A stretch of 64,000 nucleotides of DNA from Arsukibacterium sp. UBA5043 (GTDB lineage Bacteria > Pseudomonadota > Gammaproteobacteria > Enterobacterales > Alteromonadaceae). The notes under the pieces were generated by a model, which worked only from the letters and a program-made list of their open reading frames with translations, ran no database searches and was not told the origin of the DNA. The stretch covers positions 141,586 to 205,585 of the forward strand of contig NZ_DIBV01000004.1 of NCBI RefSeq assembly GCF_002415085.1, in the 5' to 3' direction. Shown piece by piece: positions 1 through 64,000 of the stretch (position 1 is its first letter; each line of letters begins with the position of its first letter). A program made the translations under genes and the position numbers.

Positions 1-67
1 TGGGGCGAGTTGCCTGCAGTGAAGTAACCGCTTGCGTCAATGACCAGAACTAACTCAGGGAGGCACA

Positions 68-292
68 ATGACCACAGAAAATCCTCATCAGAAAGAACAT
101 AGTATTGCAGACTTTGAAGCATTGAAAACGGCGATAGCCAACGGTGAATCAGCACTGGTAAAGGACATACTGGCTGGTCAGACTATGCACAAGCTCGAAA
201 AAGACTATCTGCTCGACTTAGCGCGGCTGGGTAATGACCGCACTATTATCAAGCTGTTGGACGCTATTCCTGTCAAGCAAAAGCCCGGCTGA
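68..292 (+). CDS. hypothetical small protein (74 aa)
   Basis: Complete ORF; GGAGG at 59-63 four nt before the ATG; no family recognised. Confidence 0.35.
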   Translation: MTTENPHQKEHSIADFEALKTAIANGESALVKDILAGQTMHKLEKDYLLDLARLGNDRTIIKLLDAIPVKQKPG

Positions 293-302
293 TCACTACC
301 GG

Positions 303-1142
303 TCAGGGTTGATCTGCTGCTTTTATGACGCTGGCAGGTAAGGTTAGCGTGTAGGCCATGGTGACAATAACAAACTGCAAGTATAACGATTGGACTAACA
401 ACTTGTATTCGACCCATTGCGTACCTGATATCCACAACGTGAGTGAGAGATTAAGCAGGGCAATCAGCCAGATAACGAGATTTACATCCAACAGTTTTGA
501 CTTAATTGCCTGGCGGTGTTCAGGCAGTTTAATTGCCTTAAATTGATTACTGCGGTAAATCGTGAATAACGTAGTTATAAATACTCCGTTGAGAAGAAGC
601 GCCCCTAGCAGGTTGGCATAACCAGCAAACCCCGGGAAAGGATGCTGTTTAAAATAAAACACGGTGCTGACAAACAGGAGTTGCGCTGCGACCACGGCCA
701 AAACTAAAGAGGGTGACAATAGCTGATACCATTTGATCGGTTTTAGCGATGCAGTGCGAATAGTGTCAGTATATTGCAGCAGAATAGCATAAAGTTGTTT
801 TTGTTTTAGCGCGATGTGCAGAATCGGGATCGCGGCGATGAAAAACAATACCATCAGTCCGGCTTGGTTGTCCCAGTTAAATAATTCACTTTGATTGCTC
901 TGCGCTTGCCAGGCAACCGCAATACCAAACGCAAAGCAGACAAATGTCAGAGGCATAAATACCTTAAGTGAGTTGTTGGTATGCTTGGCTATAGCGGGTT
1001 TTGCCGCAGGAAACGCCGGGCAGGCAAATGCTCTTGCCAGATATAAATAACGCAGGTAACTAATAATGGGCACTAAACCCAGTGTCACCAAAACCTGCAG
1101 CATTGGCACGAAGTATTGCGATTCTGATTGAAAGTTAAACAT
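303..1142 (-). CDS. multi-pass inner-membrane protein, cotranscribed partner of the YtrA-type regulator
   Basis: 279 aa with about 8 hydrophobic segments; starts 9 nt after the stop of the upstream GntR gene on the same strand. Confidence 0.6.
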   Translation of the reverse strand: MFNFQSESQYFVPMLQVLVTLGLVPIISYLRYLYLARAFACPAFPAAKPAIAKHTNNSLKVFMPLTFVCFAFGIAVAWQAQSNQSELFNWDNQAGLMVLFFIAAIPILHIALKQKQLYAILLQYTDTIRTASLKPIKWYQLLSPSLVLAVVAAQLLFVSTVFYFKQHPFPGFAGYANLLGALLLNGVFITTLFTIYRSNQFKAIKLPEHRQAIKSKLLDVNLVIWLIALLNLSLTLWISGTQWVEYKLLVQSLYLQFVIVTMAYTLTLPASVIKAADQP

Positions 1143-1151
1143 AAAATATCC

Positions 1152-1529
1152 TTACCTTTTGTCATTTGAAATAGCATGATTGAACGCGATCCTTATTTCG
1201 GAATCAGTGGCGCCTATTGCCCGGTAACGCGCTATATCCTTTGCTAACTCGGTATGAAGCCATTCGCCGATATTAATCTGAACATTTTCCCGGGCATGAA
1301 GATGGACAAAGCTACCTCGGTATCCTTTCGATTCGATAACTTTATCTCGTTCCAGCAGCTGATAAGCCTTAGCGACAGTTTTTGAATTAATATCCAGCTC
1401 TGACGCCAACTGCCGGATTGATGGAAGTTGATCACCAGGTACTAAAACGTTTTGCTCAATAGCCTTTTTAATTTGCTGGATTAACTGGTTAAACAATGGC
1501 TCCGATGAGCTGAGATCGATCGCAATCAT
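1152..1529 (-). CDS. GntR-family transcriptional regulator, short YtrA-like subfamily
   Basis: 125 aa; N-terminal winged-HTH pattern (PGDQLPSIRQLASELDINSKTVAKAYQLLERDKVIESKGYRGSFV) with only a short C-terminal extension. Confidence 0.8.
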   Translation of the reverse strand: MIAIDLSSSEPLFNQLIQQIKKAIEQNVLVPGDQLPSIRQLASELDINSKTVAKAYQLLERDKVIESKGYRGSFVHLHARENVQINIGEWLHTELAKDIARYRAIGATDSEIRIAFNHAISNDKR

Positions 1530-1622
1530 ATTGCACGCGCAGGGGTAAGGTGATGTAAAAACATGTTGAGATCCTTTGTTATCAAACTTCGGATTGGGAT
1601 AGCCGAAACTTACTATAAAACC

Positions 1623-1652
1623 ATATGTACCATTACATCAAGTGGTACATAT
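1623..1652. promoter_or_regulatory. candidate GntR/YtrA operator palindrome
   Basis: Perfect 10-bp arms ATATGTACCA-N10-TGGTACATAT about 95-125 nt upstream of the regulator ATG; contains the GT...AC core typical of GntR operators. Confidence 0.45.
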
Positions 1653-1735
1653 TATTTAAAGTAGAACGTAGAGCTAACTAATGCAAGGATGTTCTGTTAA
1701 TAATGTTGTTGTAAACAATAAATGTCAGCTGAGGA

Positions 1736-2719
1736 TTAGGTGCTGACCTGGCATTGCGACGCTGCTGCATTATCCGCTTGTTCAGCAACACCAATTTGTC
1801 GCTGGCTATCAAGCAGGTTGCTGTCTTGCGGTGCTAACAACAGCGCAGCTGCAATTAATGTTTTTGCTTGACGGTGGCAGCCAAGCTCGCTGAGCAGCAC
1901 CGCATAATTGTTCAGGAAGGGTATCTGTTGTCCGGCACTGGGCAGACCTTGTTCAAACCAGTGGGCGGCCATTAGTGGCTCGGTTGCATAGTAATGGTTA
2001 CCCAGTAAAAAGTACGGCAGCCAGTAGTCTGGCCACTGCCTGGTAGCCGTTATCAGGGCAGCGAGGCCAGCATTTGTTTGCCTGGTGTTGATAAGATCTT
2101 GACAGGCTTTGGTGTAAACAAAAGGGTCAAGCTGGGTGCTGGCCAGTTCAGGGGGCAACATGGCCAGCAGCCAGTAGTTAGCGCGCTGCCAGGTGCGCTC
2201 GAAGGTTGAGAAGTTCAGCCGGTGTGCTTCAGTTACCCCGGTATGTAAAATCATTTCTCTGCTATTGATGTCATAACCCACAACGACCGCGTAATGCCAC
2301 TGAGGTAACCAGCTAATGGAATTATTTTGCAGCACAATCACCGGAATATTATCGGCAACCAGACTGAGTAACTGGCTCATCGTGCCGCGCTGCTGATAGG
2401 CCAGCATGCCCAGCTGACGAGTTGCTGCGGCCATTTCAATTTGTAAGGTACCTTCCAGCGCAGGCGTAAAGGTGTTAGGCGCAATATGTTCCGGGCTGGT
2501 GTTCAAACCATGAAAGTTAGCAACTTCTGCTAAGGTTGTGGGTCCGCAAAAGAACGCCTGCTGTGGATAAAACGGCACCTGAGCAATCACATGCTGACCA
2601 GCAATGGCCGGCGGTGCTGCCAATAGTTGTTTAGTTTGTGGCGGAGTCTGGCATGCGGTTAAACCAAGTAGCAGACCAGCCAACAGGCTGGCCTGTAATG
2701 TAAAGCGGATAAAAAGCAC
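1736..2719 (-). CDS. PA2778-family C39-like cysteine peptidase lipoprotein with C-terminal TPR-like region
   Basis: Lipobox LLGLTAC-Q; papain/C39-like Cys context QAFFCGPTTLAEV and His context WHYAVVVGYD; helical repeat C-terminus. Confidence 0.65.
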   Translation of the reverse strand: MLFIRFTLQASLLAGLLLGLTACQTPPQTKQLLAAPPAIAGQHVIAQVPFYPQQAFFCGPTTLAEVANFHGLNTSPEHIAPNTFTPALEGTLQIEMAAATRQLGMLAYQQRGTMSQLLSLVADNIPVIVLQNNSISWLPQWHYAVVVGYDINSREMILHTGVTEAHRLNFSTFERTWQRANYWLLAMLPPELASTQLDPFVYTKACQDLINTRQTNAGLAALITATRQWPDYWLPYFLLGNHYYATEPLMAAHWFEQGLPSAGQQIPFLNNYAVLLSELGCHRQAKTLIAAALLLAPQDSNLLDSQRQIGVAEQADNAAASQCQVST

Positions 2720-2722
2720 TTA

Positions 2723-3103
2723 TCAGATAGGGCGGATAAACGGGTACACATCGGTAATGCCCATCAGATCAAGCACTGCCACTACCACCAACACGGTAAC
2801 GATAGTACCAACGATACCACCTGCGGGCATATCGTTTAGCTGGGAGTTAAACGCTTCCAGCTCAGCGTTGGTCATGCTGGCAATGCGCTGTTTAGCATCT
2901 GCCGGGCTGACACCCAGCGTCTGCAATTTTTGCTGAACTTCTGCCGTATCGACAAAGGCGAGTACTTGCTGTTTATTGTATTGGTATTGTTGTGTAGCAA
3001 TCACTTGATCAGAAGTGTAAACACCTGCGACAGCAGGGCTGGCAATTACCATGAGCCCGGCAAACATTAACATGGCACTGGCTGTTAGATATTTATTCAT
3101 CAT
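2723..3103 (-). CDS. PA2779-family small secreted/membrane protein
   Basis: 126 aa; Sec signal peptide, Q-rich middle, Gly-Gly at residues 95-96 followed by a 30-residue hydrophobic tail; 3 nt upstream of the peptidase gene. Confidence 0.6.
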   Translation of the reverse strand: MMNKYLTASAMLMFAGLMVIASPAVAGVYTSDQVIATQQYQYNKQQVLAFVDTAEVQQKLQTLGVSPADAKQRIASMTNAELEAFNSQLNDMPAGGIVGTIVTVLVVVAVLDLMGITDVYPFIRPI

Positions 3104-3264
3104 GTATACATCCTTAAGCTGATTGTTTTACGGCGAACTTCGTTGTTGACTTAGATTAACTACATGGAGATTTAACGCTACGCTACGCCTGAAGAGTAGT
3201 TGATCTGATAACCCTTTGCAAATACAAAGGGTTGGCCGTTAGATACCGTAACGGTATGAAAAAT

Positions 3265-4626
3265 TTAGCGAATCAGATGCCACTGCGTTTGCCGGCCGGC
3301 CAGATAAATAACCTGTCTGCCATCAAAGTAGGCACTTTGCTCCAGCTTAATCTGTACCAGTTGGCTCCACTCTGGCACGGTCTGTTTGATATTGCCTTCA
3401 ATGGCGTAAGCGGTATTGGCATAAAGTGGCCAGTCACCTTGCACCGGCGTATCGCCCTGATTATCCCACATGCCTATGGTTGGCCCCGGCGCATGGCCGA
3501 CAAAACCCAATGGGTGGGTGTAGGTGCTGCTGTTAATGTCTGCTTTATTAGCGGCGGCAATGGTCGCTGCCAATACTTGATTACCGCTACGGCCGGTTTT
3601 AAATTCAGCGGTAAGAATATCCTGCCAGCGATTACCGGTGGCCAGCGCTGCTAGCAAGCCCTGTGGTGGCGAGCTCTCGTGATTAAGCAACACATAAGCC
3701 ATTTCCTGGGTGTCGGTACACAGTTTCAGATAGCAAATACCAACATCGGTATGCAAAACATCGCCGCGGTGAATAATACCACTGCTGCCGCAGGATGGAC
3801 TGTCAGCTGCACACGCCATACCGGCACGTTGCAGGCTAACGTAAGGCATAAACCATACCGGTAATTGCAGCTGCTCAAAGCGTTCACGCAGGTACCAGGC
3901 CACATCATCCGTGCTGGTAACACCGGGGGTAATCACTTTATTGCTAAACGCTTCGGCAATAACCGCGCGGGCTAAACTTACGATTTGCGGATAAATCTCC
4001 AGCTCGCTGCGGGTTCGCTGTTCCAGCCAGCGCACCACTAACTGTTCAGCCGATACCAGCCGGCTTTGGTAATCTGCCGGCAGTGCGGCCAGCAGCTGCT
4101 GATGCAGGCCGGAAGTTAAGCCATCGGCTACTGGCCAATGTTCAGAGCTATTAATACCAATGCTTCTCGGTTGGCGTTTAACAATTTCAGCAGCCAGCGC
4201 CTGCCATTGTTCGGTTAAATTACCGCCCGCCCAGGCCGATGTATAAGGTTCGCCAAGTGGGTAACGATTCACCGACAGTTTTTCTATAGTGCCGTCGGCC
4301 AGACGGCTAAACAGCAACATAGTGGTGCGCCGCGCCGCAAAGGTGGGTTGGGGTACCAAGGTAAAATATACCGGATCTTCGGCATACTCCCGATTAATGA
4401 CCAACCACATATCCAGGTCTGATTCAGCCATCAACTGCGGTAACAGCTTTTCAAGCCGCTCATTGAGGATGCGGTTTTCTGGCTCCACTCGCTGGCGTGG
4501 GCTCAGCACCTGATAGTCAGCTGCGCTAATAAGTTGACGGCCTTGGCTGAACGGCGTGGTATTAGCTGACAATGTCGCAGACACCAGCAACGTCGCCAAC
4601 AAGGATAGTAGTAGCGATATTTTCAT
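3265..4626 (-). CDS. secreted M24-family metallopeptidase (Xaa-Pro peptidase-like)
   Basis: Signal peptide; pita-bread metal-ligand contexts HRGDVLHTDVG and HPLGFVGHAPGP and a C-terminal EGN segment. Confidence 0.7.
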   Translation of the reverse strand: MKISLLLSLLATLLVSATLSANTTPFSQGRQLISAADYQVLSPRQRVEPENRILNERLEKLLPQLMAESDLDMWLVINREYAEDPVYFTLVPQPTFAARRTTMLLFSRLADGTIEKLSVNRYPLGEPYTSAWAGGNLTEQWQALAAEIVKRQPRSIGINSSEHWPVADGLTSGLHQQLLAALPADYQSRLVSAEQLVVRWLEQRTRSELEIYPQIVSLARAVIAEAFSNKVITPGVTSTDDVAWYLRERFEQLQLPVWFMPYVSLQRAGMACAADSPSCGSSGIIHRGDVLHTDVGICYLKLCTDTQEMAYVLLNHESSPPQGLLAALATGNRWQDILTAEFKTGRSGNQVLAATIAAANKADINSSTYTHPLGFVGHAPGPTIGMWDNQGDTPVQGDWPLYANTAYAIEGNIKQTVPEWSQLVQIKLEQSAYFDGRQVIYLAGRQTQWHLIR

Positions 4627-4773
4627 GTATAGCCCTTAACACGATTGAATATTCACTGTTTTAAGTCAGATAATATTAAAAAGCAATAGCTTAGATCGGA
4701 AGGCATTGTTTTTATCGTTGCTTCGATATATAAAGCCTGATTGTTTATTTTTTGTATATAAAAGCAGGCGTTA

Positions 4774-6099
4774 ATGAAAGCATTATTAAAAATATTCGTG
4801 GCTACGCTATTGGTGTTGTTGGTGGTCTTATTGGCAATACTGGCAAATGCCACGGTTGAATTAACCAAAGGTGGCGTTTACAGCAAGGTATATTTGCCAA
4901 TAGTCGTAGGCGAAATAAAGTGGAATGCAGCTGGCAGTGTTCAGGCGAGTGAGCCGGCAGTATCTGGCTTGCAAGGCCCGGTTATTGTCAAAAATACTTC
5001 GACACTGCAGTTAACAGCCTGGTGTCAGCATGAACGTATTACCCAGGAGTTGCCACTTGCTACAGTCAATGCACGGTTAGATTGCCAGGGGCGGCAATAT
5101 CACTACCAGCTGGCCGGCTCGCCGCTTAGCATCAATGCTGAAATAGCGACGCCGGCAGCAGTTGCCGTAATTAGCGATCTGGAAGGCAACATCGAATTTT
5201 TTGAGCATTGGGCCCGTAACAGCGGTGTAACCGATGCCAATGGTGACTGGCAGTTTGGCAACGGTCAGCTCATTGTGTTGGGCGATGCCGTCGACAGAGG
5301 ACGTCAGGTGTACGATTTACTATGGCGGTTATACCAGCTGGCGCAGCAGGCTCAACAGCAAGGTGGCCAGTTACTGCTGTTACACGGCAATCATGAGCAA
5401 TATGTGATGCGCGGTCTGGTTGATCGGGTAGAAACTGAGCATTTTTGGGCTATTGAACAACTTATGCCTTACGAGCAAAGTTTTGCTGCTGATACCATTC
5501 TGGGTGGCTGGCTGCGACAGCAACCGATTATTGCCAGAATGGGTGACTATTTGTTTACTCACGGAGGTGTAAGCCCACAGGTACTGGCCAGCGGTTTAAC
5601 CGTAGCGCAGCTTAATAAGCGCTACCACGACACTTTGCAGCAAACTAATGATCAGGTGAGCGAGGCTGACTATTCGTTGTTTTACGGTAGCAGTGGGTTA
5701 AGTCAGTACCGGGCGCTACTGTCGGATAATAATGAAGCAGTGTCCGGTGGCGATTGGCCAGAGGCGCACCTGCAACAAATATTGGCCTCTTTCAAGGTGA
5801 AAGCTCTGGTCATTGGCCACACCCCGCTAGCAAAGCCAGCGGCATTGTATGATGGCCAGCTACTTGCGGTCGAAGCCGAGCAAACCAGCAGTGCATTGCT
5901 TATTCATGATGGCGAAGCAAAATTTACCGATGTAGGGATGCTAAAAACCCGCTTTAGCGAACAACAACCGCAGCATCGCCCGTTCCGCTTGTGGTCAGCC
6001 GCGGACTGGCGGGCGCTAACAGCCAATAGACAGCACCTGGACGATTTAAACCATGCCAAAACCTTTTTTAATCGCGATAAACCAGTTAAAGGTAACTGA
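4774..6099 (+). CDS. membrane-anchored calcineurin-like metallophosphoesterase
   Basis: N-terminal TM helix; motifs VISDLEGN, LGDAVDRG, HGNHE, IGHTP. Confidence 0.7.
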   Translation: MKALLKIFVATLLVLLVVLLAILANATVELTKGGVYSKVYLPIVVGEIKWNAAGSVQASEPAVSGLQGPVIVKNTSTLQLTAWCQHERITQELPLATVNARLDCQGRQYHYQLAGSPLSINAEIATPAAVAVISDLEGNIEFFEHWARNSGVTDANGDWQFGNGQLIVLGDAVDRGRQVYDLLWRLYQLAQQAQQQGGQLLLLHGNHEQYVMRGLVDRVETEHFWAIEQLMPYEQSFAADTILGGWLRQQPIIARMGDYLFTHGGVSPQVLASGLTVAQLNKRYHDTLQQTNDQVSEADYSLFYGSSGLSQYRALLSDNNEAVSGGDWPEAHLQQILASFKVKALVIGHTPLAKPAALYDGQLLAVEAEQTSSALLIHDGEAKFTDVGMLKTRFSEQQPQHRPFRLWSAADWRALTANRQHLDDLNHAKTFFNRDKPVKGN

Positions 6100-6221
6100 A
6101 AGTGCCGGGTAGACTAAGACTGGAACATCGACCTGTCTCGCTGCGGTTTTTAAGAGACAACCCTTGCTCAGATTTATAATATAATCTATTACATTCAATT
6201 AACGCAGGAGCGGTAATATCG

Positions 6222-6935
6222 ATGAGTATCACAGGCAACAACAAACGGCCATTGTGGCTGTTTTGCGGCTTGTTGCTGTTGTTGCTGCTAATGGCGCTGC
6301 TATGGCGCTTTGCCTGGGATTCCGATTGGTTGTCGGTAGCACAGGCAAAGCACATGGTGGCTACTGCCGCTAGCTGGCATGGCGAGTTATGGCTATGGCC
6401 ACTGCTGATCACTGTTTTTGTGCTGCTGTTGCTGTTGATGTTTCCGCTTACCATTCTGGTGGTGCTGACCGGCTTTCTGTATGGCCCCTGGTGGGGCTTT
6501 TGTTATGCGACCCTGGGCACCCTGATGTCAGCAATTGTCAGTTATGAAATTGGCAGGCGTACTGGCCAAAAGCCGTTATTGAAGTTTGGTGGTAAACGCA
6601 TGCTGAATATATCGCGGTTTATTGGCGATCGGGGCATCCGAACCATGATCCTGATCAGCATTCTGCCACTGGCGCCTTTTACCCTGACCAACATTATGGC
6701 AGGCGCATCCCATATCCGGTTCTGGCCTTATCTGGCAGGCTCTGCAATCGGCATTATACCGGGCATCGCGCTGGTAAATTTCGCCGGCAGCCAGCTCAGT
6801 GCTCTGTTGCAAAGCACCGACAAAACAGACGTCGCCGTCAGTATTGGCACCTTGGTATTGGTGACGCTGATACTGATATTCGCACCACGCTGGTTGAAAA
6901 AATACTGGCGAAAAAGGCGGCACCACCAAGTGTGA
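6222..6935 (+). CDS. TVP38/TMEM64 (DedA-related) family membrane protein
   Basis: 237 aa polytopic protein with VLTGFLYGPWWG and LPLAPFTLTN segments typical of the SNARE-associated/DedA superfamily. Confidence 0.65.
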   Translation: MSITGNNKRPLWLFCGLLLLLLLMALLWRFAWDSDWLSVAQAKHMVATAASWHGELWLWPLLITVFVLLLLLMFPLTILVVLTGFLYGPWWGFCYATLGTLMSAIVSYEIGRRTGQKPLLKFGGKRMLNISRFIGDRGIRTMILISILPLAPFTLTNIMAGASHIRFWPYLAGSAIGIIPGIALVNFAGSQLSALLQSTDKTDVAVSIGTLVLVTLILIFAPRWLKKYWRKRRHHQV

Positions 6936-7016
6936 CGGCGGCTTGTGACAAAGACTTTGGTCAACCTGAAAGCTGTTTTACGTTACACTATGGCAAGACC
7001 ATTCAAAGGAGCTGTT

Positions 7017-8243
7017 ATGCCGCGTTATTCTGCTGATTTTATTAAAGCTATGCCAAAATCTGATTTGCACCTGCACTTAGATGGCAGTCTGCGGCTGGAC
7101 AGTCTGATTGACATGGCGAAGCGCACGGACACTAAGTTGCCGTCGCAAAGTATTGACGGCTTGAAACAGTTGGTATTTAAAGACAAATATCAGAATCTGG
7201 CTGAGTACCTGCACTGTTTCCAATATACCTGTGCTGTGCTGCGCGACCCCGAAAATTTAGAACAAGCTGCGTACGAACTAGCCATTGATAACCAGAACGA
7301 GGGCGTTAATTACATCGAAGTAAGGTTTGCACCGCAACTGCTGATTGATTTAAGTCGGGGTATCGATTTTGATCAGGTGATGCATGCGGTTAATAATGGC
7401 TTGAAGCGGGCGCAGGATGAATATAACCGCACTGAAGCTGTGCTTAGCGGTAATAAACCCCCGTTTGGTTATGGCATTATCAATTGCGCGATGCGGATGT
7501 TTGGCGATAAAGGCTTTTCGCCGTATTACACCAACTTATTTCAGCTAATGCGCGACTTTGAGCCAATGGACGTGATTAAACTGGCGGCGATGGAATTGGT
7601 GCGGGCCAGTGTGCGGTTGCGAGATCAACACGCGATGCCGATAGTGGGCCTGGATTTAGCAGGCCAGGAGTCGGGCTATCCAGCCAGCAAATTCAAGGAA
7701 GTGTACGAGTATGCCCACCAGCATTTTATGCTGAAAACCCTGCATGCTGGTGAGGCCTATGGTGCCGAAAGCGTTTTCGAAGCCATTACTGAATGCTATG
7801 CCGATCGGATTGGCCATGGTTATTCTATGTTTATTCCAGACATGATTCATAGCCCGGATATTGCCGACAAAGCCGCGTACATTCGTAATCTGGCCAGCTA
7901 TATCGCCGACAAACGTATCGCCATAGAAGTATGCCTGACCAGTAACCTGCAAACCAACCCGCAACTCACTGATATTCGGCAGCATCAATTTAAAGCCATG
8001 CTGGATAATCGAATGGCGACAGTAATATGCACCGACAATCGGCTGGTATCGAACACCACGGTATGCAATGAATACCAGCTGGCGCTGGATAACTTTGATA
8101 TTCCGTTAAAACGTTTAAAAGACATGGTGGCTTACGGCTTTAAAAAGAGCTTTTTTCCAGGAAGCTATGTAGAAAAGCGCCAGTATGCCAAGAACTGCCT
8201 GGACTATTTTGATCGAGTTGCCAAACAGTATGGATTTATTTAA
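7017..8243 (+). CDS. adenosine/AMP deaminase-family protein
   Basis: KSDLHLHLDGS metal motif, TLHAGE, CTDN; start moved to the ATG at 7017 preceded by AAGGAG (ORF track starts at a GTG at 6945). Confidence 0.75.
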   Translation: MPRYSADFIKAMPKSDLHLHLDGSLRLDSLIDMAKRTDTKLPSQSIDGLKQLVFKDKYQNLAEYLHCFQYTCAVLRDPENLEQAAYELAIDNQNEGVNYIEVRFAPQLLIDLSRGIDFDQVMHAVNNGLKRAQDEYNRTEAVLSGNKPPFGYGIINCAMRMFGDKGFSPYYTNLFQLMRDFEPMDVIKLAAMELVRASVRLRDQHAMPIVGLDLAGQESGYPASKFKEVYEYAHQHFMLKTLHAGEAYGAESVFEAITECYADRIGHGYSMFIPDMIHSPDIADKAAYIRNLASYIADKRIAIEVCLTSNLQTNPQLTDIRQHQFKAMLDNRMATVICTDNRLVSNTTVCNEYQLALDNFDIPLKRLKDMVAYGFKKSFFPGSYVEKRQYAKNCLDYFDRVAKQYGFI

Positions 8244-8266
8244 ATAAAACATAACGTTATAAATAC

Positions 8267-8284
8267 TGTCGCAAAAGGCATACA
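8267..8284. promoter_or_regulatory. degenerate GlrR-type half-conserved site (TGTC-N10-TACA)
   Basis: TGTC 8267-8270, 10-nt spacer, TACA 8281-8284; 65 bp upstream of the perfect site. Confidence 0.25.
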
Positions 8285-8320
8285 GCTTAACTGATTGATT
8301 AATAACAGTTAAATATTAAG

Positions 8321-8360
8321 CTGGTTAATAGTGTCTCTAATAGCAGACACTATTAACCAG
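8321..8360. promoter_or_regulatory. candidate GlrR/QseF enhancer-binding site inside a perfect 16-bp inverted repeat
   Basis: CTGGTTAATAGTGTCT-N8-AGACACTATTAACCAG; core TGTC(8332-8335)-N10-GACA(8346-8349) equals the published GlrR consensus TGTCN10GACA; about 90 bp upstream of the -24/-12 element. Confidence 0.5.
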
Positions 8361-8422
8361 AAATAGAAAATTCCAAACGTAAAAAATACATAACCATCTG
8401 AAATAAAACAAATATTAAAACT

Positions 8423-8438
8423 TGGCACGACACTTGAT
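8423..8438 (+). promoter_or_regulatory. candidate sigma-54 (-24/-12) promoter
   Basis: TGGCACG-N4-TTGAT versus consensus TGGCACG-N4-TTGCW (GG correct, -12 is GA instead of GC); preceded by a long AT-rich tract; a sigma-54 activator gene lies 2.3 kb downstream. Confidence 0.5.
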
Positions 8439-8467
8439 ATACCTTAGGTAATTACCGGAGGTGTGTT

Positions 8468-8644
8468 ATGGATTTATTCTTAGTTTTTATCACGATGTTC
8501 CTCGTTGCCAATATGATGTTAGTGGTAACAATGCTACGTCGTGTGGATTTAAATAACCCCAGTGTTCAGGCTTGGGAGCAACAGCAGGCTGCTGTTATCC
8601 ATACGGCTAGCCGCACTGAAGCGGTAAACTATACAGCGGTTTAA
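8468..8644 (+). CDS. small membrane peptide (58 aa), not in the supplied ORF track
   Basis: GGAGG at 8457-8461, 6-nt spacer, ATG 8468. MDLFLVFITMFLVANMMLVVTMLRR is one TM helix followed by RR and a polar tail; stop at 8642-8644. Confidence 0.5.
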   Translation: MDLFLVFITMFLVANMMLVVTMLRRVDLNNPSVQAWEQQQAAVIHTASRTEAVNYTAV

Positions 8645-8707
8645 ACCCGCAAGCCGAAATACACCAAACATATTCCCATGAGTTCAGCGTTTTGCTGGAT
8701 GTTTGTT

Positions 8708-8740
8708 CAGGCCAGCCCTCCTTACTGGCCTGTTTTTTTT
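8708..8740 (+). terminator. rho-independent terminator
   Basis: CAGGCCAG-9 nt loop-CTGGCCTG followed by T8. Confidence 0.8.
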
Positions 8741-8788
8741 AGTTAAACAGGTTATGCTAGCGCTAACTTTCTCAGAGTTTAACTGCCT

Positions 8789-10201
8789 ATGCGTTTCCCT
8801 TTGCAAACCGCCTCATTGCGTCAACTGGTTATCCTGAGTTTTTTGCTGGCTATGATCCCGGTTGGGGTGCTGATGTGGCAAAGCCATAAAGCCTTGTCAG
8901 GATTAAGCAGGTTTGCGACCAATGAGGCTGAACGGGCAGTGATTAGTGTGCGTCGGGCCGAAAATATGCAAAATCTGGTGGTGGATATTGAACGGGCTGT
9001 TCGCCAGTACGCAGTGGTGAAAACCGACGCACTGGCCCGGGTAGCCCAAAGCCATATCAGTAACCAGCAGGCCAGCCTTAGCGAGCTGTGTAACGATTTA
9101 CCAGAACTAAGTGATTGCCTGCAACAACAGGCAGATTTACAGCAACTGGCCGCGCAGTTCTCTGAGCTTAGTGGCGCCCCTCTGGAGCAGCAGTTGCAGC
9201 AAATCAGGTTGCGGCAGCAGCGGATTAGTCAGCAAATATGGGACTTACTGGAGCAGCGGCTGGTTAATCAGCAGCAGCTGGTGCAGGACGCGCAGCAGCG
9301 CCAGGCCTGGCAAACAGTAGCACTGGTGCTGTTAACCTTGTTATTGGTGTTGTGGGCGTCGGGTCGGGTGGCCGCGCCCGTTAAAAAACTGGATAAAATG
9401 ATCCGGGCGATTGGTCAGCAGCAACATTTCCCTGACGGAAAGCTTGATGGGCCTCGTGAATTGTCAGAGCTGGGTGAGCAGTTGCGCTGGCTCAGCTCAC
9501 GCTTACAGCAACTGGAAGCGCTCCGGCTTATTCTATTACGCCATGCATCTCATGAATTGAAAACACCGTTATCCAGTATTCGGGAAGGTTGCGCTTTGCT
9601 TACTGAACAACTGTTAGGTCCGCTTAACCCCCAGCAGCTTGAAGTTGTTATGCTGCTCAATGGCAGTGCCGACCGCTTAAGCCAGTTGACAGAGCAACTA
9701 CTGGATTATAACCGGCTGCTGCAGCAAGCTAAACCCGAATTAAGTCGTCAGGTGCCACAACAACTGTTGCAAGCCTGTTTTGCCGACCACGCCTTATCGC
9801 TGCAGCAGCGCCAACAACAAATAAAGTTGGATTGTCAGCTGAGCAGTATCTATACCGATGACACGTTGTTCCGGCGTATTTTGGATAATCTGATCAATAA
9901 CGCCCAGGCTTATGGTGCAGAAAGTAGCCCGGTATGGGTTAAACTGTATAAAAAAGACGATATGCTGGTGCTGGATGTGGCCAATAATGGTGCACCTATC
10001 CCCACCGCATTGCGTGAAAAATTATTTGAACCCTTTCAGCGTGGAACGACCCCAAGGTTCGATGCGATTCAGGGGTCGGGTCTTGGTTTGTCAATTGTGG
10101 CTGACTGTGCCCGGCTGCTGGGTGGCCATGCTGATATTGTAGATGTGGTTTATGCGGATGTATGTATCAGAGTGCGCCTGCCACTGTTAGAGGAAAAATA
10201 A
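8789..10201 (+). CDS. glrK: sensor histidine kinase, GlrK/QseE type
   Basis: N-terminal SLRQLVILSFLL...WQ and ERAVRQY segments and HAMP-to-H-box region (RHASHELKTPLSSIREG...LLDYNR) resemble E. coli GlrK as I remember it; G2 box GSGLGLSIV; kinase-lipoprotein-sigma54 regulator gene order. Confidence 0.75.
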   Translation: MRFPLQTASLRQLVILSFLLAMIPVGVLMWQSHKALSGLSRFATNEAERAVISVRRAENMQNLVVDIERAVRQYAVVKTDALARVAQSHISNQQASLSELCNDLPELSDCLQQQADLQQLAAQFSELSGAPLEQQLQQIRLRQQRISQQIWDLLEQRLVNQQQLVQDAQQRQAWQTVALVLLTLLLVLWASGRVAAPVKKLDKMIRAIGQQQHFPDGKLDGPRELSELGEQLRWLSSRLQQLEALRLILLRHASHELKTPLSSIREGCALLTEQLLGPLNPQQLEVVMLLNGSADRLSQLTEQLLDYNRLLQQAKPELSRQVPQQLLQACFADHALSLQQRQQQIKLDCQLSSIYTDDTLFRRILDNLINNAQAYGAESSPVWVKLYKKDDMLVLDVANNGAPIPTALREKLFEPFQRGTTPRFDAIQGSGLGLSIVADCARLLGGHADIVDVVYADVCIRVRLPLLEEK

Positions 10202-10202
10202 C

Positions 10203-10799
10203 ATGAGAATCATGCTGATAATACTGCTGGCTACGCTGTCAGGCTGCCAGCTGTTAAACCAGCATCCGCCTGTAGCAGAACCTGAAGCAGAGCCGGAATT
10301 AGCAGAACAAGTTGTCTTACCACAAATCAGCGAATCAAACAGTGAGGTTGTGCTAAGCCTGAACGATGATGCAGCTACATTGCAAGCCTGGGTTGAGTAT
10401 CGGGCCAGTATATTGGATAACCTGGCCGCATGGCGCGAGGCGTTAGCGGATCAGGCCGAACCTAACCAGGTACAAATACTGCAGAGAATTATGGTGCAAC
10501 TGCATCCAGATACCCCTTACTTAACAAGGCTTCGGGTGCAGATGCAGTTAGCGGAGCAAATTGCCACGTTGCCACCAGGACTGGCCGCACTTTTTAGCTG
10601 GGATCTAACCTTGAATCAGAAATTACTGGAAACGGAATCCGCGGTTAGCGCCCTTACCCGACTTAATGCCCAGCAGCATGAAAATATTGAGCGACTGCAA
10701 AAAAAGAACAAAGATTTGCAGAAAAAAATTGATGCACTCACCCAGATAGAAGCGCAACTGAATCAAAGTATCAACGGGGGTAACAGTGGCCGACCCTAA
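10203..10799 (+). CDS. lipoprotein in the QseG/YfhG position of the GlrK-GlrR system
   Basis: Lipobox LLATLSGC-Q; ATG 2 nt after the kinase stop; C-terminal coiled-coil-like region; assignment by position only. Confidence 0.55.
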   Translation: MRIMLIILLATLSGCQLLNQHPPVAEPEAEPELAEQVVLPQISESNSEVVLSLNDDAATLQAWVEYRASILDNLAAWREALADQAEPNQVQILQRIMVQLHPDTPYLTRLRVQMQLAEQIATLPPGLAALFSWDLTLNQKLLETESAVSALTRLNAQQHENIERLQKKNKDLQKKIDALTQIEAQLNQSINGGNSGRP

Positions 10800-12135
10800 A
10801 CCGCGATTATTATTGGTTGACGACGACCCCAGCCTGTTGCGCCTGCTAACCTTAAGGCTGGAAGGTGAGGGCTATCAGGTAGTCAATGCCGATTGTGCAG
10901 AAACGGCACTAACGATTTTAAATAAACAAAGCTTCGATGTGGTATTAAGCGACTTACGGATGCCAGGTCTGGACGGCATGAGTTTATTTGATGAAATCGC
11001 AAAACGTTATAAAGGGTTGCCGGTAGTACTGATGACGGCGCACGGTTCTATACCGGAAGCCGTGGCTGCGACCCAGCGCGGGGTGTTCGGCTTTTTAACC
11101 AAACCACTGAACAATGCAGAGCTGCGTGATATTTTGCAGCAAGCTGTGCACCAGTCGGTACCCGAGCAGGCCGACTGGCGTGAGGAAATTGTCAGCCGCA
11201 GCCCACTGATGGCCGCCTTGCTGGAGCAAGCTTATCGGGTAGCGCAGCGGGATGTCAGTATACTCATCACCGGCGCCAGTGGCACCGGTAAAGAGTTGCT
11301 GGCTAAAGCTATTCATAAAGCCAGCCCTCGCGCCAAACAACATTTTGTCGCGATAAATTGTGGTGCCTTACCAGAGCACTTGCTGGAATCTGAATTATTT
11401 GGTCATAGCAAAGGCGCTTTCACCGGAGCCGTTTCTGAGCATGGTGGGCTATTTCGTGAAGCCGATGGCGGTACGCTGTTTTTAGATGAAATTGGCGATA
11501 TGCCGGTGGCACTGCAGGTGAAATTGTTAAGAGCCTTGCAGGAGCGGCAAATCCGGCCAGTAGGCAGCAGCAAAAGTATTCCAATCAATGTCAGAGTATT
11601 ATCGGCAACCCATCGTGATTTACAACAGGCCATGGCAGAGGGCAGCTTCCGGGAAGATTTATACTACCGGTTAAATGTGGTTAATTTGCAATTGCCGGGC
11701 CTGGAGCAACGGCCGGAAGATATTCCATTGCTGGCCCGTCATGTGTTGGCGCTTAGCGCCGAGCGGCATAATGTCAAAGTAACCCGTTTTGCTGACGATG
11801 CGTTGCAAACCCTGGCGACAGCAAAATGGCCCGGTAACGTGCGGCAGTTGGTCAATGTGGTAGAGCAATGTGTTGCGTTAACTCATAGCCCGGTTATTGG
11901 CCAGCGCCTGGTAGAGCAGGCGCTGTCGCAAAACAGCAGCTACTGGCCGACACTGACTGATGCCCGCGACCAATTTGAATGCCAGTATTTAGTTCGCGTA
12001 CTGAAAATGACTGAGGGCAATGTAACCCGCGCTGCTGAACTGGCAGGACGAAACCGCACCGACTTTTACAAGTTATTGAAAAAACATGACCTTAGCGCGG
12101 CACAGGTGGCCGCGGAAGACGAAGAGCTGGAGTAA
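10786..12135 (+). CDS. glrR: sigma-54-dependent response regulator, GlrR/QseF type
   Basis: Receiver (LLLVDDD, SDLRMPGLDG), AAA+ Walker A GASGTGKE, GAFTGA loop (KGAFTGA), C-terminal HTH; GTG start overlaps the lipoprotein gene by 14 nt. Confidence 0.8.
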   Translation: MADPKPRLLLVDDDPSLLRLLTLRLEGEGYQVVNADCAETALTILNKQSFDVVLSDLRMPGLDGMSLFDEIAKRYKGLPVVLMTAHGSIPEAVAATQRGVFGFLTKPLNNAELRDILQQAVHQSVPEQADWREEIVSRSPLMAALLEQAYRVAQRDVSILITGASGTGKELLAKAIHKASPRAKQHFVAINCGALPEHLLESELFGHSKGAFTGAVSEHGGLFREADGGTLFLDEIGDMPVALQVKLLRALQERQIRPVGSSKSIPINVRVLSATHRDLQQAMAEGSFREDLYYRLNVVNLQLPGLEQRPEDIPLLARHVLALSAERHNVKVTRFADDALQTLATAKWPGNVRQLVNVVEQCVALTHSPVIGQRLVEQALSQNSSYWPTLTDARDQFECQYLVRVLKMTEGNVTRAAELAGRNRTDFYKLLKKHDLSAAQVAAEDEELE

Positions 12136-12182
12136 GGCTACAGCCTGTTTTACACTTAGCTTTTTTGACAGAGGATACGGTA

Positions 12183-12533
12183 ATGAGTGCAATAACGCCC
12201 CCAGATGCCCAGCTGGCAGAAGATGCCGAAAATCCAGAGTTGCGTAAAGCAAAGATTATCAGTGAAACAGCCAGAATTAACTGGCCGCAACTGCAGAAAT
12301 TTTACGCAGCAGGCTCGGTAGTTACGATCAGCGCTGAGCACGACTTAGTAAACGTGGCGTTTGCCTTCAGTGCCGACGACAAAGAGCAGGTCGCCGACTG
12401 GCTGGCACAGGGCACAGTAGAACGTACCACCGAGCAACAGGCACAGCAATGGTTTGATAATAATACTGAGCTGTGGGCTGTGGTAATTTCGCCCTGGATC
12501 CTGGTACAAGATAAACCAGTGCAAGTTAACTAA
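12183..12533 (+). CDS. DUF2288-family protein
   Basis: 116 aa from the ATG at 12183 (GAGGA 7 nt upstream); sequence pattern recalled as DUF2288; function unknown. Confidence 0.5.
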   Translation: MSAITPPDAQLAEDAENPELRKAKIISETARINWPQLQKFYAAGSVVTISAEHDLVNVAFAFSADDKEQVADWLAQGTVERTTEQQAQQWFDNNTELWAVVISPWILVQDKPVQVN

Positions 12534-12555
12534 CATCAAAGACGTGGGGCTGGCT

Positions 12556-13110
12556 ATGGCAATTTATAAAACGATCGAGAGTTCAGAAATTACCTTATCG
12601 CAATTAATGCTGCCCTCACATTCTAACTTCAGCGGTAAAATTCATGGTGGTTATTTATTGTCGTTAATGGATCAGATTGCGTTTGCCAGCGCCTCAAAAT
12701 TCAGCGGCAGTTATTGTGTGACAGCCTCGGTTGACCGGGTCGATTTCTTAAATCCGATCGAAGTAGGTGAATTGGTCACCTTAAAAGCCTCAGTAAATTA
12801 TGTTGGCAATACCTCGATGATGGTTGGGATCCGGGTCGACGCGCAGAATATTCAAACGGGCATTATCAAACATTGCAACTCATCATACTTTACCATGATC
12901 GCCAAAGATGAAAGTGGTGCCACCTTATCTGTACCAAGATTGCAATTAACCAGCCGGGAACAGGTCATGCGCTATTTAAAAGCGGCCGAGCGGATCAGCG
13001 CCCGTAAACAGCGGATTGCCAGTGAGCCTTTTAATGGAGATTTGGCAGCCGCGCTGGCTTTTATGGCCAGCGACCATGCTGATGTTGATGTTAAGACACT
13101 GATTACTTGA
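12556..13110 (+). CDS. acyl-CoA thioesterase (hotdog fold, YciA-like)
   Basis: LMLPSHSNFSGKIHGGYLLSLMDQIAFASAS hotdog signature; start at ATG 12556 or GTG 12544. Confidence 0.7.
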   Translation: MAIYKTIESSEITLSQLMLPSHSNFSGKIHGGYLLSLMDQIAFASASKFSGSYCVTASVDRVDFLNPIEVGELVTLKASVNYVGNTSMMVGIRVDAQNIQTGIIKHCNSSYFTMIAKDESGATLSVPRLQLTSREQVMRYLKAAERISARKQRIASEPFNGDLAAALAFMASDHADVDVKTLIT

Positions 13111-13125
13111 ACAACTGCAGTTAAT

Positions 13126-14169
13126 CTAGCGGTTGAGCTGCGCAGCCAGCCATTGATGCAGCCCTTGCGCCAGTGGCCGTGTTAGCTTGCCCTGGACCCC
13201 TCTGGCATCTTCGGATATATGTGCCAACGGATCTGTCGGGTTAAATAAATAATGTTGCAACATATGCTGCCAGGCGTGTCGCTCGCCCGGCGCCATATGA
13301 TTAAAGGCTTGGATAGCATGCAGTAACATGGGCAACGGCAAAGCGCTGGCAACGTAGGCATTGCTCCACCAGTAGTTTACCAGCACATTAAAATCGCTAA
13401 GCGAGGTGACGCTATGCCACCATGGGCTGGGAATATAGATAGCATCACCTGCGCTAAGCTCCACTGACAAACCAGCCTGATACGCGTTGGCATACAAGGG
13501 GTGTGCCTGTAAATCCGGTTGTTGTAAATTAACCATACTTATTGGCTGGCCGGCCGGGGTTAAATCAAGTGGGCCAATGTAAAGATTAGCAACCTGCTCT
13601 GGTGGAAACAGGGTAAAACGCCGTTTGCCCGCTGCCACCACCGCAATATTACTGGCTTCGTCAAAATGAGCCGGTACGGTAACCCTGCTACCCAACCAGA
13701 TAAACGGCTTAGGTGCCGGGTTTAGCAGCGGATTGGTTAATTCAGGTAATAAGGCACTGAAGTTATCTGCCACCGGTACACATTGCACACAGTAATGATT
13801 GCTGTCGCCATGGTTGCTGTTAAGCATGGTATCAATTGCGGTATTTAGCGGCTGTTGGCTGGCACTGAAATTCATGCCATTTATGTCTGTATTGTAGAAT
13901 AGCCGACCGCCGGTTTTTGCAGGGAGACTAACCAGTTTTTGTGGCTTATTGTTACTTCGTGCCAACAGGTAAGCTGCGGCCTCAGGCAAAGATTGCTGCG
14001 CGGCCTGAACCAGTGGCCACTGCGCAGCAAAGCCACGCAGCACTACCGGTCGATAATGATCCGTCACTTTTTCGGCAAAATTAGCGGCGTTCACGCCGCT
14101 GACTTCGGCCGGGGAGGGTAAATTTTCCAGCGGATAACGGTTATGCATATTTTGTTCGTTATTGTCCAT
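13126..14169 (-). CDS. cupin-like / JmjC-domain protein (putative Fe(II)/2OG hydroxylase)
   Basis: HxD...H facial triad candidates (PAHFDE ... WWHSV) in a cupin-sized protein. Confidence 0.55.
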   Translation of the reverse strand: MDNNEQNMHNRYPLENLPSPAEVSGVNAANFAEKVTDHYRPVVLRGFAAQWPLVQAAQQSLPEAAAYLLARSNNKPQKLVSLPAKTGGRLFYNTDINGMNFSASQQPLNTAIDTMLNSNHGDSNHYCVQCVPVADNFSALLPELTNPLLNPAPKPFIWLGSRVTVPAHFDEASNIAVVAAGKRRFTLFPPEQVANLYIGPLDLTPAGQPISMVNLQQPDLQAHPLYANAYQAGLSVELSAGDAIYIPSPWWHSVTSLSDFNVLVNYWWSNAYVASALPLPMLLHAIQAFNHMAPGERHAWQHMLQHYLFNPTDPLAHISEDARGVQGKLTRPLAQGLHQWLAAQLNR

Positions 14170-14181
14170 TAGGTTCCTGTA

Positions 14182-15909
14182 TCAGTAACCAGCTGCCTGG
14201 CCATCTTTACGTGACTCTGATGCGCCAATATAAGTGCCGTTTTGATGATCTTTCATAATGGCCTGATACCCGCCATAGCCACCTAAACCGTAGCGCACAT
14301 CATGGCCTTTTTGCATCAGGCCGTGCACGGTGCTATATGGCACGCCCCGTTCCACTTCAATATAACCGCCGTTGGTCAGGTAAGTATCCTGGCCGTCAGT
14401 TGGCTCCGTATTGCCAAGGTGCTGCCAACGGGCCGCGTCACCCGCTTCTTGCAGGTTCATACCATAATCCACCATATTGATTAGGATTTGCACATGACCC
14501 TGCGGCTGCATGGCACCGCCCATTACGCCGTAGCTGACTAACGGCTTACCGTCTTTGGTGATAAACGCCGGAATAATGGTATTAAATGGCCGTTTACCGG
14601 GCTGATAAACGTTAGCGTGGTTTTTATCCATCGAGAACAGCTGGCCGCGGTCCTGAAATACAAAACCCAGCCCTGGCACCACAACGCCGGAGCCCATACC
14701 GCGGTAATTACTCTGAATTAATGACACCATATTGCCGTCTTTGTCGGCCGTGGTCATGTAAATCGTATCGCCTTCGTACAGGTGTGGATTACCGGCATCA
14801 ACGCGTTGTGCCGCGCGTTCGCCAATCAGTTTCGCCCGCTCGCGACCATACTCTGCCGATATTAACCCCTGGAGTGGTGTTTTATGAAAATCCTGATCGG
14901 CATAAAACTTAGCGCGGTCTTCAAACGCCAGTTTCTTTGCTTCAACCAGGGTGTGAATGCTTTGTGGGGTATTAAAACCCATGGCTTTTAAATCAAAGTT
15001 CTTCAGAATTTGCAGCATTTGTAGTGCTGCTATGCCCTGACCATTTGGAGGAAGCTCCCACAGAGTATAACCTTTATAATCGACGCCCGCTGGCTCTACC
15101 CAGGTAGAACGATGGTTTGCGAAATCAGCAAAGCGCAGATAACCGCCATTGGCGCGCATAAAACGATCGATCTGCACGGCGATATCGCCGTTATAAAAGG
15201 CGTCACGGCCATCTTTGGCCAGTGCTTTATAGGTATTGGCCAGCGCTGGGTTTTTAAAAATCTGGCCTTTGGCCGGCGCCTTGCCATTAATAGTAAAGGT
15301 GCCTTTAAAATCACCCGGCTGCGGGCTGAGTATCGGAACTGAACGGTTCCAGTAATAGGCGATAAGCTCGGTAACCGGAAAGCCCTGCTCAGCATAGTTA
15401 ATAGCAGGCTGCAGGATGTCAGTCATTTTCAGCTTGCCAAATTTGTTATGCAATTCAAACCAGCCATCTACTGCCCCGGGAACGCTGATAGGCAACATGC
15501 CATGTGGCGGTAAGTCTTGGCGACCGAGCTTTTCCAGCTCATTTGCCAGCATGTCGTAGCTTAAACTCAGTGGTGAGCGCCCCGACGCATTTAAACCATG
15601 TAGTTTGCCTGTTTTGGCATCCCAGACAATCGCATATAAATCGCCGCCAATACCATTGCCGGTGGGCTCCATTAAACCGAGTGCGGCGTTTGCAGCAATG
15701 GCCGCGTCTATCGCGTTGCCACCTTGCTTCATAATATCCAGGGCAATCTGGGTAGCCAGTGGGTGGCTGGTAGCGGCCATGGCATTCTGGGCGATAACTT
15801 CTGAACGGCTGGCAAAATCGTGGCCGGTAACCCTGTCAAAGGCATTGGCAGCAACACTGGCCAGCAAGGTGGTGCTGGCCAGCAGATATGCAGATAGGCG
15901 TAATTTCAT
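14182..15909 (-). CDS. ggt: gamma-glutamyltransferase
   Basis: Signal peptide from MKLRLSAY; autoprocessing Thr region GDTIYMTTADKDGNMVSLIQSN; C-terminal GVMGGAMQPQGH; start trimmed to 15909 to avoid overlap with the next gene. Confidence 0.85.
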   Translation of the reverse strand: MKLRLSAYLLASTTLLASVAANAFDRVTGHDFASRSEVIAQNAMAATSHPLATQIALDIMKQGGNAIDAAIAANAALGLMEPTGNGIGGDLYAIVWDAKTGKLHGLNASGRSPLSLSYDMLANELEKLGRQDLPPHGMLPISVPGAVDGWFELHNKFGKLKMTDILQPAINYAEQGFPVTELIAYYWNRSVPILSPQPGDFKGTFTINGKAPAKGQIFKNPALANTYKALAKDGRDAFYNGDIAVQIDRFMRANGGYLRFADFANHRSTWVEPAGVDYKGYTLWELPPNGQGIAALQMLQILKNFDLKAMGFNTPQSIHTLVEAKKLAFEDRAKFYADQDFHKTPLQGLISAEYGRERAKLIGERAAQRVDAGNPHLYEGDTIYMTTADKDGNMVSLIQSNYRGMGSGVVVPGLGFVFQDRGQLFSMDKNHANVYQPGKRPFNTIIPAFITKDGKPLVSYGVMGGAMQPQGHVQILINMVDYGMNLQEAGDAARWQHLGNTEPTDGQDTYLTNGGYIEVERGVPYSTVHGLMQKGHDVRYGLGGYGGYQAIMKDHQNGTYIGASESRKDGQAAGY

Positions 15910-15991
15910 AATATTTACCTGTGTTAGTGTTAGTAGCACGCTAGCCCCTGTTGGCATTGAATGCCAGTACCTTTCGACCAACGACCAATGG

Positions 15992-16396
15992 TTAACGGTC
16001 AATCGGGACAAATAAATGCTGGGAAAGCGTTGTTTTCTGTTGCTCTGTTAAGGCTCTGGCTTGTTGGTGCTGATAATCAAACTGCACCATTACGGTGGTG
16101 CCTGTGGCGCATTTGATGCCGTTTTGCCAGGCTTGCTGATACACATCGAATGAGCTGCCGCCAAGACGGCTGATAAAGGTACGAATTTCTACTGGCTCAC
16201 CATACTGAGTTTGGGCATGATAGTCGATACTGACCCGGGCAATGATTAATGGCCATTGTTTCAGATTAAGCTCTGGGGTAAATATACGAAAAAGTGCCGT
16301 GCGGGCCCCTTCAAACCACACTGCAAAAACCGTGTTATTAATATGCCCCAGGGCGTCGGTTTCCGAAAAACGGGGCTGGATAATTTCACTAAACAT
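15992..16396 (-). CDS. 4HBT/YbgC-type acyl-CoA thioesterase
   Basis: 134 aa; RFSETDALGHINNTVF catalytic Asp motif of the 4HBT hotdog family. Confidence 0.7.
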   Translation of the reverse strand: MFSEIIQPRFSETDALGHINNTVFAVWFEGARTALFRIFTPELNLKQWPLIIARVSIDYHAQTQYGEPVEIRTFISRLGGSSFDVYQQAWQNGIKCATGTTVMVQFDYQHQQARALTEQQKTTLSQHLFVPIDR

Positions 16397-16410
16397 AACC
16401 AGGAATTCTC

Positions 16411-17115
16411 ATGACAGATTTTATAGAGGTGTACGATAATGCGTTAAGCCCGGACTTTTGCCAACAGCTAATCTCGCATTTTGATAACAGCCCGCATGTA
16501 GTAACCGGACGCACGGGTGCCGGGGTAGATACCAGCAAGAAAATCAGTACCGATTTATATTTAAATCAGCATCCGGAATATCAGGCAGCCTTGCAGCACA
16601 TTGTTGATGTTACCAGCCGCTATGCTGCTGAATACTTTGCTAAGTATCATTTCGCCCTGATAGCACCCGTTGGCTTAACTGTAAGCCACCCCGAAACTGG
16701 CCAGCCGCTGCCGATTACTCATGAAAATTATGCCGAATTTGGCGCCCCGAAGGCCAGTGATTTTATGCGTACCTTATATCGTTTAGGGCCGATACAAGCG
16801 CAGAAATATCAGGCCGAGAAGGGCAATTATAATTACTGGCACTGTGAAGTGTATCCGCAGCTACCTCACAACGAACCACTGCACCGTACCTTGTTATTTA
16901 TGTTTTATTTAAATGATGTAGCAGAAGGCGGCCAGACCGAGTTTTATTATCAGAATAAGGCTATCAGCCCGAAAACAGGCCGCATGGTTATTGCACCGGC
17001 TTATTTTACCCACACCCATCGTGGCTGTACGCCGGTTTCTAATGACAAGTACATTTTAACCAGCTGGATTTTATTTAACCGTGCTGAGCAGCTGTACGGG
17101 CAACCGCAAAGTTGA
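16411..17115 (+). CDS. 2OG-Fe(II) oxygenase-family protein
   Basis: 234 aa; C-terminal GGQTEFYY...APAYFTHTHRG pattern typical of small 2OG-Fe(II) oxygenases. Confidence 0.55.
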   Translation: MTDFIEVYDNALSPDFCQQLISHFDNSPHVVTGRTGAGVDTSKKISTDLYLNQHPEYQAALQHIVDVTSRYAAEYFAKYHFALIAPVGLTVSHPETGQPLPITHENYAEFGAPKASDFMRTLYRLGPIQAQKYQAEKGNYNYWHCEVYPQLPHNEPLHRTLLFMFYLNDVAEGGQTEFYYQNKAISPKTGRMVIAPAYFTHTHRGCTPVSNDKYILTSWILFNRAEQLYGQPQS

Positions 17116-17117
17116 AA

Positions 17118-17148
17118 TAAAAAAAAGCCCCTGCAAGGCAGAGGCTTT
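17118..17148. terminator. bidirectional rho-independent terminator
   Basis: A8-GCCCCTGC-AAG-GCAGAGGC-TTT between convergent genes. Confidence 0.6.
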
Positions 17149-17165
17149 CAGATAAAGCAGTCAGC

Positions 17166-19271
17166 TTAGAAGCTGTAGCTGACGCCCAGTTCGAATGAAC
17201 GTTCTGGCCCAACATAGATGCCCTGACGCAGGCCGGTAATATAACGTTTGTCGGTCAGGTTTTTCACTGCACCAAACACGCGGATATTGTCTGCCAGCTT
17301 ATACTGCGCGGTTATATCCAATACTGTGTAAGATGGCAGCAGACCGCCCCAGATCCCGCCGGCCGCATTATCAGGAATCGCAACCGTATTGCTAGCGTCG
17401 CCGTATTGCTCACCACGGTGATGCGCCGACAAGGCGGCACTTAATTGCTCTAGCTGGTAATTCAGCGCCAGGTTAGCAACGATTTTTGGTGCGTACGGCA
17501 GGCGATTGCCCTGATTTTCACCTGATTTAAACTCTGAGGTTGGTACCCAGGTGGCGTTGCTATCTATACTAAAACCGCCGCCCAGCTGATAACCCAGTAA
17601 AAACTCCATACCCAGATGTTCAGTTGCACCGGCATTAGACTGCGATAAATTAGGATCGCTGTTGCCAGTTACTACCTGATTGCTGAAATCCATAGCAAAG
17701 GCCGCAACTTCATAGTTCATCGCGCCACGTGTTCCGCGCAGGCCAAGTTCATAGTTGGTTGAGCGTTCGCCATCCAGCTGCTGATCGGTCAGGCCGTCCA
17801 GGGCCACGCCATTTGATGCCGGGGAGAAAGCCCGGTACACACCGCCGTATAACTGGGCAGAGTCGCTCAGGTTATAAGTCATGCCAACACCAGGTAAAAA
17901 CTCGGTATTGCTGGTGCTCGCTGTCGCATTGTCATCAGACAACACCAGACGGGTCTGCTCGTAGGATTCAACCCGCAGGCCAGGCGTAACAGCGAAGTGC
18001 TCAGTGAGCTCAATCCGGCTCTGGGCATAAGCGGCCACGCTGTCAGCTGAATCAATAATATGGCGATCGTTCAGGCCAGTACGATCACTACTGCGTACTG
18101 CACGAATACGGGTATCGTTAGCTTCTTCCTGCATAAAACGCAGGCCAAACTCACTGCTGGCAACCATCCCGGCCAGGTTATGGTCTATGTTCAGACGGGT
18201 CTCAATGCCCACCCGGTCAAACGAGCGGTTGTTACCGGTTAGGGCGTCGGTATAAACCCAACGTCCGGCGTCGTTTGATGCTGCCGTATCGACATTATAG
18301 CGCCAGTAATCACGGCTCATTTCGCTCCAGTACAGCAAGGTTTTTAAGGTTGCCTGATTAGAAAGGGTCCACTCGTGGTTAATGTCGAATGCCGTGCGAT
18401 CGGTTAGGAAATAATCATCTGGTGCCGGGTTGTAGTCGGCGCCGGCCAGATAGTCACCCAGCAGCAAACCACGATAGGAGATGTTGGCATCGTTTTCATA
18501 GCGCGATACTTTAATTCCCAGCTTTTGATCATTACTGAAAATCACCCCGGCTTTGGCCATCACATCGGTCATTTCATAGTCTTTATCCATAAAGCCGTCG
18601 CTGCTGGCATGGGTGGCGACTATGCCGGCAAAGGCATCGCCCGAAACACTCTTGCCGCCAGCTTCAACACTGACTTCCTGCATATTGAAGGAGCCGGTGC
18701 GACCGGTTACCGTTACGCCGTCATCCGGCGTTTTGGTTTGATAGTTGACCACGCCACCAATAGTAGACGGGCCATAGCGCAATGAGGCTGAACCTTTCAA
18801 CACTTCAACTTGCTCTATCCGTTGGATGCGCGGGTTAAAATAACGATCGTTGCCGACAAATAAACCCGGTGCTACCGGCACGCCGTCTTCCAGCATTAGC
18901 GACTTTGATTCGCTGGCAGATAAGCCACGCATGCCAAAGTTAGCGACGATAGCGGTTTCTTCTTCACTTTTGATGTTGATACCAGGAATGCGGCGCAGAA
19001 TGTCTTCTGTAGATAACGGCTGAATTTGTTCAATTTGCTGGCGATTAACCACTACAACGGTGCCGGTTTGCTCCAGTAGAACCGGATTACCATTACCCAC
19101 CACCCGGATAACTTCGAGTGCAGGCATTATCTTTTTTTGTTCGGCGCTGTGTTCAACATTGGTCTCCACATTGCTGGCAACAGCAGTGTCGATCTGCTGC
19201 TGGCCTGCAGCACTCAATGATACGGTAGCAAGTGCTACAGCTAATGATAAGCGTGACATCTTCGTCCGCAT
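17166..19271 (-). CDS. TonB-dependent receptor (siderophore-receptor size class)
   Basis: Signal peptide from MRTKMSRLSLAVALATVSLSAAG (AGGAG upstream), plug domain, C-terminal ...FELGVSYSF barrel terminus. Confidence 0.85.
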   Translation of the reverse strand: MRTKMSRLSLAVALATVSLSAAGQQQIDTAVASNVETNVEHSAEQKKIMPALEVIRVVGNGNPVLLEQTGTVVVVNRQQIEQIQPLSTEDILRRIPGINIKSEEETAIVANFGMRGLSASESKSLMLEDGVPVAPGLFVGNDRYFNPRIQRIEQVEVLKGSASLRYGPSTIGGVVNYQTKTPDDGVTVTGRTGSFNMQEVSVEAGGKSVSGDAFAGIVATHASSDGFMDKDYEMTDVMAKAGVIFSNDQKLGIKVSRYENDANISYRGLLLGDYLAGADYNPAPDDYFLTDRTAFDINHEWTLSNQATLKTLLYWSEMSRDYWRYNVDTAASNDAGRWVYTDALTGNNRSFDRVGIETRLNIDHNLAGMVASSEFGLRFMQEEANDTRIRAVRSSDRTGLNDRHIIDSADSVAAYAQSRIELTEHFAVTPGLRVESYEQTRLVLSDDNATASTSNTEFLPGVGMTYNLSDSAQLYGGVYRAFSPASNGVALDGLTDQQLDGERSTNYELGLRGTRGAMNYEVAAFAMDFSNQVVTGNSDPNLSQSNAGATEHLGMEFLLGYQLGGGFSIDSNATWVPTSEFKSGENQGNRLPYAPKIVANLALNYQLEQLSAALSAHHRGEQYGDASNTVAIPDNAAGGIWGGLLPSYTVLDITAQYKLADNIRVFGAVKNLTDKRYITGLRQGIYVGPERSFELGVSYSF

Positions 19272-19330
19272 AGCAACTCCTTTAAATAACGGGCTAAATT
19301 CAATGGCCGCAATTAAACCATAACTAAAAA

Positions 19331-19345
19331 TGCGAATCAATCTCA
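19331..19345. promoter_or_regulatory. weak Fur-box-like sequence upstream of the TonB receptor
   Basis: Coding-strand TGAGATTGATTCGCA matches about 10 of 14 defined positions of TGATAATNATTATCA; about 60 nt upstream of the ATG. Confidence 0.3.
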
Positions 19346-19564
19346 TTTGATTTGCGGTTAATAAATTAGTTAGCTGGCGGAGACAATCTGAAAATTGGCA
19401 GTAAGATGTTTATACCGCTATTAATTCGATACCGGCCTGGCATGACGCTGTTATCGGAGAAACCGGCGAATACCGGGCATCAGTGGTATCTAATGTGGTC
19501 AGAATGGCAGGAAAATCTGGTTGGTTAGAGGCGGCAAAGAGCTGGGCCGCCATTGTCGTCGTGT

Positions 19565-20035
19565 TTACCTGTTGTTTTGCTGAGGCAGCCGTTTAATCAT
19601 TTTTAGATGCGGAATATCATCTTCCAGATAAGGCTCACTGGCACTTTCAAAGCCAGATTCCTGATAAAACTGCTGTAAATAACACTGGGCTGAGATATGA
19701 ATATCCATATCGGGCCAGTATTGCTTTGTCACTTCCAGGGTTTTATCCATTAACACCCGGCCAAGGCCAAGCCTGCGGGCAGTTTGTGAAACACACACCC
19801 GGCCAATACCGGGAAAGCCGGCAAAACTGACGTCAGGTGCCAGTACCCGTGAGTAGGCAATAACTTTGTCACCTTTCTTTAAAATAATATGGCGGGTTTG
19901 CGGGTGCAGATCCTTATCATCCAGCTCCGGATAAGGACAATTTTGTTCTACCACGAATACATCAACCCGTAACTGCAACATCGAATACAGTGTTAAGGTA
20001 TCCAGATCGGCAAAAGTCTGTACTTGCCATTGCAT
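19565..20035 (-). CDS. GNAT-family N-acetyltransferase (ElaA-like)
   Basis: 156 aa; acetyl-CoA motif A RRLGLGRVLM. Confidence 0.75.
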   Translation of the reverse strand: MQWQVQTFADLDTLTLYSMLQLRVDVFVVEQNCPYPELDDKDLHPQTRHIILKKGDKVIAYSRVLAPDVSFAGFPGIGRVCVSQTARRLGLGRVLMDKTLEVTKQYWPDMDIHISAQCYLQQFYQESGFESASEPYLEDDIPHLKMIKRLPQQNNR

Positions 20036-20168
20036 ACACTAAGTTTCCTTATTTACTGCGCTAACGCACTGTTAAAGAACTATATCAGAGGCAACCCTTG
20101 CTGCGCCAGTAGCCTGCAACAAACAACATGACCAATCACGGCGCAAAGATCACAAAAATGCTATTTAA

Positions 20169-20186
20169 CTGTAACGGTTTTGCCAT
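20169..20186 (+). promoter_or_regulatory. possible Pho box
   Basis: CTGTAAC-GGTT-TTGCCAT: two 7-mers, each 5/7 to CTGTCAT, with 11-bp phasing; about 60-75 nt upstream of the phoX ATG. Confidence 0.3.
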
Positions 20187-20242
20187 TTAACACCGGTTTA
20201 ATAGAGCGGCCTAATCATCCGTTTTAAGCCGGAGTAATAATA

Positions 20243-22273
20243 ATGACCGTCAGTAAAAACAACCAGAATGCAATGTCCATTAGTATTGATAACTCGGGTG
20301 TTGACCCGCAAACCAATTTTTCATTGAACCCCACTTTTGCCGCGATAGTCGACAGCCGGATGGCCCGGCGTAACTTTATCAAAGGCAGTATGGGTGCTGC
20401 TATGGCGGCTTTTCTTGGTGGTACACTTGCTGGCTGCAGCAGTAGTGATGATGAAACCACGCCGGTAGCGCCAACCGTGCCGCCTGTTACCACCGCTCCG
20501 CTTCTGGGATTTGCTGCTATTGCGACTCAGCGCGCCGATACCATTACTGTGCCTGAAGGCTACACTGCCAGAACGTTCCTGCCCTGGGGCACTCCGCTAA
20601 GTGGCAGTTATCCTACTTATCTGGCTGATGGCAGCAACAGTGGCAGCGATCAGGAACAACAGGTAGGAATGCACCATGACGGTATGCACTTTTTCCCTAT
20701 CGACAGCAGAACCAGTGCCACAAGTTCAGAAGAAGGCCTGCTGGTGTTTAATCATGAATATATCGACAACAACCTGATCCACCCCAACGGTATCACGACG
20801 GTACCGCGACTGGCCGACGAAGTGCGTAAAGAGGTGGCCGCACATGGTGTTTCAGTAGCTCATATTCAAAAGCAAGCAGATGGTAGCTGGGCGCTGGTTA
20901 ATAACAGCCCGTTTAACCGCCGTATTACCGGTGCCACACCCATGGAACTGGCAGGCCCGGTACGTGGCAGCGCGAAAGTCATCACTAAATACAGCCCGGA
21001 AGGCCATCGTACCCGCGGTACTTTAAATAACTGTGGTAATGGCTATACGCCCTGGGGGACATATTTAACCTGCGAAGAAAACTGGGCAGGTTATTTTGTC
21101 AACAAAGATGCCGAGCAACCACGTGAACAGCGGCGCTATGGCGTGCCAGCAAGTAATGGCCGGTACTTGTGGGAAACCGCCACACCTGCAGCCGACCAAT
21201 ATCAACGTTTTAACGCCAGCACACTGGCCGACGATGCCAGCGGTGATTATCGCAACGAACCAAATACTTTCGGCTGGATTGTGGAAATTGACCCCTTTAA
21301 CCCCGATAGCGTGCCGCAAAAGCGTACAGCACTCGGTCGTTTTGGGCACGAAGGGATCATTTTTGGCAAGCTGGAAGAGGGCAAACCGCTGGTGTTTTAT
21401 TCCGGTGATGACTCACGTTTTGAGTATATCTATAAATTTGTCTCGGCAGCGCCGTATTTTCAGAACACGGCAGGTGGCTATTTGCTTAATGAGGGTACAT
21501 TGTACGTTGCACGCTTTAACGATGATGGCAGCGGTGAATGGCTGCCGTTGGACCTTAATAATGCCGAGTTTGCCGCTAAAGCTGCAGCGGCAGAAGTGGT
21601 GTTCGCTGATCAGGCCGATGTGCTGATAAATACCCGGCTGGCGGCTGACATTGCGGGTGCCACTAAAATGGACCGGCCAGAATGGGGCGCGGTACATCCT
21701 GACACTGGTGAGGTATATTTTACCCTTACCAATAATACCGCTCGCACTGAACAGCAAACCGATGCAGCCAACCCGCGTGCGGCAAATGCTGCTGGCCATA
21801 TTATTCGCTGGCAAGAGCGCAACAGTCAGGAAGCTACCGCCTTTGACTGGGATATTTTCCTGCTGGCCGGTGACGTGGGCACTACCACTCCTGACAGTGA
21901 GCTGACATTAACCCAAGACAACCACCTGGCCAGTCCTGACGGCTTATGGTTTGATAAAAACGGCTTGCTATGGATCCAGACCGATATGAGCGGCAGCCAG
22001 CAAGGTGAAGGCCCATATGGCAATAATCAGATGTTGGTTGCCGATCCGGTAACCCGGCAGATTAAACGGTTTTTAGTGGGGCCAACCGACTGTGAAGTCA
22101 CAGGCATCAGCGCCACGCCGGATATGAAAACCTTGTTTGTTAACATTCAGCACCCCGGCGATCGCTCCTCCCCCGACAATTTCACCAGTAACTGGCCAGA
22201 CGGTGGCAACAGCCGGCCACGCTCGGCCACGGTAGTGGTTACTAAAAACGACGGCGGAGTGATTGGCAGCTAA
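20243..22273 (+). CDS. phoX: PhoX-family alkaline phosphatase (DUF839), Tat-exported
   Basis: Twin-arginine signal SRMARRNFIKGSMGAAMAAF; 676 aa beta-propeller-type sequence typical of PhoX. Confidence 0.8.
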   Translation: MTVSKNNQNAMSISIDNSGVDPQTNFSLNPTFAAIVDSRMARRNFIKGSMGAAMAAFLGGTLAGCSSSDDETTPVAPTVPPVTTAPLLGFAAIATQRADTITVPEGYTARTFLPWGTPLSGSYPTYLADGSNSGSDQEQQVGMHHDGMHFFPIDSRTSATSSEEGLLVFNHEYIDNNLIHPNGITTVPRLADEVRKEVAAHGVSVAHIQKQADGSWALVNNSPFNRRITGATPMELAGPVRGSAKVITKYSPEGHRTRGTLNNCGNGYTPWGTYLTCEENWAGYFVNKDAEQPREQRRYGVPASNGRYLWETATPAADQYQRFNASTLADDASGDYRNEPNTFGWIVEIDPFNPDSVPQKRTALGRFGHEGIIFGKLEEGKPLVFYSGDDSRFEYIYKFVSAAPYFQNTAGGYLLNEGTLYVARFNDDGSGEWLPLDLNNAEFAAKAAAAEVVFADQADVLINTRLAADIAGATKMDRPEWGAVHPDTGEVYFTLTNNTARTEQQTDAANPRAANAAGHIIRWQERNSQEATAFDWDIFLLAGDVGTTTPDSELTLTQDNHLASPDGLWFDKNGLLWIQTDMSGSQQGEGPYGNNQMLVADPVTRQIKRFLVGPTDCEVTGISATPDMKTLFVNIQHPGDRSSPDNFTSNWPDGGNSRPRSATVVVTKNDGGVIGS

Positions 22274-22356
22274 CTGATAAGCCGTGATAATAAGCAGGCT
22301 GGCTTCCTTGGGTTTCCAGTCTGCTCGTTCAGGCCGCTTGCGGCACTGCGCCCTGT

Positions 22357-22878
22357 TCAGCGCTTTTTCGGGATCCAGGCCCAGGTCACGCTGGCATTTA
22401 CCGGTTCTATTCCAGCACTATCGGTGATGGTGACGGCGACGGTGATTTCACCTTTATCGTCGTTATGCATTGTAGCTATCTGGTCGTCGGTCAGGCTTGC
22501 TATTGCGGTTAAATCACCCGTCGAGCGTTTTATATAATCAATTTGCATTTGTTTTAGCAAGGGTAACTTACTATCGGGCAGGTGAATACCGACTAAAAAA
22601 CCGGTGGCCGATTCAGCCAGTAAACCGGTAGCGGCGGCATGCACCGAGCCGATATGATTTTGCGCCTTTTTGCGGTTTTTTAATCGCAGCACTGAACGGG
22701 CGCCCTGTAGTTCCAGCACTTCAACCCCGGCAGTGCCGGCAAATTTAATGACCCGGCCAAATACCGTGCTTAACGCAAAGGCGTGCAGCGCTTGTGGTAG
22801 TTGATAGCATTTACTGACGATTCGCTGCAGTTTGTTGGGTTTGGTTGTCGCGGGCATGAAAGTATCGGCTTGGTTCAT
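22357..22878 (-). CDS. hotdog-fold thioesterase-like protein (DUF4442/YiiD C-terminal type)
   Basis: 173 aa; family assignment from overall pattern only. Confidence 0.45.
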   Translation of the reverse strand: MNQADTFMPATTKPNKLQRIVSKCYQLPQALHAFALSTVFGRVIKFAGTAGVEVLELQGARSVLRLKNRKKAQNHIGSVHAAATGLLAESATGFLVGIHLPDSKLPLLKQMQIDYIKRSTGDLTAIASLTDDQIATMHNDDKGEITVAVTITDSAGIEPVNASVTWAWIPKKR

Positions 22879-22962
22879 TGTGGTCTGACCTGTGTGCTAT
22901 TTACGCTACTATGCCTCTGGTCAACGGCAATTGCAAGGTGGTGTTACTAACGTAAGACGCCA

Positions 22963-23706
22963 TTAGCACCATAGCTCGCCAACCGGTGTCTGAGGGCTGA
23001 ACCGGTGGCAAATTTGTGCCTGCAATAATTCTGCACTGGCCAGGGCATCCGTTACGGCATGATGTGGCCGGTATGGTGGCAGGTTGTAGCGGCTGCGGCT
23101 GGCATCAAGCCGGATCGAAACCTGCTGCCGTTTGCGTACTTTATCCCACCAGCTTAATGGCTTTGTCCGGTACAAGCGGGCTTCCAGCTCCAGGGTATCA
23201 ATCACTGGAAATAAGATATTCTCACCTAACCGAACCTTAACACTGGCAGAGAGAAAATTGCGTTCTATCTGGCGGTAATGTACCACGGCTACCTTGCCGG
23301 CCAGTAACGGCAACAGTTCAGGCAGTACAGCGTTTAAATCCGGAGCTTTTTTTACCTCTGAATGGGTTATCCGGTGCACGGTAACGGAGTTGTCACTAAG
23401 CTGAAAACGGGGTTTAAGCAGCCATTGCTGCGCTTTTGAGCTGAAAATGCAGTGCAGGTTAAAAGGCACTAAGCCAATACTGACAATGCCGTTGTTATCA
23501 GCACTAAGGCCGGTAGTTTCAAAATCAATAGCCACCAGTGGTACCTCGTCGATCGGCGTAGTGGCGGCTACCATGCCTGCACTGTAAAATTGTTGCAATA
23601 AAGGGTGGGTAACACTCGCCGCCTGTTGCTGATAATACCGCTGCCAGTCGGTGCTGGTTGCCGGGCGTGGGCTATCTTCTTGCTTGGTTGGGCCCAGATA
23701 AAGCAT
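22963..23706 (-). CDS. DEDD-type 3'-5' exonuclease (DnaQ/epsilon-like)
   Basis: Exo I motif VAIDFETTGL, later HRITHSEV and HHAVTDALA motifs; 7 nt downstream of the DUF294 gene. Confidence 0.75.
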   Translation of the reverse strand: MLYLGPTKQEDSPRPATSTDWQRYYQQQAASVTHPLLQQFYSAGMVAATTPIDEVPLVAIDFETTGLSADNNGIVSIGLVPFNLHCIFSSKAQQWLLKPRFQLSDNSVTVHRITHSEVKKAPDLNAVLPELLPLLAGKVAVVHYRQIERNFLSASVKVRLGENILFPVIDTLELEARLYRTKPLSWWDKVRKRQQVSIRLDASRSRYNLPPYRPHHAVTDALASAELLQAQICHRFSPQTPVGELWC

Positions 23707-23713
23707 TGTTTGT

Positions 23714-25561
23714 TCAGGCCTTAAAATGAAATTTCATAAATTTTTGGGCGTTACTCAGTACCTGAAACGCCTCCTTTAAGTGCTTACGCTCAAATTCTGA
23801 CAGCTGCTCTGGCAGTACATTATTATCAGGCTCAATGCCCTGGCGCAGCGCTGCAGCCTGATGGCGAATACGGGTTAAAGCGATAACCTCAAAGGCATCG
23901 CGCAGGTCCTCGGCCCGGCCCTTGGGCAATACTCCTGCGGCGGTAATATCCTGCAGGCGGCTGAAAGAGTTGCTTTCTGTTGAGCCGATGGCGAGCGCAT
24001 GCACCCTGATTAAATCGACAAAGGGCGCAGTACCACGCCTTTTAATATTTAAGCTATTGTTTTGTTTGCCGTCCTGCTCCATCACAAAATCTTTAAAAAA
24101 ACCCAGTGGTGGGGTGCGGTTAAGCGCATTACGGGTCATGCTGGCCAGAAAAAGCGGTTTTGTTCTTGCTAGTTTACTGACCAGTTTCTGTAATTGTTCA
24201 GCCCACTGGGTATGCCCCCAAACGCCATCAATATCGAAAAAAATTGAGGATTGCAGCAAACGTTCTGCCGTGGGTTTTTCTATCCAGCTTTGAAAATATT
24301 GCTGCCATACTTTTAACGGTTGGCGCCACTCTTTATTGGTCGCCATCACGTTGCCTGTGCAGTAAGTATAGCCACAAGCCGCCAGTCCATCTGACACAAA
24401 ACGGGCCAGTTGCTGAAAGTAGTTGTCGTGCTGTGCCGGGTCATAGCGGTTGTCCAGCACCAGTGCATTGTCCTGATCGGTCAGCACTAGTTGTTCATCA
24501 CGGGCCATCGATCCCAGCGCTAAAAAACAATAGGGCACTGGTGGTGGTCCAAGCTCTGCTTCAGCCAGTTCCAGCAGCCGCTGTTTAAAACTCCGACCGA
24601 TAGCCGCCATGGCACTGCCAATCATTTGCGAATTAGCATCTTCGTTGACCATCCGGATAAAGCAGGCATGAACGTCGGGCACCAATGTTTGCAAATCAGC
24701 AACGGTATGCTGGCGAAAAATGCGGCTTACCACATACAGGCTGTTTTGTGATTCGAAGCGAATAATATCGGAAATAGCGATCACGCCAACGGCTCGCTGG
24801 CGTTTTACTACCGGCAAATGGTGCAGGTTATGGCGTAGCATCAACATCATCGCTTCAAAAATGTACTGTTGTTGTTCAATAGTAACGGGATTGGCCGACA
24901 TAATGTCGGCAACGGGCGTTTCAGATTTTAAACCCGGCGCTACCAACCGGGCGCGGATATCTTTGTCAGTAATAATACCGGTAAGATGTTGATCCTGATC
25001 CAGGATGAGCAATGATGACACCTTTTGCTCCGTCATTAATTGGGCAGCCTGCCAGACGTTGGCGTCGGAACCAATGGTAACAGGGTCCCGGCTTAACAGC
25101 GTGCTGACCGTGGCACCGAGCAAATCGGCGCGGGCCTGGGTGCTGGCTTTGCTGGTTTTACGTCGCTCGCTATCACCAACCTGCATATAGTCAGCAAAAA
25201 ACTCATTTTCATCAAACAACTGCTGAAACACTTCATCGGGAATAAAGTAGATCAGGGTATCTTCCAATGCGGAAGCCGGAAAACGTACTTTGCCGCCACG
25301 CAACAGGCCTTGCTCAGCAAAAATACCACCTTCACTCAGCCGGTTGTATAAATCACCATTGCGGCGGAAAGTTTCAACTGCGCCACTTCGCACCAGATGG
25401 AGCGCGTGCAGCGGCTCGTTATAACGCAGAATATCGCTACCAGCCTTAAAATAGCCAATATCAATACTGAGTGCCACCTGCTGTACTTGTTCAGCCGGCA
25501 GTTCCTGAAACGGCGAATGCCGTTTCAAAAACTCCAATATTTCTATCTGCTCTATTTCCAC
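23714..25561 (-). CDS. cNMP-binding / tandem CBS / DUF294 nucleotidyltransferase-domain protein
   Basis: 615 aa; N-terminal cyclic-nucleotide-binding fold, CBS pair (VSSLLILD..., HHLPVV), GlnD-like nucleotidyltransferase core (LALGSMARDEQLVLTDQDNALV). Confidence 0.75.
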   Translation of the reverse strand: MEIEQIEILEFLKRHSPFQELPAEQVQQVALSIDIGYFKAGSDILRYNEPLHALHLVRSGAVETFRRNGDLYNRLSEGGIFAEQGLLRGGKVRFPASALEDTLIYFIPDEVFQQLFDENEFFADYMQVGDSERRKTSKASTQARADLLGATVSTLLSRDPVTIGSDANVWQAAQLMTEQKVSSLLILDQDQHLTGIITDKDIRARLVAPGLKSETPVADIMSANPVTIEQQQYIFEAMMLMLRHNLHHLPVVKRQRAVGVIAISDIIRFESQNSLYVVSRIFRQHTVADLQTLVPDVHACFIRMVNEDANSQMIGSAMAAIGRSFKQRLLELAEAELGPPPVPYCFLALGSMARDEQLVLTDQDNALVLDNRYDPAQHDNYFQQLARFVSDGLAACGYTYCTGNVMATNKEWRQPLKVWQQYFQSWIEKPTAERLLQSSIFFDIDGVWGHTQWAEQLQKLVSKLARTKPLFLASMTRNALNRTPPLGFFKDFVMEQDGKQNNSLNIKRRGTAPFVDLIRVHALAIGSTESNSFSRLQDITAAGVLPKGRAEDLRDAFEVIALTRIRHQAAALRQGIEPDNNVLPEQLSEFERKHLKEAFQVLSNAQKFMKFHFKA

Positions 25562-25587
25562 TGGCCTCTTCCCATTGGCAAATTTGC

Positions 25588-27219
25588 TTAGTTACCGCGT
25601 GGTTCAGACATCAGGCCTTTGACCACCGCGATGCAGGATGCTAACAACACTATGGTAAAGGGAAATCCAGTCGACACTGCCATCGCTTGTAACGCCACCA
25701 GACCGCCACCCAGTATTAAGGCGATAGCGACCAGGCCCTCGAAGGTACACCAGAATACCCGTTGCGGGGTTGGTGCATTCACTTTACCGCCAGCAGCGAT
25801 GGTATCAATAACCAGAGATCCGGAGTCTGATGAGGTAACAAAAAATACGACGACCAGAATAATGGCAATAAAAGAGGTAATACCGGCCAGTGGCAGCGCA
25901 TCCAGCATGCTGAATAGCTGCAGGGGCAACGCCGCTTCAACGGCAGCCATATAACCATCATGAACCACCTGACTAATTGCGGTTCCGCCGAACACGGTCA
26001 TCCACAGCACGCAGGCCAGCGACGGAATAAGTAATACCGAAACTAAAAACTCGCGTACGGTACGGCCGCGCGAAACCCGTGCGATAAACATGCCGACAAA
26101 CGGCGACCAGCTGATCCACCAGGCCCAGTAGAAGGCCGTCCAGCCCTGAGAGAAGTTGGTATCCTCCCTACCTACCGGGTTGGCCAGCTCGGGTAAATAC
26201 TGGAAATATGCCCCTAAATTGGCAAAAAAACCAGTTAAAATGGCCAGCGTTGGACCAACGATAATGACAAACAGCAGCAGTAAAGCTGCCAGGGCCATAT
26301 TAATTTCTGATAGCCGCTTTACGCCGGCTTCCAGACCGGCCAGCACTGAAAACAGGGCGATCAGGGTAATGCCAATTACCAGCAGCACCTCGGTAGTGAT
26401 TCCTTGCGGCCAGTCAAACAGATAATTTAAGCCGGCACTAGCCTGCGATGCTCCCAAACCCAAGGAGGTAGCCAGGCCAAACAAGGTGGCAAGCACGGCC
26501 AGAATATCAATAATATGTCCGGGCCAGCCCCAAACCCGCTCGCCCAGCAGGGGGTAAAAAACCGAGCGAATTGTCAACGGCAAGCCTTTATTAAATGAAA
26601 ATAGTGCCAGACCCAACGCCAGAATGGCGTAAATAGCCCAGGGGTGCAGGGCCCAGTGGTAAATAGTAGCGGCCATACCAAGACGCTCAGCGGCTAATGC
26701 ATCGCCAGCAGCACCGGCCAGTGGCGCCCAATCAGTGCGTACGCCATCTTCTATCGTCGTTCCGGCCATGGCACTGTTAAAATGGGACAACGGCTCAGAT
26801 ACACCATAAAACATCAGGCCGATACCCATACCGGCAGCAAACAGCATCGAAAACCAGCCGATATAGCTGAAGTCAGGGGTAGCCTCAGTGCCACCTAAGC
26901 GTACTTTACCCAGAGGAGACACAATTAACCCCAGGCATAACAGCACAAAAATGTTGGCGGCGCTGATAAAAAACCAATCGAGATTGCTGGTAAGCCAGCC
27001 GCGCATATCGCTGAAAATCTCTGCAGCCTGGACATGAAAAATCAGGGTAAGCAATACAAAGGCAACAATGCTCAGCCCGGAGATCAGGAACACCCGGTTG
27101 TGAATATCCAGACCAAATGGCCCTAATTTCACTACGATGTTATCCTGACCTACCTGATAATCGGTATCAATTGGATTAACTCTGCCATCTGGGATCATCG
27201 GATCCTTTTCAGTTGTCAT
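25588..27219 (-). CDS. BCCT-family (betaine/carnitine/choline) transporter
   Basis: BCCT signature WTAFYWAWWISWSPFVGMFIARVSRGRT; 12-TM size. Confidence 0.85.
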   Translation of the reverse strand: MTTEKDPMIPDGRVNPIDTDYQVGQDNIVVKLGPFGLDIHNRVFLISGLSIVAFVLLTLIFHVQAAEIFSDMRGWLTSNLDWFFISAANIFVLLCLGLIVSPLGKVRLGGTEATPDFSYIGWFSMLFAAGMGIGLMFYGVSEPLSHFNSAMAGTTIEDGVRTDWAPLAGAAGDALAAERLGMAATIYHWALHPWAIYAILALGLALFSFNKGLPLTIRSVFYPLLGERVWGWPGHIIDILAVLATLFGLATSLGLGASQASAGLNYLFDWPQGITTEVLLVIGITLIALFSVLAGLEAGVKRLSEINMALAALLLLFVIIVGPTLAILTGFFANLGAYFQYLPELANPVGREDTNFSQGWTAFYWAWWISWSPFVGMFIARVSRGRTVREFLVSVLLIPSLACVLWMTVFGGTAISQVVHDGYMAAVEAALPLQLFSMLDALPLAGITSFIAIILVVVFFVTSSDSGSLVIDTIAAGGKVNAPTPQRVFWCTFEGLVAIALILGGGLVALQAMAVSTGFPFTIVLLASCIAVVKGLMSEPRGN

Positions 27220-27240
27220 TATTATGTCCTTGTTATTATT

Positions 27241-28542
27241 TTAGAAATAGTAGCCAATATTAATATTGAAACGGCGCTCGGTTTCGCTGCTATCGCCACT
27301 GGCACTGCCACCGACAAAAGGTTGATTTTTGGCATGCACCAAATCGAAATAGGTAAACAAACCGCCCGCTGCAACAGAGAAGCCGGTAATATTCATCATC
27401 GTGTCGCGACTGCCATCTGATTTGTCATAGACCAGGCCGTAATTGTTGTAAAATTGTAAGCCGGTTACCGGGCCCCATTCAACCGGCATGCTGTAAGCCA
27501 GATTTACCGTCGCCGAAGTGGCTTCTGCAGCAATAGAGTCATAGAAGGCATAGGCACCAACAGCCATCCGGTCGACACCATCAATATCGTACTGATATTG
27601 AGTATATTGCAGTTGCAGATTCCAGTTGTTGTAGTAGCTATTGCTGTGCACAGCCCAGGCGTTGTAATCCCCCGCCCGCGACTGGCCATTATGCAGGCCA
27701 CCTGCCAGCGCTGAAACGCCAAGCTCCGTTTTCAAGTCACCATGACTAACGTGATAGCCAAAGCGGCCGCTTAAAGTATTGTACTCACCCAGAGGCTGGG
27801 CTGGATCATCATAGATACCGTCACCGGGCAGGCGGGCACCAACAATATCGTAGGAATAACGGTCGGCCCTGCTGCCGACATAACCATCCACCCCACCTAA
27901 TTCATCATTTTTGAAGAAACCCAGATCCAGTTGCCAGTTATCACTAAGCTGGCGCTTAAATAAAATGCCTAAATCGTGATCATCTTCCAGCCCGATATAA
28001 TAATTGGTACTGAAAAACCAATTGTGAGAGTTATAGGGCCAGTTGCCAAACGGAACCTGAGTAATACCCGCTTGCACCTGCCAGTCGTCAGTAAGCTGAT
28101 AGCCTACGTAGGCGTATTTAACCGCAGTCATATAATCAAAAAAGCGGATTTCGGCGTTAAGTAACACATCTCCGATGCTGCCATTTAAATTCAGCCGGAA
28201 AATATCCAGCGCAAAATCGCCACCACGGTCTTTGTTGCCTTCACTGTACGAGGTGTGGCTATAATTTGTGCGGATAGCTCCGCCAAGCTTAATGCCGTCT
28301 TCATCAATATTTTCGGCCAGTTCTGCTTTGGCAACGTTAGTAAGTTCGGCCTGTTGCTCGCTAAGCGCAGTTTGCTCCAGCTCCTGTTCTTCCAGGCGCG
28401 CTTCCAGCGCTGCAATTTGCGCCTTTAACAGAGTAAGTTGCTGCTTTATTTCATCTGTCTCGGCAGGAGTAGCGGCAAACGAAGCTGGTGACACTAGACA
28501 ACCAGCGGCAGCGATCAGGGCGATTCTGCAGTGGGTTTTCAT
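27241..28542 (-). CDS. outer-membrane porin with N-terminal coiled coil
   Basis: Signal peptide, heptad region (IKQQLTLLKAQIAALEARLEEQELEQ), alternating beta-strand pattern, C-terminal ...NINIGYYF. Confidence 0.65.
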   Translation of the reverse strand: MKTHCRIALIAAAGCLVSPASFAATPAETDEIKQQLTLLKAQIAALEARLEEQELEQTALSEQQAELTNVAKAELAENIDEDGIKLGGAIRTNYSHTSYSEGNKDRGGDFALDIFRLNLNGSIGDVLLNAEIRFFDYMTAVKYAYVGYQLTDDWQVQAGITQVPFGNWPYNSHNWFFSTNYYIGLEDDHDLGILFKRQLSDNWQLDLGFFKNDELGGVDGYVGSRADRYSYDIVGARLPGDGIYDDPAQPLGEYNTLSGRFGYHVSHGDLKTELGVSALAGGLHNGQSRAGDYNAWAVHSNSYYNNWNLQLQYTQYQYDIDGVDRMAVGAYAFYDSIAAEATSATVNLAYSMPVEWGPVTGLQFYNNYGLVYDKSDGSRDTMMNITGFSVAAGGLFTYFDLVHAKNQPFVGGSASGDSSETERRFNINIGYYF

Positions 28543-28686
28543 AAGCGGACCTTATATTAGCGGAATAATTGATAACGCAGAGGCTACAAGGATAGTCTAA
28601 TTAGGAAGTTATACCAAACCAGTCCCCACCGAATTGAATGCCCCGGCTGGGGAATAGCCAGCGATGGTGAAGAGTAATGGCTGCAG

Positions 28687-29571
28687 TTAAAAGATATCAG
28701 CAGATAAATAGCGATCGCCCCGGTCGCAGATTATCGCCACGATAACCGCATTGCTATTTTGCTCAGCCAGCTGAATCGCGGCATGCACTGCACCGCCAGA
28801 ACTGACCCCGGCAAAAATACCTTCCTCTTTTGCTAAGCGGCGCATGGCGTTTAGCGCATCATCCTGGCTGATATCAATAATCAGATCGACCCGGCTTTTA
28901 TCAAAAAAGCCGGGCAGATAAGCCTCGGGCCAGCGCCGGATCCCCGGGATACTGGCGCCCTCGGCCGGTTGCAGACCGATAATCTGAATAGCCGGGTTTT
29001 GCGCTTTCAAATAACGAGACACCCCCATAATGGTTCCGGTAGTGCCCATACTGCTGACAAAATGAGTGACTTGCTGCTGGCTTTGCTGCCAGATTTCGGG
29101 CCCGGTGCTGGCGTAGTGAGCCGCCGGGTTGTCGGGGTTATTAAACTGATCCAGCACAATACCTTTACCCTGCGCTTGCATCTGCAGCGCTAAATCGCGG
29201 GCACCTTCCATGCCTTGCTCTTTGCTGACTAAAATCAGTTCTGCGCCGTAGGCGCGCATCGAGCTTTTGCGCTCTTCGGTGGCGTTATCCGGCATTATCA
29301 GGGTCATGGCATAGCCTTTAATTGCCGCTGCCATCGCCAGGGCAATGCCGGTATTGCCACTGGTGGCTTCAATTATCCGGTCGCCAGGTTTGATGTCACC
29401 ACGTAATTCGGCCTGGACAATCATGTTCAGTGCTGGCCGGTCTTTCACCGAGCCCGCCGGGTTATCGCCCTCCAGTTTTAATAATACCGTGCTGTTAGTA
29501 TGGGCTGCCATCCGCTGCAGCTTTACCAGCCGGGTATTACCGACTTCATGCTCGATGGTAGGAAATGTCAT
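28687..29571 (-). CDS. cysM: cysteine synthase B
   Basis: PLP Lys context NPAGSVKDRPA, GNTGIALA, MGTTGTIMG; start at MTFPTIE. Confidence 0.8.
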   Translation of the reverse strand: MTFPTIEHEVGNTRLVKLQRMAAHTNSTVLLKLEGDNPAGSVKDRPALNMIVQAELRGDIKPGDRIIEATSGNTGIALAMAAAIKGYAMTLIMPDNATEERKSSMRAYGAELILVSKEQGMEGARDLALQMQAQGKGIVLDQFNNPDNPAAHYASTGPEIWQQSQQQVTHFVSSMGTTGTIMGVSRYLKAQNPAIQIIGLQPAEGASIPGIRRWPEAYLPGFFDKSRVDLIIDISQDDALNAMRRLAKEEGIFAGVSSGGAVHAAIQLAEQNSNAVIVAIICDRGDRYLSADIF

Positions 29572-29633
29572 ACTAAAACCGCCGGTGAATGAACAACACA
29601 ATGCTGCCAGTTTAGCGCAAAGCCAGAGAGCTG

Positions 29634-30380
29634 TTAATGGCTAAGCCTTAGCAGATTGTCGCAAATAACCGCTGCCGCTATGCCAACATTCAGCGATTCT
29701 GCGCCGCCAAAGGCCGGAATAGTAATTTTGCGACTGATATATTGGCTTACTTGATTGCTGATACCATTAGCTTCATTGCCAAGCACAATATAGCCACCGG
29801 CCTGGTTAAGCTTAAGCTGATGGACATTTTCCCCGCCCAGGTAAGCACCGTATACCGGCATGTTGGTGCGGGCTAATGTCTCAGCCAGCGGCTGGTAATG
29901 TAATTGCACCCGCAGGAATGAGCCTTTGGCGGCGGCCACTACTTTGGGATTAAAGCAATCGGCTGTGTCAGGTGAGCTTATAATGTGTTTGATGCCGTAC
30001 CAGTCGGCGATGCGGATAATCGTACCCAGATTACCCGGATCGTTAATATTATCCAGCACCAGGGTCCAGCTGGCGGTGCCAGCACTGAACTCTGGCCATT
30101 GTGGTATTTCTACCACCGCCAGTGCAGCGTCGTTGCTAATGAAGGTGCCCACTTTAACCAGCTCGTCGCTGTTGCATGGTTGCAGTAACGCAGCGGCTTT
30201 CACCGCCTGAGCATGTTGCTGAATAAAAACATCGGTGGCAAATAACGCCGGCACTGTCCAGCCCGAAGCCAGCACTTCCAGCACCGCTTTTTCACCTTCA
30301 ACAAAAAACAGCTGCTCGGCTTTGCGGTACTTTTTCTGATGCAGCGATTTAATCAGTTTGGCCCATTTGTTACTTATCAT
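29634..30380 (-). CDS. TrmH/SpoU-family RNA 2'-O-methyltransferase
   Basis: SpoU motifs GNLGTIIR, LGNEANGIS, IPAFGGAESLNVGIAAAV. Confidence 0.75.
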   Translation of the reverse strand: MISNKWAKLIKSLHQKKYRKAEQLFFVEGEKAVLEVLASGWTVPALFATDVFIQQHAQAVKAAALLQPCNSDELVKVGTFISNDAALAVVEIPQWPEFSAGTASWTLVLDNINDPGNLGTIIRIADWYGIKHIISSPDTADCFNPKVVAAAKGSFLRVQLHYQPLAETLARTNMPVYGAYLGGENVHQLKLNQAGGYIVLGNEANGISNQVSQYISRKITIPAFGGAESLNVGIAAAVICDNLLRLSH

Positions 30381-30584
30381 ATTTGCAGCTTGTATCGGCC
30401 TAAATTACGGCTATTTTACCCAGACTTTACCGTGCTGTCTGATTTTATCGGCAATAAATTGCACTATCTGGCCTTGCGAATAGAATGGAGAGTCTCCAGA
30501 TAAGTGTGAGTAGTATGCAACCATTTGACGCGGGTAGGGTCTGTAAAGTGAGTCCCGATCCAGAGTCATTATCAGGAGTAGTCT

Positions 30585-30968
30585 ATGCAAATTCAAATTA
30601 ACAGTGATCGTAATATCCAGGCCGATGAGCGGCTGGCCGAGTTTGTGCGCGAAACATTGCAAAATAAATTAAGCCGTTTTGCTGATCATGTCACCCGGAT
30701 TGAAGTGCATTTAAGTGATGAAAACGGCAATACCAAGCATGACGGCAATGATAAACGCTGCCTGCTGGAGGCGCGCCCGGAAGGAATGGAGCCCGTTGCC
30801 ATTACTGAGCACGCCGCCACTGTTGGCCAGGCCGTATCCGGTGCCGCCGACAAAATGCAGCGCAAATTAAGTTCGGCCATTGGTAAACTGCGCGACAAAC
30901 ATAGCCGTGCCGCGAGCCCTGATTTTTCCGAGCCAGAGCCTGACGTTATCGAACCTGAACAGGCATAA
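30585..30968 (+). CDS. HPF/RaiA-family ribosome-associated protein (short stand-alone type)
   Basis: MQIQINSDRNI...RFADHVTRIEVHLSDENG...KRCLLEARPEG pattern of the short HPF/RaiA family; AGGAG upstream. Confidence 0.6.
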   Translation: MQIQINSDRNIQADERLAEFVRETLQNKLSRFADHVTRIEVHLSDENGNTKHDGNDKRCLLEARPEGMEPVAITEHAATVGQAVSGAADKMQRKLSSAIGKLRDKHSRAASPDFSEPEPDVIEPEQA

Positions 30969-30983
30969 ACAGGCTGACGACAA

Positions 30984-31018
30984 ATAAAAAAATGGCGCTC
31001 AAAGCGCCGTTTTTTTTA
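30984..31018. terminator. bidirectional rho-independent terminator
   Basis: A7-TGGCGC-TCAAA-GCGCCG-T8 between convergent genes. Confidence 0.8.
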
Positions 31019-31042
31019 TGAGCTGTTGCTACTGAGCTGTAG

Positions 31043-32707
31043 TTACTGAGAGGCGCGATTAAACTTCTGCTGGCCATGTACCCAGGTTTGTTCCGGTAGT
31101 ACCTGCCATAACTGGCTGGGGTCGATATTAAAAATATCCTGATCAACCAGAATAAAGTCGGCCCAGCTGCCCGGTGCTAAGGTCCCCAGAGTATCTTCCT
31201 GAAAGGCACCATAGGCGGCATCGACGGTAAAAGAACGCAGCGCCTCGGTCAGGGTTAAGCGTTGCTCTGGCAGCCAGCCACCTGGCGGCTGGTTTTGCTG
31301 ATCCTGACGGGTAACCGATGCATGCAGGCCATGAAACGGATTCGCCAGCTCTACCGGAAAGTCTGAGCCGCCAACAATAATGCTGCCCTGATCAATAAAG
31401 CTGCGCCAGGCATAGGCGCCCCGTAAACGGGCCACGCCCAGCCGATCGCCAGCCATATTTTTGTCTGACGTGGCGTGTACCGCCTGCATAGAAGGCAACA
31501 CATGCAAGGTTTTAAAGCGCGGAATATCCTTAGGCGCGACGATCTGGGCGTGTTCTATGCGGTGACGACCGGCCAGACGTTGCTCAGCTGTGGCCAGTTG
31601 TTCAAACCGATCCAATGCCAGCCGGTTAGCCCGATCACCAATGGCATGCACATTGGCCTGAAAGCCGGCATCCATCGTAAGCTGCATAATCTGGGTTAAT
31701 GCATCAGGCTGGGTAACCAGTAAGCCGGTCTGGCCCGGTTGGTCGCTGTAATCGGCCAGCAGAGCAGCACCACGACTGCCCAGCGCGCCATCGCCGTAAA
31801 TTTTCACCGAGCGGATATCCAGATAGTCTTGCGGATCATCAACAATACCCTGCTCCAGCCAGCGGCCAAGCTCCGGATCTTTGGCCGATAACATGGCATA
31901 TAAACGCAGTGGTAACTGATGGGTTTCGGCCAGTTGCTGGTATATATCGGCCAGTTCGGAATCTACCCCGGCATCATGCACGCTGGTAATACCCAGTGCT
32001 AATAAGTGATTAAAGGCCAGCTGCAGGGCGGCGGTTTTGTCATCACTGGTTGGCGCCGGAATTTTTTGCTGCACCAGTTGCATGGCGTTATCAATTAACA
32101 CGCCGGTCGGGTTGCCGTTGCCATCACGAATAATCTCGCCGCCTGGCGGGTCCAGGGTATCTTTGCTGATACCGGCTGCCGCCAGCGCTTTACTGTTGGC
32201 CCAGCCAGCATGGGCATCTATCCGTACCAGCCATACCGGCCGATCGCTAACCGCTTCATCCAGCAAACTTTTATCCGGAAAGGCTTTATCGTCCCACAGT
32301 ACCTGGTTCCAGCCGCGACCAATAACCCAGGGCGCCTGCGGCTGACTGGCGGCAAAGCGGGCGACTTCCGCCACTGTAGCCTGTTCGCTGCCAATGCCAC
32401 GCAAATCGGCCTGATTCAGGTATTCTCCCAAACCCAGGACATGGCCATGGCCATCAATTAAGCCGGGTAACACGGTCCTGCCTGCACCATCAATTCTCCG
32501 GGCTTTGGCGTACTCCTGTGCTACTGCTGTATCGCCTCTGGCCAGTACTTTGCCGCTGGCAGTGTCAAATGCTAATGCACTAAAAGACACCAGTTCACGG
32601 TCTGCATTAAAGCCGTATCCTGTCACATTGTGGATCAGCACCGGTTCAGCTGAGGCTGTGCCACAGGCCAGCAGAGAGGCGAGCAGAAAAAGTTTGCTGT
32701 GTTTCAT
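31043..32707 (-). CDS. secreted amidohydrolase-family metal-dependent hydrolase (YtcJ-like)
   Basis: Signal/lipobox LLACG; PGLIDGHGHV metal motif, HAIGD, later HATSD and GSDFP. Confidence 0.7.
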   Translation of the reverse strand: MKHSKLFLLASLLACGTASAEPVLIHNVTGYGFNADRELVSFSALAFDTASGKVLARGDTAVAQEYAKARRIDGAGRTVLPGLIDGHGHVLGLGEYLNQADLRGIGSEQATVAEVARFAASQPQAPWVIGRGWNQVLWDDKAFPDKSLLDEAVSDRPVWLVRIDAHAGWANSKALAAAGISKDTLDPPGGEIIRDGNGNPTGVLIDNAMQLVQQKIPAPTSDDKTAALQLAFNHLLALGITSVHDAGVDSELADIYQQLAETHQLPLRLYAMLSAKDPELGRWLEQGIVDDPQDYLDIRSVKIYGDGALGSRGAALLADYSDQPGQTGLLVTQPDALTQIMQLTMDAGFQANVHAIGDRANRLALDRFEQLATAEQRLAGRHRIEHAQIVAPKDIPRFKTLHVLPSMQAVHATSDKNMAGDRLGVARLRGAYAWRSFIDQGSIIVGGSDFPVELANPFHGLHASVTRQDQQNQPPGGWLPEQRLTLTEALRSFTVDAAYGAFQEDTLGTLAPGSWADFILVDQDIFNIDPSQLWQVLPEQTWVHGQQKFNRASQ

Positions 32708-32857
32708 CGATACCCTTTTTTGTTGTCAATAAGCTGAGGCTGACTATAGCAGTAATATCAGCGGCTTGACATCAGGCGCGGCTGTTGTGCTGCTGCCTGC
32801 GACCAAAAGCAGCAGCGCCGATTCAGACAAGGATATTGGTTAGGGTTATTGCTAACG

Positions 32858-34228
32858 TTACCCGTTGTCAGTAAGTTTGGCCGGGTTTAGCAGTTCTTGC
32901 AGTTTCTCCTTACTTAAATCGGTGTGCTCCAACGCTACGTCAAGTACAGGGCGCTGCTCTTTGTAGGCTTTCTTGGCAATTTCGGCGGCTTTTTCATAGC
33001 CAATTACCGGGTTTAATGCCGTGACCAAAATTGGATTTTTATCCAGCGATTTTGCAATGTTGCCCTCGTTCACTTTAAATTCGCTAATGGCTTTATCGGC
33101 CAGCTCGGTGCAGCCATTGCTTAGTAACTCGATACTTTGCAGCAGGTTATAACCAATTACCGGCAGCATCACATTCAATTCAAAATTACCTGACTGGCCT
33201 GCTACCGTAATGGTAGTGTCGTTACCTATTACCTGAGCGCTTAACATGGCGACGGCTTCCGGAATAACCGGGTTTACTTTGCCCGGCATAATGGATGAAC
33301 CAGGTTGCAGTGCGGCCAGTTCTATTTCGGCCAGGCCGGCCAGGGGGCCAGAATTCATCCAGCGCAGATCATTGCTGATTTTCAGCAATGCCACGGCCAG
33401 AGTTTTCAAGGCGCCGGAGCAGGCAACGGCTAAATCCTGCGAACTGATATTAAAAAAGAAGTTGTCGCTGGGGCTAAGTGCAAGGCCTGTATCTTTGCTC
33501 AGTTCAGCGGCGAAGCCTGTTGCAAAGTCGGGATGGGTATTTACCCCGGTACCCACGGCAGTGCCACCTTGCCCGAGTTTTTGCAAACGGGGTAATTGTT
33601 GCTGCAATAATTGCTCAGCGTGGGCCAGCTGGCTTTGCCAGCCACCGAGAACCTGTTCGAACTTTACCGGCATTGCATCCATTAAATGGGTGCGGCCGGT
33701 CTTAACAATATGACCAATCTGCTGACTTTTCAGCACCAGCGCGGCCTGAATATGGCGCAGGGCCGGAACAAGCTGGTTCTGAATGGCCAGGGCACTGCTT
33801 AACTGAATGGCCGTGGGGATAACATCGTTACTGCTTTGACCGGCATTTACATGGTCATTGGGATGGACCTGTTGGCCCAGCTTGCTGCTGGCCAGAGTGG
33901 CCAGCACTTCATTCACATTCATGTTGGTGCTGGTACCGGATCCGGTCTGAAACACATCAACCGGGTAATGTTCCATCTCAGTGCGGGCAAGTTGTTGCTC
34001 AGCAGCATAAATAATAGCGCCGGCAATGGCCGGTTCCAGCACACCCAGTTCACTGTTGGTTGTGGCTGCCGCTTTCTTAATATGTAAGATCGCCTGAATA
34101 AAGGCCCGCGGCAGGGTAAGCGGGCTTAGCTTAAAATTGTTGATGGCGCGCTGCGTCTGGGCCTGATACAGCGCGTTGGCGGGCACTTGCAGTTCGCCCA
34201 TGCTGTCATGTTCAATCCGGGTGGCCAT
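32858..34228 (-). CDS. fumC: class II fumarate hydratase (fumarase/aspartase superfamily)
   Basis: GSSIMPGKVNP signature; N-terminus DSMGELQVPANALYQAQTQRA resembles FumC more than AspA; start at MATRIEH with AGGAG upstream. Confidence 0.7.
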   Translation of the reverse strand: MATRIEHDSMGELQVPANALYQAQTQRAINNFKLSPLTLPRAFIQAILHIKKAAATTNSELGVLEPAIAGAIIYAAEQQLARTEMEHYPVDVFQTGSGTSTNMNVNEVLATLASSKLGQQVHPNDHVNAGQSSNDVIPTAIQLSSALAIQNQLVPALRHIQAALVLKSQQIGHIVKTGRTHLMDAMPVKFEQVLGGWQSQLAHAEQLLQQQLPRLQKLGQGGTAVGTGVNTHPDFATGFAAELSKDTGLALSPSDNFFFNISSQDLAVACSGALKTLAVALLKISNDLRWMNSGPLAGLAEIELAALQPGSSIMPGKVNPVIPEAVAMLSAQVIGNDTTITVAGQSGNFELNVMLPVIGYNLLQSIELLSNGCTELADKAISEFKVNEGNIAKSLDKNPILVTALNPVIGYEKAAEIAKKAYKEQRPVLDVALEHTDLSKEKLQELLNPAKLTDNG

Positions 34229-34367
34229 GGCGGGCTCCTTTTCCTTGTCAATGTAAGGGCTGAACCTATAGCATGGGATCCTTTTCACGACATCTCAAGG
34301 CCCGCCACCTTAAGATGTCGCTGACGATGCTTAGTACTTATTAAGAACTCAATGAGAACTCAGTAAG

Positions 34368-35900
34368 TTACTTCGCCGGGGCTTGTGCAGGGTACTTAGC
34401 TGGCTCGCCGGTTTCGGGCAGCGCATTTAAGATAAATTCACGCAAATCGTCATTCGATTTCTTTAAATCTTCTGCCCGTAAGTACATCATATGGCCGCTG
34501 CGATAGCCTTTAAAGCTCATCCGGTCCTTCATTTTGCCACTGGGATCTAACTGCCACATATTGTATTTGGCATCAAAATAGTTGGTGGCGCCATCATAGT
34601 AGCCTGATTGCGTCAGCACCTGCAGGTACGGGTTCTGAGCCATGGCCTGGCGCAGGTTTTCACCGGTATTGTCATTGCTTCTGTCCCACGGGTGAACCGG
34701 GCCGAACATATTATATTTAATATCGGTTTTGTAATTAAGCTCGGTACGCAGGTAGTCGTTAATCGCCGGGGTAAATGAATGCAACCACGATGTGAGTTCC
34801 GCCCAGTAATCCGGTTGTTCGCCCACATCATTTTTATCCAGACCCAGATAACGTGAGTCGAGCCGGCCGATGGTCTGGCCGCGGTCACGCAGTAATTCTT
34901 TCCAGTAATAACTGGTGCTGATATCCAGGTTGCTGCGCAGCACATTCTGGACACTGATCCCGGAATAACGACTCACCTGCTCGGCGATACGCTGTTTTTC
35001 CTCGTTGCTTATCATATTGCCTTTGGCCAGCGCAGGCAGATACTGATTAATGGTGAATGCTTCTACTTCAGGCAGAATGTCGTACAGATCTTTTTGTTGT
35101 AAATCAGCGGCCAGCTTCTGGTGATACCAGGCGGTGGCAGCAAAATAAGGTAAGCGATTGGCTGCTTTAACCGGGCCATCGCGACTGATACCAATATCGG
35201 TTGGGGATACCAGTACCACGCCATTTAAGTACATCCACTGCTGGTTTTGCAGCGCCAGTGCCAGCCCGGACACCCGGGTGGTGCCATAGCTTTCACCAAT
35301 TAAAAACTTAGGGGAGTTCCAGCGCTCGTAACGGCTGACAAAGCTGTTAATCCACTCGGCAAGATAGGTGACGTCGACATTGGTGCCAAAAAACATTTTT
35401 TGTTGCTGATCTTTACTGGGCATTTTGCCATCTTTATCTGGCAGGACTCGTGAGTAGCCGGTATTAACCGGGTTAACGAACACAATATCGGCCACGTCCA
35501 GCACAGAATGCGGATTGGTTTTTACGCCGTAGGGCTGAGTAGGATAGCCCTCATCGTCAACATTCAGGGTTTTAGGGCCGGTGTAAGCCACATGCATCCA
35601 GACGGATGCTGAACCGGGGCCGCCGTTAAATGAAATCAGCAGCGGCCGCTTAGCGGTATTTTTAATATCAGTGCGCTGATAGTAGGTGTAAAACAAAGTA
35701 GCAGTGGGGTGACCTTCGCTGTCCCACACTGGCTGGGTGCCGGTATGCGCTTTATAGTTCACGCGCTTGCCATTGATTTCTGTGCGATGTTCGGTGGTAA
35801 CGACCGAGTCAGCTTCAATTTGAATTTGTTCCGCACTAAGCTGCCAGCTGGCAGTCAGCAGGGCGGCAATCAGGCCGCTAATTTTAATGAAACGCAGCAT
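34368..35900 (-). CDS. secreted S10-family serine carboxypeptidase
   Basis: Signal peptide; NGGPGSAS and catalytic-Ser GESYGT motifs. Confidence 0.7.
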   Translation of the reverse strand: MLRFIKISGLIAALLTASWQLSAEQIQIEADSVVTTEHRTEINGKRVNYKAHTGTQPVWDSEGHPTATLFYTYYQRTDIKNTAKRPLLISFNGGPGSASVWMHVAYTGPKTLNVDDEGYPTQPYGVKTNPHSVLDVADIVFVNPVNTGYSRVLPDKDGKMPSKDQQQKMFFGTNVDVTYLAEWINSFVSRYERWNSPKFLIGESYGTTRVSGLALALQNQQWMYLNGVVLVSPTDIGISRDGPVKAANRLPYFAATAWYHQKLAADLQQKDLYDILPEVEAFTINQYLPALAKGNMISNEEKQRIAEQVSRYSGISVQNVLRSNLDISTSYYWKELLRDRGQTIGRLDSRYLGLDKNDVGEQPDYWAELTSWLHSFTPAINDYLRTELNYKTDIKYNMFGPVHPWDRSNDNTGENLRQAMAQNPYLQVLTQSGYYDGATNYFDAKYNMWQLDPSGKMKDRMSFKGYRSGHMMYLRAEDLKKSNDDLREFILNALPETGEPAKYPAQAPAK

Positions 35901-36125
35901 AAAATACTCTCTTGTTTGTCATATCTGTGGCTAATGTAACTTATAAAGGCGCTGGTCGCGAAGCGTGATGCGACTGACAACCGTTTTACAAGATAATCTG
36001 GTGACAACCGAGATGAAAATACGAATACTTATTAATTGTATAGCTATGATTTTAAAAGTTATTTTGCTTAATTATGGCTGATGGCCTAAGCTAATAATCA
36101 TCTGACTGCTAATCGGAGCCAAACT

Positions 36126-36599
36126 ATGCAAGGCAACCCCAAAGTACTTAGTAAATTAAATGAAGTACTTACCTTTGAACTCACCTCAATTAATCAGTAT
36201 TTCCTGCATGCCCGCATCTACAAAAACTGGGGTCTGAAGGGACTTAATGACGTTTGCTATAAAAAATCAATTAAAGATATGAAGCAGGCCGATGAATTAA
36301 TTGAACGGATTTTGATGCTGGAGGGCTTACCGAATTTGCAGGCGTTGGGTAAATTACGGATCGGTGAAGACACCGAAGAAATGCTGCAATGCGACATGGA
36401 TTTTCAGCATGAACAGCTGCCATTGTTACGAGATGCCATCGCCCTTTGCGAGACCGAGCAAGACTATGTCAGTCGCGATATTCTGACAGATTTGCTCGAA
36501 TATGAAGAAGAACATCTGGATTGGCTGGAAACTCAGCAGCATCAAATTAGCGTAATGGGGCTGGCCAATTACCTGCAAGCCCAGGTTGGAGGCGAGTAA
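36126..36599 (+). CDS. bfr: bacterioferritin subunit, haem-ligand type
   Basis: Collinear with E. coli Bfr; Met52 present; ferroxidase positions E51->D, H54->Q, E94->Q. Confidence 0.85.
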
Positions 36600-36601
36600 T
36601 T

Positions 36602-37069
36602 ATGAAAGGTAATCAACAGGTCATCGACGGTTTAAACGAATTGTTAGCCAATGAACTTGCGGCGATGGATCAGTATTTTATACATTCGCGCATGTATCAT
36701 GACTGGGGTTTGCATAAGTTATATGAACGGATTGATCATGAATTTGATGATGAGAAAGGCCATGCGTCCAAACTGATCGAACGGATTATTTTTTTGGAAG
36801 GTACCCCCGATTTAAAGAATCGTGATGCCATTCATGTCGGCAAAGACGTACCGGCGATGCTGCAAAACGATTTAAATGTTGAATACACCGTTGCCAAACT
36901 GCTGAAAAAAACTATGGCACTGTGTGAAAAAGAACAGGATTATGTTAGCCGCGATATGTTGCAACAACTGCTGGACGATACAGAAAATGATCATGCCCAC
37001 TGGCTGGAGCAACAGCTGCGGCTGATCAAGCTGCTGGGTTTGCAAAATTACCTGCAATCGCAGATGTAG
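36602..37069 (+). CDS. bfr: bacterioferritin subunit, ferroxidase type
   Basis: E18, E51, H54, E94 and C-terminal E/H retained; position 52 is Lys (no haem Met); ATG 2 nt after the first bfr stop. Confidence 0.85.
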   Translation: MKGNQQVIDGLNELLANELAAMDQYFIHSRMYHDWGLHKLYERIDHEFDDEKGHASKLIERIIFLEGTPDLKNRDAIHVGKDVPAMLQNDLNVEYTVAKLLKKTMALCEKEQDYVSRDMLQQLLDDTENDHAHWLEQQLRLIKLLGLQNYLQSQM

Positions 37070-37090
37070 TGGCCGAGCCAGACTCATAAC

Positions 37091-37126
37091 AAAAAAACCG
37101 GTTACTGCTACCGGTTTTTTGTTTTT
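37091..37126 (+). terminator. rho-independent terminator
   Basis: A7-CCGGT-actgct-ACCGG-T6GT5. Confidence 0.8.
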
Positions 37127-37220
37127 CACACTCGCTTACACTTTTTACAGCCGCATCCTTTAGCTTGGCTTGTGGCTTTATGTTAATTTCTTGTCGCAAT
37201 TGTTTAATGAGTATCTACCC

Positions 37221-39353
37221 ATGCATAAAAAAATAATGTACATGCTGCTAAGCGCCAGCGTTGTCAGTAGTTTCTGGCTAAGCGCCGACGATCATAGCCA
37301 TAATGTGGCGCCGGTTGCCGTGCAGCAACCTTACACTATCAATTCTCCTCACGGTGACCGGCAAGACCCATACTACTGGCTGCGCGACGACAGCCGCACC
37401 TCGCCAACAGTGCTGGATTACCTGCATCGCGAAAATGACTATTTTACCGCCTATGCCGACGCGTATCAGCCATTAACCGAAAAGCTTACCGATGAAATTA
37501 TTGGCCGGATTAAACAGGATGACAGCTCGGTGCCATACACCCGGGGTGATTACAGCTATTACAGCCGCTACGAGACCGGCAAGGAATACCCGATTTACGC
37601 GCGTAAGTCGCTAAAAGATGGCACAGAGCAGATAATGCTGGACGTTAATAAACTGGCTGCCGGCAAAGATTATTACCGGGTGGCGAACTGGCAGGTCAGT
37701 CCGGATCAAAACCTGCTGGCCTATCTGGAGGACAGCAGTGGCCGGCGCCAATACACCCTGAAAGTTCGTGATTTACGCACTGGCCAGAATGTGCCAGACG
37801 AGCTGACTGGTCTCTCCGGAAGCCTGGCCTGGGCTGCAGATAACCAAACCCTGTATGTGGTTCAGAACGACCCGGTAACCCTGCTAAGCACCACCGTTTT
37901 GCAGCATAAACTTGGCAATAAAGCGACAGCAGCGAAAGCGGTATATCAGGAACCCGATAACAGTTTTTACCTGAGCCTGGCGAACAGCCGGGATGACAAG
38001 TATGTAGTCATTAAATCTGAGAGCACGGTCTCGACTGAAATTCGGGTGCAACCCGGTAATCAACCGCAAACCGAGTTTAAAGTACTGGCACCACGGCAGC
38101 GCGATTTTCAATATGATGCAGAGCATTATCAGGGCCGCTGGATTTTAAAAACAGACTGGCAGGCACCGAACTTCCGGCTGATGAGCGTTGCAGCTGACAA
38201 AATTGGCGACCGCGACCAATGGCAGCCATTGCTGGCGCATGATGAACAGGTGTTTATTGAGGATTTTATTGCCTTCGATAATTATCTGGCGATCAGCGAG
38301 CGTAGCGATGGCTTGCGCCGGATCAGAATTATGCCATGGCAAGCACCGGATAAGGCGTTCTATGTTGCGTCAGACGAGCCCGCCTATGTTACCCGCTTTG
38401 AAAAAAATCCGGAGCAGAATACCGATTGGCTGCGTTACAGCTATACCTCGCTGACCACACCTGAGACGGTGTATAAGTTAAATATGAAAACCGGTGACAA
38501 ACAGTTGCTGAAACAAACTGAAGTGCTGGGCGAGTTTGAGCAAAGCAACTATGTGACTGAGCGGGTCTGGGCTACAGCCGCTGATGGCGTTAAAGTGCCG
38601 GTGTCACTGCTTTATCGCAAAGGCTTAGCGTTGGATGGCACTGCACCACTTTATCAGTATGCCTATGGCTCTTATGGCAGTTCGTCTGATCCGTCATTCC
38701 GTTCTACTGTGTTCTCTTTGGTAGATCGTGGGTTCGTATACGCCATTGCGCATATCCGGGGCGGTCAGGAAATGGGCCGGCATTGGTATGAAGACGGTAA
38801 ACTGCTAAAGAAAGTAAATACGTTCACCGACTACATCGCGGTAACTGATCACCTGGTAGCCAATAACTATGTGGCAAAAAACAAAGTTTTTGGTATGGGC
38901 GGCAGCGCCGGCGGCTTGTTGATGGGCGCAGTAGCCAATATGGCACCGCAAAAATACCGGGCGCTGATAGCTCATGTACCCTTTGTTGATGTAGTGACCA
39001 CCATGCTGGACGAATCCATTCCGCTAACCACTAACGAGTTTGATGAGTGGGGAAATCCTAAGCAGAAGGAATACTATGATTATATGTTGGCCTACTCGCC
39101 ATATGACCAGCTGAGCAAACAAGCCTATCCGGCGCTGTACGTTACCACCGGTTTATATGACTCACAGGTGCAATATTTTGAGCCGGCAAAGTGGGTGGCG
39201 AAACTACGTACTCATAAAACTGACCAGAACCCGCTGCTGTTTAAAACCAATATGGAAGCCGGGCACGGTGGTAAATCCGGGCGGTTCTCCCGCCTGGCAG
39301 AATACGCCCAGGAATATGGGTTTATTCTGAATTTGCTGGATATTGAAAAGTAA
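37221..39353 (+). CDS. ptrB: S9-family oligopeptidase B-like serine peptidase
   Basis: Signal-like N-terminus from MHKKIMYML; propeller plus catalytic domain with GMGGSAGGLL nucleophile elbow and C-terminal GHGG. Confidence 0.75.
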   Translation: MHKKIMYMLLSASVVSSFWLSADDHSHNVAPVAVQQPYTINSPHGDRQDPYYWLRDDSRTSPTVLDYLHRENDYFTAYADAYQPLTEKLTDEIIGRIKQDDSSVPYTRGDYSYYSRYETGKEYPIYARKSLKDGTEQIMLDVNKLAAGKDYYRVANWQVSPDQNLLAYLEDSSGRRQYTLKVRDLRTGQNVPDELTGLSGSLAWAADNQTLYVVQNDPVTLLSTTVLQHKLGNKATAAKAVYQEPDNSFYLSLANSRDDKYVVIKSESTVSTEIRVQPGNQPQTEFKVLAPRQRDFQYDAEHYQGRWILKTDWQAPNFRLMSVAADKIGDRDQWQPLLAHDEQVFIEDFIAFDNYLAISERSDGLRRIRIMPWQAPDKAFYVASDEPAYVTRFEKNPEQNTDWLRYSYTSLTTPETVYKLNMKTGDKQLLKQTEVLGEFEQSNYVTERVWATAADGVKVPVSLLYRKGLALDGTAPLYQYAYGSYGSSSDPSFRSTVFSLVDRGFVYAIAHIRGGQEMGRHWYEDGKLLKKVNTFTDYIAVTDHLVANNYVAKNKVFGMGGSAGGLLMGAVANMAPQKYRALIAHVPFVDVVTTMLDESIPLTTNEFDEWGNPKQKEYYDYMLAYSPYDQLSKQAYPALYVTTGLYDSQVQYFEPAKWVAKLRTHKTDQNPLLFKTNMEAGHGGKSGRFSRLAEYAQEYGFILNLLDIEK

Positions 39354-39374
39354 CGCATTTTTTGTAATCTGAAG

Positions 39375-39396
39375 ACCGGGCCCAGCCCGGTTTTTT
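39375..39396 (+). terminator. rho-independent terminator
   Basis: ACCGGGC-CCA-GCCCGGT followed by T5. Confidence 0.75.
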
Positions 39397-39421
39397 GCTT
39401 TTCATGAACGCTTTACTTTAA

Positions 39422-39448
39422 GGTAAATGATAATTACTATCATTTACC
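39422..39448. promoter_or_regulatory. Fur-family metalloregulator box (Fur-like palindrome)
   Basis: Perfect 11-bp arms GGTAAATGATA-ATTAC-TATCATTTACC; core TGATAATTACTATCA matches TGATAATNATTATCA at 13 of 14 defined positions; about 90 nt upstream of the ZIP ATG. Confidence 0.6.
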
Positions 39449-39535
39449 TCGGGTGGTTAGACTTTGTTGCGCCGGAGGAACACGAGGTTGAGGCAAACCA
39501 CCTATACTGAATAAATTAACTACACAGGAGCAGGC

Positions 39536-40426
39536 ATGAAGCAATCGTTAATGCAGTCACCATGGCTCAGTGGTCGTAAAGTGTTTGGCACATTAATTTT
39601 GCTGTTAGGCGCCAGCTATGCATTACAACAACTGGTGCTGCTGATGCAACAGCAACAAAATGTTCGTTATGCATTTTATGCCGGCATGGCTGCTGCCGGG
39701 GCGACCGCAGGTGGCGCTTTACCTGCTTTGTTTTTAAAGCACTTATCCCAAAAGCTGCATGATGTGATGCTGGGCTTTGGTGCCGGCGTTATGCTGGCCG
39801 CCTGTATGTTTTCGTTAATTGTACCAGCATTGGCGATACTGGAACTAAGCGGTGCATCTGTCTGGCGCAGCTCGGGCAGTGTGGCACTGGCGATTTTGTT
39901 AGGTGCTACCATTATGCTGCTGGTGGAACGGCTGGTGCCGCACCAGCATTTTATAAAGGAAGAAGACCGGGCGCGCGGCTTAAAATTACGCCGCAGCTGG
40001 TTATTTGTATTCGCTATTATTTTGCATAATCTGCCGGAAGGGCTGGCAATAGGGGCATCTTACGCCAGTGGTGATATCGCAGCAGCAACTGCCCTGGCAA
40101 CCGGGATCTCTGTACAAGATATACCGGAAGGTCTGGTGGTAGCGATGGCGTTGTTAGCCGCAGGTTATAGCCGCACCCTGGCGGTAGGCATGGCGGTACT
40201 ATCGGGGTTAACCGAGCCGATAATGGCAGTAGTGGGTGCTGCGGTGCTGGGTGACTCAAGCCTGCTGTTGCCCTGGGGCCTGGCGCTGGCCGCCGGAGCC
40301 ATGTTATTTGTGATAAGCCATGAAATGATCCCGGAGTCACATCGTCAGGGTCATGAGCTACCCGCTACCACCGGTCTTATGCTGGGATTCGTGCTGATGA
40401 TGCTGCTTGATACCGCTTTGGGCTAG
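39536..40426 (+). CDS. ZIP-family divalent metal transporter (ZupT-like)
   Basis: 296 aa polytopic; HNLPEGLAIG and later IPEGL, HE...PES motifs typical of ZIP proteins. Confidence 0.75.
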   Translation: MKQSLMQSPWLSGRKVFGTLILLLGASYALQQLVLLMQQQQNVRYAFYAGMAAAGATAGGALPALFLKHLSQKLHDVMLGFGAGVMLAACMFSLIVPALAILELSGASVWRSSGSVALAILLGATIMLLVERLVPHQHFIKEEDRARGLKLRRSWLFVFAIILHNLPEGLAIGASYASGDIAAATALATGISVQDIPEGLVVAMALLAAGYSRTLAVGMAVLSGLTEPIMAVVGAAVLGDSSLLLPWGLALAAGAMLFVISHEMIPESHRQGHELPATTGLMLGFVLMMLLDTALG

Positions 40427-40586
40427 CCGATACTTTCTGGTTGCTAACTACCACCGACACATTTTATTACAATACGCCGGCATGCTACACCGGCCGTGCA
40501 CTTGCCTATTTATAACGTTTTTTATTACATTGGATATTACAAAATTTCACAATCACCCCCGACAGAACAAAAAAACAGGTGTCTTA

Positions 40587-43463
40587 ATGAAGAAATTATT
40601 TGTTATCAGTGCTGTAGCACTCGCAGTGCTGACTGGCTGCTCTGCAGATCGCAGTACCGTAACGGCAGAACAACGTGTCGAGCAACAGGTAGCCGGTGAG
40701 GTATTGGTCAGCCCGAATGATGAACGTCAATATAAAACCCTGGTACTGCCCAATAAACTGGAAGTGATTCTGGTGTCGGACCCGACGACCGAAAAGTCAG
40801 CGGCATCGCTCAGTGTTGGTGTTGGACTGCTGCAGGACCCGATGACCCAGCAGGGGATGGCGCATTATTTAGAACACTTATTGTTTATGGGAACTGAGCG
40901 CTACCCTGATCCAGCGTCTTACAACGGCTTTATGTCGCAAAATGGTGGTGCAGCCAATGCCTATACCTGGCTGGATATTACCAACTATATGTTTCAGATA
41001 AATAATCCGTCTTATGATGAAGCGCTGGATCGTTTCTCTGATTTTTTTAAAGCCCCGCTGCTGTTGCCGGAATACACCGAAAAAGAACGCAATGCGGTTA
41101 ATGCAGAGTGGTCGATGCGCCGGGAAATGGACTTCTTCGGTCAGTTTAAACTGGCCCGCAGTATGTTTGGTGAGCACCCGGCCAACCGGTTTTTAATTGG
41201 TAACCTGGAAACGCTAAGCGATAAAGAAAACAGTAACCTGCATGCAGAAACCGTGAAGTTCTATCAGCAATATTATTCTGCTAATACCATGAAGCTGGCG
41301 TTGTTAAGTAATTTACCGCTGGCTGAAATGGAGCTGTTAGCCCGCAAGCATTTTACCGCGATTGAAAATAAACAAATTACCAAACCAGAGGTAGACGCCG
41401 AGCTGAAGTATCAGGATTTTGGCGCCAAACGCATTCACTATGTACCAAATGAAGATGTTAAGCAGCTGAAACTGGATTTCACCATCACCAATAACAGCGA
41501 TGAATTTGCGGTAAAACCCAACGAATTTATTACTTACCTGCTGGGTTCTGAAATGCCGGGCTCACCGGCGCAGCAGCTAAAAGCGCGTGGTTTAATTTCA
41601 TCATTATCAGCCAGTGCTGATCCGGGTGCCTATGGCAACTATGGCAACCTGACTGTTGATATTAGTTTAACCGATGCGGGTATGGCGCAGCGGGAGGCCA
41701 TTATTGCCGCCGTGATGCAATATCTGCAGCTGATTAAGCGCCAGGGAGTGGACAGTAAATATTTCAGTGAAATTCAAACCAGTCTGGCTAACCGCTTTCG
41801 TTTTCTGGAAAAAACTGATGGTTTCGGTTACGTCTCGAACCTGGCTCATGCCATGCAGTTTGTGCCAGCAGAGCATGCGGTAAACGCGCCTTACCATTAC
41901 GAGAAGTTTGACGCAGAAGCCATTAACCGGGTGCTACAGCAATTGAAGCCAGAGAGCTTGCGGGTTTGGTATATCAGCCAGCAGGAGCCTTCGGACAGCG
42001 AACTGCACTTTTATGATGGCCGCTACAAAATCAGCGACATCAGCGAGCAGGAAATTGCCAGCTGGCAACAAAGCCCGCTTGTTAGCACCTTACCGGCAGT
42101 AAACCGGTTACTACCCGAGAATTTTGAACTGCGAGAGCCGGTGCAGGCTGACAAACCAGAGCTGGTGGTCGAAGCCAAAGGAATTAAAGCCTGGTTATAT
42201 CCCAGCCAGGATTTTGCCAGTCAGCCTCGCGGTCGTCTCAATATATACCTGAACAGCCCTGCTGCCATTGATGATATTAAAGCCAAAGTGATGTTTGCGC
42301 TGTGGCAGGATTTATACAATCTGGAGCAAAGTGTGCTGGCAACTGAAGCGTCGGTAGCCGGCATGGATTTGTCGCTGAATGACAGCAACGGCCTGGTACT
42401 CAGCCTGGGCGGTTTTACGGATAAACAACCTCAGCTGCTGCAACAGGCGTTGGCAGGGTTAACGCCAGAAGTGACAACTGAGCGCTTCAATCAGGCGGTA
42501 GACCGTTATGTTCGGGGTATCCGCAATTTAGAGCGGCGATTCCCGTTTCAGCAGGCGTTTATGGCGTTTAACGGTTTGTACCGGGGCGGAAACTATAATA
42601 ATGAGCAGTTGATTACCAGTGCGGAGCAATTGACAGCGGCAGATTTTACGCAGTTTATGCAGCAAATACTGACTAACCATCAGGTACGTATTTTTGCTTT
42701 TGGTAATTATAATCAGGCCGACGTAAAACAATTGGTCAATACGGTGGCCTCGGCATTACCGCAGGAGCGGACGATGCTCGCTTATACCCGCAACCCGGTT
42801 TGGCAGCCAGCAGCAGGTGAGGTTATCAGCCTGCAGCAGGATTTAGTGGTGGCCGATGTCGCTATTGTAGATATGCATATCCATCCAGATCCGTCAGTTA
42901 AACAACTGGCCCGTGGCCGGCTGCTGCAAAGCCATTTTTCAAATCAAGCATTTGACACCTTGCGTACCGAAGAGCAGCTGGCTTATGCCGTAGGCGGCGC
43001 TGCGGTGAGCATTGAAGATTACACCGGTTTTGGCCTATATATTCAAACCCCGGTTAAGTCGGTGACTGACATGCAGCAGCGGTTTGACGAGTTTAAACAG
43101 CAGTACTGGCAAACCTTGCAGCAACTGGACAATGCTGGGTTTGAGCAGCTTAAACAAAGCCTGTTGGTTAGTTTAAAAGAGCCACCGAAAAACTTGCAGG
43201 AGGAAATGGCGCCGCTGATCAGTGACTGGTATCAGGAGAAGTTTGCCTTCGACAGCAAACAAAAACTGATTGCTGAAGTAGAAAAGCTGACTTTGGATGA
43301 CATAAAAGCCTTTTATCAGCAGACTTTGTTAAATAAAGACGCGGCAAGAATTTCAGTACAAATGCGAGGCACTGAGTTTAGTAAGCAACCTTTTGCAGTT
43401 ATATCCGGCCAGCGGGTTATCACCGATCTGGCAGAGTTTCACCGGCAGATGAAAACACAGTAA
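40587..43463 (+). CDS. M16-family zinc peptidase (pitrilysin/protease III-like) lipoprotein
   Basis: Lipobox AVLTGC-S from the ATG at 40587; inverted zinc motif HYLEH; about 960 aa as in PtrA; the 60-codon upstream extension in the ORF track is rejected. Confidence 0.8.
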   Translation: MKKLFVISAVALAVLTGCSADRSTVTAEQRVEQQVAGEVLVSPNDERQYKTLVLPNKLEVILVSDPTTEKSAASLSVGVGLLQDPMTQQGMAHYLEHLLFMGTERYPDPASYNGFMSQNGGAANAYTWLDITNYMFQINNPSYDEALDRFSDFFKAPLLLPEYTEKERNAVNAEWSMRREMDFFGQFKLARSMFGEHPANRFLIGNLETLSDKENSNLHAETVKFYQQYYSANTMKLALLSNLPLAEMELLARKHFTAIENKQITKPEVDAELKYQDFGAKRIHYVPNEDVKQLKLDFTITNNSDEFAVKPNEFITYLLGSEMPGSPAQQLKARGLISSLSASADPGAYGNYGNLTVDISLTDAGMAQREAIIAAVMQYLQLIKRQGVDSKYFSEIQTSLANRFRFLEKTDGFGYVSNLAHAMQFVPAEHAVNAPYHYEKFDAEAINRVLQQLKPESLRVWYISQQEPSDSELHFYDGRYKISDISEQEIASWQQSPLVSTLPAVNRLLPENFELREPVQADKPELVVEAKGIKAWLYPSQDFASQPRGRLNIYLNSPAAIDDIKAKVMFALWQDLYNLEQSVLATEASVAGMDLSLNDSNGLVLSLGGFTDKQPQLLQQALAGLTPEVTTERFNQAVDRYVRGIRNLERRFPFQQAFMAFNGLYRGGNYNNEQLITSAEQLTAADFTQFMQQILTNHQVRIFAFGNYNQADVKQLVNTVASALPQERTMLAYTRNPVWQPAAGEVISLQQDLVVADVAIVDMHIHPDPSVKQLARGRLLQSHFSNQAFDTLRTEEQLAYAVGGAAVSIEDYTGFGLYIQTPVKSVTDMQQRFDEFKQQYWQTLQQLDNAGFEQLKQSLLVSLKEPPKNLQEEMAPLISDWYQEKFAFDSKQKLIAEVEKLTLDDIKAFYQQTLLNKDAARISVQMRGTEFSKQPFAVISGQRVITDLAEFHRQMKTQ

Positions 43464-43481
43464 TCATTTTTAAAAAGAGAA

Positions 43482-43507
43482 AACGCAGCTTCGGCTGCGT
43501 TTTTTAT
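43482..43507 (+). terminator. rho-independent terminator
   Basis: ACGCAGC-TTCG-GCTGCGT followed by T6. Confidence 0.85.
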
Positions 43508-43808
43508 TGTCGCTGCAAAAATAGTTGGAGTAATAACTTTAAACGCCTGTTAGCTTCGCCTGACCCTGTGACGGCAGTTCAGCGCCCGTTAACCCTGCCG
43601 CAATGAGCTGCCCATTTTCCGGGCTGCAATTTATTAAAACAGCGCTGCTGCAAGTAGTACGCTACGGCGCGGGTCGTCCCGAAAAATGCGGCTTGCAATC
43701 AGGTGCTACTGTTCTATTTTGGTTCACGGAGTCTGGACAGCATTACCAGTCTGGCGATGGCAATTAAAGCCTTCGTTAATAACAATAAGATAAAGACGAG
43801 GATATGTA

Positions 43809-44876
43809 ATGAAAAAACTAACTGGGCTGCTTAGCGCAGCAATACTTGGCAGCATCGCTGTCAGCTTTAAACTCTGTGCCGCCGTAGGAGGTTACCCGGT
43901 GGTACTGGTGCATGGTTTACAACCAAACCAACTGGCCAGCCGGCCTGATGCCAGTGAAGTGAGCAGTGATGGCGCCGCCTATTGGCAGGCATATTGGCGT
44001 GATCGCGCCGATGTGCGGATTGACTGGCCGGCCCATGAGCGGGTTGCCGGTAAAATAGCCAGTGATTATGTCTGGCCGAAACTGCAGCAAATGTCACGAA
44101 ATGGTACCTGCGCCAATGGCTGTATTTTTGTGTCGCATTCTACCGGCGACTTAGTGACCCGTTACCTGATTGATAATCAGGCATTGTGGCTGCAAAATGC
44201 CGGCTTACAACCGCTGAATATCGTCGCTACCTTTGATTTTGCAGGTGCCGGTGGTGGCTCCGAGCTTGCCGACTTAGCCGTTAATGTGGCCAGTGGCTCG
44301 GGCCTGATCGATTTTACCCTGCGCCTGGCGTTGGCTGCCTGGCTGGGTGAAATACCCAATGCCAATACGGTAGGCGTGTTAAATGATTTAAGGGTAAACA
44401 GCGCCCGGCAGTTGGCAGCGTTTCCCGACAGCCGGGTACCCCGCTTACGCTTTGTTGGTGCTGGCTCAGATTATCTGGGGGCAACCGGCGCATTTTTACC
44501 TGGTGAAGATGATGGTGTCGTTGCCAGCCACTCTGCCTGCGGCGCCTCAACAGCAAGTAGCTTTAACAGTTGCTCGCGCAGTATTGCCTTTGACGGCAAA
44601 CTGGCGAGTCAAAGCTATGGGGTACGTAACTTTATGCCTTACCATTACCCATTGTTGATGAGTGAAGGCTACAGCCATGGTGGCTTAATTGAAAACCGGG
44701 TACAGGATGAAGTCACTGCTGCGAGCAGCAGCGCGACTTATACCAATAACGACCGCTTGCAGTTTAATACCTACGATGAAACAAGGGGCTGGTGGATTTT
44801 CAGCTCACGTTACCGGGTAGTGCGTAACTCAGACAATACCAGCATGTCAGCGCTGGTTTTCCAGGCGGCAAACTAA
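43809..44876 (+). CDS. secreted alpha/beta-hydrolase, lipase/esterase-like
   Basis: Signal peptide; VVLVHGL oxyanion region, nucleophile elbow SHSTGD, acid candidate GEDDGVV, His candidate GYSHGG. Confidence 0.55.
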   Translation: MKKLTGLLSAAILGSIAVSFKLCAAVGGYPVVLVHGLQPNQLASRPDASEVSSDGAAYWQAYWRDRADVRIDWPAHERVAGKIASDYVWPKLQQMSRNGTCANGCIFVSHSTGDLVTRYLIDNQALWLQNAGLQPLNIVATFDFAGAGGGSELADLAVNVASGSGLIDFTLRLALAAWLGEIPNANTVGVLNDLRVNSARQLAAFPDSRVPRLRFVGAGSDYLGATGAFLPGEDDGVVASHSACGASTASSFNSCSRSIAFDGKLASQSYGVRNFMPYHYPLLMSEGYSHGGLIENRVQDEVTAASSSATYTNNDRLQFNTYDETRGWWIFSSRYRVVRNSDNTSMSALVFQAAN

Positions 44877-44893
44877 CAGGTATGGTTTAAGCA

Positions 44894-45970
44894 GTGAAAA
44901 AAATCGTCTCTGTAATACTGGGTCTGACAGCATTGCTGTCGGGCCTGTGGTTTTTCTGGCCAGCGTCAGTGGCAAAAGTGGAGCTGGCTGCAGCGTCTGC
45001 AGAAATGGCTGAACCAATGCCGCCGGCTGCAGCGGGCAACACAGCGCCAGACCACACTCCGACCATCACGGTTACTGAACGGGTACCGGAACCTATAGCA
45101 GAAAGCTTTAAGCTGATGGCCAGTGCTTATGCCAGTGAGCTTGAGTACCCTGGCTATTCGCGGCCACTGACCCCGGATGACAGTCATTTATTACATCCGA
45201 ACAACTATGTGCCACAACAGGTACCGCTGGAAGGCGGTGCCAGTGCCGCAATAGTGTTGCCCAAATATCGCTTCAGCTACCCTGAAACCATCCCGGTAAG
45301 CCTGCAGATCAGTGGTTTGACGGCACATAGCGTCAGTATCCAGCTGCATAGTGAGCAAAACAATAAATTACTGGCCACGGAAGCCATGCAGAACAACGCC
45401 GGCCAGGGCTATAGCCAAAGTTCTGACCAGAACTGGCAGGCAGAGCTGGAGCCGGAAGACAACTGGGACGGCTCGCTGCAGGTTAGTGTCACTTTTAGTG
45501 CTGACGGTCGCGAGCAAACTTTGAAAACCGGCTTTGTTTATAGTCACCCGGTGGCGACCATTACCGGTGTCGGCTCTAGCCGTGGCGTAGGCAGCGACAT
45601 GCTTATTCCGGTAAAGCTAAATGTGGAGCAGGCAGGCTATTACCGATTGCGGGCCAATTTATTTACTGAAAAGCGCCAACCATTGGCGATATTGACCAGC
45701 ACCGAAAAGCTGAGTGAGGGTGAAACTGAGCTGACCTTACGGGCTTACAAAGCGGTGCTGCGCCAGCAGGAAGGCCCGTATATTCTCAGTAGCTTTGTGC
45801 TGGAGCGCCGGCCGGCCGTGCCGGGTGAGCTTACCCGCTATGGCGACAGTGAACAAAGTGAATATCCGCTGGAGTTCTTTTCCCTTAGCCAGCTGAGCGA
45901 TGAGCCCTTTCAGGCCAGTGCTGAAGAACGGCAACGGCTGCAGTTTTTGCAACAAATGGCTGAGCAATAA
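44894..45970 (+). CDS. membrane-anchored protein of unknown function (partner of the lipase-like gene)
   Basis: GTG start 17 nt after the lipase stop; N-terminal TM helix, Pro/Ala-rich linker, then beta-rich-looking domains; no family recognised. Confidence 0.5.
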   Translation: MKKIVSVILGLTALLSGLWFFWPASVAKVELAAASAEMAEPMPPAAAGNTAPDHTPTITVTERVPEPIAESFKLMASAYASELEYPGYSRPLTPDDSHLLHPNNYVPQQVPLEGGASAAIVLPKYRFSYPETIPVSLQISGLTAHSVSIQLHSEQNNKLLATEAMQNNAGQGYSQSSDQNWQAELEPEDNWDGSLQVSVTFSADGREQTLKTGFVYSHPVATITGVGSSRGVGSDMLIPVKLNVEQAGYYRLRANLFTEKRQPLAILTSTEKLSEGETELTLRAYKAVLRQQEGPYILSSFVLERRPAVPGELTRYGDSEQSEYPLEFFSLSQLSDEPFQASAEERQRLQFLQQMAEQ

Positions 45971-46078
45971 CGCTACTTTTGCAGCGCCCATTCGGGCGTT
46001 TGCAATTCAATCTGGATCCCATTCCCGCTTTAACCCGCTACCAGTCTAATGTCGCGAAAGATTTCTTCTGAAAATATA

Positions 46079-46095
46079 TTGTTATACTATAACAA
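46079..46095. promoter_or_regulatory. Zur box 1
   Basis: Perfect palindrome TTGTTATA-C-TATAACAA, matching the gammaproteobacterial Zur core GTTATAnTATAAC. Confidence 0.65.
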
Positions 46096-46106
46096 AACAA
46101 TCAAAA

Positions 46107-46118
46107 ATGTTATAACAT
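46107..46118. promoter_or_regulatory. Zur box 2 (shorter)
   Basis: Perfect palindrome ATGTTATAACAT 11 nt downstream of box 1. Confidence 0.5.
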
Positions 46119-46191
46119 AGCAATTATTCGGGCAGTTACAGTTAGTTGACCGAAAATCGTTGCCAGCGATTTTTGTCAAATCGGTATTTTT

Positions 46192-48645
46192 ATGGGGAAC
46201 ACAATGTTTAGAAAAACGATGTTAGCCAGCGTTATTGCGGCCAGTCTGTCTGCCAGCCCACTGCTGGCTGAGACCATTTCCGGCGTAGTAACAGATGAAA
46301 ATGGCCGGCCGGTAGCCGGCGCAGAAGTTACCGTTATTGGTGAAAATCAGCAGGTTATTTCCGATGCCAATGGTCGCTTTACTGTCAGCAACCTTAATGC
46401 CGGTGAGGCAGAACTGCATATTGAAGCGCGCCGCTTTGGTCATCGCAATTTCCGGTTTGACGTACCGCAGCAAGGCTTAGCTGACGTGAGTCTGACCTTG
46501 CTCAGCAGTACTATTGAAGTTATCGATGTTAAAGCCAGCCCGTTTCATGCCTCTGCTACTGAGTCGTCATTGCCTGTGAGTGTACTGGCTGGCGATGCTT
46601 TGAAAATGAACCAGGCGTCAACCCTTGGCGATACCCTGAAAAACGAAGTGGGCGTTCATTCGAACTTCTACGGCAATGTTGCCAGCAGCCCGATTATCCG
46701 TGGCCTGGACGGCCCAAGAGTACTGATTACTCAAAATGGTCTCGACGCCGGTGATGCGTCCCGCATCGGTCCCGATCACAGTGTCGCGAGCGAGACCAGC
46801 ACCGCGACCCAGATTGAAGTACTGCGCGGCCCGGCGACCTTGTTTTATGGTAGTGGCGCCATTGGTGGTGTGGTTAACGTGGTGGATGAGCGCATTCCAA
46901 CCAACAACACCACCCGTGCCGAGTGGATGCTGCAGAGTGACTCTGTCAACGACGGGAAACTGGCTTCCGGCTCCCTGGTGACCGGTGTTGATAATATCGC
47001 TATGTATGTCGATGGTTTCTGGCGTGATAACGACAGCTACAACATTCCGGGTTTTGCTGAAGCGCAGCCGGATGAGGACGCGGTAAAAGGCCGGGTCAAG
47101 AATACAGCCGCCACAGCCAAAGGCTTTACGCTGGGTGGCAGCTTACTGCTGGATAACGGCTTTATTGGGGTGTCTTATGGCCGGCTGGATCGTGAGTACG
47201 GTATTCCGGGGCATGGCCATGCAGAAGAAGGTCATGAAGAAGAAGGTCATGAACAAGATCATGACGAGCACGGCGCAGCAGAACAAGTTTATGCCGGTTT
47301 AGCTCAAAACCGCTATCAGCTGTTAAGTGAACTGAATTTTTCATCCGGTATAATCCGGGCGGTTAATACCAAACTCGCTTTTACCGATTATCAGCATAGT
47401 GAAATTGAAGCTGGTGAAATTGGTACCACCTTTAAAAACCGCAGCCATGAAGCGCGGGTTGAAGTATTGCACCGGACCTATGCGGACTGGCGTGGCGGTT
47501 TAAGTCTGCATTATAAATTCAGTGATTTTGCAGCGCTGGGCGAAGAAGCCTTTACCCCACCGTCAGAAACCGAAATGCTGGCCCTTGGCTGGGTGGAAGA
47601 GCGACATATTGGCAACTGGCTGTTGCAACTGGGTGCAAGAGTTGAACGAGTAACGCTCGAGGCACCTGTGGTGCCGCTGCCAGAGTTAGCTTTTCACGGC
47701 CATGCTGAGCATGAAGATGAACCTGGTCATACTGATGAAGCAGAGCACGGTGTTAAATTTGCGGTAAAACAACGTTTCAGCCCTGTCAGCTTATCGGCCG
47801 GTACAGTGTGGGATTTTGCCGATGGCTATAACCTTGGCTTGTCGGTTTCACATTCGCAACGGGCACCTTCAGCTGCCGAGTTACTGTCGTTCGGGCCGCA
47901 TATCAGTACCGCATCCTATGAAATTGGTGCGCTGTTTGTACTGGAAGACGAAGAGTTTGCCGTTCGCAGCACACCAGTTAAGCTGGAACGGTCAAATAAT
48001 CTGGATATTACCCTGCGTAAGTTCAGTGGTGACACCGGCTTTGTGTTAAATGCGTTTTACAACCGGATAAATAACTACTATTACCAGCAAAATACTGGTC
48101 TTTTCGCCGAAGCACATCATGAAGAAGAGCATGGGACAGAACCGGGCACGCCTGCCGCGCCGGTTGATGAGCATGCAGATGAACATGAAGCTGAAATGCC
48201 GGTTTATCTGTTTGCTGCTGCTGACGTGACCTTGCACGGCCTGGAAGCTCAGTATATCTGGCAGATAAATGACCCGTTTAAACTGACCCTGCAGGGAGAC
48301 TATGTGCGGGCCCGCCTGCAGAATGGCGGTGATTTGCCCCGCACTCCACCGCTGCGTCTGGCTGCAGAAATGGCTTACCAGCAGAATGCAATCAGTGCCG
48401 ATTTACGTGCTACCCGCTATTTTAAACAGGACAAGGTTGCTGAAATGGAGCAGGCGAGTGCCGGCTATACCTTGCTTGATGCCAGTGTCAGTTACCGCTT
48501 TGATGTCGGGATGCAGGAGCTGACAGTATACCTGAAAGGCCAGAACCTGACCGATCAGCAAGCCCGGGTTCATACCTCTTTTTTGAAAGACGTGGCACCA
48601 CTACCTGGCCGTTCCCTGGCACTGGGTGTACGCGGCCGCTTCTGA
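46192..48645 (+). CDS. TonB-dependent receptor, ZnuD-like (zinc-regulated, His-rich loops)
   Basis: Signal peptide, CarboxypepD_reg-like N-domain (GVVTDENGRPVAGAEVTV), plug, barrel ending LALGVRGRF; three His/Glu/Asp-rich insertions; the start could be ATG 46204. Confidence 0.8.
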   Translation: MGNTMFRKTMLASVIAASLSASPLLAETISGVVTDENGRPVAGAEVTVIGENQQVISDANGRFTVSNLNAGEAELHIEARRFGHRNFRFDVPQQGLADVSLTLLSSTIEVIDVKASPFHASATESSLPVSVLAGDALKMNQASTLGDTLKNEVGVHSNFYGNVASSPIIRGLDGPRVLITQNGLDAGDASRIGPDHSVASETSTATQIEVLRGPATLFYGSGAIGGVVNVVDERIPTNNTTRAEWMLQSDSVNDGKLASGSLVTGVDNIAMYVDGFWRDNDSYNIPGFAEAQPDEDAVKGRVKNTAATAKGFTLGGSLLLDNGFIGVSYGRLDREYGIPGHGHAEEGHEEEGHEQDHDEHGAAEQVYAGLAQNRYQLLSELNFSSGIIRAVNTKLAFTDYQHSEIEAGEIGTTFKNRSHEARVEVLHRTYADWRGGLSLHYKFSDFAALGEEAFTPPSETEMLALGWVEERHIGNWLLQLGARVERVTLEAPVVPLPELAFHGHAEHEDEPGHTDEAEHGVKFAVKQRFSPVSLSAGTVWDFADGYNLGLSVSHSQRAPSAAELLSFGPHISTASYEIGALFVLEDEEFAVRSTPVKLERSNNLDITLRKFSGDTGFVLNAFYNRINNYYYQQNTGLFAEAHHEEEHGTEPGTPAAPVDEHADEHEAEMPVYLFAAADVTLHGLEAQYIWQINDPFKLTLQGDYVRARLQNGGDLPRTPPLRLAAEMAYQQNAISADLRATRYFKQDKVAEMEQASAGYTLLDASVSYRFDVGMQELTVYLKGQNLTDQQARVHTSFLKDVAPLPGRSLALGVRGRF

Positions 48646-48678
48646 TCCTGGCGATATAAATAACGTATCTTGACCCAT

Positions 48679-48716
48679 AAAAAAACCGCTGCCGGTTAGC
48701 CCGCAGCGGTTTTTCT
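48679..48716. terminator. bidirectional rho-independent terminator
   Basis: A7-CCGCTGC-cggttagcc-(C)GCAGCGG-T5 between convergent genes. Confidence 0.8.
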
Positions 48717-48736
48717 ATTTACAATGCTAACGGCGA

Positions 48737-50986
<2,250 letters not shown>

Positions 50987-51203
50987 TTATAAAATGGGCG
51001 TACTGCAAGCCCAGGAACTGTACCAATGACTATAGACCTGATATTTAAACAATTAAAGCTACTTTAACTGACAGTGCTAATCTAAATTATAGATTAAGAC
51101 AGCGGGCTATGCCGATAGAACGCTTTACCATATTATATGTTTCATATATGATTCGTATATTGCATGCCGCCACATTGGTATGCCACCAGAGCGGAGTGCC
51201 ACC

Positions 51204-51455
51204 TTGGGTATCGTTAAAATTGCTGATGAACTACATGAAGAGATCCGTAAAGCCAGTGGTGCAATGTCGCGCTCTATTAACGCCCAGGCAGAATTCTGGC
51301 TGAAAATGGGTATGCTGGCCGAGTTGCATCCCACCCACAACTATCAGCAACTGCTGCAAATGGTAATGCAGCAGGCGGATGTCAAAGCCGCAGGTGTCAA
51401 AGCTGCTGCTGTGCAAGAGCTGACAGGAGTGGCCGATGAGCGGCGTTCAGCTTAA
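51204..51455 (+). CDS. ParD-like (PF11903-type) small protein
   Basis: LGIVKIADELHEEIRKASGAMSRSINAQAEFWLKMGMLAE matches my memory of the ParD_like family; TTG start at 51204 with GGAG 7 nt upstream (the ORF-track ATG at 51180 is also possible). Confidence 0.55.
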   Translation: MGIVKIADELHEEIRKASGAMSRSINAQAEFWLKMGMLAELHPTHNYQQLLQMVMQQADVKAAGVKAAAVQELTGVADERRSA

Positions 51456-52212
51456 AACCCCGGACGAGCTGGCCCTGCAGCGCGAAGCCGGTCGCTTACT
51501 GGCGCAGGTATTTGCCATGCTGGATAAAAACATCGTAGCGGGTATGTCTACTTTGCAGATTAATGATTTGGCCGAGCGCTATATTATTGATGAATTGCAG
51601 GCCCGCCCGGCCAGCAAAGGCCAGTATGGTTTTGCTTACGTGCTGAACACCTCGGTTAATGAGGTGGTGTGTCATGGCGTGCCATCGGCGACGCAACGGT
51701 TAAAAGACGGTGATATTGTTAATGTCGATATTACCCTGGAAAAACACGGTTTTATTGCCGACTCCAGTAAAATGTACTGCATTGGTGAGCCGGCTTTTCT
51801 GGCCCGCCAGCTGGTAGAGGATTGTTACCAGGCGTTGTGGCTGGGCATTAAAGCCGTTAAACCCGGCGCGCGCTTAGGCGATATTGGCTTTGCCATTGAG
51901 CAATTTGCCAACAGTAAAGGCTACAGCGTCGTGCGCGAATATTGTGGCCATGGCATTGGCCGGGAAATGCATGAAGAGCCACAGGTGCTGCACTACGGCA
52001 AGTCAGGCAGCGGCATGCAATTAAAACCAGGCATGGTGTTTACCATTGAGCCGATGCTGAACCAGGGCACTGCTAAAACGAAGACCAAAAAAGACGGTTG
52101 GACCGTGGTTACCCGTGATAAAAAGCTGTCGGCGCAGTGGGAGCACACGGTAGCAGTAACCGATAGCGGGGTTGAAGTTCTTACGCTGCGCGCGGAAGAA
52201 CAGCAGGCCTGA
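51436..52212 (+). CDS. map: type I methionine aminopeptidase
   Basis: Metal ligands in DIVNVDIT, HGIGREMHEEP, FTIEPM, QWEHTV; overlaps the preceding gene by 20 nt. Confidence 0.85.
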   Translation: MSGVQLKTPDELALQREAGRLLAQVFAMLDKNIVAGMSTLQINDLAERYIIDELQARPASKGQYGFAYVLNTSVNEVVCHGVPSATQRLKDGDIVNVDITLEKHGFIADSSKMYCIGEPAFLARQLVEDCYQALWLGIKAVKPGARLGDIGFAIEQFANSKGYSVVREYCGHGIGREMHEEPQVLHYGKSGSGMQLKPGMVFTIEPMLNQGTAKTKTKKDGWTVVTRDKKLSAQWEHTVAVTDSGVEVLTLRAEEQQA

Positions 52213-52276
52213 GGAGTTCAGATCTGCTGGCAGCGCGCTGGGCTTTGATCTTTTCGTGCTATCTGTGCAGGCGAAA

Positions 52277-53632
52277 CTACCTGAGGGTAACAAACTCTTC
52301 GGCGCTGGTGGGGTGCAGCGCCACGGTGGCATCAAAGTCTGCTTTGGTGGCGCCCATTTTCATGGCTACGGCAAAGCCTTGTAGCAGTTCATCCATACCC
52401 TCGCCGATGCCATGCAGGCCCACTACTTTCTCGTCTTTACCGGCACATACCAGCTTAAAGCAACTTAATGCCCGGTGGCTGGTTATGGCGTTGTACATGG
52501 CGGCAAAGCTGGAGCTGTACACTTTAATATTGTCATCGCCATATTGCGCACGGGCCTGCGCTTCAGTTAAACCAATAGTACCGATAGGCGGGTGGCTGAA
52601 CACAATGGTTGGAATAAGCGAGTAATCCATATGCGCGTCGGGCAGTTCCGGGTTAAACAGCCGTTCAGCCAGCAAGCGGCCGGCTTTGACGGCCACCGGG
52701 GTAAGCTGGGCTTCACCGGTAATATCGCCCACGGCATAAATACCTTTAACATTGCTATTCTGGTATTTGTCGGTACGGATATAGCCCTGGTTATCGGTTT
52801 TAACGCCAGCGGCCTGCAAATTCAGGTTGGCCGTGGCCGGAGCGCGGCCAATAGCCCAGATCAGACAATCTACGTCAGTAAATTCAGTACCGTCTTCGCA
52901 GCTTACTGTTAATTTACCAGCGTGGTTTTTTACAACTTGCCTGACATTGGTATGGGTATGTAACTGCATTTTATCCTGCTTCATTCTCGCCAGCAGCATG
53001 TCGGTCATGTCAGGGTCAAAGTCGCGCAGTGGCCGGTCATGGCGGATAAGCAGATGGCTGTCAGTACCAAGCGCATGCAACACACCGGCAATTTCGACGG
53101 CGATATAGCCTGCGCCTACTACCAGGGCTTTTTTGGGCTGGGTTGTCAGCGCAAAAAAACCGTCGGAGTCGATACCATGTTCAGCTCCGGGCACATCCGG
53201 GATGAGGGGCTCGCCGCCCACTGCAATGCTGATATGATCCGCCGTGATCTGTTCGCCGTTTACTTCCACGGTGTTAGCGTTAACAAAGCGGGCGAAGCCT
53301 TCGATAAGTTCGACGCCGTTACTGGCAAAACCACGTTTATAGCCGGCATGAATGCGTTCAATATAGGCCTGACGGTTTTTAACCAGTGTCGCCCAGTCAA
53401 AACCGTTATCCGCCAGCTTAAAACCGTAATCGGCACTGTATTTAATCGCTTCCGCAATATGGGCGCCATACCACATTACTTTTTTGGGTACGCAACCGAC
53501 GTTTACGCAGGTGCCGCCAACGGCTTTCGCTTCAATTACTGCAGCACTGGCGCCACGCATCGCAGCGCGGTTAGCTGAGGCAATACCACCACTGCCGGCA
53601 CCAATTGCCAGATAATTAAAATGCCTTGCCAT
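52277..53632 (-). CDS. gor: glutathione-disulfide reductase
   Basis: GAGSGG FAD motif, redox-active [14 protein letters not shown]-terminal HPTSAEE. Confidence 0.9.
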
Positions 53633-53809
53633 AACCTTGCCCTTATTTGTATTCAGATTTATTCACTATGCCAGATATAAGACTGCCCCGGGTTAAAAAC
53701 AAGCTTGGTTAGGGTGGAAAGCACGACGAGCCGTTGCAGGCCACCTTGACAAATGCCAGTTGCAGCCCAACATAGACAACATTAACTGAAGCCATTCGCA
53801 GGACTTTTT

Positions 53810-55897
53810 ATGTCAGATTCTATGCAGCAGCAATCTACAGACTTAAGCAGCAACCCGTTACTCACCTTTACTGATTTACCGCCATTCTCACAGATTAAAC
53901 CTGAGCAGGTAAAACCTGCGGTGGAAGCGGCTATTGCTCAGTCGCGTCAGGCGGTGGAGCAACTGCTTACTTCGGGTGACATCAGCTGGCAAACGCTGAT
54001 TACCCAATTAGAGCATGACAGCGAACGGCTGGGTAAACTGTGGTCACCGGTGTCGCATTTAAATTCAGTACGCAATAGCCCGGAGCTACGCGATGCCTAT
54101 GAAAGCTGTTTGCCGCTGTTGTCTGAATTCAGCACCTGGCTGGGCCAGCATGAGGGTTTATATCAAGCGTATCAAACCTTAAGTTTAAGTGATGAATTTG
54201 CCGACTTAACTCAGGCTCAGCAAAAAGTGATTACCAATGCGTTGCGCGACTTTAAGCTGTCAGGCATTGGTCTGTCAGATGACAAGAAACAACGATATGG
54301 CGACATTCAGAGCCGCTTGTCGGATTTAAGCTCGCAGTTTGCCAATAATACGCTGGATGCTACGCAGGCCTGGTTTAAACATATTACCGACGAAACTCTG
54401 TTGAGCGGCCTGCCAGAAGACGCCCGGCTTGCTGCGGCAGAAGAAGCGCAAAGCCGCGAGTTAACCGGTTGGGTGTTTACCCTGGAGTTCCCCAGTTATA
54501 TCGCGGTAATGACCTACGCTGATAACCGGGAGCTGCGCGAGCAGCTTTACAGCGCGTACTGTACCAGAGCATCAGATCAGGGACCGCATGCCGGTCAGTT
54601 TGATAACAGTGCCGTAATTGAAGAAATTCTGGCATTAAAACATGAGTTGGCGCAGCTGCTTGATTTTGCCAATGCGGCGCAAGAATCGTTGGTCACCAAA
54701 ATGGCAGACAGTCCGGCGCAGGTACTGGATTTTCTGACCGATTTAGCCCGTCGTGCCAAACCGCAGGCTGAGCAGGATCTGGCGGAACTCAGCACTTTTG
54801 CCCAAAAGCAGTTTAACGCACCAGAGCTGAAAGCCTGGGATATAACTTATTACAGCGAAAAACTGAAACAAGCAAAGTACGCCGTCTCTGATGAGCAATT
54901 GCGACCTTATTTCCCAGAAACAAAGGTGGTGCCAGGGCTATTTAAAGTGCTCAATCGACTGTTTGGTTTAACCGTGACCCAGCGCACTGACGTTGATGTC
55001 TGGCATCCTGATGTCCGGTTTTATGATATTACCGATAGCCAGGGCGAACTGCGGGGGAGTTTCTATCTGGATTTATATGCCCGCAGCCAAAAGCGTGGTG
55101 GTGCCTGGATGGATGATTGTCAGGGCCGGCGAATCTTGCCAGATGGCAGCGTTCAAAGTCCGGTGGCTTATTTGACCTGCAATTTTAATAAGCCGGTAGG
55201 TGGCAAACCCGCGCTGTTTACCCACGATGAAGTGGTTACGTTGTTTCATGAGTTTGGCCATGGCTTACATCATATGTTAACCAAGGTTGATGCGGCAGCC
55301 GTAGCCGGCATTAATGGCGTTGCCTGGGATGCAGTGGAATTACCCAGTCAATTTTTGGAGAACTGGTGCTGGGCACCAGAGGCCCTGGCGATTATCGCGG
55401 GTCATTATCAAACCGGTGAAGCATTACCCCATGATATGCTGCAAAAAATGCTGGCCGCGAAGAACTTTCAGTCAGCCCTGTTTATAGTGCGGCAACTGGA
55501 GTTCGCCCTATTTGACATGCGTTTGCACAGTGAATACACCGGCACAGCCAACACTACTGATGGCAACGGAGTCCAGCAGTTACTGGACGAGGTCCGAAGC
55601 CAGGTATCAGTAATTGTACCCCCCCGTTTTAACCGCTTTCAGCATGGCTTTGGCCATATATTTGCTGGCGGTTATGGCGCAGGTTATTACAGCTATTTAT
55701 GGGCTGAAGTATTGTCATCTGACGCGTTCAGCCGGTTTGAAGCCGAAGGTGTATTTAATCCGGAAACCGGCAGAGACTTTCTGAACTGGATTTTAGAGCG
55801 GGGTGGCAGCGCCGAACCTATGGAGCTTTTCAAAGGTTTTCGCGGCCGGGAACCGTCTAACGAAGCTTTTCTCAGGCATATGGGTATAGCAGGCTAA
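53810..55897 (+). CDS. prlC: oligopeptidase A (M3 family)
   Basis: HEFGHGLHH zinc motif; 695 aa; gor/prlC/rsmJ neighbourhood as in E. coli. Confidence 0.9.
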   Translation: MSDSMQQQSTDLSSNPLLTFTDLPPFSQIKPEQVKPAVEAAIAQSRQAVEQLLTSGDISWQTLITQLEHDSERLGKLWSPVSHLNSVRNSPELRDAYESCLPLLSEFSTWLGQHEGLYQAYQTLSLSDEFADLTQAQQKVITNALRDFKLSGIGLSDDKKQRYGDIQSRLSDLSSQFANNTLDATQAWFKHITDETLLSGLPEDARLAAAEEAQSRELTGWVFTLEFPSYIAVMTYADNRELREQLYSAYCTRASDQGPHAGQFDNSAVIEEILALKHELAQLLDFANAAQESLVTKMADSPAQVLDFLTDLARRAKPQAEQDLAELSTFAQKQFNAPELKAWDITYYSEKLKQAKYAVSDEQLRPYFPETKVVPGLFKVLNRLFGLTVTQRTDVDVWHPDVRFYDITDSQGELRGSFYLDLYARSQKRGGAWMDDCQGRRILPDGSVQSPVAYLTCNFNKPVGGKPALFTHDEVVTLFHEFGHGLHHMLTKVDAAAVAGINGVAWDAVELPSQFLENWCWAPEALAIIAGHYQTGEALPHDMLQKMLAAKNFQSALFIVRQLEFALFDMRLHSEYTGTANTTDGNGVQQLLDEVRSQVSVIVPPRFNRFQHGFGHIFAGGYGAGYYSYLWAEVLSSDAFSRFEAEGVFNPETGRDFLNWILERGGSAEPMELFKGFRGREPSNEAFLRHMGIAG

Positions 55898-55967
55898 ATT
55901 GTTAACAGGTAATTAATTGCTTATTCAGTTTTGCTCTGTCAGGATTAATTAAAAATGGAGGCGACGA

Positions 55968-56450
55968 ATGAAATATCAACTAGTTTTAGTGGCATTAATC
56001 CTGGGGATCACCGGCTGTCAGCAAGGCCAGGCGGCAAATAACGAACGGCAGGCGCCTGAGCCACTAGTGGAAGCCATCGATCCGCAGCAAAATCCAATTG
56101 CAGCCGTCAAAGCCAAGGAGAAACAAATGACCTTACCAGCAGACCAGAATGTTGATGCCCTGAGACGTCAAGCCCTCAGCGCAATTGGTGACGCCAGTGC
56201 CGATAGTTCCAGCCAGTGCCGGGTAACCGGTTTTGGCCATAAACCGTGCGGTGGCCCGGAACGCTACATTGCTTACTCCACCAAAGGCGGCAATGAAGCC
56301 GATATTCTGGCGAAAATTGCCGCTTATAACGCCGCAGCTGAAGCGGAGAATGTGCGACTGGGCCGGATGTCTGACTGTGCCGTAGTACCGAAGCCGGTAG
56401 TCGAATTATCTGGCGGCCAGTGCAAACTGGTCAAAAATAACAGTTATTGA
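55968..56450 (+). CDS. lipoprotein of unknown function
   Basis: Lipobox LILGITGC-Q; four further Cys in the C-terminal half. Confidence 0.55.
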   Translation: MKYQLVLVALILGITGCQQGQAANNERQAPEPLVEAIDPQQNPIAAVKAKEKQMTLPADQNVDALRRQALSAIGDASADSSSQCRVTGFGHKPCGGPERYIAYSTKGGNEADILAKIAAYNAAAEAENVRLGRMSDCAVVPKPVVELSGGQCKLVKNNSY

Positions 56451-56475
56451 TAAGCAGCAATCACAATGGGGCAGT

Positions 56476-57180
56476 ATGGCGGGTACAGTAGAAGATTTCG
56501 CAGCAATTTACCGGCGGGCCTGTCAGCGCAAAGGGGGCGAAGCAGCGCTGCAGGCATTAATTACCAGACCTCTGGCGCCGGCTAAACTGGCAAAATTAGC
56601 CGATAACCTGTGGCTGGCTGAACTGAGCAAAAAAGTATTTCAATCTGGTTTTGTCTGGCGGGTGGTACGGCAGAAATGGCCGGGTTTTTGTGACATATTT
56701 TTCGATTTTAACGTTGAAAAGATCCTGTTGTTCAGTGATGAAATGCTGGAACAAAAAGCCGCAGATCCCAGGATTATTCGTAATTTAAATAAGGTTTTTA
56801 CCATTCGCGATAATGCACTGATGATTTACGATGTGCAGCAGCACCACCCCAGTTTTGCCAGCTTTATCGCCGATTGGCCAACCGATAACATTATCGGTTT
56901 ATGGGCCTATTTAAAAAAACACGGTGCCCGGCTCGGCGGCAATACCGGGCCCTATGCGTTGCGTGCGATGGGTAAAGATACCTTCTTGCTGACTCAGGAT
57001 ATTGAGGGCTATTTACGGGCGTACAACGTATTTGACGGTGGTATTAACAGTCAACGCAGCTTAAAACAGATCCAGCAACAATTTAACCTGTGGCAACAAC
57101 AATCAGGATTAAGTTTGCAGGAAATCAGCCAGATAGTGGCACTAAGTTGTGGTGAAAACCATGCCGGGATGCAGCGCTAA
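56476..57180 (+). CDS. Tag-like (DNA-3-methyladenine glycosylase I family) protein, atypical
   Basis: Core WLAELSKKVFQSGFVWRVVRQKWPGF...IIRNLNKVFTIRDNA aligns with E. coli Tag LFEMICLEGQQAGLSWITVLKKRENY...IIRHRGKIQAIIGNA; N-terminal CGW/HDNEWG region absent. Confidence 0.5.
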   Translation: MAGTVEDFAAIYRRACQRKGGEAALQALITRPLAPAKLAKLADNLWLAELSKKVFQSGFVWRVVRQKWPGFCDIFFDFNVEKILLFSDEMLEQKAADPRIIRNLNKVFTIRDNALMIYDVQQHHPSFASFIADWPTDNIIGLWAYLKKHGARLGGNTGPYALRAMGKDTFLLTQDIEGYLRAYNVFDGGINSQRSLKQIQQQFNLWQQQSGLSLQEISQIVALSCGENHAGMQR

Positions 57181-57304
57181 ACCGCCTTATTTCCGCTGCT
57201 GTATATTTGCTTACAAATTAACGGCGCTACTAACATAAAGCATCTTCTGGTTATTTTAACCCTGTGTTAGCGTGGTACTTTTCATCAGCACATGGAAAGT
57301 TACC

Positions 57305-58201
57305 ATGCTACAAATCAGCGGCTTATCTAAAACCTACGGTAATGGCGTAAAAGCGCTTAATAACGTTAATTTAACGATTTCCAAGGGCATGTTTGGTCTG
57401 CTTGGCCCCAATGGTGCCGGTAAGTCGTCACTAATGCGCACCATCGCAACGTTACAGGATGCGGACAGCGGCACTATTACATTTGACGGCATTAATGTAT
57501 TGCAAGACCCGGCCGCCCTGCGTAAAACCCTGGGTTACCTGCCACAGGATTTTAATGTCTATCCGCGGATCAGCGCTTACAAACTACTGGACCACCTGGC
57601 AATTTTAAAAGGGCTTAGTGATAACAAGCCGCGGCGGGAGGTAGTAGAAGGTTTACTGGCCCATACCAATTTGTATCAGCACAAAGATAAAGCTGTCAGC
57701 GGCTTTTCCGGTGGCATGCGTCAGCGGTTCGGTATTGCCCAGGCGTTATTAGGTAATCCCGACTTGTTAATAGTTGATGAGCCGACTGCCGGTCTGGACC
57801 CGGAGGAGCGAAACCGTTTTCATAATTTACTGGTTAGCCTGGGCGAAGAGAAAGTGATTATTCTGTCCACTCATATTGTTGATGACGTTGCCGAGCTATG
57901 TCCCGATATGGCGGTGCTGGCCGGTGGTGAAATTTTATTGCAGGGCAACCCGCAGCAGCTAGTCAAAGAGCTGAATGGTCAGATCTGGAGCATTACCGCC
58001 AGCCAGGGCGAAGCGGCAGAGCTGGAACATACCTTGCCGGTGATCTCCAAACGTCTGTTTGCCGGTCGCACGGTATTAAATGTATTTGCGCCAGAACCGC
58101 CGCCGGGATTTTCGCCTTGCGCTGCCAGCCTGGAAGATGTTTATTTTTCGACCTTACGTGCCAGTCGCACGTCGGTTAAGCCCACTGCCACAGCTGCCTG
58201 A
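57305..58201 (+). CDS. ABC transporter ATP-binding protein (ABC-2 type)
   Basis: Walker A GPNGAGKSS, signature FSGGMRQR, Walker B LLIVDEP; start at the ATG at 57305. Confidence 0.85.
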   Translation: MLQISGLSKTYGNGVKALNNVNLTISKGMFGLLGPNGAGKSSLMRTIATLQDADSGTITFDGINVLQDPAALRKTLGYLPQDFNVYPRISAYKLLDHLAILKGLSDNKPRREVVEGLLAHTNLYQHKDKAVSGFSGGMRQRFGIAQALLGNPDLLIVDEPTAGLDPEERNRFHNLLVSLGEEKVIILSTHIVDDVAELCPDMAVLAGGEILLQGNPQQLVKELNGQIWSITASQGEAAELEHTLPVISKRLFAGRTVLNVFAPEPPPGFSPCAASLEDVYFSTLRASRTSVKPTATAA

Positions 58202-58211
58202 GGAAACATTA

Positions 58212-61200
58212 ATGTTTAGTGCCATGCTCAGGTTTGAACTTAGCTACTATTTACGTCAGCCATCCTTTTATGTGGTGGCACTTATTTTGTTTTTAATCAG
58301 TTTTTTATCCGTAGTATCTGACTCTGTCAGTATTGGCAGTGGCGGTGAGGTGCTGAAAAACGGCAGTTTTGCTATCGCGCAAACTCTGCTGACCCTGGGT
58401 ATTTTTGCCATGTTTCTGGTGGTCAATTTTGTTGGTGCGAGCGCGCTTCGCAACAACAGCCATCAGATGGAAGAATTAATATACAGCAAACCACTGGCGC
58501 CATTTGCTTATCAGTTTGGCCGCTTTACAGGCAGTTACCTGGTGGTGCTGCTGGTTTTTTCGGCGGTACCATTGGGTATGTTGCTGGGCAGCTTTATGCC
58601 CTGGGTTGATGCCAGTCGTTTTGGTCCAACCGAATTGAGCTACTATTTAAACGCGTTTTTTCTGCTCTCGGCACCCAGCCTGTTTATCTTATCTGCGCTA
58701 TTTTATGCTATTGCCCGCCGCTTTCGTTCTATGCTGGCGTTGTATCTGGTTGCGGTAGTGCTACTGGTGTTTTATATTCTGGCCGGTAATTTTGCCCGTT
58801 TACCTGAGTACCGCCAGATTGCTGCGTTGCTCGATCCCTTTGCGCTGCGCACTTATGCTGATATCGCGCGCTACTGGACCATTATTGAAAAGAACAGCGA
58901 ATTAGTCAGTGTTAGCGGCGTATTGTTGCAAAATCGGTTGTTATGGCTGACGGCGGCGGCCGTATTGCTGGCGATGGCGGGTTTATTTAAACTGCCACAG
59001 CTTACCCGCGTTGCGGACAAAAAGCCGGGTACTAAAACCCGCGCTACGCCTGTGATACTCATGTCTACCTTGCAATTAAAAGCCAGTAGTTATAGCGCTT
59101 TACCGATGTTTTTTACCCGGATGAAATTTGAATTTAAGCAGGTAATTGTCACTGCACCGTTTTTGATTCTTGGTTTATTAACCGTCGCGAATCTGGTGGG
59201 GCCGATGTTTGCTGATTTTGGCTGGTATGGCACCTCAAACTGGCCACTTACCCAGACCATGGTCAGTGACATTACCGGCGCTATGGGGTTAATTATCTTT
59301 GTAGTGGCGGTATATTACTGTGCCGAGGTTGTCTGGCGGGAACGCAGCTCAGGTATGGGCGATATCATCGACAGTTTGCCAGTGCCTAATCTGGTGTTCT
59401 GGCTGGCCAAATTTGTTGCCGTTTGCCTGGTTATGTTGCTGTTGTACGCGTTTGCAATGGCAACAACAGTGGTATTTCAGCTGATTAAGGGCATTGAAAA
59501 CCTGGAATTACTGCAGTATCTGGTGCGGCTGGGTTATTTTACCCTGCTGCCTTTTATTCTGACTGTCGTACTGGCGTTTTTTCTGCAGGTAATCAGTCCG
59601 AATAAGTATGTAGGGATGGGGTTGTTTGTTGGTTATTTTCTGCTGACTACAGTGCTGTCGTCCTGGGGTTATGGTCACAGTATTTATAATTTCGCCACGT
59701 CACCTGCTGTTGGTTATTCTGATCTAAACGGTTACGGCTGGAGCCTGCAAAGCCATAGCTGGTATATGTTGTATTGGGGAGCGATCGCCGCCGTACTGTT
59801 TATTGTCGGTTATGGCTTGTACCACCGTGGGCCTTTGCAAAAGCTAACGGTCCGGATACGGCAGCTGCCCTATCAACTGGGCCGCAGTGGTATGGTAGCG
59901 GCTGGCGCTTGTGTGTTGCTGTCGGTTGGCAGTGGCAGTTTTTTAATCCAGCAGACCCGCTATCTGAATAGCTACCAAACGGCTGAACAACGCATGGACT
60001 TGCAGGCTGAGTACGAGAAGCAATTTGCTTCGTTAAAAGATCAACCCATTCTGGTGACCACCCGGGTAAAAGCCGAACTGGATATTTACCCTCAGGCGCG
60101 GGAAATTCAGGCCCGGTTGCTGCTGAACTGGCAGAACAAATCCGCAGAGCCAATTAGCCGCTTACTGGTTAACTGGCCAGCGCACACCGAGCAGCTAACC
60201 ATCACCATCGATAATGCCACGTTAAGTGAGCGCGATGCGCGTTTTCGTCAATCCTGGTTAACCTTTGCCGAGCCGGTGCAGCCGGGGCAGCAGGTTAACG
60301 GTGAAATCCGATTGTTACGCCAGAATCGTGGAATTAAAGAAAATAATTTTGATTACAGCGTGTTGGAAAACGGTACCTTTATTAATAACTGGGACTTACT
60401 GCCTCGTTTTGGTTATCAGGAAAACTATGAGCTGCAAGATCGCCATGAACGGCAAAAACGCGGCCTGCAACCACGACCTCGCGCCAATAAACTGGAAGAC
60501 AAGCGCTTTTATCAACAGAATTTTTTTGGTCAGGACGGCAACTTTATTCAGTTTGAAGCCGTAGTCTCAACCAGTGCCGATCAAACCGCTCTGGTCCCCG
60601 GCTACCTGCAACGGCAGTGGCAACAATACGGTCGAAACTATTTCCACTATAAAATGGACCAGCCAATGGTTAATTTTTATTCCATCTCATCTGGCCGGTA
60701 CGAGGTTGCCCGCGAGCAACACAAAGGCATAAATATTGAAGTGTATTATCATGCCGGCCACCCATGGAATGTGGCGAGAATGCTGGAGTCAGTGCGCGAC
60801 TCAATTGATTATTTCAGCGACGCATTTGGCCCCTATCAGCACCGGCAATTACGGATTATCGAATTTCCGGGTTATCGCAGTTTCGCCCAGAGCTTTGCCA
60901 ATACCGTGCCTTACTCTGAACAAATCGGCTTTATTACCGACTTGCGTGACCCGGACAATATCGACCCGGTGTACTATGTTACCGCGCACGAAGTGGCGCA
61001 TCAATGGTGGGGCCATCAGGTGGGGGCGGCCGATGTGCAAGGCAGCGCGGTTATTTCAGAGAGTTTGTCGCAATACGCTGCATTAATGGTCATGCAACAA
61101 AAATATGGCCGGGGCAATATCCGCAAGTTTATGCGGTTTGAGCTGGATCGATACCTGGCCGGGCGTTCGGCGGAACGGATTGGCGAACAGCCGTTGTTAC

Positions 61201-61772
61201 GCTCAGAAAACCAAAGTTATATTCATTATCAGAAAGGATCAGTGGTGATGATGGCCATAGCCGACCGGTTGGGGGAGGCGCGCTTAAATGCCAATTTACA
61301 GCAATTTGCCAGTCGCTATCAGTACCGCAGTGACCCATTTCCGACCACCGAAGATTTAGTACGCTTTATCAGCCTGAATACCGATGAGGCGGAGGCGGCG
61401 TTTATCCGCGATCAGTTTAATCACATTACCCTGTATGATTTACGCTTGGCCACTGCCAGCAGTGAACAGCAAGCTGATGGCCGCTATAAAGTGCAACTGA
61501 CCGTAATCGCCGATAAGCTAAGGGCCGATGAGCAGGGGCAGCAAAACAGCGAGCCGCTGAGCGAGCAGATTGATATTGGTTTATTCAGTGCCGATCCGGA
61601 CAAATTATCCAATGAAAAAGCCGTACTTTATTTGCAAAAGCATAAATTGATAAGCGGTGAAAACACCATCGAGCTGATTGTGGAGCAGCAACCACAGTTT
61701 GCTGGTGTTGACCCTTTTGTAAAACTAATTGATCGCGACAGCGCCGATAATATCAAAAAGCTAAGCCATTAA
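58212..61772 (+). CDS. ABC-2 permease fused to an M1-family aminopeptidase domain
   Basis: About 560 N-terminal residues with about 12 hydrophobic segments, then a soluble domain with HEVAHQWWG and a downstream Glu; GAGGAA SD and ATG 10 nt after the ATPase stop. Confidence 0.75.
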   Translation: MFSAMLRFELSYYLRQPSFYVVALILFLISFLSVVSDSVSIGSGGEVLKNGSFAIAQTLLTLGIFAMFLVVNFVGASALRNNSHQMEELIYSKPLAPFAYQFGRFTGSYLVVLLVFSAVPLGMLLGSFMPWVDASRFGPTELSYYLNAFFLLSAPSLFILSALFYAIARRFRSMLALYLVAVVLLVFYILAGNFARLPEYRQIAALLDPFALRTYADIARYWTIIEKNSELVSVSGVLLQNRLLWLTAAAVLLAMAGLFKLPQLTRVADKKPGTKTRATPVILMSTLQLKASSYSALPMFFTRMKFEFKQVIVTAPFLILGLLTVANLVGPMFADFGWYGTSNWPLTQTMVSDITGAMGLIIFVVAVYYCAEVVWRERSSGMGDIIDSLPVPNLVFWLAKFVAVCLVMLLLYAFAMATTVVFQLIKGIENLELLQYLVRLGYFTLLPFILTVVLAFFLQVISPNKYVGMGLFVGYFLLTTVLSSWGYGHSIYNFATSPAVGYSDLNGYGWSLQSHSWYMLYWGAIAAVLFIVGYGLYHRGPLQKLTVRIRQLPYQLGRSGMVAAGACVLLSVGSGSFLIQQTRYLNSYQTAEQRMDLQAEYEKQFASLKDQPILVTTRVKAELDIYPQAREIQARLLLNWQNKSAEPISRLLVNWPAHTEQLTITIDNATLSERDARFRQSWLTFAEPVQPGQQVNGEIRLLRQNRGIKENNFDYSVLENGTFINNWDLLPRFGYQENYELQDRHERQKRGLQPRPRANKLEDKRFYQQNFFGQDGNFIQFEAVVSTSADQTALVPGYLQRQWQQYGRNYFHYKMDQPMVNFYSISSGRYEVAREQHKGINIEVYYHAGHPWNVARMLESVRDSIDYFSDAFGPYQHRQLRIIEFPGYRSFAQSFANTVPYSEQIGFITDLRDPDNIDPVYYVTAHEVAHQWWGHQVGAADVQGSAVISESLSQYAALMVMQQKYGRGNIRKFMRFELDRYLAGRSAERIGEQPLLRSENQSYIHYQKGSVVMMAIADRLGEARLNANLQQFASRYQYRSDPFPTTEDLVRFISLNTDEAEAAFIRDQFNHITLYDLRLATASSEQQADGRYKVQLTVIADKLRADEQGQQNSEPLSEQIDIGLFSADPDKLSNEKAVLYLQKHKLISGENTIELIVEQQPQFAGVDPFVKLIDRDSADNIKKLSH

Positions 61773-61793
61773 TTTAAGCTGGTCAGGGTGCAG

Positions 61794-61819
61794 GGGCAAC
61801 AGGTACACTGTTGCCCTTT
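61794..61819 (+). terminator. rho-independent terminator
   Basis: GGGCAACAG-GTACA-CTGTTGCCC-TTT. Confidence 0.6.
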
Positions 61820-61852
61820 AAAATCCAGTTTAATAGCTGAGTGAGACGGTAA

Positions 61853-62605
61853 ATGTCATCCATTTTGCTGCTGCAAAGTGCCGGCTTAAGCGCCGATTAC
61901 AGCCAGCAACTACAACAGCAGTTCGGCCTGCAGCTGACAACGGAGCCAGATGGCTGGTACCTGAGTATGCAGCAAGGCGCATTGGTACTGCTAAACAGCC
62001 GCTTACCAAAGCAAGGCGCGGTCCTGGTCGATTTTTCCAGTGGTGCCAGCAGTTACCGACGCCAGCATGGCGGTGGCAAAAGTGAAGCGATAGCCAAAGC
62101 CGTAGGGCTGCACAAAAAACGTGATTTACAGGTCCTGGATGCGACGGCAGGTCTTGGCCGCGATGCTTTTGTACTGGCCAGTCTGGGAGCCACAGTTACC
62201 CTGGTAGAACGCAATCCTGCAGTTGCCGCATTGCTGGCAGATGGCTTGCGCCGCGCAGTGGCTGATCCCATGTTAAGCAGCGTAGCCGGTCGCATGCAGC
62301 TGTGTCATTGTCCGGCAATACAGGCGCTTAAAAATAGCGCTGCGGTAGATGTCGTGTTTCTGGACCCGATGTTTCCGGCAAGAGAGAAATCGGCTCAGGT
62401 TAAAAAAGAAATGCGGGCTTTTCATGATGTTGTTGGCAGTGACCATGACGCAGACAACTTGCTGGCACCGGCCTGGCAATTGGCTGAAAAGCGGGTGGTG
62501 GTAAAGCGGCCGGGCTACGCCGATTATCTGGCCGGGCAGCAGCCAACCATGTCGATCAGCGGCAAAAACAATCGCTTTGATGTCTATGTTAAAGCTGCCA
62601 TTTAG
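61853..62605 (+). CDS. rsmJ: 16S rRNA (guanine1516-N2)-methyltransferase
   Basis: 250 aa; SAM motif VLDATAGLGRDAFVLASLG, DPMFP motif; near prlC as in E. coli. Confidence 0.8.
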   Translation: MSSILLLQSAGLSADYSQQLQQQFGLQLTTEPDGWYLSMQQGALVLLNSRLPKQGAVLVDFSSGASSYRRQHGGGKSEAIAKAVGLHKKRDLQVLDATAGLGRDAFVLASLGATVTLVERNPAVAALLADGLRRAVADPMLSSVAGRMQLCHCPAIQALKNSAAVDVVFLDPMFPAREKSAQVKKEMRAFHDVVGSDHDADNLLAPAWQLAEKRVVVKRPGYADYLAGQQPTMSISGKNNRFDVYVKAAI

Positions 62606-62655
62606 CATCGCGAAAAAATAAATACTGTTAACAAGTAAACTCAGGGGAAATACCA

Positions 62656-63129
62656 ATGATTAAAACCGGCGACAAGTTACCAGAAGTCAGTTTTTCACAA
62701 CTGACCAAAGAAGGGGTAATGAATCCTACCACCAGCCAGATATTCGCCAATAAAAAGGTACTGATGTTTGCCGTACCAGGTGCGTTTACGCCTACCTGTT
62801 CCGCGGCCCATTTACCCGGTTACATTGCGCTGGCGGATCAAATTAAAGCTAAAGGCGTTGATACCATTATTTGCACCGCCGTAAACGATGCTTTCGTCAT
62901 GAGTGCCTGGGCCAAAAGCCAGAATGCTGAGGAAATTGTGTTTTTAGCCGATGGTGGCGCGGCGTTTCATACCGCTGTTGGCCTGACCATGGAAACCGGC
63001 GATTTTGGCGGGGTACGCTCGCAGCGTTATGCCATGCTGGTAGAAAACGGTGTGGTTACCCAACTGAACGTCGAAGCACCAAAAACTTTTGAAGTCAGCA
63101 AAGCTGAAGTGATGCTGGCAGGATTGTAA
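62656..63129 (+). CDS. Prx5-type peroxiredoxin
   Basis: 157 aa; peroxidatic Cys context PGAFTPTCS. Confidence 0.85.
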   Translation: MIKTGDKLPEVSFSQLTKEGVMNPTTSQIFANKKVLMFAVPGAFTPTCSAAHLPGYIALADQIKAKGVDTIICTAVNDAFVMSAWAKSQNAEEIVFLADGGAAFHTAVGLTMETGDFGGVRSQRYAMLVENGVVTQLNVEAPKTFEVSKAEVMLAGL

Positions 63130-63137
63130 ATGTTAAG

Positions 63138-63176
63138 CGCGCAATTTGTAATGAGGTATCACGTTTTGCGCGTTTT
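63138..63176 (+). terminator. possible terminator hairpin
   Basis: CGCGCAA-21 nt-TTGCGCG followed by TTTT; the large loop lowers confidence. Confidence 0.4.
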
Positions 63177-63190
63177 AAAGAGATTTTAGT

Positions 63191-64000
63191 ATGGCATTTC
63201 TGACGACCTTAAAGCGCCATTTTCAGCGTAAGCTCAAATCATTGCGAGGCGTGCCGTTACAATATACGGCGCATTCACGAGTTATCAAACAGTGGGCTAA
63301 CCGTGATAGCTTAGATAAGTGCCGCCATAACCTTAATAGCGAGCTAATTGTTAATCTAACTTCTTATCCACCACGTTTTGCCACGCTACATCTCACGTTA
63401 AAATCCTTACTACTACAAAATGTCATTGTCGACAAAGTGGTGTTGTGGCTGTATAAAAATGATTATCAGCAACTGCCGTCAGACGTATTGGCACTGGAGC
63501 AGCATGGGTTAACTATTGAGCTTGTGGAGCAGGATATTAAGTCTTATAAAAAGCTTATCCCGGCATTACTTCAATATCCTGAGGCCTACCATGTTACTGC
63601 TGATGACGATATTTATTATCGCAATGATTGGTTGGCTGAATTGCTGGCAGGCTACCGAGGCGGCAAGCACGAAATTGTATGTTTAAGAGCACACTATATA
63701 ACTTTAGATAATCAAGGGTATGTACAACCTTATCGCTTTTGGCAGGCTAAAACCGAACAGCGTGGGCCAGATAATCGCTTATTTTTTACCAGTGGTGCCG
63801 GTGCATTATTTCCACCGGGTTCATTGCATCAAGATGTGACAGATGTGGCTAAGTTTTGCCGCTTATCGCCTCATGGCGATGATATTTGGCTGTACTGGAT
63901 GGCCGCCTTAAACAATTGCGCAATTCATCGCACCGGAAGTAATAAAAAACTCATTGTCTGGAAAAGTAGTAAGTCGGTATCGCTATGGCAACTAAACAAG
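63191..64000 (+). CDS. putative GT-A-type glycosyltransferase (5' part; runs off the window)
   Basis: Open frame from ATG 63191 to the window end (270 codons, absent from the track because it has no stop); LIVNLTSYPPRF start of a Rossmann-like domain and a DxD-like TADDDIYY; more AT-rich than neighbours. Confidence 0.5.
   Translation, partial: MAFLTTLKRHFQRKLKSLRGVPLQYTAHSRVIKQWANRDSLDKCRHNLNSELIVNLTSYPPRFATLHLTLKSLLLQNVIVDKVVLWLYKNDYQQLPSDVLALEQHGLTIELVEQDIKSYKKLIPALLQYPEAYHVTADDDIYYRNDWLAELLAGYRGGKHEIVCLRAHYITLDNQGYVQPYRFWQAKTEQRGPDNRLFFTSGAGALFPPGSLHQDVTDVAKFCRLSPHGDDIWLYWMAALNNCAIHRTGSNKKLIVWKSSKSVSLWQLNK

Follow-up and report, generated by a model that had tools for sequence, protein, structure and literature searches.

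To our knowledge, the two-component system GlrK/GlrR (QseE/QseF) has been studied almost only in the Enterobacteriaceae. Its control of the glmY promoter was reportedly described by Reichenbach in 2009. In Escherichia coli, Salmonella and Yersinia this promoter is controlled by GlrK/GlrR (QseE/QseF), and it comprises three activator-binding sites (ABS) with the consensus TGTCN10GACA as well as two IHF sites that flank ABS3 (PMC3045617). The direct targets known in the Enterobacteriaceae are glmY and rpoE, and the physiological signal is still unclear (PMC6075780). Other systems offer points of comparison for the product of the locus described here. MgrB, SafA, PmrR and MzrA are small membrane proteins that are induced by two-component systems and act back on a sensor kinase (PMC2789325), and the cpxP mRNA, which belongs to an envelope-stress regulon, gives rise to both a small regulatory protein and CpxQ, a 3'UTR-derived sRNA cut from the mRNA (PMC9438474).

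The window analysed here, a 64-kb stretch of Arsukibacterium DNA, contains genes for a GlrK-like kinase, a lipoprotein and a GlrR-like regulator that together span 8789-12135 (Table 1). The kinase aligns with E. coli GlrK along its full length, with 36% identity in 469 residues (E = 3e-84). GlrK is also the name that JGI gives to homologues of this kinase. In the regulator, Pfam identifies receiver, Sigma54_activat and HTH_8 domains, and the GlrR equivalog of NCBIfam is by far the top match at 691 bits, a score below the cut-off of 763. As BLAST detected no similarity between the lipoprotein and E. coli QseG, we regard it as a positional analogue of QseG only. In E. coli MG1655, glmY is found directly upstream of glrK-qseG-glrR on the same strand, and the gene order here matches that arrangement, with a small ORF beginning at 8468 in the slot that glmY fills in E. 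coli. A preliminary description of this DNA had placed the ORF in the position of glmY upstream of a glrK-like gene, an assignment borne out by the MG1655 gene order and by the kinase and regulator identities. Unlike the hosts of glmY, the source organism lies outside the Enterobacteriaceae, being assigned by NCBI to the Chromatiaceae, Rheinheimera group.

We propose that 8244-8788 forms a self-contained transcription unit that is the local output of the adjacent GlrK-lipoprotein-GlrR system, a reading to which we assign a probability of roughly 75%. Phosphorylated GlrR would bind two TGTC-N10-(G/T)ACA sites centred near -174 and -110, IHF would bend the AT-rich DNA, and GlrR would activate sigma-54 RNA polymerase at TTGGCAC-N5-TTGAT. 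The resulting transcript of about 290 nt would run from near 8450 to the intrinsic terminator, and its strong Shine-Dalgarno sequence would direct synthesis of a 58-residue inner-membrane protein with one transmembrane (TM) helix and a cytoplasmic helical tail. With the specific feedback role considered below set aside, we hold the unit and this mechanism slightly more firmly. Read alongside related loci, the sequence shows the architecture itself, its collinearity with the glmY promoter, a coding ORF and the strict linkage of that ORF to the kinase gene.

Table 1. Features of the small-ORF transcription unit and the adjoining three-gene operon in the window (64 kb); positions count from its first nucleotide.
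Feature	Position	Strand	Remarks
Distal GlrR-type activator site TGTCGCAAAAGGCATACA (TGTC-N10-TACA), ABS2 equivalent (predicted)	8267..8284	.	centre at about -174 from the predicted start
IHF-like site TAACTGATTGATT, between both activator sites	8288..8300	-	full match to YAANNNNTTGATW, the reverse of WATCAANNNNTTR
Perfect 16-bp inverted repeat; core TGTCTCTAATAGCAGACA (TGTC-N10-GACA) at 8332-8349; predicted proximal GlrR-type site, ABS3 equivalent	8321..8360	.	centre of proximal site at about -110 from the predicted start
AT-rich spacer	8361..8422	.	19.4% GC against 49.8% for the whole window; from composition
Sigma-54-type promoter TTGGCAC-GACAC-TTGAT (TGGCACGACACTTGAT = 8423-8438)	8422..8438	+	-24 GG at 8424-8425
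Predicted transcription start	8449..8451	+	placed by the E. coli glmY distance, 25 nt past the -24 element's second G; 18-nt leader
Shine-Dalgarno GGAGG	8457..8461	+	6 nt 5' of the ATG; from sequence
58-codon gene, predicted single-pass small membrane protein	8468..8644	+	ATG at 8468, TAA at 8642-8644
Conserved 3'UTR RNA module	8666..8740	+	block, hairpin, U-rich linker, terminator
Single-stranded block TCCCATGAG (conserved part UCCCAUGAG)	8674-8682	+	part of the 3'UTR module
Hairpin TTCAGC/GCTGGA	8683-8699	+	followed by the U-rich linker
Intrinsic terminator CAGGCCAG-loop-CTGGCCTG and T8	8708-8740	+	8-bp stem, 9-nt loop
-10-like TATGCT	8753..8758	+	about 30 nt 5' of the kinase ATG; TATGCT or TAAACT kept across genera
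GlrK/QseE-like sensor histidine kinase, 470 aa	8789..10201	+	by homology
Lipoprotein, 198 aa, lipobox LSGC, in QseG position	10203..10799	+	overlaps the regulator start codon
GlrR/QseF-like sigma-54-dependent response regulator, 449 aa	10786..12135	+	by NCBIfam, Pfam and identity

The region upstream of the small ORF is collinear with that of E. coli glmY, reading ABS2, IHF, ABS3, IHF and sigma-54 promoter, and it contains two sites that match the GlrR consensus, one perfectly (8332-8349) and one with TACA in place of GACA (8267-8284). The likeness to the enterobacterial glmY promoter extends to place, strand, regulator family (63% identity between the regulators) and the order of the elements. 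Spacing between the distal and proximal sites is 65 bp in the window and 64-66 bp in all 46 loci that we compared, which come from Arsukibacterium, Alishewanella, Rheinheimera, Pararheinheimera-type Rheinheimera and Alkalimonas, as against 63 bp between ABS2 and ABS3 of E. coli. The distal site, which aligns with ABS2 of E. coli glmY, is kept as TGTCGCAAAAAGCATACA or close variants in nearly all of these loci. IHF-like sites (WATCARNNNNTTR) are predicted on both flanks of the proximal activator site: the first is a full match whose E. coli counterpart, TAACTCATTGATT, occupies the same relative position, and the second (TAACCATCTGAAA at 8391-8403, inside the AT-rich spacer) is degenerate here and perfect in several sister genomes, such as TAATCAATTGATA in L001 and TAACTTATTGATA in L008. 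The centre of the proximal site varies by genus, at -98, -110, -120 or -130, which looks periodic; as the E. coli site at about -125 does not fit this series, we draw no conclusion from its helical phasing.

The -24 half and the spacing of the sigma-54-type promoter are perfect, and its -12 element is GA (TTGAT) rather than the GC of the consensus TTGC, as in TGGCAC-N5-TTGCW; the corresponding promoter of E. coli glmY is TTGGCACAGTTACTGCAT. The form TTGGCAC-N5-YTG[C/T/A]AT is kept in the 46 loci. Its -12 dinucleotide differs by lineage: the window has GA, Rheinheimera has GT, and GC is confined to Alishewanella and some others. The departure from GC makes the strength of the promoter and its dependence on an activator uncertain. 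A start near 8450 is predicted from the distance between the +1 and the GG in glmY. Further differences from the E. coli promoter are that two activator sites are found instead of three, with no equivalent of ABS1, and that a search of this region for an overlapping sigma-70 promoter of the E. coli glmY kind found none.

Single motifs do not exceed chance in 64 kb. Exact TGTC-N10-GACA occurs once against 0.53 expected, and TGGCAC-N5-TTG three times against 1.17 expected; as the other two copies are intragenic, the promoter at 8422..8438 is the sole intergenic match. A search of the window for further GlrR-type sites (TGTCGC-N6-GCRACA, <=2 mismatches) gave 16 matches where 12 were expected, none of them beside a sigma-54 element. 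What carries weight instead is that the elements come together in a set order which has been conserved: the distal and proximal sites, the promoter, the Shine-Dalgarno sequence, the ORF and, mostly, the terminator recur in the same order and spacing in the 46 loci. Every element that the preliminary description had listed was recovered where it had been placed, and its claim of conserved control logic is upheld by the collinearity with the glmY promoter and by the TGTCN10GACA sites, the dependence on sigma-54 and GlrR being itself predicted from sequence. Promoter anatomy and conservation suggest that the small ORF is controlled by the same two-component system.

Bacteria of the Arsukibacterium kind usually carry several sigma-54 enhancer-binding activators, and the promoter could be real and yet answer to one of these rather than to the adjacent regulator. 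We consider this very improbable, given that the sites fit the GlrR consensus TGTCN10GACA (PMC3045617) and resemble the E. coli sites in their TGTCGC...GCGACA form, that identity between the regulator and E. coli GlrR includes the HTH and is nearly complete in the DNA-binding helix region, and that the sites travel with the regulator gene over five genera although the gene further upstream changes.

Several lines of comparison indicate that the small ORF is a real protein-coding gene. It is present in 42/42 full-length kinase-ortholog loci, and each of the 45 loci with the gene has kept its frame, start codon and Shine-Dalgarno sequence intact. GGAG is found at the same distance from the start in 43 aligned sequences and in Alkalimonas, and GGGGTG in the Pararheinheimera-type locus L080. 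Over codons 1-40, dN/dS lies at 0.06-0.07 within a genus and at 0.11-0.17 across genera; of the 40 columns, 27, 14 and 38 vary at the first, second and third codon positions. Twelve residues are invariant in the family, whose members are 54-69 residues long. The claim that the transcript encodes a protein stands on this evidence, and substitutions among related genomes follow a codon pattern. In the window copy, a TAT-to-TAA change turns a conserved Tyr codon into a stop and shortens the gene. This copy has no C-terminal Y-x-x-x-A-Q/A motif, which most orthologues retain, suggesting either that this part of the protein is dispensable or that the lineage is losing the function. One point of the preliminary description needs correcting, in that the ORF does have an annotation in places: RefSeq lists an identical 58-aa sequence as WP_290620069.1, a 'hypothetical protein', on 41 contigs.

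The same data bear on whether the locus instead encodes a non-coding GlmY-like sRNA in which the ORF is fortuitous. In favour of this, the locus stands where glmY does in E. coli, some 290 nt with a terminator lies within the length range of sRNAs, and the complete transcript is predicted to fold somewhat more stably than shuffled sequence (z = -2.67). Against this, substitutions follow codons in a frame that is never broken among the loci carrying it, and the covariance-model scan for GlmY and GlmZ gave no match at E <=10 in 8100-8900, at E <=1 in nine related loci or at the gathering score across the whole window. No other Rfam family gave a relevant match in 8100-8900, the nine related loci or the whole window. 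The transcript is neither GlmY nor GlmZ (Rfam GlmY_tke1, GlmZ_SraJ), with which it has only genomic position and the upstream control region in common, and we regard a fortuitous ORF as exceedingly improbable. Behind a glmY-type promoter, the product here is a protein-coding mRNA in place of the GlmY sRNA.

The family to which the small protein belongs is confined to the Rheinheimera/Arsukibacterium/Alishewanella/Alkalimonas clade, and its gene always adjoins the kinase gene, in five genera. The distant homologues in Alkalimonas and Pararheinheimera-type Rheinheimera likewise lie directly upstream of the kinase, lipoprotein and regulator genes, with a different gene further upstream. One related metagenomic locus (L081, whose kinase is named Rheinheimera texasensis) has the three-gene system without the small ORF upstream, so the protein is not obligatory for that system. 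Profile searches of Pfam, NCBIfam and PDB with the peptide and the family returned noise only, namely DUF2149 with E between 0.075 and 0.11 and a homeobox chain with E = 2.2, and a HMMER profile search of 1.84 billion representatives found 8 clusters only, all of the same family and clade. These searches revealed no sequence homology to MgrB, SafA or any other known member of their class. The preliminary description was not aware of such a target of GlrKR/QseEF systems; we found no account of one in open-access text, and searching the literature on Shewanella, Vibrio, Aeromonas or Alteromonas for GlrR/GlrK gave nothing relevant.

Another reading is that the promoter serves mainly for positive autoregulation of the kinase-lipoprotein-regulator operon, with the small ORF as its first cistron or as an upstream ORF. 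In Alkalimonas, gaps of only 57 and 108 nt lie between the ORF and the kinase gene and contain no terminator, which makes co-transcription likely there, and Proteus glmY-qseE-qseG-qseF is reported as an operon (PMC8745638). In the window and 42 other loci, however, a strong terminator (an 8-bp GC-rich stem and T8-T10) stands between the two, followed by the conserved -10-like TATGCT, which is probably the kinase operon's own sigma-70 promoter. Likewise, in E. coli a separate sigma-70 promoter that closely follows glmY serves qseEGF, an operon that does not regulate itself (PMC6075780). The strong purifying selection on the peptide further argues that the product matters, and not the act of translation alone. 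We therefore judge autoregulation unlikely to be the main purpose of the promoter, and return to the small protein as the output of a separate transcription unit.

In the protein, a predicted TM helix spans residues 2-25 and includes an invariant Asn15; RR, a break at DLNNP and a second helix at 31-50 containing SV.AWE..Q follow. AlphaFold2 predicted the same arrangement of helix 2-25, break and helix 31-50, with a mean pLDDT of 76, and the mean hydropathy of residues 3-21 is 2.5. By the positive-inside rule, the helical tail would be cytoplasmic. With fewer than 70 residues and a single predicted TM helix, the protein has the size and shape of the MgrB-like class, whose members it also resembles in length (about 50-70 residues), in the apparent control of its gene by a two-component system and in a feedback loop that is plausible. 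It differs from that class in that there is no sequence similarity, the gene is linked to the kinase operon and sigma-54 dependence is predicted. The functional C-terminal part of MgrB is periplasmic, whereas the conserved tail here is predicted to be cytoplasmic.

Because the linkage to the kinase gene is invariant, the TM helix contains a polar Asn15 and the juxtamembrane tail is conserved, we tentatively suggest that the protein might target its own signalling system from within the membrane and modulate GlrK by feedback, as MgrB does PhoQ. We would not count this role as the probable one; the argument for contact with the kinase is one of genomic linkage, the gene being always next to that for the kinase in five genera. 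The small protein is a candidate fourth component of the signalling system.

Downstream of the ORF we identified a conserved 3'UTR module (8666-8740) in which a single-stranded seed and a Rho-independent terminator with a U tail have changed more slowly than neutral sequence would. Arsukibacterium and Rheinheimera share an identity of 0.82 in the block and 0.84-0.88 in the hairpin arms, which falls to 0.45 for the loop and to 0.34 for the flank, at a distance at which synonymous sites in the ORF are saturated (pS 0.84). Conservation of the block also exceeds that of the ORF's C-terminal third, and the terminator is conserved in three genera with one compensatory pair. A covariance model of the module finds exactly one copy per locus, always in the same place. 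In alignment A3, which was fitted to the covariance model, 94% of cells are paired and 5 pairs show compensatory changes, values reached by 0/500 shuffles; the covariation is modest because the stems are mostly invariant. RNAalifold recovered the terminator only from our first 3'UTR alignment because rows from Alishewanella were misregistered, and an explicit structure with a covariance-model alignment was used instead. Long-range pairing predicted between the Shine-Dalgarno region and 8658-8680 was rejected, as its 3' partner is coding in other Arsukibacterium and is not conserved.

The preliminary description had allowed for a dual-function RNA, and that alternative gains support from this module, which it had not noticed. 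The 3' end (about 8666-8740) might be released, or act, as an Hfq-type sRNA, which would add to the proposed protein output rather than replace it. GlrR would then keep an RNA arm among its outputs here, as it does in enterobacteria. Its layout is that of such an sRNA (block UCCCAUGAG, hairpin, U-rich linker, GC-rich terminator and U8), the block and hairpin arms were kept while the loop, the flank and the synonymous sites of the ORF diverged, and sRNAs from mRNA 3' ends are an established class (PMC9438474). The complement of the block, CTCATGGGA, has no meaningful match in the window, however, nor was a second copy of the block found there, and the pairing statistics come from a model-fitted alignment. 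The block is only half conserved in Alishewanella, and the module is absent from two Alishewanella loci and from Alkalimonas and nearly absent from L080; it might also simply stabilise the mRNA or aid the efficiency of termination. On balance we regard a regulatory RNA function as possible, with the odds somewhat against it. As in cpxP/CpxQ, a transcript that is apparently driven by a two-component system would join a small protein to a conserved 3'UTR with a block, a hairpin and a U-tail terminator. The two systems are unrelated in sequence, and CpxP is a periplasmic protein whose expression depends on sigma-70.

Taking these features together, a more speculative reading, which we put forward as a rather doubtful one, is that outside enterobacteria GlrK/GlrR has a direct, previously undescribed output in two parts from one sigma-54 transcript, namely a small inner-membrane protein working with or on the kinase and a conserved 3'UTR-derived regulatory RNA. 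If this were true, enterobacterial glmY would sit in the slot of an older protein-plus-RNA gene, having retained its promoter module (ABS, IHF, ABS, IHF, sigma-54). In Rheinheimera, Arsukibacterium, Alishewanella and Alkalimonas, a glmY-type module appears to drive an orphan small membrane protein under strong purifying selection, and the locus indicates that the whole enhancer/promoter module predates GlmY or exists independently of it. The locus offers a concrete case of a swap between an sRNA gene and a small-protein gene behind a conserved promoter as well as a tractable second model for GlrK/GlrR sensing and control, and the conserved 3'UTR module makes the RNA side testable too. Three points are new to this analysis: the sRNA-like 3'UTR module, the TAT-to-TAA truncation, and a long 5' leader hairpin that is found in sister genera and absent here.

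Upstream of the GlrK-like kinase gene, a reading of the sequence from 7900 to 9100 with script-checked coordinates recovered every element that the preliminary description had listed at 8244-8788. The individual motifs are unremarkable in 64 kb, and the weight rests on their order and, above all, on their conservation. The remaining two TGGCAC-N5-TTG matches of the window both lie inside long ORFs, at 54921-54934 on the minus strand (ORF 53810-55897) and at 58276-58289 on the plus strand (ORF starting near 58213), and are probably chance occurrences or intragenic sigma-54 sites.

Features of the small ORF, its control region and the adjoining genes
Feature	Position	Basis or remark
Distal activator site, TGTCGCAAAAGGCATACA	8267-8284	Read in sequence, coordinates script-checked
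Perfect 16-bp inverted repeat, core TGTC-N10-GACA	8321-8360	Sequence; 16 pairs also in inverted-repeat listing
Low-GC stretch, 19% GC (window overall, 50%)	8361-8422	Sequence
Sigma-54-type element, TGGCACGACACTTGAT	8423-8438	Sequence
GGAGG	8457-8461	Sequence
Small ORF, 58 codons	ATG 8468, end 8644	ORF reading
Terminator	8708-8740	Sequence
Kinase ORF, 470 aa	starts 8789	Histidine kinase
Lipoprotein, 198 aa, lipobox LSGC, coiled-coil-like C-terminal half	10203-10799	Between kinase and regulator

The glmY promoter of E. coli comprises three GlrR activator sites (ABS; consensus TGTCN10GACA), of which the proximal one is flanked by two IHF sites, plus a sigma-54 promoter (PMC3045617). Its region reads, in order, ABS1 TGTCTGTAAATCACGACA, ABS2 TGTCGCTTTCTGGCGACA, IHF site TAACTCATTGATT, ABS3 TGTCTCTTTTTAGCGACA and promoter TTGGCACAGTTACTGCAT; the window reads TGTCGCAAAAGGCATACA, an IHF-like site TAACTGATTGATT, TGTCTCTAATAGCAGACA, a degenerate IHF-like site and promoter TTGGCACGACACTTGAT. 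The two control blocks are collinear in a multiple alignment, with the activator sites 65 bp apart in the window and 63 bp apart in E. coli, in keeping with the glmY-like control logic proposed earlier. Three differences from the E. coli promoter weaken the match: the control region in the window has no equivalent of ABS1, which is dispensable in glmY (PMC3045617), no sigma-70 promoter overlapping the sigma-54 element was found in the window, and at -12 the dinucleotide GA replaces GC. By sequence, from which all regulation is inferred, this is a promoter of the glmY type. If placed as in glmY, where transcription begins 25 nt after the second G, the predicted start would fall near 8450 and leave a leader of 18 nt.

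The small ORF had been said to occupy the position of glmY, and since the annotated order in E. coli MG1655 is glmY-glrK-qseG-glrR on one strand, this positional claim is correct. Full-length comparison of the kinase with E. coli GlrK gives 36% identity, and the regulator, a sigma-54-dependent response regulator, is 63% identical to GlrR, DNA-binding end included. The best NCBIfam model for the regulator is the GlrR equivalog (691 bits, where the cut-off is 763; next family, 404 bits). The lipoprotein shares the position of QseG and overlaps the regulator start codon; BLAST detected no similarity to E. coli QseG. Transcription of the kinase operon probably starts from a separate promoter: a -10-like TATGCT is conserved behind the terminator, and in E. 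coli, too, a promoter located downstream of glmY serves qseEGF (PMC6075780). Behind the regulator, a DUF2288 gene (12165-12533) takes the slot held by glnB in E. coli; it lies in the same place in L080-L084 and every locus looked at.

Our taxonomic survey, one kinase-based genome scan plus protein databases, yielded 42 full-length kinase-ortholog loci from Arsukibacterium (placed in Chromatiaceae by NCBI), Alishewanella and Rheinheimera, together with one Pararheinheimera-type locus (L080) and two of Alkalimonas type (L082, L084); the scan assigns the window to an Arsukibacterium, the closest locus being 98% identical. At all surveyed loci the spacing between distal and proximal site stays within 64-66 bp, the promoter follows the pattern TTGGCAC-N5-YTG[C/T/A]AT, and the ORF spans 54-69 codons. 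A terminator, GGCCAG-loop-CTGGCC plus T6-T10, stands behind the ORF except in Alkalimonas and L080; L080 instead has another hairpin together with a T7 run. What lies next upstream of the unit varies, an adenosine deaminase gene in the window and leuA in Alkalimonas, so the unit moves together with the signalling genes.

Some loci vary in arrangement. Alkalimonas-type loci have a gap of 57-108 nt between ORF and kinase gene that lacks a terminator (L082 4184-4291, L084 2018-2074), and in these loci transcription from the sigma-54 promoter probably extends over the entire operon. The related metagenomic locus L081, whose kinase falls in a cluster named Rheinheimera texasensis, has the kinase, lipoprotein, regulator and DUF2288 genes; upstream of its kinase (2300-3010) we found no small ORF, sigma-54 promoter or TGTC-N10-GACA pair. 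Instead, this kinase is preceded, at a distance of 127 bp, by the end of a 158-aa gene.

The small ORF is a genuine gene. By tblastn, its peptide is present in all 42 loci, L080 and both Alkalimonas-type loci, and substitutions in codons 1-40 follow the protein-type pattern, one of the two outcomes envisaged in the preliminary description: variable columns number 27, 14 and 38 at codon positions 1, 2 and 3, and dN/dS is 0.06-0.07 within and 0.11-0.17 between genera. Twelve residues are invariant (F11, L12, N15, R24, R25, L28, S32, V33, A35, W36, E37 and Q39). AlphaFold2 with the family alignment predicts helices at 2-25 and 31-50, broken at DLNNP (mean pLDDT 76), and as RR follows the hydrophobic helix, the positive-inside rule suggests an N-out, C-in topology. 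The peptide of the window is identical to RefSeq WP_290620069.1 (hypothetical protein, 41 contigs). Pfam, NCBIfam and PDB gave no match, a word-indexed search returned 27 relatives, and a HMMER profile search of 1.84 billion representatives returned 8 clusters, every one from the same clade; the protein has no relatives beyond its own family and belongs to no described protein family.

Most orthologues are six residues longer and end in a common motif, for example ...Y-A-P-K-A-Q or ...Y-M-A-K-A-A. In the window (8636-8662) and the related locus L009 the conserved Tyr codon TAT has become TAA, which removes the C-terminal motif Y-x-x-x-A-(Q/A) from the window protein and leaves the formerly coding sequence in frame as 3'UTR. 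Database proteins of 54-58 aa carry the same early stop, and the short form thus characterizes an Arsukibacterium sub-lineage.

In the mechanism that we propose as the best supported, a signal would act through GlrK and the lipoprotein and lead to phosphorylation of GlrR, which would bind at about -174 and -110; with the DNA looped by IHF, the sigma-54 holoenzyme would form the open complex, and a monocistronic mRNA of ~290 nt would be translated into a small inner-membrane protein. The gene is invariably linked to that of the kinase, the TM helix contains an invariant Asn, and the juxtamembrane tail is conserved; on these grounds the most economical guess, a tentative one, is that this protein modulates the kinase; MgrB-PhoQ provides a precedent (PMC2789325).

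The transcript may also have an RNA arm. Conservation of its 3'UTR exceeds that of the ORF's C-terminal third. The 3'UTR opens with the single-stranded block (A/T)TCCCATGAG, after which come a hairpin whose arms are TTCAGC/GCTGAA and whose loop varies, a linker rich in U, and the terminator. Between Arsukibacterium and Rheinheimera, a distance over which synonymous sites of the ORF are saturated, the block is 0.82 identical and the arms 0.84-0.88, compared with 0.45 for the loop and 0.34 for the flank. A covariance model of this module finds one copy per locus, at that place only, and has no match in Alkalimonas, L081 or the E. coli glmY region. The model-fitted alignment has 94% of cells paired and 5 pairs with compensatory change (equalled in 0/500 shuffles); the unfitted alignment has 91% and 3. 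By its sequence the module is laid out like an Hfq-type sRNA derived from a 3'UTR, a class reviewed in PMC9438474, and is a candidate for one. Within the window, neither a target complementary to the block nor a second copy of it was found.

The GlrR/QseF system has been described as conserved in Enterobacteriaceae (PMC6075780). Consistent with the earlier impression that no such GlrKR/QseEF target had been reported, literature searches of open-access full text turned up no account of a protein-coding local GlrR/QseF target, and the Rfam GlmY/GlmZ covariance models match nothing in 8100-8900, nine related loci or the whole window. The promoter module is known in kind and the transcribed gene is new; the regulatory logic is ordinary, the output is not, and the possible RNA arm raises the interest.

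In Rheinheimera, Alishewanella and the Pararheinheimera-type locus a distance of 103-134 nt separates the sigma-54 promoter from the ATG, and the leader contains a very stable hairpin of 17-22 bp whose sequence differs per genus (L011-L037, L039 and L041-L043, ~100-135 nt before the ORF start; L080, 2472-2589), the arms of the three versions being GGAGAATGTCGCAAG/CTTTGCCACATTCTCC, GGGGAATAGCGTAAAAG/CTTTTACGCGATTCTCC and GGTAAATTAGGTAAGAG/CTCTTACCTAATTTACC. CUCC in its 3' arm could pair with the SD. Rfam has no match for these hairpins. Behind the long hairpin, directly ahead of the SD, comes a small second one, which covaries as well (GCAGC/GCTGC versus GCTCC/GGAGC). Arsukibacterium, including the window with its predicted 18-nt leader, has lost the leader hairpin; the Alkalimonas leader measures 55-61 nt (L082 3946-4000).
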